Below are positions 1 to 31,978 of a stretch of DNA of 31,978 nucleotides, one piece after another. The stretch is taken from the IMG/VR virus record IMGVR_UViG_3300042885_000687, positions 1-31,978 of that record. One strand, given 5' to 3'. Every line of letters begins with the position of its first letter. Position 1 is the first letter of the stretch. The translations under genes were made by a program, and so were the position numbers. The notes beneath the pieces are model-generated. The model was given only the letters and a program-made list of their open reading frames with translations. It had not been told where the DNA came from and did not search any database. This DNA is from a virus. Lineage: Duplodnaviria > Caudoviricetes.

Positions 1-71
1 CCTTTTTGTATGTCTTTACTGGTCATTACACATTTGACATTGAATAAATTGTTATTTACTATTAACTCCAT
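1..71 (-). CDS. 5' part of a minus-strand gene running off the window (MELIVNNNLFNVKCVMTSKDIQK...), possibly a DUF192-like protein
   Basis: ATG at 71-69 on the minus strand and an open frame to position 1. TATTTATA lies 5 nt upstream on the same strand. The family guess rests on only 23 residues. Confidence 0.5.
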   Translation of the reverse strand, partial: MELIVNNNLFNVKCVMTSKDIQK

Positions 72-76
72 ATACT

Positions 77-84
77 TATAAATA
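77..84 (-). promoter_or_regulatory. TATTTATA motif (putative phage late-type promoter) in a divergent intergenic gap
   Basis: Reads TATAAATA on + and TATTTATA on -. The same motif precedes several other genes in the window. Confidence 0.5.
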
Positions 85-94
85 TATTCTTATA

Positions 95-505
95 ATGAAA
101 TCAGATAGAAGTTCAGGTGTAATATTGAAATATGGTAAAAAAGTTTTGTTATGTAAACGAGCTGATCATGAAACTTATGCGGGAAAATGGTTTATTCCTT
201 CAGGTCATTTGGAGAAAAATGAAACCCCAAAAGAATGTGCTTATCGTGAATTTTATGAGGAGACAAATATTAAGATTGAGGAGGAAATAAGTTTAGTTGG
301 TTTCATTACAAAGAAAGATGATGAAGGTAAGACAAAAGGATTAATATATGTTTATTTATATGAATCGGATGAAAAAACTTTACCTAATTTAGATAAGGCT
401 GAAGATGGTCACGAACATTCAGATTGTGGATTTTTTACGTTAGATGACCTACCACTTGATGAAAATGATGAATTATACAAAATTTTAACAAAAATTTTAT
501 CTTAA
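95..505 (+). CDS. Nudix hydrolase
   Basis: Nudix box GHLEKNETPKECAYREFYEETNI (Gx5Ex7REUxEExGU-like), preceded by W-x-x-P-S-G. Confidence 0.92.
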   Translation: MKSDRSSGVILKYGKKVLLCKRADHETYAGKWFIPSGHLEKNETPKECAYREFYEETNIKIEEEISLVGFITKKDDEGKTKGLIYVYLYESDEKTLPNLDKAEDGHEHSDCGFFTLDDLPLDENDELYKILTKILS

Positions 506-518
506 ATGTAAAAAATTA

Positions 519-549
519 TTGACTTTTACTAAACTATTGTATATTTATA
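519..549 (+). promoter_or_regulatory. putative promoter: TTGACT, 17 nt, TATTTATA
   Basis: TTGACT at 519-524 and TATTTATA at 542-549. Confidence 0.5.
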
Positions 550-551
550 TT

Positions 552-645
552 ACACAAAAAACAACCAATACCCTTCCTTTCTACGAACAAATTGGTTTAT
601 CAATACTAATCCCATAGTTTTTGAGAAAAAAGTATGGGATTTTTT
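552..645 (+). ncRNA. candidate ~90-nt small RNA of two hairpins
   Basis: Lies between a promoter motif and an intrinsic terminator with no ORF inside. AACCAAT (563-569) pairs with ATTGGTT (591-597). Confidence 0.4.
608..645 (+). terminator. intrinsic terminator
   Basis: AATCCCATA (608-616) pairs with TATGGGATT (633-641), followed by a T run. Confidence 0.7.
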
Positions 646-666
646 ATGCCGTGTCATTTTTATTTG

Positions 667-674
667 TATATTTG
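667..674 (+). promoter_or_regulatory. Bacteroidota-type -7 promoter element TATATTTG
   Basis: Matches TAnnTTTG, lies just after a terminator and 16 nt before ATG 691. Confidence 0.65.
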
Positions 675-690
675 TAGAAATAAGAAACAT

Positions 691-882
691 ATGAGCTCAA
701 TTCCTTTATACATTGTTGTTAATAGCCACCTAAGTGATTCACTAATTGAGATAGGGTTTAACCCTGAATTAGCAAGTCAAAGAATTCGTTTTGTTAAAGT
801 TTTAACAAATATGTTTTCTGATCTTAGTCAGAGAATTGAGGAGGATGAATTAAATCGTATTTGGAAAGAAAAAATAAACTAA
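691..882 (+). CDS. hypothetical protein, 63 aa (start revised from 634 to 691)
   Basis: ATG 634 lies inside the terminator hairpin, whereas ATG 691 follows the promoter and an A-rich leader. Confidence 0.7.
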   Translation: MSSIPLYIVVNSHLSDSLIEIGFNPELASQRIRFVKVLTNMFSDLSQRIEEDELNRIWKEKIN

Positions 883-886
883 AAAC

Positions 887-1219
887 ATGGGAACTTACCT
901 TAACACATTCAAGAAAAAATTCAACAAGAAAGCAACCCTTGATGGACAAGAAGTAATTGTTGGTCAAGCGACATTTCTATGTAGACAAGATTGGTCAGGT
1001 GATTACTCACCATCTGAACGTAGAGAAATAAAAAGAGCTTACGCTTTGACCGATAATGATCAACCTGAATATATTACATTTGATGGCGAATCCGTTTATA
1101 AAAATAATAAAAAAGGTGTTTGGTCTGACGGAAGTGGTTTTTGGTCTGGTATTGACCACGAAAAAGATTTTGTTGGTACGATAAAAAAAGTGGGTAGAAA
1201 ATTTGTAATTGAGAAATAA
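887..1219 (+). CDS. hypothetical protein
   Basis: 110-aa ORF in operon arrangement with an A-rich start context. Confidence 0.75.
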   Translation: MGTYLNTFKKKFNKKATLDGQEVIVGQATFLCRQDWSGDYSPSERREIKRAYALTDNDQPEYITFDGESVYKNNKKGVWSDGSGFWSGIDHEKDFVGTIKKVGRKFVIEK

Positions 1220-1224
1220 TTTAG

Positions 1225-1232
1225 TATCTTTG
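1225..1232 (+). promoter_or_regulatory. -7 element TATCTTTG, leaderless spacing
   Basis: TATCTTTG-ttat-ATG(1237). Confidence 0.7.
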
Positions 1233-1236
1233 TTAT

Positions 1237-1512
1237 ATGAATAAGACAGGTTTTAACATAAAAGTAGTTAGTGATAAATTCGGAGATTTAATCAACGAGA
1301 CATTCATGGATCAGACACAATTCAAAATCTTTTTGAAGATGGTACACGGAGCGTTAGTCTTGAATGAAGACTTAAGTTTCTTCAACGGAGACACATTCTT
1401 GGTTCATATTCCAAGTAAGGTATTGAAAGACTCAATTATCGTAACAAACGTTAAAGAGGTTTCATTAACTGAACAAGTTAAAAGTAAGATTGAGGCTTTG
1501 GTAACTAAATAA
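1237..1512 (+). CDS. hypothetical protein
   Basis: 91-aa ORF with its own promoter and a downstream terminator. Confidence 0.75.
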   Translation: MNKTGFNIKVVSDKFGDLINETFMDQTQFKIFLKMVHGALVLNEDLSFFNGDTFLVHIPSKVLKDSIIVTNVKEVSLTEQVKSKIEALVTK

Positions 1513-1574
1513 TTGTTTCCTTGTTTAGAAAAACAAGGTGGTGGAGTCAGACATATCCATGTCGGGCCTAAAAT

Positions 1575-1597
1575 GGGAACTTCGGTTCCCTTTTTTT
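1575..1597 (+). terminator. intrinsic terminator
   Basis: GGGAAC-TTCG-GTTCCC followed by T7, with a C(UUCG)G tetraloop. Confidence 0.9.
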
Positions 1598-1620
1598 ATT
1601 TATTTTTTATTGTTTGGTTA

Positions 1621-1628
1621 TATTTATA
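1621..1628 (+). promoter_or_regulatory. TATTTATA putative late-type promoter
   Basis: Follows a terminator and precedes ATG 1658. Confidence 0.6.
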
Positions 1629-1657
1629 TAATAAAATAAATTAGAGAAACAAGATAT

Positions 1658-1870
1658 ATGTTAACTAAATTAAAATTAACGGAAAGTGAAATAAGAGATA
1701 TCTTAAGTAAACATGGTGTAAAATCTAATGTTATATCTGAGCAAACTCAAAATTATACAACTTTGGATATACAGAATTGGTTAAATTCTAATAAAAAGGC
1801 AGGATTAGATCCTGATGGTAAAATAGGACCTTTAACTCTTAAGGCCATAAAAAACGCTTTAATGGGGTAA
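1658..1870 (+). CDS. small protein with an LTE leader and a peptidoglycan-binding (PGBD-like) motif
   Basis: IQNWLN...GLDPDGKIGPLTLKAI matches the LQxxL...DGxxGxxTxxA pattern. N-terminus is KLKLTESEIRDIL. Confidence 0.7.
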   Translation: MLTKLKLTESEIRDILSKHGVKSNVISEQTQNYTTLDIQNWLNSNKKAGLDPDGKIGPLTLKAIKNALMG

Positions 1871-1873
1871 GAT

Positions 1874-3877
1874 ATGAAAAAAATTACAGATAGTTTTATA
1901 AAGAAAATCGTTAGACAAAGTCTTAACGAAAATTACGGTTTATTAAATGAGGAAGGCGGAACATATAGTTATGTATTAACTAAAGATTATGGTAAAGCAC
2001 CAAGAATCCTAAAAAAGGGAACTATAATAACAAACTTAACAATTCCTGAGTGTCCTGAAGGGGGATTCTGTTATAGTAATCTTGGTATGGCGGAAAGTAT
2101 ACGTAAAAATTTCTCAAATAAAAATCTTATTATCAAAGGTTGTGATAATAAAGTGGTTAAAATGGGTGTACCAACTCTCCCAACAAGTAAAATCGTAGAT
2201 ATAAAAAATCTTTTAATGAATGAATTAAGTGAAAGTTTTATTAATTACGAAACGGTAAAATCACAGATCCAAAAATTAACTGACTGGCCAACTTTTTGTG
2301 CCGCATATCGTGAGTCAAAAAAAACTCAGAATATGCCTCTTGGGTTTATTGGTACTAGTGATTTTAACACCAATAGATCAAATGGGGGTGTAGGTGATTA
2401 TGGTATTGAAAATGATGATCAGGGTGATAGAAATGATTATTATTCATTTATAGCCATTTTGTTTGATAATTCACTTGAAATAAGTAAAGAAGGTATTGAG
2501 GTGTGGAAACAAGATCTAGCAAAAAACGCTAAAATACTTATTGATAAAAAGATTGAAGATAAAACCAAAGCTGAACAAGCGAAAAAAGATGAGGAAGAAA
2601 GAAAGAAAAAAATTGGTGGTGGATCATCATCTTGGGTTGGTTTTGAAGCGATAACTGAACATCCGGCTTTAGGTACAAATGAGGTTATTACTACATCAGA
2701 AGGTGATGCTTCTGTTTATAGTTTAAGAACTGGCAATCCAAATTATGATAAGTTCTTATATGGTATAATAGTAAGAAAGGACGATGGTACAGTACAACCA
2801 GTTAAGTTTAGAACTGACGATAAAACAAACCCAATTCCAATAGACATAGAAACTGACGTTCCAATTAAATGGGCGGTTGGTAAGGATGATGTATGGAAAT
2901 ATAATGACGTTATATTAAGTGAGGATGGTAAAAATATTGCATTAACAACTAATCCTAATCTTGAGAATCCATTCCTACAAAATGAAAGTTTTAATCGTAA
3001 AGGATTTAGATATGACTTATTAACCGAGGCTCCAAACCCAACGACTACAACAACAACTACTGTTGTTACACCTCCTGTTTTTGAATTATCGTTGGTTAAA
3101 AAATCTAAAGGGCCTGACGTTAAATTAATCCAACAAAAATTAGGTATTGATGATGATAGTAAATTTGGGACTGACACCGATACCGCAGTAAAAGCATTCC
3201 AAGAAAAATATAAAACTAAATTACCTAACGCAACACCAGGTGTTGTTGATCAAGCTACATTTGATTTAATTAAATCGTTAAAAGGTAGTGGATCAAGAAA
3301 AGTTTACTCAGGTGCTAAAACTAACTACAAAGTTAATGATTGGATATACGTTAAACCAAATAAAGGGTTGGAAGGTGATTTATTGGCGGAGAAAAAGTAC
3401 TTTAAAATTATTAGTATTACGCCTGATCGTTATACTATCGTGTTAGATTTACCAAAAGATGCGACTGATTTTGCTATCGATACTGTTGGTGGTGTAACCG
3501 CTAAACTTGTATTTGGTCGTGACGCTGAAGGTGAATCACAAACTATTAATATTAGTAGTGATCAGGATGGAAGTGAATCTGAAGGTGGTGAATCTGAAGG
3601 TGGAAAAGGTAAAAGAAATCAAGTAAGTACTGGAGGTACCGTAGATTCTGAAACCCAAAGAAGACGAGATATACGTAAAAAAGAAACTTGTGATACACTA
3701 AGACAAATTAAACAATATTTAAATAACACCAAAGGATTGAGTATGACGGTTAATTGTAAATGGAATCAAGAAATACGTGACCAAGTTATGATGGCTCTTA
3801 CGGGAGGAAGTCCGGCACCAATACAAGAACCTGGTGTTAATGTACAACCTGTACCTGTAACCGATAAGTTATTTTAA
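1874..3877 (+). CDS. 667-aa multidomain protein with a PGBD-like domain, probably virion-associated
   Basis: KGPDVKLIQQKLGIDDDSKFGTDTDTAVKAFQ...GVVDQAT is PGBD-like. It also has a Thr-rich linker and N-terminal SLNE/LLNE motifs. Confidence 0.7.
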   Translation: MKKITDSFIKKIVRQSLNENYGLLNEEGGTYSYVLTKDYGKAPRILKKGTIITNLTIPECPEGGFCYSNLGMAESIRKNFSNKNLIIKGCDNKVVKMGVPTLPTSKIVDIKNLLMNELSESFINYETVKSQIQKLTDWPTFCAAYRESKKTQNMPLGFIGTSDFNTNRSNGGVGDYGIENDDQGDRNDYYSFIAILFDNSLEISKEGIEVWKQDLAKNAKILIDKKIEDKTKAEQAKKDEEERKKKIGGGSSSWVGFEAITEHPALGTNEVITTSEGDASVYSLRTGNPNYDKFLYGIIVRKDDGTVQPVKFRTDDKTNPIPIDIETDVPIKWAVGKDDVWKYNDVILSEDGKNIALTTNPNLENPFLQNESFNRKGFRYDLLTEAPNPTTTTTTTVVTPPVFELSLVKKSKGPDVKLIQQKLGIDDDSKFGTDTDTAVKAFQEKYKTKLPNATPGVVDQATFDLIKSLKGSGSRKVYSGAKTNYKVNDWIYVKPNKGLEGDLLAEKKYFKIISITPDRYTIVLDLPKDATDFAIDTVGGVTAKLVFGRDAEGESQTINISSDQDGSESEGGESEGGKGKRNQVSTGGTVDSETQRRRDIRKKETCDTLRQIKQYLNNTKGLSMTVNCKWNQEIRDQVMMALTGGSPAPIQEPGVNVQPVPVTDKLF

Positions 3878-3896
3878 AAAAAACAATAAAGATATT

Positions 3897-3921
3897 AAGG
3901 GAGATTATTCTCCCTTTTTTT
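3897..3921 (+). terminator. intrinsic terminator
   Basis: AAGGGAGA-TTAT-TCTCCCTT followed by a T run. Confidence 0.85.
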
Positions 3922-3955
3922 ATGCCATTTTTTTTGTTAATCCAAATAAAAACCT

Positions 3956-3963
3956 TATATTTG
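3956..3963 (+). promoter_or_regulatory. -7 element TATATTTG, leaderless spacing
   Basis: TATATTTG-tgat-ATG(3968). Confidence 0.7.
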
Positions 3964-3967
3964 TGAT

Positions 3968-4180
3968 ATGAAAGTAACGAAGAAAGAACAATTATTTATG
4001 GAACTCTTGGAAAAAGAAGGAGTTGTTTGGGTTTTTGATTACATTTTTTTTGAAACTAAGGATAAAAAAGGGTATGACAAGGTTATTGGATATAAAGCTT
4101 GGAATATTGCGTATGATTTAATAAAAAAAGGTTTAATAAAAGTTAACCCTGAAAACCCATCAAGTTGGGTAAAAAATTAA
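3968..4180 (+). CDS. hypothetical protein
   Basis: 70-aa ORF directly after the promoter. Confidence 0.7.
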   Translation: MKVTKKEQLFMELLEKEGVVWVFDYIFFETKDKKGYDKVIGYKAWNIAYDLIKKGLIKVNPENPSSWVKN

Positions 4181-4183
4181 GAT

Positions 4184-4585
4184 ATGGAAAAAATATTATA
4201 TATTGTTAGAGGTGTACCTGGTTCGGGTAAATCTACATTTGCAAAATCATTAGGTGGGACTCATTTTGAGACCGACACATTTTTTATGGAGAATGGTGAA
4301 TATAAATTTGATTTTACCAAATTGAAAGAAGCTCATAAATGGTGTCAGGATGGTGTTAATACTGCGATGATTATGAATCACACTGCAAACATTAATAATG
4401 TGATTGTGGTATCCAATACGTTCACACAGGAGTGGGAAATGGAACCATACTTTCAGATGGCAAGTACTTTTGATTACAAAGTATTTTCAATAATTGTTGA
4501 GAACAGACATGGTGGTGTTAATCAACACGGAGTTCCTGAAGATAAGATCCAAATAATGAAAGATAGATTTGAAGTGAAGTTATGA
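4184..4585 (+). CDS. P-loop kinase, AAA_33 / polynucleotide-kinase-like
   Basis: Walker A RGVPGSGKST, plus VSNTF and HGVP motifs typical of N4BP2/PNK-like kinases. Confidence 0.85.
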   Translation: MEKILYIVRGVPGSGKSTFAKSLGGTHFETDTFFMENGEYKFDFTKLKEAHKWCQDGVNTAMIMNHTANINNVIVVSNTFTQEWEMEPYFQMASTFDYKVFSIIVENRHGGVNQHGVPEDKIQIMKDRFEVKL

Positions 4586-5454
4586 GTAGATTAGATAAAT
4601 TAAAAGAACAACATCCTGAATTAAACATTACCCTTATAGATCTTATTGGTATGATAGATCCTACCGATACATATAAATATTCAGAGTTCCTAATCAAAAT
4701 TTTGAAAAATTGGTATGTTAATACGGATATACGATATGGGATTGGAATTGATTTGTTTGGTGAAGAACAGGTTGAATCTTTAAATGAATTTGAAAGACAT
4801 TGTAAGGCAAAAAGAGTTGAAAAAAATGATATTAGTCAACACACTGACTTTAGAAGTTTAAAGGTTGAAGTTGAAAAGGCTAAAGAAATACTCAGATTAA
4901 AGGAGTTGGAAAAACAAACCAAAAAATTATTTGATAATGATGAGTGGTTAGTTATAATTCCTTTAAGTTATGAGGCGTCAAAACTGTACGGTATGGAAAC
5001 AAAGTGGTGTACAACTCAGGAACGTTATTGGAATGATTATATTAGAAAATATAAACTAATTTATGTCATCAATAAAATAACAAATAACAAGTACGCCATA
5101 TCTAGAGATAAAACGGAAGATAAAGATTTAAAGGCTTGGTTATCTGATGATACTGAAACTAGTCCTTTATTGTTACCAATACCTCAAGACTTATGGTCCG
5201 TGATAATGCCTGAATTACAAAAACAAGAATCTGTTACCGATTTAATTGGTGGGGATTTAACTGGAATCATCAACCTAACTTCAGGAAGTTCCGATAGTAT
5301 TGTTGATAGAGTTAGAAGATTGATGGACATTATAGATAGACCAGTTAGTGAACCATATAGAACACAGACAACACATTACCCAAATAATTTAAGTAATTAC
5401 GTTGATTACGATAGTTATATAAGACAATTAAGGGTTGAGGATAACGATTATTAA
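4582..5454 (+). CDS. hypothetical protein with PLxYEASxxYGxxTxWCT motif (paralog of 10439..11458)
   Basis: Shares the motif and N-terminal similarity with the 339-aa ORF. Confidence 0.75.
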   Translation: MSRLDKLKEQHPELNITLIDLIGMIDPTDTYKYSEFLIKILKNWYVNTDIRYGIGIDLFGEEQVESLNEFERHCKAKRVEKNDISQHTDFRSLKVEVEKAKEILRLKELEKQTKKLFDNDEWLVIIPLSYEASKLYGMETKWCTTQERYWNDYIRKYKLIYVINKITNNKYAISRDKTEDKDLKAWLSDDTETSPLLLPIPQDLWSVIMPELQKQESVTDLIGGDLTGIINLTSGSSDSIVDRVRRLMDIIDRPVSEPYRTQTTHYPNNLSNYVDYDSYIRQLRVEDNDY

Positions 5455-5474
5455 GAACCTTAAAATAAAAAAAT

Positions 5475-6128
5475 ATGAAATTTGATAAAATATTAACAAC
5501 AGGTAGAGTGTGGGTTACATCGGATCCACATTACAACCATAAAAACATTTGCCGAGGTGTAACCGATTGGAGAACACAAGATGGTAAAGTACCTGATTGG
5601 AGCACACGAGACTTCCAAACATTAGAACTAATGAACAATACGTTGGTGGATAACATCAACTCAAAAGTTGGTCAAGACGACACTTTAATTATGTTAGGTG
5701 ATGTTGCGTTCGGTGGATTTGAAAATATTAAAATTTTCTTGGACCGTTTGGTATGTAAAAACATTCACTTGGTTTTAGGGAACCACGATCACCACATTAG
5801 AACTAACAGAGAGGGTATTCGAGATATGTTCCTATCGGTTCAGGATTACTTACAGGTTACAATAGATGGCGCTAACTTTGTAATGAGTCACTACCCATTT
5901 GAAAGTTGGAATGGACTTAACAAAGGTGTTATTCACCTTCACGGGCACGTTCACTTACCTGTTGGTAAAAAATGGGGTAAAGGTAAACGATTAGATGTTG
6001 GTGTTGATGGTAATAGTTTATGTCCATATAGTATAACTGAAATTGTTCATATGATGGACAAGAGAGACATTGTATCTGAAATGGATAATGATCACCACCT
6101 AGATGATATAGTTGGGGTTGTGGGTTAA
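5475..6128 (+). CDS. calcineurin-like metallophosphoesterase
   Basis: Motifs SDPH, LGD, GNHD, SHYP and HGHVH in canonical order. Confidence 0.93.
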   Translation: MKFDKILTTGRVWVTSDPHYNHKNICRGVTDWRTQDGKVPDWSTRDFQTLELMNNTLVDNINSKVGQDDTLIMLGDVAFGGFENIKIFLDRLVCKNIHLVLGNHDHHIRTNREGIRDMFLSVQDYLQVTIDGANFVMSHYPFESWNGLNKGVIHLHGHVHLPVGKKWGKGKRLDVGVDGNSLCPYSITEIVHMMDKRDIVSEMDNDHHLDDIVGVVG

Positions 6129-6142
6129 ATTACAACTCCATT

Positions 6143-6150
6143 ATATTTAT
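6143..6150 (+). promoter_or_regulatory. ATATTTAT putative late-type promoter
   Basis: Lies 4 nt upstream of ATG 6155. Confidence 0.55.
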
Positions 6151-6154
6151 TACT

Positions 6155-7384
6155 ATGAAGATTATATTAACAGAAAATCAATATAAGGTACTTAACGAAG
6201 CGTTAGGGGTACCTGAAGGTATTTTAGACGCTGCGTCCGATCTATATGAGATAGTTGGTTATTTCATTAAAGGAATTTACGAAAAAAAAGAAGAATATAT
6301 TTTTAACAGAAGTGTTGATTTAAATATTTCTGATTATCATATTGATTCACTTGATCTTCACGTTCATGTTCATCACATTGATGAGTACGAAGGTAAACCT
6401 GAAATTGCTTCTATGGGTATGGGTCAAAATTTTACATTTAATAGAAAAGTCCAATTAAAGGTACAACTACTAGATAGTGAAATTGAATTACATATAACAT
6501 TTGTTGTTGGTGATGAATGGGAAACTGAAGAATTATATGATAAATTTACGCAAGATCGTGCTGAGACTGAATCAACTTTAGCTCATGAATTAAAACATAA
6601 GTATGATAAACAAAAGAAACAATTTGATCTAATTGGTAATGATGCTACTTATCAAGCTTACTCTAAAACTAATTTAAGATTTGGTGTACCTGAAATTGAC
6701 AATAAGTTTATGAGATATAACTACTTTATGCAAGCGGTTGAAAGTTTGGTTAGACCAACTGAGTTTGCATCTAGAATGAAAAGAAAAGGAATTAAAAAGT
6801 CTCAGTTTTTAGATTTTCTTAAGGAGGATAAGGCATTTAAAGAAATGTTAGATATAAGAAATTATAGTTTTGATCAATTTATAGATGGTTTAAAAAAACA
6901 AATGGATAGGGTGGATGGATTACTTAAACATATGGGTCATTTCAATGAAAATATGTCTGAAGACGAAAAGATCAATTTATTTTTAAAATTAGTTTATGTG
7001 AACTTGGTGAATAATAAGATTGAATTATTTGATCAGATGACATCATCGCCTTTAGACTCTCTTAGATCTTTATTTAATAGTACGTTTGGGTCAGGAATAC
7101 TTCCAAAAGACGAAGAAGAGAAAAATTTAGATTTAGTACGAAAAAAATATATTAATTACTTGATAAGGTATGAAAATAATCCTATTAAATTCTTTGAGGA
7201 TAGATGTGAACAACTATCATATGATGCAAACAAAATTATTAAAAAAATAGGTAAACTTTACGCAATGGCAGAAGACGATCAACCAATGAATGAGTCAATC
7301 ATCAATTGGGAATTACATCAACAACTGATGGAAAAAAAATACGGTAAAACTAAAATAGAGACCAAGTTCAATTTCAAAAAATAG
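6155..7384 (+). CDS. LTE-leader protein with HExxH motif (putative zincin metallopeptidase)
   Basis: N-terminus MKIILTENQYKVLNEA and STLAHELKH, with downstream Glu residues (VESLVRPTE). Confidence 0.6.
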   Translation: MKIILTENQYKVLNEALGVPEGILDAASDLYEIVGYFIKGIYEKKEEYIFNRSVDLNISDYHIDSLDLHVHVHHIDEYEGKPEIASMGMGQNFTFNRKVQLKVQLLDSEIELHITFVVGDEWETEELYDKFTQDRAETESTLAHELKHKYDKQKKQFDLIGNDATYQAYSKTNLRFGVPEIDNKFMRYNYFMQAVESLVRPTEFASRMKRKGIKKSQFLDFLKEDKAFKEMLDIRNYSFDQFIDGLKKQMDRVDGLLKHMGHFNENMSEDEKINLFLKLVYVNLVNNKIELFDQMTSSPLDSLRSLFNSTFGSGILPKDEEEKNLDLVRKKYINYLIRYENNPIKFFEDRCEQLSYDANKIIKKIGKLYAMAEDDQPMNESIINWELHQQLMEKKYGKTKIETKFNFKK

Positions 7385-7427
7385 ATTAACGGGTTCACAT
7401 ATCGGGATTTATTATTATCATTCCAAT

Positions 7428-7793
7428 ATGAGACTTTTAATTTTATCAATATCGTTTTTAATGATGTCATTTATTGGTGACCAAAAAATCTATAAAGGTA
7501 CGGCAACTTACTATGGTCAAAACTATAATGGACGAAGAACCGCATCAGGTGAGATATTCCATAGAGATAGTTTAATTGCTGCCCATAAAACATTCAAATT
7601 CGGAACAATAGTTAAGGTTACAAATCTTATAAATGACTCTGTAAGGTATGTGAAAATAAATGATAGATTACCTAAATCTTCTAAACACATAATTGATCTT
7701 TCGTATGGTACTGCCAAACAATTAGATTTCATACGTAAAGGTGTTATTCCGGTATCAATTGAGATAGTAGATACTGTCCAAATTAAAAAATAA
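7428..7793 (+). CDS. rlpA: RlpA-like double-psi beta-barrel protein (lytic transglycosylase family)
   Basis: GTATYYG...GRRTASGE...AAHKT...GTIVKVTN...INDR...IIDLS, with a hydrophobic signal peptide. Confidence 0.9.
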   Translation: MRLLILSISFLMMSFIGDQKIYKGTATYYGQNYNGRRTASGEIFHRDSLIAAHKTFKFGTIVKVTNLINDSVRYVKINDRLPKSSKHIIDLSYGTAKQLDFIRKGVIPVSIEIVDTVQIKK

Positions 7794-7817
7794 TTTTTTT
7801 TATTAGAAAAGTTTTCT

Positions 7818-7825
7818 TATCTTTG
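7818..7825 (+). promoter_or_regulatory. -7 element TATCTTTG, leaderless spacing
   Basis: TATCTTTG-ttct-ATG(7830). Confidence 0.7.
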
Positions 7826-7829
7826 TTCT

Positions 7830-8057
7830 ATGTGGACAACTAAAGAAACTAAAAGAGAATATCGTGGTATTGAAATCGTCAAATATGAAGGTTCCAAAGT
7901 AAAAGATTTTTTTAGAAAAAGAGACCCACGAACATTTCAAAGTGGAGATAGTAAGTTCACCAAATGGCATTCCTATGAAGTAAACATTGATGGTGTTAAA
8001 TACGATTTCAATAGATTGAAGGATGTAAAAGAATTTATTGATTCAAAGTTAAAATGA
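7830..8057 (+). CDS. hypothetical protein
   Basis: 75-aa ORF after the promoter, with ATGA overlap to the next gene. Confidence 0.7.
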   Translation: MWTTKETKREYRGIEIVKYEGSKVKDFFRKRDPRTFQSGDSKFTKWHSYEVNIDGVKYDFNRLKDVKEFIDSKLK

Positions 8058-8245
8058 AAAAACCATGTAAAGAGTGTCCACACTCTATTCGTAATCGTCA
8101 TAATGATATGATTGTTGAGTTTGGTCGTAGGACTGGTAAACGACATAATTGTCACATGACTGAGGGTAAAAAAGATTTGTGGAATGTTACAGATAAAAAA
8201 TTAGAATGTTATGGATCAAAGAGAGATAATTTACGGAGTGTGTGA
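8054..8245 (+). CDS. small Cys/His-rich, putative metal-binding protein
   Basis: PCKECPH...HNCHM...ECYG. Confidence 0.65.
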   Translation: MKKPCKECPHSIRNRHNDMIVEFGRRTGKRHNCHMTEGKKDLWNVTDKKLECYGSKRDNLRSV

Positions 8246-8432
8246 TAAGACGGGATCCTGTGACTCCTATTTCGGATTCTTCAAAACCAAAGAAGATGCG
8301 GAACACGAAGTTGAAACTCAGGCTAACAGACTTAAGGAAGATTTGGGTATGATGGATATTGATATTCAAAAGGACCGAGCATTAGTTAATGGTAAATTGG
8401 TAGTGGTAATTCATTCATACGTATTAAGATGA
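8211..8432 (+). CDS. hypothetical protein
   Basis: 73-aa ORF overlapping its neighbours in an operon. Confidence 0.65.
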   Translation: MDQREIIYGVCDKTGSCDSYFGFFKTKEDAEHEVETQANRLKEDLGMMDIDIQKDRALVNGKLVVVIHSYVLR

Positions 8433-8788
8433 GAAAGATAGAAACTAAATTTGGAACCTATATGGAAAGAAAAAATGACCCTACAAAATTGACTGGCGAT
8501 AAGATCAAAGTATTTGTAGAAAGACTGAAAAAAATTGGAATCGAAGTTAAACTTGTAGGTAACTACCCGTGGGTTTATATTGATGAAATCTGTGGTATTA
8601 AAGTAAAAGAAAGGTTTGAGGGTAATCATGGGTTTACCTTGATATTTCTACCTGTTAGAAATGACAGTCCACCATCAGAGTTTACGGACATTACGGAAAT
8701 CTTCAAACTTATACGAAAGTATAGTAGAGAAGCGTTATTAATTCAGATGATGAGGGATTCTGAAAAAGATGGATTGTATGATATTTAA
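8429..8788 (+). CDS. hypothetical protein
   Basis: 119-aa ORF with ATGA overlap and a GNYPWVYID motif. Confidence 0.7.
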   Translation: MRKIETKFGTYMERKNDPTKLTGDKIKVFVERLKKIGIEVKLVGNYPWVYIDEICGIKVKERFEGNHGFTLIFLPVRNDSPPSEFTDITEIFKLIRKYSREALLIQMMRDSEKDGLYDI

Positions 8789-8801
8789 AAAATTATAAAA
8801 A

Positions 8802-9935
8802 ATGGAAAATAATAATAGTGTGTGTTATGTTGGAATAATCGGAGAGGTTAAACCAATAGAAGGAGCGGACAACATAGAACAAGCGTTGGTTGGTGGATGG
8901 AACGCCATAACTAAAAAAGGTGAATACCAGGTTGGTGATAAGGTTGTTGTTGCAACTACAGATGCGGTGATACCACAAGCATTATCTGACTTGATGGAAG
9001 TGACTAACTACCTTCGTAAAGGTCAAAGAGTTCGTACCGTTAAACTTCGTGGGGTCTATTCTGAGTGTTTGTTAATACCATTCAAATACTTAGCACCAAA
9101 ATCTTTGGAGAACAATGTGAATGAAGGTGATGATATGATGAACATATTGGGTGTTACAAAATATGAACCACCAGTAAAAATGGTTGAAATGAGTGTTGGT
9201 GGTAGAAAGTTCAAGTACCACCAAAACCCTAACTTCCACGTTTACTACAAATTCCCTAACCAAAAGAATGTACCTGATATGTTCAATGAGGAGGATGAGG
9301 TTGTTATAACTCGTAAGTTACACGGAACCAACGCTCGTTACGGAATAGTTAGAAAGAAAAAACTTTCTTTATTGGATCGTGTCAAAATGTTATTTGGGAA
9401 CAAATGGGCGGCGTTTGAATACGTTTACGGTTCTCACAATGTGGAAAAGGGTTCTGACTCTCAAGGGTTTTATAATACCGATGTATGGAAGACTATTGCG
9501 AACAAATACGGTATAAGAAGTAAAATATGGGATCACGTAAAAGATACTTACCACCCAGAAACCTTAACTGAAGGTGTGGTAATATATGGTGAGATATATG
9601 GTGCCGGCATACAAAAAAACTATGAGTATGGTTTAACTGATGTTAAGTTTGTTGGTTTTGATGTTGAGGTTGACGGGGAATACCAACCATACATAAATGA
9701 AACCGTACATTTCGATTGTTTAGATTTACCTAAAGTTGAATTGTTGTACCAAGGTAATTGGGATAAAGAAGAACAAGATAGATACGTCTTCGGTAACTTT
9801 ATAGAAGGAACTAAAGTACCACACGAAGGTATAGTTGTTAAATCCGTTACTGGTGATCGTAGAAAGGTTTCTAAAGTTATCAACCCTGATTACTTGATCT
9901 ATGGTGAAAAAAATAACGTAGGTGACTCCCATTAA
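8802..9935 (+). CDS. ATP-dependent RNA ligase, DRB0094/Rnl5-type
   Basis: N-terminal OB-like domain (PIEGADNIE, TVKLRGVYSE) and nucleotidyltransferase motifs KLHGTN, GEIYG, FDV, EGIVVK and KVINPDY. Confidence 0.9.
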   Translation: MENNNSVCYVGIIGEVKPIEGADNIEQALVGGWNAITKKGEYQVGDKVVVATTDAVIPQALSDLMEVTNYLRKGQRVRTVKLRGVYSECLLIPFKYLAPKSLENNVNEGDDMMNILGVTKYEPPVKMVEMSVGGRKFKYHQNPNFHVYYKFPNQKNVPDMFNEEDEVVITRKLHGTNARYGIVRKKKLSLLDRVKMLFGNKWAAFEYVYGSHNVEKGSDSQGFYNTDVWKTIANKYGIRSKIWDHVKDTYHPETLTEGVVIYGEIYGAGIQKNYEYGLTDVKFVGFDVEVDGEYQPYINETVHFDCLDLPKVELLYQGNWDKEEQDRYVFGNFIEGTKVPHEGIVVKSVTGDRRKVSKVINPDYLIYGEKNNVGDSH

Positions 9936-9957
9936 CTTGATGGGATCACTTTTTTTT
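9922..9957 (+). terminator. intrinsic terminator overlapping the ligase stop codon
   Basis: GTGA(C)TCCCAT pairs with ATGGGATCAC, followed by T8. Confidence 0.7.
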
Positions 9958-9982
9958 CTTATTATTAAAAAAAAAATAACAA

Positions 9983-10249
9983 ATGCCTTATATTAGAATT
10001 GATGTTGATTTAGATGATGTTTATAATGAAATGGATCGTCACGACAAAAGAACGATAGCTGAATGGTTATATGATGACGGTATTTTACAATCACATACGA
10101 ACCCTGAAATTAGGAAAGTTGTTAGGGGGGATGATGAATCCCAAGGTGAAAAAGAATTAAGGGACAATTTAAGTAAGATATGGAAATCATATTACCAATT
10201 GTCAAATGAAGAAGAAGAAATTATTAAAAAAATATCAAGTAGGTTTTAA
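9983..10249 (+). CDS. hypothetical protein
   Basis: 88-aa ORF with an A-rich leader. Confidence 0.7.
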   Translation: MPYIRIDVDLDDVYNEMDRHDKRTIAEWLYDDGILQSHTNPEIRKVVRGDDESQGEKELRDNLSKIWKSYYQLSNEEEEIIKKISSRF

Positions 10250-10437
10250 TGAAACATGAATTAAATACATTTGCATTCTTTTCGAAGAACCTTTTATTCT
10301 ACGCCATTATGATATGGATAGAGAATGATTATAACCCACTTAATTGGTGGATATTTAGCGGGTTCTTTCAGATTGTAATAACTATAATTTTTGAATTATA
10401 TATACTAGGAACATCATTAGAAGAAAAAGAAAAATAA
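10249..10437 (+). CDS. small membrane protein
   Basis: Two hydrophobic segments around a YNPLNW loop, with TAATG overlap. Confidence 0.65.
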   Translation: MKHELNTFAFFSKNLLFYAIMIWIENDYNPLNWWIFSGFFQIVITIIFELYILGTSLEEKEK

Positions 10438-10438
10438 A

Positions 10439-11458
10439 ATGGGAATAAAGAAAATTAAAAAAGAAAACGACACAATTAACATTAGTTTAATTGATTTAAT
10501 GGGTAATTTAGATACTAGCGACACTAAAAAGTATACTCAATTCTTGGTTAAAGTCCTTAAAAAAAATTACGATGAGGATATTAAATACATGATAAAAGAT
10601 GATTCAAGTAGTAGAAGAAAAATTGATGAGATTTTAGGTGATGATAGTTTTAATAGTTGGTTAACAAAAAGATTGATTAGTCAATTATATGGGTGGGATG
10701 AAATGAATTTATTTGTTGATTTTTGCGACTACATGGAAAGAGGATTAATTAATGAAAAAGACATTAGTAAATACGATAGTTGGGACATGGTTGCAAGTGA
10801 AGTATATCAAGCTAAGAACCGTGATTTATTTAAAAAAGCAAAAAAAGAAGTTAAAGTTGTTTATGAGGATGATCAATATACTTGTATTAAACCGTTAACA
10901 TATGAGGCATCGGTATCATATGGTTATCAAACTAGATGGTGTACCGCTTCAGTTCAGGAACCTAGTTACTTTTATAATCACTCAAGAGATGGTGTACTTG
11001 TATACTTAATTGATAAAATTAATAATGTAAAATTTGGATTTTACCACGATCAAAATCAAATTCAAATTTACAACCAAAAAGACAACAGAGTGGATTCAAT
11101 GGAAACGGATCTTCCGTTAGAATTATTACATAAGTTGGTTAGTGAAATGAAATCTGATGCTAAAGACAAAAATTTTAACTACAAGTTATTTAGTGAAAGT
11201 GAATTGGAAAAAATGAGAAAATATAGACGTGATGACCATTATCCAGAAATAGGTCCAATGAATGAAATGTTAACGGAAGGACCAATGGGATTAACAGGAG
11301 GACATGGGCCAATTGGAGAAATGATGGTGGAGGAACCTACAAATGAAGATATAATGATACATACGGGTCTTCGTAATGATATTATAGAAGATATGAGAGA
11401 AAGAGTTCACAGATTTAGACCTGTAAATCCAATTGAGATTGGTGATGAATTACCATAA
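10439..11458 (+). CDS. hypothetical protein with PLxYEASxxYGxxTxWCT motif (paralog of 4582..5454)
   Basis: KPLTYEASVSYGYQTRWCTAS and a low-complexity acidic C-terminal tail. Confidence 0.75.
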   Translation: MGIKKIKKENDTINISLIDLMGNLDTSDTKKYTQFLVKVLKKNYDEDIKYMIKDDSSSRRKIDEILGDDSFNSWLTKRLISQLYGWDEMNLFVDFCDYMERGLINEKDISKYDSWDMVASEVYQAKNRDLFKKAKKEVKVVYEDDQYTCIKPLTYEASVSYGYQTRWCTASVQEPSYFYNHSRDGVLVYLIDKINNVKFGFYHDQNQIQIYNQKDNRVDSMETDLPLELLHKLVSEMKSDAKDKNFNYKLFSESELEKMRKYRRDDHYPEIGPMNEMLTEGPMGLTGGHGPIGEMMVEEPTNEDIMIHTGLRNDIIEDMRERVHRFRPVNPIEIGDELP

Positions 11459-11475
11459 TTTTAAAAAATTATAAT

Positions 11476-11766
11476 ATGGATGAATTAAATAAAAATATTG
11501 AAAAAATGTATTTGAGAATAAACGGTGAAGTGACAGATCGTGAAATGCCACCACCTCCACCAAAAAAAGGTAAAACTAAAACATTTACAATTGATGAAGA
11601 TCAGGTTAAAAAATTAGAGGAATGGCAATCACACATAAAAGCAATATATGGGTCTTATGGTGGATATGAATACCGATTCTCAAGTAATGGTATTGGGACA
11701 ATAGTTACGGTCTATAGTGAATTAGCCGACATTGAATTAGATCTAACTGATGTAGATAGTTGGTAA
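11476..11766 (+). CDS. hypothetical protein
   Basis: 96-aa ORF with a poly-Pro linker. Confidence 0.7.
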   Translation: MDELNKNIEKMYLRINGEVTDREMPPPPPKKGKTKTFTIDEDQVKKLEEWQSHIKAIYGSYGGYEYRFSSNGIGTIVTVYSELADIELDLTDVDSW

Positions 11767-11772
11767 AAAAAC

Positions 11773-11801
11773 TTGACATCACTAAAAATATTACTTATAC
11801 T
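11773..11801 (+). promoter_or_regulatory. canonical sigma70-like promoter TTGACA-17-TATACT
   Basis: TTGACA at 11773-11778 and TATACT at 11796-11801. Confidence 0.7.
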
Positions 11802-11822
11802 TTCATACACAAAACATTTATT

Positions 11823-12257
11823 ATGAACATTAAACAGGCACTTAAGTTAAAAAACAAATTGATCAAATCAATTGCTGACAACACAAAACTACTTCAACAA
11901 TATAATACGGTTGAGGTTGGAAACCCAAGACCATACTCTCCAACAATTTTGTTAGGTAGTATTACAAAAACAACAACCGAGTTGGTTGAATTGAAATCTA
12001 AACTTCACAGAGCAAACGCTCCGATGTTTGAAAAGATTTTTGAAATGTCAGAATTGAAATCAACAATCAAGGCAGTGCAAAAGTTAGAATGTACTGAAGG
12101 TAAGTCAAATAGAGATCGTTACCGAATGGAAAGTGAATTGGTTCTAACATCTGAAATTTCTTTGGTTGATAGAAATGAATTCATTAAAAAATTGGAAGAT
12201 AGAATTGAACAAATCCAAGACGAAATGGATGTATTCAATTCAAATACAGAAATATAA
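11823..12257 (+). CDS. 144-aa coiled-coil protein, DIP1984/DUF6847-like (start revised from 11760 to 11823)
   Basis: MNIKQALKLKNKL...LKSKLHRAN...IQDEMDVFNSNTEI resembles the MxLxxAL...LK..I..AN...LD..N..T.I pattern. The promoter lies inside the longer ORF call. Confidence 0.6.
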   Translation: MNIKQALKLKNKLIKSIADNTKLLQQYNTVEVGNPRPYSPTILLGSITKTTTELVELKSKLHRANAPMFEKIFEMSELKSTIKAVQKLECTEGKSNRDRYRMESELVLTSEISLVDRNEFIKKLEDRIEQIQDEMDVFNSNTEI

Positions 12258-12431
12258 TTTGTGAATAAGATTAAAGTTAAACTGTTTTCTACTTATGGTC
12301 TGCTTTAGATAGGTGAATGATTCTGATGATGTAATGGTCCCAAACTCAATATTCAACTTTTGAAAATTCATTACCCTTAAAAACTTAAAATTCGTTAATC
12401 TTTCGGTTTTTAATCTTTGAAACAAATTATA
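12253..12431 (+). ncRNA. candidate structured RNA in the 3' region of the coiled-coil gene
   Basis: TATAATTTGT (12253-12262) pairs with ACAAATTATA (12422-12431), and AAGATTAAA (12267-12275) pairs with TTTAATCTT (12409-12417). A terminator follows. Confidence 0.55.
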
Positions 12432-12433
12432 CT

Positions 12434-12460
12434 AAACCCTCACTTCGGTGGGGGTTTTTT
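12434..12460 (+). terminator. intrinsic terminator
   Basis: AAACCCTCAC-TTCG-GTGGGGGTTT followed by Ts. Confidence 0.9.
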
Positions 12461-12471
12461 ATTTTATAATA

Positions 12472-12479
12472 TATTTATA
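12472..12479 (+). promoter_or_regulatory. TATTTATA putative late-type promoter
   Basis: Lies between the terminator and ATG 12493. Confidence 0.6.
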
Positions 12480-12492
12480 GTAAAAACATTTC

Positions 12493-13626
12493 ATGGAGGA
12501 TAATAAAATTATAATTGAGGAGTTAGGTAGGATTAAAAACCTTATGGGTTACGATCGTTCTAAAACCTTAAACGAAAATATTAATGAAGCCGATGGTATT
12601 GTTGATAAGGTATATAGATGGTTATTACCTTCAGGTGATATTGTTAAAGGTACAGATATTAAGGGTAAAATACCTAAAGGGTCAAAATTACTTAATGGTG
12701 TTAACGCAGAAAAGGCGGTTAATGTTGCTGGAGGGGCAACAACTGCGTCATCACTTGTTGGTGGAGAAACTGCAGCGGTTGCTGGAGCTGAAGTTGCCGC
12801 GGTAGGTGGTGTTGAAGCCGCAACCGTAGGAACAACCGCAGTTGCTGGTGAAGCCGCAACAGGTACGTTTTTAGGTTTAGGTCCTGTTGGTTGGACTGTA
12901 CTTGGTGTTGCGGGTATTGCGGCATTAGGTATGTGGGGTTTAACTAAAGATGATGATATGGGGATGATCACAAGATTGTTTGATATGTGTAAAACAAGTC
13001 CTGATAGAAAAAAATGGAAAAGATTTTTGGGGGATGATGAAGCTAAAAAACTTTCAGGTAAATTATTCCACGCAATGGAGGGGTTAGGTACAAATGAAGA
13101 TGTGGTTTATAAAGTATTTGGATCATTAAAAAGTCCTGCTGATTTTTGTAAGGTTAGTGAAATATATGAAAAATCATTTGGTGAGTCCTTATTAGAAGGA
13201 CTAGATAGTGATTTTGATTATGGTTGGGAACCAATTGCAACATCTTTAGTTGATATGACTAAAAATTACGCTCAATCTGAGGCGGAAGATTATTGTAAAA
13301 AAAATCCTGAAGAATGTGCTAAAAAATTGGAGGAATATTGTAGTAAAAATCCTAAAGATGAAAAATGTAAAGATGTTACCAAAGTTGGTGGTGGAGGTGA
13401 AGAGATTGATGACATTACCTACAAAACTTGTGATGGGACATATAATCTTGGATGTAAAGATGATGAAGATGATGAGGTTTATGCATTACAATCTTGTTTA
13501 GGTGTAAATAAAAGTGGTGAATTTGACAAAAAAACTGAGGAAGCATTGAAAATAAAAACAGGAAAAACATCAATCACGAAACGAGAAATTTGGGCGTTAT
13601 GTGATGAGTTTAATCGAAATAATTAA
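12493..13626 (+). CDS. putative virion protein with a Gly/Ala-rich hydrophobic segment, an annexin-like repeat and a degenerate PGBD
   Basis: GTFLGLGPVGWTVLGVAGIAALG (hydrophobic), LFHAMEGLGTNED...YEKSFGESLLEGL (annexin-like) and VYALQSCLG...GEFDKKTEEAL (PGBD-like). Confidence 0.7.
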   Translation: MEDNKIIIEELGRIKNLMGYDRSKTLNENINEADGIVDKVYRWLLPSGDIVKGTDIKGKIPKGSKLLNGVNAEKAVNVAGGATTASSLVGGETAAVAGAEVAAVGGVEAATVGTTAVAGEAATGTFLGLGPVGWTVLGVAGIAALGMWGLTKDDDMGMITRLFDMCKTSPDRKKWKRFLGDDEAKKLSGKLFHAMEGLGTNEDVVYKVFGSLKSPADFCKVSEIYEKSFGESLLEGLDSDFDYGWEPIATSLVDMTKNYAQSEAEDYCKKNPEECAKKLEEYCSKNPKDEKCKDVTKVGGGGEEIDDITYKTCDGTYNLGCKDDEDDEVYALQSCLGVNKSGEFDKKTEEALKIKTGKTSITKREIWALCDEFNRNN

Positions 13627-13642
13627 AATAAAATTAATACTT

Positions 13643-13673
13643 AAACCCCATCTTTAACAGGTGGGGTTTTTTT
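13643..13673 (+). terminator. intrinsic terminator (pair A, copy 1)
   Basis: AAACCCCATCT-TTAAC-AGGTGGGGTTT followed by Ts. Confidence 0.88.
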
Positions 13674-13784
13674 GTGCTAACTGAATGTTATGAGTATTAG
13701 TTAATCGCTAAATAACATACAATACGTTGATTTAACTTGTAATTTGAAGTATCTATTGGTGTAATAAAATTATAAAAATAGAGT

Positions 13785-15347
13785 ATGAAAAAAATTTACG
13801 CAAGTATTGTAATGTTAATGTTTGTTTTCTTAACAAACGCACAAAGTCAGTTTTGGACTGTTACTGACTACAAGGGGGCTTTTCCTGTGACCGATAATAC
13901 ACCACAGACAGATTGGACTTATGGGTGGTCTAACTTTGATCCTGAGAATACAAATTACCCGGCAACACAAACAACAATAAGTTCTGATATCACAACAAAC
14001 ACAACCTTATCTGGTGTAGTCTTATTACAGAATAAGATATATGTGAAAAATGGTGCAACACTTACAATCCAACCCGGAACAATAATTAGAGGTGACTATT
14101 CAACACAAGGAACTTTAATTGTTACGAGAGGATGTAAATTAATTGCTGAAGGAACACAACAATTACCAATCGTATTCACTTCAAATAATTCAGTTGGAAA
14201 TAGATCTGAAGGTGATTGGGGTGGAGTTGTTATTTTAGGTAACGGAGTTAATAACCAACCTGGTGGTGTTGCAAATATTGAAGGTATTGTACCAACACCT
14301 GATACTGAATTTGGTGGAAGTAATGATATGGATAATTCAGGTTCATTAAAATATGTAAGAATTGAATTTGGTGGTATTCCTTTATCACCTAATAAAGAAA
14401 TTAATGGTATTACTTTTGGTTCGGTTGGATCAGGAACACAAGTAGATTATATCCAGGTTAGTTATTCGGGTGATGATTCATTTGAATGGTTTGGAGGAAC
14501 GGTTAACTGTAAACATTTAATATCATATTCAACAACTGATGATGATTTTGATACTGACTTTGGTTATAGAGGTAATGTTCAGTTTGGGTTATCAATTCGA
14601 AATGAAAATTTGTCAGACGCCGCAGGTGACTCAAATTGTTTCGAATCTGACAATGACGCACAAGGTAGTGTGGCTTTACCACAAACTGCACCTATTTTTT
14701 CTAACTTCACACTTGTTGGGGCTAAAGGTGATGGTAACGTTGTTTTACCTATGGGTGAAAAATTTGAGAAAGCATTTAGAATTAGAAGAAACTCAGCGGT
14801 TTCAGTATTTAACACTCTTGTTGTTGGATGGGAAAAAGGTTTATCGTTAGAAGGAACGTCAGTTGAGGATAACGTATTAGGAGATACACTATCTTTCAAT
14901 AGTAATGTACTTTGTGAAATACCAACAAATTGTTTGGTTACAACACCAGGGTTTTTAAACGCATATTTTTCAAATAACAATAACGATTCATTAACAACAA
15001 TTAATCAAATTAATTGGGTTAATATTTTTGTCCCTAATGGGGTAACTCCTGATTGTAGATTAGATAGTACATCGGTTGTTGCGACAGGTGCGGACTTTAC
15101 AAATGATAAATTCGGTGATTTAACTAATAGTATTAGTGAAACAATCAAAACATCGTTTAAAGTATTCCCTAACCCAACAGAAGGTTTAATCAGTATTGAT
15201 TCTGATAAAAAATCTTTAAATTTTGTAATCTACAATTCATTGGGTAAAGTTGTAAAACAAAACAATACAGACTTATCGGATTTGGAAAATGGTATTTATA
15301 TCATCAATGCTGATGGTCATACGGAAAAAGTTATAGTTAAAAAATAA
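13785..15347 (+). CDS. secreted beta-helix-like protein with a T9SS type A C-terminal sorting domain
   Basis: Signal peptide ending AQ, repeated acidic turns (GDWGGVVILG, DDSFEWFGG, DDDFDTDFG), and C-terminal KVFPNPT...IYNSLGK...LENGIYII...KVIVKK. Confidence 0.85.
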   Translation: MKKIYASIVMLMFVFLTNAQSQFWTVTDYKGAFPVTDNTPQTDWTYGWSNFDPENTNYPATQTTISSDITTNTTLSGVVLLQNKIYVKNGATLTIQPGTIIRGDYSTQGTLIVTRGCKLIAEGTQQLPIVFTSNNSVGNRSEGDWGGVVILGNGVNNQPGGVANIEGIVPTPDTEFGGSNDMDNSGSLKYVRIEFGGIPLSPNKEINGITFGSVGSGTQVDYIQVSYSGDDSFEWFGGTVNCKHLISYSTTDDDFDTDFGYRGNVQFGLSIRNENLSDAAGDSNCFESDNDAQGSVALPQTAPIFSNFTLVGAKGDGNVVLPMGEKFEKAFRIRRNSAVSVFNTLVVGWEKGLSLEGTSVEDNVLGDTLSFNSNVLCEIPTNCLVTTPGFLNAYFSNNNNDSLTTINQINWVNIFVPNGVTPDCRLDSTSVVATGADFTNDKFGDLTNSISETIKTSFKVFPNPTEGLISIDSDKKSLNFVIYNSLGKVVKQNNTDLSDLENGIYIINADGHTEKVIVKK

Positions 15348-15352
15348 TAGGA

Positions 15353-17914
15353 ATGAAATTTTTATTGACGTTATTATTGGTACTACCAATACAATTATTA
15401 GCTCAACCATCTGAGACATTTAAAAAAGACTCAGTTAGAAATGTTGAGGGGGTTACAGTTACCTTTAAAATTAATAAAGAATCAACAACAGAACTTGTAA
15501 AACTACAAAGAAATAGTGTTACATCTGTAGACGGAATTAACGCAGAGACCTTTAAGAGAACACCAGACTCTAAGGTCTCTGATGTTTTTAAACGTGTAAG
15601 TGGGATAAGTGTTGTGGATAATAAGTTCGTGGTTGTGAGGGGTCTTAATGATAGATATAACTTCGCATTATTGAACGGACTACCTTTACCAAGTTCGGAA
15701 TCAGATAAGAGATCTTTTTCATTTGATATATTCCCATCAAACATGATTGATAATCTAATGGTAATGAAGACTGCTAGCCCTGATTTACCTGGTGAGTTTG
15801 CCGGTGGTATAATTGATATCAATACTTCCGAACCTAAAAATGAAAATACTCATACAATACAGATTGGTGGATCACATAATACAATTGCAACATTTAGGAA
15901 TTTTAAAACATATGATGTTGAATCTAGAGGGTTACCAAATATTAACGGAACTATTGATTTCCAAAACTTATCAAAACAAGAAAGGTCTGAGGTTGCAAAA
16001 CTAATGGATTTTACTTGGTCAACTAAAGATAGACTTGCGTTACCTAACCCATCTATTCAATATACATTAAGTAGAAACATTAAATTAAAAAAGAAACAAA
16101 CGTTAAGTTTCATTTTAACATATAACTACCAAAACAACTTCAACTATAATAATATTGTTAGAAGAGAGTTTGAGGAACAAGCGACAGGTGTGGTTAAGAA
16201 AATGGAACTAAATGATTCTGTCTTTACTCAGAGTGTTTTGAATAGTGGTATGTTAAATTTGGTTTATAAGATTAATGAAAACAACACCATCAAGTTTAAG
16301 AACATTTATTCCGTAAATTCTGAAGATAAGGTTAACGTTAGAAATGGTGTAAGAGAATTGGATAGTGATCCAAGACAATGGGAAAAGTCTACAAATTTTT
16401 GGTATACTCAAAATAACTTTTTAACTAATCAATTACTTGGGATCCACACGATAAAAGAAAATAAATTTAATTGGAGTGTTGGTTATAGTAATGTTAAAAG
16501 AGACATACCAAACCTAAGGAGAGTAGTTTATAGAAAATACTCTTTAAATGAGGATGATCCAACAGAACAATATGTTGCCGTGGTTCAACAGAATGGTACC
16601 ATACCAACGGCAGCCGGTAATATGTTTTGGTCCGAATCAGATGAAAAAATTATAAGCGCTAGATATGATCTAACAATTCCATTTAAAGAGGTTAATTCAA
16701 TTAAAATCGGTGGATGGAATCAATTTAGAATGAAAGACTTTCAATCAAGAAACTTTGGGTTTTCACAATATAAACCAAACGGTAGTACCTTTAATAGTAA
16801 CTTACTTTTATTACCTATGGATCAAATATTTTCTATTGAGAATATGGGTCTTTTGAGTAATGGTCAGGGTGGTTTTAAATTAGATGAAGCAACCAAAGTG
16901 GATGATAGTTATAATGCGAATTCATTATTAAACTCTTTCTACACTATGGTTGATTACAAATTAGATAAGTGGAGATTTACGGGTGGAGTTAGATTAGAAT
17001 CTTACAATCAAAACTTTAACTACATTGAATTTGGGAGTAACCTAAATAGAAACATTGATACCACTGTGATTGATTTATTACCTTCGGTTAATATAATTTA
17101 TAACTTCAATAAAAAAATGAAGTTAAGAGGAAGTATTAGTCAAACGGTATCAAGACCTGAGTTTAGGGAGTTGGCTCCATTTAACTTCTATAACTTTATA
17201 TTAGATAATATTACATCAGGTAATCCATACTTAAAAAGAACTAAGATAACTAATTGTGATATTAGATATGAAGTTTATCCTGGTAGTGGTCAGATTATAA
17301 GTTTGTCAGGATTTTACAAAAACTTTGATAATCCTATTGAAACTATAAATAGGACTGGAACATCAGGAGCACCTGAGTTATACTTTTCAAACATAGATAG
17401 ATCACAAAGTTTTGGTGGTGAGTTAGAATTTAGATTTAAATTAGGGTTTTTATCTAAAGTTGAAAATCATAAGTTATGGGATCAACTTACACTTTATAGT
17501 AATGTATCTTTAATAAAATCTGTGGTTAACATGGATGAGGTTATAGGTGCGGGGGGTAACAGACCATTACAAGGTCAATCACCATACATCATTAATTCAG
17601 GGTTATTTTACACGAATAAAAAAGAAGATTTTAATATGACATTATCATATAATGTTATTGGACCTAGAATATATATTGTTGGTAATCAACAAGAACCTAG
17701 TGTTTGGGAAAACGGTAGAAATGTTATTGACCTCCAACTATCAAAAACTTATAAAAAGTTTGAATTAAAATTAAACATAAAAGATATATTAGCACAAAAA
17801 CTTATATACTTTCAAGACCTAAATGGTAATCAAAAATATGACACAGAAGATAATAGGTGGCAAGAGATTACTTTTGGTCAAACGGTTTCACTATCGGTTA
17901 GATATAAGTTTTAA
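15353..17914 (+). CDS. TonB-dependent outer-membrane receptor
   Basis: Signal peptide, plug motifs VRGLNDRYN...LNG and VMKTASPDLPGEFAGGII, barrel motifs SRPEFRELAP and GNPYLK, and a terminal Phe (SVRYKF). Confidence 0.93.
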   Translation: MKFLLTLLLVLPIQLLAQPSETFKKDSVRNVEGVTVTFKINKESTTELVKLQRNSVTSVDGINAETFKRTPDSKVSDVFKRVSGISVVDNKFVVVRGLNDRYNFALLNGLPLPSSESDKRSFSFDIFPSNMIDNLMVMKTASPDLPGEFAGGIIDINTSEPKNENTHTIQIGGSHNTIATFRNFKTYDVESRGLPNINGTIDFQNLSKQERSEVAKLMDFTWSTKDRLALPNPSIQYTLSRNIKLKKKQTLSFILTYNYQNNFNYNNIVRREFEEQATGVVKKMELNDSVFTQSVLNSGMLNLVYKINENNTIKFKNIYSVNSEDKVNVRNGVRELDSDPRQWEKSTNFWYTQNNFLTNQLLGIHTIKENKFNWSVGYSNVKRDIPNLRRVVYRKYSLNEDDPTEQYVAVVQQNGTIPTAAGNMFWSESDEKIISARYDLTIPFKEVNSIKIGGWNQFRMKDFQSRNFGFSQYKPNGSTFNSNLLLLPMDQIFSIENMGLLSNGQGGFKLDEATKVDDSYNANSLLNSFYTMVDYKLDKWRFTGGVRLESYNQNFNYIEFGSNLNRNIDTTVIDLLPSVNIIYNFNKKMKLRGSISQTVSRPEFRELAPFNFYNFILDNITSGNPYLKRTKITNCDIRYEVYPGSGQIISLSGFYKNFDNPIETINRTGTSGAPELYFSNIDRSQSFGGELEFRFKLGFLSKVENHKLWDQLTLYSNVSLIKSVVNMDEVIGAGGNRPLQGQSPYIINSGLFYTNKKEDFNMTLSYNVIGPRIYIVGNQQEPSVWENGRNVIDLQLSKTYKKFELKLNIKDILAQKLIYFQDLNGNQKYDTEDNRWQEITFGQTVSLSVRYKF

Positions 17915-17919
17915 AAATT

Positions 17920-17948
17920 AACCCCATTTTCAACAGATGGGGTTTTTT
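17920..17948 (+). terminator. intrinsic terminator (pair A, copy 2)
   Basis: AACCCCATTT-TCAAC-AGATGGGGTT followed by Ts. Confidence 0.88.
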
Positions 17949-17965
17949 ATTTAAAATTAATTTAC

Positions 17966-17973
17966 TATTTTTG
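17966..17973 (+). promoter_or_regulatory. -7 element TATTTTTG, leaderless spacing
   Basis: TATTTTTG-tact-ATG(17978). Confidence 0.65.
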
Positions 17974-17977
17974 TACT

Positions 17978-18091
17978 ATGGTAGGACTTATACTTTTTTT
18001 ACTGATAATAATGGTCTCGGCTTTTATTAGGAAAGTCAATAAAGATAAGGACCACCCTTTTAATAAATTCTTAAATGATAGGAAAGAATAA
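17978..18091 (+). CDS. 37-aa single-TM microprotein (not in the ORF track)
   Basis: MVGLILFLLIIMVSAFIRKVNKDKDHPFNKFLNDRKE, starting at the conserved promoter spacing. Confidence 0.65.
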   Translation: MVGLILFLLIIMVSAFIRKVNKDKDHPFNKFLNDRKE

Positions 18092-18359
18092 AAAAATAGT
18101 TATAAAAAATTTTTTGGATACTCATTACAGTGATTTAGTGTGTAGCCCAAAAAATCTTTGTTATCATAAAGAGGGTGAAGTATATTTTGAGTTCCAACCT
18201 AAAGAAGAAATAATATTTCTTAATTGGATAAAAATGGTGAAACCATTAATTGGAACATTTAATATTAATGACAACGATCCTGAAATATTAAGTGAGTTGT
18301 ATAATATTATGGAGGAATGGTTTAAAGAAGAATATAATGTGGTTGGATCAATAACATAA
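18075..18359 (+). CDS. hypothetical protein, possibly related to the N-domain of 25834..26790
   Basis: 94-aa ORF ending IMEEWFKEEY, compared with YVTEWFESRF in the other protein. Confidence 0.65.
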   Translation: MIGKNKKIVIKNFLDTHYSDLVCSPKNLCYHKEGEVYFEFQPKEEIIFLNWIKMVKPLIGTFNINDNDPEILSELYNIMEEWFKEEYNVVGSIT

Positions 18360-18364
18360 AAAAA

Positions 18365-18949
18365 ATGAAAGTATTATTTTTAGATAACGATGGTGTAATT
18401 TGTCTCTCTAATAATTGGGGCGGACGAAAGAAAAAATGGGCAAAATACCGTTCAGCAAATCCTGATTCATCACCAAATGTGAAGGAAGCACCTGTTGAAT
18501 ATCGTTTTGATGATTTTGATAAGAAGGCTATCAAGTTATTAAATGAGATTGTTGAAGAAACAGGATGTGAAATTGTTGTAAGTTCAGATTGGAAACTACA
18601 CGCTACACTTGAAGAACTTGGTGATTACTACGAAAGTCAAGGTATTACTAAACGACCAATTGCGTTAACGCCAAACATTCAGAATTGTACTGCACATAGT
18701 GATTTATTTATATGGTCACCACGATGGGAGTTAGAACAAACACGAACCGTTGAGATTCAACAATACCTACACGATCATCCTGAGGTTACTCACTGGGTTT
18801 CAGTTGATGACCTTGATATGGGTAAGAATGGCGAACCTTGGAAAGATGATTGGGCAATTAGTAATTTCGTTTTAACTCCAAAGTCTAATGAGGGACTTAA
18901 ACAATGTGGGGTTAAAGAAAAGATTATTAAATTTTTGAAAGATGAATAA
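18365..18949 (+). CDS. HAD-superfamily phosphatase (Swiss-Army-knife RNA-repair HAD-like)
   Basis: Motifs FLDNDGV, IVVSSDWK, EIQQYL and WVSVDDL. Confidence 0.85.
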   Translation: MKVLFLDNDGVICLSNNWGGRKKKWAKYRSANPDSSPNVKEAPVEYRFDDFDKKAIKLLNEIVEETGCEIVVSSDWKLHATLEELGDYYESQGITKRPIALTPNIQNCTAHSDLFIWSPRWELEQTRTVEIQQYLHDHPEVTHWVSVDDLDMGKNGEPWKDDWAISNFVLTPKSNEGLKQCGVKEKIIKFLKDE

Positions 18950-19328
18950 AGAAGAAATGGATAAGTTTTTGGAATCGATAGGTGGTCTTGAGAATGGATA
19001 TTATTCAGATAGACCACCTATTAAGGGGTCTGGGTTCTTTAGTGTTGGTGTTGGGTGGTATCCGTTAATTAAGGATCTAATAAGTGATCTAATAGAGTTA
19101 GGTTGGGACAAACAAACTTGTCAGGTTAAAGAAAAGTTTGGTGGATTAAGATTTTATATTAATGGTGCTTCAGATGGGGTACATAAAAGAATAGGGGTTG
19201 CGGAGAAACTAAGTTATGAAACTTGTGAGACCTGTGGAGAAAAGGGAGAATTAAGAACAAATATAGGTTGGTACACAACATTATGTGATAAACACTATGA
19301 AGAACATAAATCAAATATTCAAAAATAA
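18942..19328 (+). CDS. phage-type hypothetical protein with a C-terminal Zn-finger-like motif
   Basis: QVKEKFGGLRFY...CETCG...TLCDKH. Confidence 0.75.
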   Translation: MNKEEMDKFLESIGGLENGYYSDRPPIKGSGFFSVGVGWYPLIKDLISDLIELGWDKQTCQVKEKFGGLRFYINGASDGVHKRIGVAEKLSYETCETCGEKGELRTNIGWYTTLCDKHYEEHKSNIQK

Positions 19329-19611
19329 TAAACATCTGATGGATGAACCTGAAGTTCAGGAACTTGTTGATTATACAAGAGAACTTGAGGAAATGGTACT
19401 TCAAAGAAAGATTGAAGATTCATACGATAAGGAACATATGTTAAAAACCATGTTATCTGACATACTAACAAGTTGTCGTGATATGGAAGAAACGAATAAA
19501 ATGTCTGAAAGATATCCTGATATGTATGAGAAATCTGATGCCGAATCTTTAGTTAAAAATTTAAAGAATTATATTATGGATATGAATTATAAGAATAATT
19601 TAAGAATATGA
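19297..19611 (+). CDS. hypothetical helical protein (start uncertain, 19285 or 19297)
   Basis: Open frame overlapping its neighbours, with ATGA overlap downstream. Confidence 0.65.
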   Translation: MKNINQIFKNNKHLMDEPEVQELVDYTRELEEMVLQRKIEDSYDKEHMLKTMLSDILTSCRDMEETNKMSERYPDMYEKSDAESLVKNLKNYIMDMNYKNNLRI

Positions 19612-19919
19612 ATAAGATAACGTTGAGTGAGAATTGTTTTGGTGTTGATGTAGAGATAGATGATGAATCTTTATTTACTCACGAATATGAAAAAAGAACT
19701 CCTGAGTATGTTAGTGATCTACAGGATAAAATGATTGATTATTTAAAAGTAATAAAAAATAAATTAAGTATGAATGATTGGGGTGAAATTGCCCAAATGA
19801 TTATAGATAAAGGTGATGAGTTTGAGTATGACGTTGAAAATTCAATGGACTACCAACCTTGTGATCAATGTGGTAATTGGAATCATAATCATATATATAA
19901 CAGAAAGAAAAATGACTAG
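19608..19919 (+). CDS. hypothetical acidic protein with a CxxC knuckle
   Basis: PCDQCG near the C-terminus. Confidence 0.7.
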   Translation: MNKITLSENCFGVDVEIDDESLFTHEYEKRTPEYVSDLQDKMIDYLKVIKNKLSMNDWGEIAQMIIDKGDEFEYDVENSMDYQPCDQCGNWNHNHIYNRKKND

Positions 19920-20214
19920 AGTAAAATTATTTGTAATTGATGAAAAACCATATCTTGGATCAACTGAAGAGATATTTGTTGGAGATGAGGCAATTGTAAC
20001 CGTGAACGGACAATACCCAATGATTGTTAAATGTGAGAACGAGATCGTATTAAATTTGATTAAGGATCCTAAATTAACTTTAACTAGAAGTTTTAAGATC
20101 CATACTAAACCTGAGAGATTGAATTTAACTCCGGAAGATATTGATAAAATATTATCGGTAGACGAAGGTGTGTGTGAAGTTGAAATGGTTAATGGTGGCA
20201 TCAAATTTGTATAA
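19912..20214 (+). CDS. hypothetical protein, 100 aa (start revised from 19813)
   Basis: ATG 19912 has an A-rich context and overlaps the previous stop by 8 nt. Confidence 0.65.
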   Translation: MTRVKLFVIDEKPYLGSTEEIFVGDEAIVTVNGQYPMIVKCENEIVLNLIKDPKLTLTRSFKIHTKPERLNLTPEDIDKILSVDEGVCEVEMVNGGIKFV

Positions 20215-20223
20215 ACATCTATT

Positions 20224-20325
20224 ATGCAAAAATTAGAAAGTATTATACAAATCACATCAATGTTATTAACATTTGTTTTATTAACCATTCATATGGTTGT
20301 GGCAAAAATAAAATCCGAAAAATAA
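20224..20325 (+). CDS. 33-aa hydrophobic microprotein (not in the ORF track)
   Basis: MQKLESIIQITSMLLTFVLLTIHMVVAKIKSEK fills the intergenic gap. Confidence 0.45.
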   Translation: MQKLESIIQITSMLLTFVLLTIHMVVAKIKSEK

Positions 20326-20348
20326 TTTATTTATCCGTTTAAATTTCA

Positions 20349-20356
20349 TATCTTTG
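20349..20356 (+). promoter_or_regulatory. -7 element TATCTTTG
   Basis: Lies 14 nt before ATG 20371. Confidence 0.6.
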
Positions 20357-20370
20357 ATAAAAAATAAGAT

Positions 20371-20604
20371 ATGATAAAAAAGGCCGAAATATTAAGTCAG
20401 GAATTTAAAGTAACATTTGCTCAAGATGCGGATTGTAATTCTACTGAAGATCAGTTCTTAACAATCAAAACCGATAATGGTGGAGGTGGGGATTTCTACG
20501 TCATTGAAACAGAAAGATGGGCTTTTGATTCAATTGATGAGTTAGTTGAGTTAATCAATAAGTTCAAAGAGAAACACGAAAAAATCAAAGAAGAAAATTT
20601 ATGA
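20371..20604 (+). CDS. hypothetical protein
   Basis: 77-aa ORF containing DNGGGGDFYVIETERWAFD. Confidence 0.7.
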   Translation: MIKKAEILSQEFKVTFAQDADCNSTEDQFLTIKTDNGGGGDFYVIETERWAFDSIDELVELINKFKEKHEKIKEENL

Positions 20605-20837
20605 GAAAATTAATTTTAATTATGTTATTGGTCTTAACTGCCTGTACATATAAAGAATATAAATACGAAATTCATGGTAAAGTATACGTACCAACATCAG
20701 GACCAAACCCAATGCACGATGCAATATGGTTTACCGACACAATTAGTTTTGACGGAGACACAATATATTACTTCAATAGTGATGGTTCTGAAGTAAGAAT
20801 TAAACCACCATATATTTTAAAAGAACACAAGAAATGA
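20601..20837 (+). CDS. putative lipoprotein
   Basis: MRKLILIMLLVLTAC lipobox. Confidence 0.7.
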   Translation: MRKLILIMLLVLTACTYKEYKYEIHGKVYVPTSGPNPMHDAIWFTDTISFDGDTIYYFNSDGSEVRIKPPYILKEHKK

Positions 20838-21247
20838 AAATAGGAATAACTTGTTCTTGCTTTGATTTATTTCATGCAGGACACGTAAAAATGTTAGAAG
20901 AGGCAAAAACACAATGTGATTATTTAATTATCGCATTACAAACAGATCCAACAATTGATAGACCTGAAAAGAATAAACCAATACAATCAGTAGTTGAAAG
21001 ATATGTTCAATTAAAAGGTTGTAAATTCGTTGACGAGATCATACCGTATGAAACTGAAAAAGATTTAGAAGACATTTTCAAGACATTAAAATTAGATGTG
21101 AGAATCATTGGTGAAGATTATAAGGGTAAGGATTTTACCGCAAAACAAATATGTTTAGATAGAAGTATTGTACTATACTACAACGAAAGAAAACACAATT
21201 TCTCAAGTACTGAACTTAAAAAAAGAATTAATGGAGGTAAAAAATGA
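20834..21247 (+). CDS. cytidylyltransferase, glycerol-3-phosphate cytidylyltransferase (TagD)-like
   Basis: FDLFHAGH (HxGH), plus ER, GEDY and SSTEL motifs. Confidence 0.9.
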   Translation: MKIGITCSCFDLFHAGHVKMLEEAKTQCDYLIIALQTDPTIDRPEKNKPIQSVVERYVQLKGCKFVDEIIPYETEKDLEDIFKTLKLDVRIIGEDYKGKDFTAKQICLDRSIVLYYNERKHNFSSTELKKRINGGKK

Positions 21248-21333
21248 AAGAGAAAGATTTAGAAATAATATTGGTTGGTTTACTTGGAACTGTCGCAATA
21301 GTTTTGTATATTTTGAATTACGTAATACAATAA
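21244..21333 (+). CDS. 29-aa single-TM microprotein (not in the ORF track)
   Basis: MKEKDLEIILVGLLGTVAIVLYILNYVIQ, with ATGA overlap to the previous stop. Confidence 0.55.
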   Translation: MKEKDLEIILVGLLGTVAIVLYILNYVIQ

Positions 21334-21349
21334 AAGATAAATGAAGTAG

Positions 21350-21571
21350 ATGTTTAAAGTAGAAAGGTTAGGAACATGGGGAGTCATCATACTAACAATG
21401 ATTTATTTGATAGTTATAAACACATTTTTTGAATATGTTATAAACAGAGAAATAAATTCAGTAATCCAAATCGTGGCGGTATTAGTAGCTTTAGCTTACA
21501 CGGTTTTCACATTAAAGCTAATAATTAATTTAGTTTATAATATTATAAAAAAAGAAGAAGAAAATGATTAG
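21350..21571 (+). CDS. two-TM membrane protein
   Basis: Two long hydrophobic segments. Confidence 0.7.
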   Translation: MFKVERLGTWGVIILTMIYLIVINTFFEYVINREINSVIQIVAVLVALAYTVFTLKLIINLVYNIIKKEEEND

Positions 21572-22517
21572 TACATTAATTTTTATTACAGGTTTAATTG
21601 CGGCAATCCTCATTGCATTAAAAACACGAGGAACTATGTTTAAAGTTGAAGCAGACCGATGGGGAGACAACAGAGAAACATTTCAAACAAGTTGGTTAAT
21701 CAAACCTATCGGGGTTTTTGTGTTCAGTTTAATTTTATCAATGATCCAACCATTTGCCCTTGAGAAAGTGGATAGTGGGTACAAAGGATTAAAAGTTAGT
21801 TTGGTTGGATCTCAACGTGGGGTAACAAACTACCAGTACAAAACAGGATGGGTGGTTTATAATACTTGGACAGAACAAATGTTAGAGTTTCCTACGTTCC
21901 AACAACACATTGAGTATGATGACCAACAAGTAATTACAAAAGGTGGATTCCCAGCAACTATTAAACCAACATTTAACTACTCTTTGAAAGAGGCAAATAT
22001 TGGAGATATGTTCGTGAATTTACGATTGGATGTAAAACAAGTTGAACAAGGATGGTTGAAAAACGCGATCATCGGAGCCGTGAATGACGTGGCTAACACT
22101 TGGGAAGTTGATAGTATCTTTGGACACAGACAAGCATTTGAAGCATCAATCGTTGCTGAGTGTAATGTGAGGTTATCTAAATGGTTTAACGTATCACAAT
22201 TACGTACCAACATCACACCACCTGAAGCGTTACAGGAATCTATTATTGCTAAAACAAAGGCGATCCAACAAGCTGAGGCTTCTGAACAACAAGCGTTAAC
22301 TGCAATTGCTGAAGGTAAACGTAAAGTTGCGGTGGCTCGAGCTGACTCTGCGGAAATGATCATTAATGCTTATGCTGCGGCACAAGCAATCAAGATTAAA
22401 CAAAATCAGATTACTCCAATGTATATTGAGTATTTGAAAGCACAGGCTTGGGATGGGAAATTACCAACAACAATGGCAGGTAGTAGTGGAATGTTTTTGA
22501 ACTTAAATAAAAACTAA
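21564..22517 (+). CDS. SPFH / band-7 (prohibitin-like) membrane protein
   Basis: Two N-terminal TMs, KVDSGYKGLKV, YNTWTE...EFPTF, and an Ala/Glu/Gln-rich coiled coil ending WDGKLP. Confidence 0.88.
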   Translation: MISTLIFITGLIAAILIALKTRGTMFKVEADRWGDNRETFQTSWLIKPIGVFVFSLILSMIQPFALEKVDSGYKGLKVSLVGSQRGVTNYQYKTGWVVYNTWTEQMLEFPTFQQHIEYDDQQVITKGGFPATIKPTFNYSLKEANIGDMFVNLRLDVKQVEQGWLKNAIIGAVNDVANTWEVDSIFGHRQAFEASIVAECNVRLSKWFNVSQLRTNITPPEALQESIIAKTKAIQQAEASEQQALTAIAEGKRKVAVARADSAEMIINAYAAAQAIKIKQNQITPMYIEYLKAQAWDGKLPTTMAGSSGMFLNLNKN

Positions 22518-22522
22518 TTAAT

Positions 22523-22741
22523 ATGCAGACATTAGTTTTTAATACGAGAACAAAAACGGTTCAATTGTTGGATGGTCGTAGAGAAGGATCTAATACTATT
22601 GAATATTTTGAAAATGTACCGACAGTGAAAATTGAACAAGGGTATTATGAAGTCATGAAAAAAATGGATGAGGAATCTACCACAGTTATTCCTGTCTTAA
22701 GAGTACCAATTTCAAACACAAACATGGTTATTATTAAATAA
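22523..22741 (+). CDS. hypothetical protein
   Basis: 72-aa beta-rich ORF before a terminator. Confidence 0.7.
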   Translation: MQTLVFNTRTKTVQLLDGRREGSNTIEYFENVPTVKIEQGYYEVMKKMDEESTTVIPVLRVPISNTNMVIIK

Positions 22742-22759
22742 TCAAACTTATTTTAGTAG

Positions 22760-22787
22760 AAACCCCAATCTTAGGTTGGGGTTTTTT
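22760..22787 (+). terminator. intrinsic terminator (pair B, copy 1)
   Basis: AAACCCCAATC-TTA-GGTTGGGGTTT followed by Ts. Confidence 0.88.
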
Positions 22788-22800
22788 ATTTTAAAATTTG

Positions 22801-22808
22801 TATTTATA
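22801..22808 (+). promoter_or_regulatory. TATTTATA putative late-type promoter
   Basis: Lies between the terminator and ATG 22823. Confidence 0.6.
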
Positions 22809-22822
22809 TAAAAAACAACTAT

Positions 22823-23437
22823 ATGAGAAACTACGTGGACTTATCATCTTATTATCCCACTGAGATTAATTTCGGTAAATACAATTTAATACAAACTACC
22901 GGTAAAATGGTGTCGGCTCAGAATATAATAAACTTCTATGGGAAGGGTAATTTTGTTAATGAGTTTCCAACACAATACACTCTTAGAAGAAATCAAAATG
23001 AATATGTAATGGATAGTGGACCATTTGAAATGGTAACAAATAAAAATTTTTTAGATAACGTTAATGGTGATGTATTAATAGTTGGTTTAGGTATTGGTTT
23101 AATAGTGTATCCTTTATTAAATGATATTAATATTAATTCTATAACCATTCTTGAGATTGATCAGGATATTATAGATTACATTGGTGGTATATTAAAAGAA
23201 AACGATTCTTTAAATAAGGTTACAATTGTTAAAGGTGATGTTTTCCAATACCACACTTTAATACCAACACAAAAATTTGATTATATATATTTTGATTTCT
23301 GGGATGCTTTAACTAATGATGCTTACGATGAAATGACAACATTAAAACAATTATATGGTAACAATTTAAAAAACTCTAGTAGTACCATACATTGTTGGTG
23401 TGAAGATATAAAGGACTTACTTATTTTAGAAATTTAA
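22823..23437 (+). CDS. class I SAM-dependent methyltransferase-fold protein (spermidine-synthase-like)
   Basis: VLIVGLGIG, ILEIDQDII, GDVF and FDYIYFDFW. Confidence 0.85.
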   Translation: MRNYVDLSSYYPTEINFGKYNLIQTTGKMVSAQNIINFYGKGNFVNEFPTQYTLRRNQNEYVMDSGPFEMVTNKNFLDNVNGDVLIVGLGIGLIVYPLLNDININSITILEIDQDIIDYIGGILKENDSLNKVTIVKGDVFQYHTLIPTQKFDYIYFDFWDALTNDAYDEMTTLKQLYGNNLKNSSSTIHCWCEDIKDLLILEI

Positions 23438-23441
23438 CACT

Positions 23442-23472
23442 AACCCCAGTCTTTTTTAGGTTGGGGTTTTTT
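23442..23472 (+). terminator. intrinsic terminator (pair B, copy 2)
   Basis: AACCCCAGTCT-TTTTT-AGGTTGGGGTT followed by Ts. Confidence 0.85.
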
Positions 23473-23489
23473 ATTTAGAAAAAAAATAC

Positions 23490-23497
23490 TATATTTG
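23490..23497 (+). promoter_or_regulatory. -7 element TATATTTG, leaderless spacing
   Basis: TATATTTG-taat-ATG(23502). Confidence 0.7.
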
Positions 23498-23501
23498 TAA
23501 T

Positions 23502-24230
23502 ATGTTTAAATTCTATGAAGTCGGGGGTAAAATTAGGGATGAGATTTTAGGTCTTCAATCCAAGGATGTGGACTATGTTGCGGTCCCAAGCGAATCCTTA
23601 TTGGAAAAGTATAAAAGTGCTCACGAAATGTTTGTGGTATTGGAGACATTTCTTTTAAATGAAAAGTTTGAGATATTCCTATCAACACCTGATTGTTTTA
23701 CCATCAGAGCAAAGTTCCCGAAGGATCACAAGTATCAGGGAGTTGCAGACTTCGTAATGGCTCGTAAAGAGATTGGGTACATGGAAGGAACAAGAACTCC
23801 GATCGTTATACCAGGAACCCTTAAAGACGATTTAGAACGTAGAGACTTTACCGTCAATGCAATGGCTAAAGGGGATGATGGTAAGATCATTGATTTATTT
23901 GATGGAATGAATGATTTAAAACGAATGGTTCTTATAACTCCACTACCACCTGAGCAAACATTTAATGATGATCCACTTCGTGTTTTAAGGGCGGTAAGAT
24001 TTGCAATCACAAAAGGGTTCAGTTTAAAATTTTTAGATTACTACATCAACAACTATGATTATGAAAATAAGATGAGTGTAGTATCAACAGATAGGATCCG
24101 TGAAGAATTATATAAGTGCTTCAAACACGATACGATGGGTACGTTAGATATGTTGAATGACTACCCAACTTTAAAGAGATATATATTTGAGAATAAATTA
24201 ATGTGGTTAAAACCTACTAACGAACAATAA
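23502..24230 (+). CDS. tRNA nucleotidyltransferase (CCA-adding / poly(A) polymerase family), compact form
   Basis: VGGKIRD, KDVDY, DLERRDFTVNAMA and DDPLRVLRAVRF. Confidence 0.92.
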   Translation: MFKFYEVGGKIRDEILGLQSKDVDYVAVPSESLLEKYKSAHEMFVVLETFLLNEKFEIFLSTPDCFTIRAKFPKDHKYQGVADFVMARKEIGYMEGTRTPIVIPGTLKDDLERRDFTVNAMAKGDDGKIIDLFDGMNDLKRMVLITPLPPEQTFNDDPLRVLRAVRFAITKGFSLKFLDYYINNYDYENKMSVVSTDRIREELYKCFKHDTMGTLDMLNDYPTLKRYIFENKLMWLKPTNEQ

Positions 24231-24237
24231 AAATTAT

Positions 24238-24245
24238 TATATTTG
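24238..24245 (+). promoter_or_regulatory. -7 element TATATTTG, leaderless spacing
   Basis: TATATTTG-tgat-ATG(24250). Confidence 0.7.
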
Positions 24246-24249
24246 TGAT

Positions 24250-24783
24250 ATGAGTAAGATAGATTGGATTTTAGAACAACACAAAAGTACGAATCATCAA
24301 TATGATACGTATCTTCCATATGAGTTCCATTTAAGAATGGTTTCAAACAACGCACAGGAATTTATTGAATCTGTACCAGATAGAAATGATGGGGAAACTT
24401 CATTTAGAGGATCAGTGCTTATGGCGGCTTGGGGTCACGATTTGATTGAGGACACTCGTGTATCATACAATGATGTGAAGAATCATTTGGGTCAAGAAGC
24501 CGCTGATATCATCTACGCTCTTACTAATGAAAAAGGTAAGAACCGTAAGGAACGAGCAAACGACAAATATTACGAAGGTATTAGAAATACACCAGGAGCT
24601 GTCTTTGTTAAGTTGTGTGATCGTATTGCTAACGTACAATACTCAAAGATGACAGGTAGTCGTATGTTTGAGATGTATAAAAAAGAGAATAATCATTTCT
24701 TAGATAGTCTAGGATTTGTAGAAGGACACGGACATCCGCTTGGAGATATGTGTCATTATTTGGAAAATTTATTTGAAGATTAA
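24250..24783 (+). CDS. HD-domain hydrolase, RelA/SpoT (Mesh1 / small alarmone hydrolase)-like
   Basis: H...PYEFHL...HDLIEDT...LT...VKLCDRIAN. Confidence 0.85.
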   Translation: MSKIDWILEQHKSTNHQYDTYLPYEFHLRMVSNNAQEFIESVPDRNDGETSFRGSVLMAAWGHDLIEDTRVSYNDVKNHLGQEAADIIYALTNEKGKNRKERANDKYYEGIRNTPGAVFVKLCDRIANVQYSKMTGSRMFEMYKKENNHFLDSLGFVEGHGHPLGDMCHYLENLFED

Positions 24784-24786
24784 GTT

Positions 24787-25011
24787 ATGGAAAATAGAAG
24801 TAGACATTACGGAGACGTAGAGAAATGGGTAAGAAAAGTAATTGACTCTTGTGAGACATATCAACAAACTTTTGCCGCAAGAATTTTAGTCCGCAATTTT
24901 GAAAAACAAATGGATCGTAATAAAGTTGATCGTAATTTGGTTTGGTCTGTTAGGGCTTCTTTAGATTTAGAGTTAAGTTTTAAACGAGATGAATTAATGA
25001 AAAATAAATAA
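24787..25011 (+). CDS. hypothetical protein
   Basis: 74-aa ORF containing WVRKVIDSCETYQQ. Confidence 0.7.
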   Translation: MENRSRHYGDVEKWVRKVIDSCETYQQTFAARILVRNFEKQMDRNKVDRNLVWSVRASLDLELSFKRDELMKNK

Positions 25012-25023
25012 AAATTATATAAA

Positions 25024-25197
25024 ATGGAAAATAAGATTGATAAAATTGCTATTGTTATTGGGATTGTAATCGGATGTGTATTCGGGTCAATGATGTCTTA
25101 CTCAATGTTGAAAGATGCTAAGAAGTGTGAGTTATTGGTTGAGGAGAACAAAATGTTAAGAGATATGTTATATGAGGAACAAAATCCTCAATACTAA
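25024..25197 (+). CDS. 57-aa single-TM plus coiled-coil protein (not in the ORF track)
   Basis: MENKIDKIAIVIGIVIGCVFGSMMSYSML..., with an A-rich leader; fills the gap. Confidence 0.65.
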   Translation: MENKIDKIAIVIGIVIGCVFGSMMSYSMLKDAKKCELLVEENKMLRDMLYEEQNPQY

Positions 25198-25238
25198 TAT
25201 ATGTTGGTATTAAAAATATTATTTATAAAAACATAATA

Positions 25239-25847
25239 ATGATTGATAACATAGAACAAATAAAAGGATTACTTAACTTTGAAAACAAAGGTGACTTTTA
25301 TATGCTTTACGTTTTTAAACGAAAGAAGGACCAACCTGAAGGGGAAAGAGATAATCACCAGTCAGTTAGAACAATTAAATCATATTGTATTGAATCCATT
25401 GAACACTTGGATCGTAGGTATGATGAGATTAAACAACTTTGTGAGATGTTTAAGGCTCGTGCTTATATCCACGTTCAAAAACAAAATCATACGGACGTGT
25501 CATTGAATATGATGGTTGATCTTGCTAAAAGAATACAAGACGGTAATCATAAACAAAAAGGTTTATTTGATTCTGTTGTGGGACAAGTTAAAACACAAGA
25601 GAAACGTTGGATTGTTGATATCGATACGACCGACTATCATGCGGTTACTGAAGTGACACAATTTATAAACTATCTCAGACCTGAAGGGCCAAAAGTTGAA
25701 ATGGTAATACCAACTAAGAATGGGTATCATTTAATAACAGGTAGATTTGATGTTAAAACATTTAGTGAAAAACATCCGGACATTGACATTCAAAAGAAGA
25801 ACCCAACATTATTGTATTACCCAAAAAGTTTAGATGATGAATTATAA
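25239..25847 (+). CDS. putative archaeo-eukaryotic primase (AEP)-superfamily protein
   Basis: WIVDID (hhhDxD) and PTKNGYHL (sxGxH) motifs. TATTTATA lies upstream at 25220-25227. Confidence 0.5.
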   Translation: MIDNIEQIKGLLNFENKGDFYMLYVFKRKKDQPEGERDNHQSVRTIKSYCIESIEHLDRRYDEIKQLCEMFKARAYIHVQKQNHTDVSLNMMVDLAKRIQDGNHKQKGLFDSVVGQVKTQEKRWIVDIDTTDYHAVTEVTQFINYLRPEGPKVEMVIPTKNGYHLITGRFDVKTFSEKHPDIDIQKKNPTLLYYPKSLDDEL

Positions 25848-26790
25848 AGAATTAAAAAGAAAAGAATTTTTATTTGAGATTATTGATGATGTCATCGATG
25901 GTATGGATGTTTATAATCATAATGGATCTCTTTGGTTAATTAAAACTGAAGAATTAAAATGGGCAATTGAATTTACCAAAGATAAAATATTGTGGTATAA
26001 CTACAATTTATTTAAAAATTTATTTAAGGCAATTTCTTTAGATATTTCGGAAAATCAAAAATATGTAACTGAATGGTTTGAATCAAGATTTTTGAATAAA
26101 CCAAAGGTGTGGGCCACTTTTAATCACGCAATTGATAGCAACCAAGCCGTTGAAGACACCATCCAAAATGGGGTGAAACACACCCAAGGGGATCAACAAC
26201 CATTTCATATTGACGTTGAAGATACCATTGAAAATGGGGTGAGAGATATTTCCCCAATGACACAATATGCTGATTGGCAAGTTGAAGAAATAATTCAAAA
26301 TGGTGTGAAGGAAACTTTAAGTACTGCGGGAAAACCATTGAGGGTTGAAGACACCATTCAAAATGGGGTAAAAGAGACTATTAGTACACTACGGCGTACT
26401 GCTAAGTGGGGTGTTGATGACATTATTCAAAATGGGGTGAAGGAAATCAGATCAAATAAAGGATTGATAACTTCCTACAGACAAAATCACAAGGCCAAAA
26501 AAACTATTGAAAATGGGGTGAAGGACACCAAACCAATGGATGAGTGGGTAAATGCTGAAAGTATTATTGAAAACACAATAGAGTATGGTGTAAAAGAAAC
26601 CTGTGAAGATGTGTATCACCATAAAGGTAGAATCGGTGGTGTGATTAAAAATGGAGTTAAAGAAGTCCAACCATTACCAGCACAAGATGGTAATAGAGAT
26701 TGGGGTAACTATTATTTCGGAAAGCAAGATAGAACAAAACCTTTTAATGATTATCTTAATGACGCAATTAAATACGGTAAAAAAATATAA
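25834..26790 (+). CDS. repeat protein: N-terminal domain plus 8 VEDTIQNGVKxx repeats separated by unique linkers
   Basis: Repeats are visible in both protein and DNA. Confidence 0.8.
   Translation: MMNYKELKRKEFLFEIIDDVIDGMDVYNHNGSLWLIKTEELKWAIEFTKDKILWYNYNLFKNLFKAISLDISENQKYVTEWFESRFLNKPKVWATFNHAIDSNQAVEDTIQNGVKHTQGDQQPFHIDVEDTIENGVRDISPMTQYADWQVEEIIQNGVKETLSTAGKPLRVEDTIQNGVKETISTLRRTAKWGVDDIIQNGVKEIRSNKGLITSYRQNHKAKKTIENGVKDTKPMDEWVNAESIIENTIEYGVKETCEDVYHHKGRIGGVIKNGVKEVQPLPAQDGNRDWGNYYFGKQDRTKPFNDYLNDAIKYGKKI
26149..26667 (+). repeat. array of eight 36-bp direct repeats with unique spacers, inside the CDS
   Basis: Repeat starts at 26149, 26215, 26281, 26344, 26413, 26494, 26566 and 26632. 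First copy is GTTGAAGACACCATCCAAAATGGGGTGAAACACACC. Confidence 0.9.
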
Positions 26791-26792
26791 AA

Positions 26793-27053
26793 ATGGAAAT
26801 AGATAAATTTGAACAAGCAAAAAAAGTTAAAGAAGATCTTGATAGATTGGAAAGACAAAAATATAAATTAGAATCCGCACTTAAATCTTGTGGTTTGGGT
26901 GTTACAATTGGATTTAATTATCAAGGAGCATTCAATAGAAAAGGAGAGGTAAGTGTTTATAACGAAGAACTTATTAAAGAGATGGTTTCCAAAGAACTTG
27001 ACAGGTTAAATAGTGAAATAGAGTTAGTAAAAAAAGAATTTGAATTATTATAA
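26793..27053 (+). CDS. hypothetical coiled-coil protein
   Basis: 86-aa ORF in the operon. Confidence 0.7.
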   Translation: MEIDKFEQAKKVKEDLDRLERQKYKLESALKSCGLGVTIGFNYQGAFNRKGEVSVYNEELIKEMVSKELDRLNSEIELVKKEFELL

Positions 27054-27361
27054 TGGAAATGGATAAACTACATCAATTATGTAAGTATATTTATGATTCT
27101 TCCATTATGAGTTATAATATGAAAACTAATCCTACCAAACAGATCCTTAATATTAAAGAGATGGTTCGAACTTACATTAGAACTGAGGTCACACCTTGTG
27201 AACTAACGGATCAGGAAAAGTTGTCTTACATTTTGGATAATGAATTAAAAATAACGGAGGCAGTTATGAACGGTCATCAAGCAAGTAATGGTGATGAATA
27301 TCAGGAGACAAGAGTTAAGATTAGGCAATATAGGATAGAATTAGGATTAATAAAAAAATAG
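27053..27361 (+). CDS. hypothetical protein
   Basis: 102-aa ORF with TAATG overlap. Confidence 0.7.
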   Translation: MEMDKLHQLCKYIYDSSIMSYNMKTNPTKQILNIKEMVRTYIRTEVTPCELTDQEKLSYILDNELKITEAVMNGHQASNGDEYQETRVKIRQYRIELGLIKK

Positions 27362-27364
27362 AGT

Positions 27365-27372
27365 TATATTTG
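27365..27372 (+). promoter_or_regulatory. -7 element TATATTTG, leaderless spacing
   Basis: TATATTTG-tgat-ATG(27377). Confidence 0.7.
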
Positions 27373-27376
27373 TGAT

Positions 27377-27787
27377 ATGGGTAAAGTAAAAATATATTTA
27401 GATGATGTTCGTACGCCAGTGGATCCAAGTTGGATCGTTGTTCGTTCTTACGATGAGTTTGTTCAAAAGATAAACTCAATTGGTATGGAGAACATTGAAT
27501 TAATATCGTTAGATCACGACTTAGGTGACAGTGCGATGGCAGAATGGCACTACGGTGTTGTGAAAAACTATACAATCAATTACGATAACATTACCGAGAA
27601 AACCGGTATGGATTGTACCAAATGGTTGGTTAACCAATGGTTAGATGGTAAACCTGTGGTGGAAGTTGTGGTTCACTCAGCAAATGCCGTTGGTAGTGGT
27701 AATATGATGGGTTACATCAACAATTACAGACACTTAAATAGAATGCCTCAGAATTGTGTTAGAGTGCAAATTGAACATACAGTATGA
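27377..27787 (+). CDS. cyclic-phosphate-processing receiver-like domain protein
   Basis: IYLDDVRTP, VRSYDEF, ISLDHDLG, TGMD and VHSAN motifs. Confidence 0.8.
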   Translation: MGKVKIYLDDVRTPVDPSWIVVRSYDEFVQKINSIGMENIELISLDHDLGDSAMAEWHYGVVKNYTINYDNITEKTGMDCTKWLVNQWLDGKPVVEVVVHSANAVGSGNMMGYINNYRHLNRMPQNCVRVQIEHTV

Positions 27788-27933
27788 TGATGACCGAAGA
27801 AGAAAAGGATAACAGAATAAAAGAACTTGAGGAATTTCTTGAAGATGTTATTGAACATCCTTATATGTACGGATCACACATTTGGGAGGAAGGTTGGGAG
27901 TTATTAAATAAAAACAAAATTGGGACATTATGA
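27784..27933 (+). CDS. 49-aa hypothetical protein (not in the ORF track)
   Basis: MMMTEEEKDNRIKELEEFL..., with ATGA overlaps at both ends. Confidence 0.65.
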   Translation: MMMTEEEKDNRIKELEEFLEDVIEHPYMYGSHIWEEGWELLNKNKIGTL

Positions 27934-29000
27934 ATAATTTAGATAAAAAATACCAAGAATTACTCCAAGATATTTTAGATTACGGAGTTGAAAAACAAGA
28001 CAGGACAGGTACAGGAACCAAAAGTATTTTTGGTTATACCATTCGTCATAACATGCAAGATGGATTTCCATTACTTACAACCAAGAAGATGGCTTGGAAA
28101 ACTATGGTGACCGAGTTATTATGGTTCCTTCGTGGTGATACAAACATCAAGTTCCTTGTTGATAACAATTGTCATATTTGGGATGGTGATGCGTATAAGA
28201 ATTACTGTACCGCATATAAAGATGGTCACGAATTTTATGAGGATGAACAAGTAAAGCGTTCTTTTACACAAGAAGAATTCATCAACAAAATCAAAACTGA
28301 TGATGAGTTTGCTAAAAAGTGGGGTGAGTTAGGTCCAATTTATGGTGCGCAATGGAGAAATTGGTTAACATATAAACCTTTAAATAATACGGGAAGTTTC
28401 TATCAATCGGGTAATATAGACCAAATCCAAAACCTAATCAACGACCTTAAAACAAACCCAGACTCAAGACGATTAATGGTTAATGCTTGGAATGTTGGAG
28501 AATTAGACCAAATGGTACTTCCACCTTGTCATTATGGGTTTCAAGTTTATACAAGAGAGTTGAGTGAAGGTGAGAGAGGACTATTGTTACAACCTTACGG
28601 ATTGGACCCTTTAACAAAAGAAGGTAGAGATAGGTTATGGAAAGAAAATAATTTACCAACCAGAGCAATCTCTTTAATGTGGAATCAACGTTCAGTAGAT
28701 ACATTCTTAGGTTTACCATTCAACATTGCCTCTTATGGATTACTATTAGAAATCATCGCACGAGAAGTAAATATGGTTCCTGATGAATTGATTGGTAATT
28801 TAGGTGATGTTCACCTATATTCAAACCATATCGAACAAGCAAAAGAACAAATTACACGAGAGTCATATCCATTACCTAAATTAGGGGAAATACCTGATTA
28901 CTTATGTATGAAGGATAATTGGGAGTGTTACGAACCAACCGATTTTACACTTGAAAAGTACCAATCACACGAAACAATTAAAGCACCTTTATCAAATTAA
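27930..29000 (+). CDS. thyA: thymidylate synthase
   Basis: DRTGTGT, FPLLTTKK, ELLWFLRG, GPIYGAQWR, DSRR, LPPCH, QRSVD...GLPFNIASY and GDVHLYSNH. Confidence 0.97.
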   Translation: MNNLDKKYQELLQDILDYGVEKQDRTGTGTKSIFGYTIRHNMQDGFPLLTTKKMAWKTMVTELLWFLRGDTNIKFLVDNNCHIWDGDAYKNYCTAYKDGHEFYEDEQVKRSFTQEEFINKIKTDDEFAKKWGELGPIYGAQWRNWLTYKPLNNTGSFYQSGNIDQIQNLINDLKTNPDSRRLMVNAWNVGELDQMVLPPCHYGFQVYTRELSEGERGLLLQPYGLDPLTKEGRDRLWKENNLPTRAISLMWNQRSVDTFLGLPFNIASYGLLLEIIAREVNMVPDELIGNLGDVHLYSNHIEQAKEQITRESYPLPKLGEIPDYLCMKDNWECYEPTDFTLEKYQSHETIKAPLSN

Positions 29001-29003
29001 ATT

Positions 29004-29261
29004 ATGGTTGAATTAAAAACTGAAATAATAAATGATCATCACCAAAGAGTTTTATTTGGTAATAAACTTATCGGTTATTTAATAATGGATGTTGATGGGT
29101 ATTATTATTTTGATCATACAGTACAGAAAAATGGATTTTGGACATCACATTCATTAAGAATGATTGCTGATCTATTGGATGATATTAATAAACCCCTTGA
29201 TGACAACATAAAAGAATATTTTAAAATAAAACAATCAACTAATGAAAACAATCAAGATTAG
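29004..29261 (+). CDS. hypothetical protein
   Basis: 85-aa ORF containing DVDGYYYF...LRMIADLLD. Confidence 0.7.
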   Translation: MVELKTEIINDHHQRVLFGNKLIGYLIMDVDGYYYFDHTVQKNGFWTSHSLRMIADLLDDINKPLDDNIKEYFKIKQSTNENNQD

Positions 29262-29484
29262 ATTTATTAAGTATAAAGACAAGTACAATTACACCATCCA
29301 AAGAAGAGGGTGGTTTGGATGGAAAGACATTACATATACCATTAACATGGGTTATGGTAGTGTGACTTATAAATATTCTGCGGTGACTAAAGAAGAACTA
29401 CTTGAAAAGGTTTTAGAAGAATACTACGAAGTAGATAAAAGATTTGTTGAAATTATAGAATACCCAACAATAAAAATTTATTAA
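29242..29484 (+). CDS. hypothetical protein
   Basis: 80-aa ORF containing YTIQRRGWFGWK. Confidence 0.7.
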   Translation: MKTIKIRFIKYKDKYNYTIQRRGWFGWKDITYTINMGYGSVTYKYSAVTKEELLEKVLEEYYEVDKRFVEIIEYPTIKIY

Positions 29485-29487
29485 ATT

Positions 29488-29925
29488 ATGACAACAAAAG
29501 TATATTCAGCATTCCCCGGTGTAGGGAAAACAACTTACTTCAATACAACAGATAGAAATGTATTGGATAGTGATAGCTCAAAATTTGACAAGAAACATTT
29601 TCCTGACAATTACATTGATCACATTGAAAGAAATGTCCAAGACCCAAAGGTAGATAAGATATTAGTGTCATCACATAAAGATGTAAGAGACGCACTTCTT
29701 AAAAAAGGTATTCCATTTGTATTAGTTTATCCGAACAGAGAGATTAAAGATGAGTACATCCAAAGATATAAAGATAGAGGAAACAACGATGCGTTTGTTG
29801 ACTTATTGGAAAAAAATTGGGATAATTGGATGGACGAGATGGACCAAATGGAAGCACCAAAAGGTCAAACTTTATATAAAGTTAAATTAGGTAAAGGTCA
29901 GTATTTGACCGATGTAATAGATTAA
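29488..29925 (+). CDS. P-loop NTPase / nucleotide-kinase-like protein
   Basis: AFPGVGKT Walker A, plus DSDSS and a RYKDRG lid-like segment. Confidence 0.75.
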   Translation: MTTKVYSAFPGVGKTTYFNTTDRNVLDSDSSKFDKKHFPDNYIDHIERNVQDPKVDKILVSSHKDVRDALLKKGIPFVLVYPNREIKDEYIQRYKDRGNNDAFVDLLEKNWDNWMDEMDQMEAPKGQTLYKVKLGKGQYLTDVID

Positions 29926-29928
29926 ATT

Positions 29929-30657
29929 ATGAATTACGGAAAAGAGTTTAAAAGTTTTGCAAAAAGCGAAGGAATCAGTTCAATGGCATTAGATCAGTTT
30001 GAAGCGTCATTAACACCATACATTTTGGAGGAAAGAGAATTAAGAGCAACACAAATTGATATTTTTTCGAGACTCATGAGAGATCGTATCTTATGGTTAT
30101 CAGGACCTGTTGATCAAAGAATGTCGGACATTGTACAAGCACAATTATTGTTCTTGGATTCAGTTGAGAAGAAAGATATTACATTATACATCAATAGTCC
30201 AGGTGGATCTGTTATGTGTGGACTTGGTATTGTAGATTTGATGAACTATGTGAGTTCGGACATCGTAACCACAAACTTGGGAATGTGTGCATCAATGGGT
30301 TCAGTTTTATTATCGTCAGGAACAAAAGGTAAAAGATCTTCTTTAATACATTCAAAGGTAATGACGCACCAAGTTAGTCACGGAACGAGAGGAAACATCC
30401 AAGACACTCGTATAGACCAAATGGAAGGTGAGAAGTACAACTATGTATTATTTAAAATCTTAGCTGAGAATTGTGGTAAAACATTTCAGGAGGTTTTAGA
30501 TTTTTCTGAAAGAGATGCGTGGTATAATTCAGACGAAGCAAAAGAGTTCGGACTTATCGATGAGGTAATTGGGACCGATAAAAGTAAAACAATTACAAAC
30601 TACTTGGATGGGTTTGACGAATACTATCAAAAAGAAGTTTTGAATATTAAGAAATGA
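29929..30657 (+). CDS. clpP: ATP-dependent Clp protease proteolytic subunit
   Basis: DIFSRLMRDRI, YINSPGG, GMCASMG (Ser), MTHQ (His) and ERD (Asp). Confidence 0.95.
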   Translation: MNYGKEFKSFAKSEGISSMALDQFEASLTPYILEERELRATQIDIFSRLMRDRILWLSGPVDQRMSDIVQAQLLFLDSVEKKDITLYINSPGGSVMCGLGIVDLMNYVSSDIVTTNLGMCASMGSVLLSSGTKGKRSSLIHSKVMTHQVSHGTRGNIQDTRIDQMEGEKYNYVLFKILAENCGKTFQEVLDFSERDAWYNSDEAKEFGLIDEVIGTDKSKTITNYLDGFDEYYQKEVLNIKK

Positions 30658-30845
30658 GATTTATAAAGTATCTTTTACTATGGATATCACAGAACCTATC
30701 AATCCCTTTTTGGATGGTAGGTCATATCCATTTAACAATGAATGTATATGAGGACATATATGAAATAATAGCATCGTTTGGTATGAATATTATTGTTGGT
30801 ATTGGATTTTGGGTAAGTTGGAGGGATTATCGCAAAGAATCTTAA
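30654..30845 (+). CDS. small membrane protein
   Basis: Two hydrophobic segments, with ATGA overlap. Confidence 0.65.
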   Translation: MRFIKYLLLWISQNLSIPFWMVGHIHLTMNVYEDIYEIIASFGMNIIVGIGFWVSWRDYRKES

Positions 30846-30852
30846 TAAATGA

Positions 30853-30881
30853 TTTACAGATAAAAAATAAACAATTATAAT
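30853..30881 (+). promoter_or_regulatory. sigma70-like promoter TTTACA-17-TATAAT
   Basis: Hexamers at 30853-30858 and 30876-30881, with the ATG 6 nt downstream. Confidence 0.55.
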
Positions 30882-30887
30882 TATGTT

Positions 30888-31208
30888 ATGACAGAAAAAA
30901 TTATATTAAAAGAGACCGTTAATCAAGGGAAACCTGTGGTCGAAAACAAACCAAAAAAAAGGAATTATAAACCTAGAAAAAAGAAAGAAATAACTGAAAA
31001 CGTTTTTTCCGAGGAAGATAAAGATTTACACCATGTTGTGAATTCTGAGAAACCGTACGTACATGGAGTTAAAATGTATAAATCGGTTGGGAAATATTCA
31101 ATCGGGGGACCTAAAAAATTCAACATATATTTTGATGAAAAACCAAATTGGTTACATAGATCTTGTATGAAAATATTTTTAGGGTGGATTTGGAGTGATA
31201 ATAAATAA
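30888..31208 (+). CDS. hypothetical basic protein
   Basis: Lys/Arg-rich stretch and C-terminal KPNWLHR...FLGWIW. Confidence 0.7.
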   Translation: MTEKIILKETVNQGKPVVENKPKKRNYKPRKKKEITENVFSEEDKDLHHVVNSEKPYVHGVKMYKSVGKYSIGGPKKFNIYFDEKPNWLHRSCMKIFLGWIWSDNK

Positions 31209-31220
31209 AACAATAGAACA

Positions 31221-31448
31221 ATGAAAACAATTATTTTAATTATTATCACACTATTTTTATTTTCGTGTGGTAATCAAAACGTCCAACAAATAGAAGAACC
31301 TATTGGATTAAGACAGAAATCTGATGATCGTCACAAAAATGTAACAGAATACACATATGGAGGTTGTGAATACATTAGAGTAGGTTATGGGCAAAGCGCT
31401 TGGGGTTCACATAAAGGTAATTGTGTAAACCCAATTCATACTAAATAA
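31221..31448 (+). CDS. putative lipoprotein
   Basis: Lipobox LFLFSC, plus GCEYI...HKGNCVNPIH. Confidence 0.7.
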   Translation: MKTIILIIITLFLFSCGNQNVQQIEEPIGLRQKSDDRHKNVTEYTYGGCEYIRVGYGQSAWGSHKGNCVNPIHTK

Positions 31449-31449
31449 T

Positions 31450-31773
31450 ATGACAGATCAAGACATACTTAAGTTCGGGGAGATTCAATACCTTAAAGGT
31501 CGTTTGGATGAATTATATAAAGCAATCCCAACCGTAACCAATATGGATAGAAGACGTAAGTTAGATCAACGTATTGAAAAGTATATCAATAAACTTAAAA
31601 AAGTTGATGAGGTTGCTTATCGTTTACATGAGGTTGAGTTAAATGCAACTCATAGAGTTAAGGTTAAAGGGAAATTAGAAACTGAAAACTTATTAAATGA
31701 GATCTTACGTAGCGAAGTAATCACAGACGAAAACCTTATTCAAAAAATTAAAGATAAGTTAGAAACTTTGTAA
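31450..31773 (+). CDS. hypothetical helical protein
   Basis: 107-aa ORF containing YLKGRLDEL. Confidence 0.7.
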   Translation: MTDQDILKFGEIQYLKGRLDELYKAIPTVTNMDRRRKLDQRIEKYINKLKKVDEVAYRLHEVELNATHRVKVKGKLETENLLNEILRSEVITDENLIQKIKDKLETL

Positions 31774-31978
31774 TGAGTGATAAACCTGATAATGTTGCGG
31801 ATAATCCTGGATTGTTACCGTATGGGTCAAACATAGGTGCGCCAGTCATTAGACCTGACGATGTGGAAAATTGGAAGAACTCTAAGATTATAAAAGTCAA
31901 TAAAGAGTTTTCAAATAGATACGAATCTTTAAAGAAAGAGTATGAAAAATTGGTGGAAGACTTTAAGTGGAATGATAC
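31773..31978 (+). CDS. 5' part of a gene running off the window, DUF2452-like
   Basis: TAATG overlap, and MSDKPDNVADNPGLLPYGSNIGAPVIRP...KEYEKLVEDFKWND open to the end of the window. Confidence 0.6.
   Translation, partial: MSDKPDNVADNPGLLPYGSNIGAPVIRPDDVENWKNSKIIKVNKEFSNRYESLKKEYEKLVEDFKWND

Follow-up and report, generated by a model that had tools for sequence, protein, structure and literature searches.

How a repeat-spacer array of CRISPR-like appearance can lie in frame within a protein-coding gene of a phage, and what writes it and keeps it readable as peptide, is the question raised by the locus described here. The locus lies in a 31,978-nt stretch of DNA (IMG/VR record IMGVR_UViG_3300042885_000687), referred to below over its whole length as the window, whose source is a huge freshwater phage. 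On the plus strand, positions 25834–26790 form an open reading frame without internal stops that encodes 318 amino acids and contains the whole array in frame; from the ORF list and homologue searches, it was identified as a member of a large phage family.

Layout of the array

Eight 36-nt repeats starting at 26149, 26215, 26281, 26344, 26413, 26494, 26566 and 26632 were separated by spacers of 30, 30, 27, 33, 45, 36 and 30 nt, with every period divisible by 3 and the first five copies beginning with GTTG; these positions verified the in-frame, stop-free arrangement that an earlier note had read from the letters. All features are on the plus strand. The gene starts with a conserved, folded N-terminal domain (25834–26100, residues 1–89, pLDDT blocks 75–91), the coding end of which is the leader-side flank of the array. 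Comparison with relatives brought out a ninth, collapsed unit 5′ of the array, made up of a degenerate first repeat reduced to a 12-nt remnant (26107–26118), which reads VWAT where relatives have VEDT-like residues, and a 30-nt insert, spacer 0 (26119–26148, FNHAIDSNQA). The collapse was likely a deletion that ran from one ACACC word of the repeat to the other. Repeat 1 (26149–26184), VEDTIQNGVKHT, is near-consensus and served as the reference (36/36) to which the other copies were aligned. Spacer 1 (26185–26214, QGDQQPFHID), repeat 2 (26215–26250, 28/36), spacer 2 (26251–26280, 30 nt, found by array comparison also in distant relatives), repeat 3 (26281–26316, 27/36), spacer 3 (26317–26343, 27 nt) and repeat 4 (26344–26379, 31/36) follow. 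By array comparison, spacer 4 (26380–26412, 33 nt) belongs to a TLRRT family and spacer 7 (26602–26631, 30 nt) to a DVYHH family, both old and common to many relatives; between them lie repeat 5 (26413–26448, 28/36), spacer 5 (26449–26493, 45 nt), repeat 6 (26494–26529, 26/36), spacer 6 (26530–26565, 36 nt) and repeat 7 (26566–26601, 25/36). Repeat 8 (26632–26667, 19/36) is identifiable only by its retained peptide motif, IKNGVKE. The C-terminal tail (26668–26790) ends, by unit comparison and in the model, in a degenerate half-unit, LNDAIKYGKKI, which is possibly a cap.

Elsewhere in the window, the best match to repeat 1 was 22/36 on the plus strand, and the minus strand never reached 21, so copies 1–7 (25–36/36) stand above background. 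The decay toward the 3′ end reported earlier held as a general trend; it is not monotonic, copy 4 being closer to repeat 1 than copies 2 and 3. Only copy 4 had the inverted core CCATT-CAA-AATGG in exact form; copies 1 and 2 came near to it. Repeat RNA folded no better than shuffled sequence. The spacers of the window showed no mutual kinship (best local score 7). Since the first repeat has collapsed and one near-perfect repeat is left, the copy in the window may be slow or frozen in growth. The largest ORF of the window is at most 853 aa, and no linked cas13b was found within the window. Tandem Repeats Finder, run on the window, did not report the array. Other genes of the window encode a T9SS-tail protein and a TonB receptor.

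Protein family and comparison set

Relatives of the 318-aa protein numbered 2222 among 8000 scored candidates, and 44 among 3476 candidates were longer than it. After an N-terminal domain of ~90 residues, family members carry units that combine a 12-residue motif with ~10 variable residues, at 5–28 units per protein (164 proteins). For comparison, 40 distinct arrays with 352 units and 219 spacer clusters were drawn by script from 111 viral loci; these 40 arrays are related and are not independent samples. Complete genomes of relatives with the same array measured 292–309 kb and carried one array apiece.

For the protein of the window, no family in Pfam or NCBIfam scored above cut-off and the ESM Atlas gave nothing usable. 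Rfam had no match at gathering level. The best PHROG was 12585 (E 9.5e-7), of which the function is not known. A Dodecin match on the repeats was sub-threshold and was set aside. For the N-terminal domain, the best BFVD matches were uncharacterised proteins of uncultured Caudovirales phage, and a fold search returned only weak helix-turn-helix-like arrangements (Z at most 5.9). Contigs of relatives covered the gene in 4/4 metatranscriptome runs; such contigs lack strand and processing information and DNA may contribute to them, and they were not taken as support.

Selection on the reading frame and peptide

The length of all 219 spacer clusters was a multiple of 3. In-frame stops were found in 0/178 of the 30-mer spacers, whereas the other five frames had 50–98 and shuffles 91 ± 6, and 60 further spacers from 11 more arrays were likewise 3n and stop-free. 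In host 36-nt arrays, 38/236 spacers were off 30 nt and 91/198 30-mers contained stops in the same frame. One of the 40 phage arrays was broken, by a stop within an old 33-nt spacer.

Codon changes agreed with this pattern. For repeats, pN/pS was 0.36, with 0.15 in their IQNGVK core; retained spacers (44 variant pairs from 22 spacer families) gave 0.32. Among changed spacer codons, 49/100 (49%) altered the residue, against 74 ± 4% expected under neutrality (2000 simulations, minimum 60%; 3 pairs with >7 differences were dropped), and with one pair taken per spacer family, 35/63 changes fell at third positions. As judged from these codon comparisons, retained spacers and older repeats are under protein-level purifying selection, and the earlier suggestion of such selection is confirmed by the stop depletion, the low pN/pS and the mostly synonymous change in retained spacers. 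An ORF mis-called over a non-coding CRISPR array is excluded by the frame, stop and pN/pS data, in particular because stops are absent from the 178 spacers and a folded, conserved N-terminal domain precedes every array. Databases contain many spurious ORFs that overlie CRISPR arrays; in the available part of PMC7673337 their median length is 79 aa.

Growth at the 5′ end

Across the 40 arrays, the mean distance of repeats to the consensus rose from 2.5 at the 5′ end to 8.0 at the 3′ end (rho 0.63), and spacer sharing among phages was higher toward the 3′ end (rho 0.24); the ortholog comparison for turnover polarity raised by the earlier note thus revealed growth at the 5′ end. Spacers flanked by near-perfect repeats measured 30 nt in 44/45 cases. 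In a DNA scan independent of ORFs, with gaps of 28–32 nt allowed, 51/51 distinct spacers were 30 nt and stop-free. A fixed spacer length and constant repeats with unique spacers, as in CRISPR arrays, were thus both found.

Insertion by Cas1-Cas2 duplicates the first (leader-side) repeat each time. In 5/6 hand-picked arrays, private repeat variants ran 2–4 copies deep at the 5′ end, with blocks in the sixth; copying of the first repeat with every insertion would leave such a series of private variants. From this comparison of arrays, we infer that growth is polarised and that the leader-side repeat is duplicated in the process. The codons GGG, GTG and ACC were kept in 101–106 of ~120 copies of young repeats, and their usage in twelve genes of the window was 13–17%; the retention of codons that are rare in the phage suggests that the DNA itself is constrained where the array grows, with recent exchange between phages as an alternative source. 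Units were reordered and duplicated (L011 versus L012, L088, L401), which shows that recombination also acts.

Spacer matches to host chromosomal genes

When compared with 251 Bacteroidota genomes, the T9SS-tail protein of the window matched genome G109 at 65% identity, far above others. The family of G109 includes a genome of Brumimicrobium, a genus assigned to Crocinitomicaceae by NCBI. Four array stretches with 77 distinct spacers of at most 36 nt were searched against 301 genomes of this family, and in the loci that these searches yielded, 18 spacer sequences had matches of at least 83%. Six spacers of relatives matched host-family genes at 28–30/30, 3 in sense and 3 in antisense orientation. 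The 30/30 match is antisense and spans the pgi/lipB junction; matches at 29/30 lie in yggS and a KilA-N gene, both in the native frame, and in a 552-aa ORF in a shifted frame; matches at 28/30 lie antisense in ispG and in an 845-aa ORF, where both mismatches of the best match are at third codon positions. The match to the 845-aa ORF recurs at the spacer edges in 11/301 genomes, and recurrence of matches at identical spacer edges was seen in 11, 8 and 20 of the 301. A search of Bacteroidota genomes with the spacers, as envisaged in the earlier note, was thus productive for relatives, with the two spacers of the window itself reaching 26/30 only.

A simple chance model gave 0.0045 expected matches at ≥28/30 and 2.1 at ≥26/30; the model is optimistic, because in 11/301 genomes a host gene was also matched, at 93–96% over 27–28 nt, by a non-spacer stretch (6 nt of spacer and 22 nt of repeat). 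Weaker matches (25–27/30), which make up 12/18 rows and were not counted as proof, included gatA, hutH, phytoene desaturase, a DUF7948 gene and a lipid A methyltransferase-like gene; three matches at 25/30 and a peptidase M28 match are likely due to chance or uncertain. In the window itself, spacer 0 matched a cystathionine gamma-synthase-family gene and spacer 1 a PKD-domain gene of host-family genomes, both antisense at 26/30. Such matches are suggestive of host origin; the chance expectation for spacer 0 at this level is 0.2, and a variant of spacer 1 in a relative matched at 27/30.

In a control family of 141 genomes, a good match was found for the KilA-N spacer only, and genomes with any match numbered 12/141, against 63/301 in the host family. 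The GC content of spacers was 38–39%, that of the phage 31–32% and that of the host loci 39%. Searches of wider scope added little: two further arrays compared with 5 genomes gave one 26/30 match for one array and none for the other, a 54-genome genus matched only an already known spacer, and exact scans of metagenomes with two spacers gave zero matches. The search of phages for protospacers, which the earlier note had advised, gave no match above 24/30 in the genomes of two complete related phages and other array loci; for the L012 array, INPHARED phages had no protospacer (2 records at E 0.5). No array bearing the phage repeat was detected in the search of the 301 host-family genomes. No PAM was seen by eye in the flanks of the 18 match rows (≥83%), which come from relatives of the host and not from the host.

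Relation of the repeat to known CRISPR types

A motif scan of one genome per species returned 24 loci, mostly 36/30 arrays beside large ORFs with HEPN-like motifs; the motif was partly modelled on VI-B repeats, and the scan therefore favours these. Three of the large ORFs were tested by NCBIfam, and two were Cas13b. The repeats of the 36/30 arrays were 19–22/36 identical to window repeat 1, the exception being L113 (Parapedobacter soli), the closest repeat found, with 28/36 to window repeat 1 and 30/36 to the phage consensus. The L113 array was matched through its repeats at E 4e-7, and its neighbours are a TnpB/Cas12f-like gene, an ECF sigma factor and an HTH gene. In the available part of PMC13472631, hth/rpoE-dcas12f loci carry such a layout, with arrays that hold self-chromosome spacers. 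L113 and the rpoE-dcas12f arrays, so far as that source describes the latter, resemble the phage array in the repeat (30/36), the CACACC end, the lack of a self-hairpin and the self-chromosome spacers, but they are non-coding and adjoin an effector and a sigma factor, whereas the phage array is coding. One query for a dCas12f-like gene found none in 5 phage records or 5 host-family genomes.

The earlier note had pointed to a likeness to type VI-B repeats in reverse complement. This likeness is real and moderate (22–23/36 to the phage consensus), and the repeat of the dCas12f-type locus is closer. As with the VI-B arrays of Flavobacterium columnare, the phage array has a 36-nt repeat and mostly 30-nt spacers, no cas1 of its own and spacers from the host chromosome; the VI-B combination of a 36-nt repeat with a poly-U loop and 30-nt spacers is present. 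Unlike VI-B arrays, it has no cas13b found in the window and no GUUG/CAAC hairpin, and it is a strictly 3n, stop-free ORF selected as peptide. The defining features of VI-B repeats, according to the available part of 10.1101/092577, are GUUG/CAAC ends and a hairpin; the minus strand of the phage repeat starts with GGUG and lacks the complementary GUUG/CAAC ends, and folding of the repeat RNA relative to shuffles gave z about 0 (values of −0.03, −0.42 and 0.42), compared with −3.69 for a VI-B-type repeat. With the hairpin absent and the 5′-GUUG end replaced by GGUG, mimicry of VI-B crRNA, and with it the option of a dual-use crRNA mimic for Cas13b, is unsupported. The array is CRISPR-like in growth, yet it is not type VI-B.

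Compact arrays borne by phages, as far as PMC6858448 could be consulted, are comparable in being phage-borne without acquisition genes, in their proposed use of host Cas proteins and in some chromosome targets; they are described there as intergenic sources of guide RNAs, and no translated array is mentioned in that part of the source. PMC6509639 was rejected as a precedent, the available part dealing with a fragmented CasY with self-targeting spacers and not with a coding array, and PMC10367356, in the part available, was not relevant.

Predicted structure of the repeat region

In the full-length model, the N-terminal domain and part of the tail were folded and the repeats were unfolded (pLDDT block means 27–33). 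Repeat modelling used an in-register alignment of 69 five-unit windows, and 2/5 of the in-register models exceeded pLDDT 70. AlphaFold predicted 5.5 units of the relative L012 as all-beta (pLDDT 77.6, pTM 0.73), with strands over the repeat halves and turns at NG and in mid-spacer. The nearest solved folds to the L012 model were right-handed beta-helices (Z 9–10.6, rmsd 2.2–2.7 over 109–122 residues), at Z values within the range common for repeats, and Foldseek with the repeat model found nothing at E ≤ 0.001. Right-handed parallel beta-helix proteins (SufB/SufD-type, the C-terminal domain of CAP, TBCC and CsgA) resemble the predicted fold in having one rung per repeat; at 2–11% identity to the repeat model, they have an arrangement in common that implies neither kinship nor function. 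In the prediction, every unit of 22 residues adds one rung to a parallel beta-solenoid, with the spacer core as a variable edge. No signal peptide was seen by eye in the protein.

Proposed mechanism and rival explanations

Taken together, the comparisons indicate that a host Cas1-Cas2 probably writes a selected phage protein. During infection, a 30-nt piece of host DNA would be inserted at the junction of the N-terminal domain and the first repeat, the repeat would be duplicated and 22 codons would be gained. The putative writer is a host type II-C Cas1-Cas2 that would work in trans, with host DNA as the source of its prespacers, and the inserts would stem, as shown for relatives, from host-family chromosomal genes on either strand, in the native frame or not. 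Judged by the rates in host arrays, about half of the insertions would keep the frame and be free of stops, and only those would be observed. A surviving insert would form a new 10-residue loop on the predicted beta-solenoid; useful loops would persist and evolve as peptide, and units would be deleted, duplicated and swapped between phages, a pattern shown among the relatives for which recombination at the repeats would account. In the weakest step, which is about as doubtful as it is plausible, the protein would stay cytoplasmic and its loops would bind a changing host target in an arms race. Tentatively, the host integrase may serve huge Bacteroidota phages as a protein-diversifying engine that places random host-derived loops on a beta-solenoid as a variable binding surface; equally tentatively, the product may be a natural peptide-display library made by Cas1-Cas2 that also records the hosts of the phage. 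The earlier ideas of an exapted CRISPR array and of a fixed scaffold with variable loops are combined here, in line with the host-gene spacers of relatives and the growth at one end.

Host Cas1-Cas2 would be the most economical writer by analogy with Flavobacterium columnare, where, according to the available part of PMC8092290, a II-C Cas1 fills a Cas1-less 36-nt VI-B array in trans with 30-nt spacers, from self and phage in about equal numbers; the same source calls cross-talk unproven where repeat lengths differ. Of the 301 host-family genomes, 66 had Cas1, in most cases next to II-C-type arrays whose spacers were mainly 30 nt. The host-family II-C repeats measured 46–57 nt where fully called and shared 10–13 of their first 21 nt with the phage repeat, and the cas-proximal repeat end started with GTT in 12/14 host II-C arrays read. 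Among host arrays in the VI-B-aligning orientation, decay lay at the left end in 5 and at the right end in 5. The mismatch in repeat length, the lack of a PAM in the flanks and the absence of Cas1 from the five best-matching host-family draft genomes leave room for another integrase, phage-encoded or otherwise not Cas1, whose evolution began on a CRISPR-type repeat or led to one by convergence, with the same capture and the same selection. Growth across many phage lineages, when Cas1 is present in so few genomes of the family, is a further point in its favour. Such a writer is nonetheless unlikely, as the 36 + 30 geometry and the 30/36 identity to a real CRISPR repeat point to Cas1-Cas2; against a phage-encoded one, 5 phage records, 3 of them complete genomes, yielded no Cas1, and an HMM derived from host Cas1 gave a best E of 0.43 over 1933 frames of 2 complete phage genomes.

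Other readings change the role of the array. Purifying selection on retained spacers as peptide, and the keeping of IQNGVK in repeats despite synonymous drift, make it quite unlikely that the array is a DNA-level sink or accident of host Cas1-Cas2 insertion into repeat-like coding DNA, perhaps a decoy that drains adaptation, with idle loops and a frame kept only against polar effects or toxic truncation. Polarity as the reason for the frame is weakened by several loci in which a TA..TTTG-like motif directly follows the stop or no long ORF lies downstream; a sink would fit the conservation of young repeats at synonymous sites, the likeness of young spacers to arbitrary host DNA in any frame and a unit number that spans 2 to 28. 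Dual use, by which minus-strand guide RNAs for a host dCas12f-sigmaE or Cas13b would direct or jam the effector on host genes, is improbable. It would explain why spacers match host genes and is in keeping with the closest repeat coming from an hth-rpoE-dcas12f-like locus, a class with self-chromosome spacers in the available part of PMC13472631, and with the L113 repeat also lacking a self-hairpin; yet the VI-B hairpin is absent, the one dCas12f query drew no match, the targets lie inside coding regions on both strands with no visible 5′-G motif, and most repeats decay as DNA while the peptide is kept. That old units are common to phages and reordered would suit an ordinary repeat protein shaped by duplication and recombination, but the host-gene matches end at the spacer edges, which rules out duplication alone; this explanation is scarcely credible, and the same holds for the mis-called non-coding array, however frequent spurious ORFs of that kind may be.

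Relation to other diversifying systems and implications

Diversity-generating retroelements work by mutating template-derived adenines, lamprey variable lymphocyte receptors by copying stored cassettes. Both resemble the phage array in having a constant scaffold with a genetically diversified surface; unlike in either, new units of the array are apparently captured from arbitrary host DNA. A diversity-generating retroelement was rejected as the source of the spacers, which have no fixed positions (by per-position composition) and were traced to host genes. Spacer acquisition is known for storing guide RNAs, and here insertion of a like kind appears to create protein sequence. If true, this would be a separate route of protein diversification, next to point mutation, retroelement mutagenesis and cassette shuffling, and arbitrary DNA would here give rise to coding sequence whose units can be traced one at a time. 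A coding array that takes inserts in frame is also a possible starting point for in-cell peptide libraries. A literature search, with supplements and most subscription journals outside its scope and an earlier description thus possible, found no translated, growing array described. Spacers of this kind would assign hosts to uncultured huge phages in the order of acquisition, here the family that holds Brumimicrobium, Crocinitomicaceae. The sequencing runs that best covered the window were lake-water metagenomes.

Paralogs and collapsed repeats of the array gene

Tandem pairs of paralogous array genes were found at six array-bearing loci of related phages (L047, L051, L056, L077, L085 and L086), and in these pairs every gene has its own N-terminal domain and its own set of spacers. 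Small stand-alone paralogs of the N-terminal domain are numerous in uncultured phages in BFVD, and in the window a 94-aa ORF ending in WFKEEY (18075-18359) looks, by eye, like such a paralog.

At the start of the array, the copy upstream of repeat 1 is often shrunken to approximately 12 nt, as in the window (26107-26118) and at the related phage loci L054, L047, L050 and L056, and a 30-nt spacer is thereby joined to the N-terminal domain. The remnant appears as if it had arisen by deletion between the two ACACC words of the repeat.

Comparison with bacterial loci

A stretch made up of a spacer's end and the adjoining 22 nt from a variant repeat matches a segment of a host gene at 93-96% in the Crocinitomicaceae-family locus L233 (G491:C9) and in 10 further genomes. 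The segment is conserved and, as read from L233 alone, translates as WSVENTIENA; the gene looks like prmA. The match may be due either to chance or to an ancestral source of the motif.

Among bacterial CRISPR loci, Parapedobacter soli (L113, 5600-7500) carries an hth-rpoE-dcas12f-like locus with an array of four repeats, interspersed with several longer guide-like units that have the end of the repeat in common. Flavipsychrobacter (L123) has an array of 30 repeats (36/30), adjoined at 3627-5879 (oriented) by a 750-aa ORF that is possibly a compact Cas13b-like effector. In the type II-C-like arrays of two loci in host-family genomes (L332 and L339), the spacers are 30 nt, and the repeats, at 57-58 nt, are unusually long.

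Other genes and motifs of the window

At 13785-15347 the window encodes a protein of 520 aa that carries a T9SS C-terminal sorting domain and is 65% identical to a gene from a Crocinitomicaceae-family genome; an 853-aa TonB-dependent receptor (15353-17914) follows it. Both are phage-borne envelope genes of host type. TA..TTTG-like motifs, which resemble the Bacteroidota housekeeping promoter element, run right up to an ATG at 1225, 3956, 7818, 17966, 23490, 24238 and 27365. By eye, the proteins encoded at 1658-3877 and 12493-13626 show LLNE/INE-type tags that recur, together with peptidoglycan-binding-like segments.
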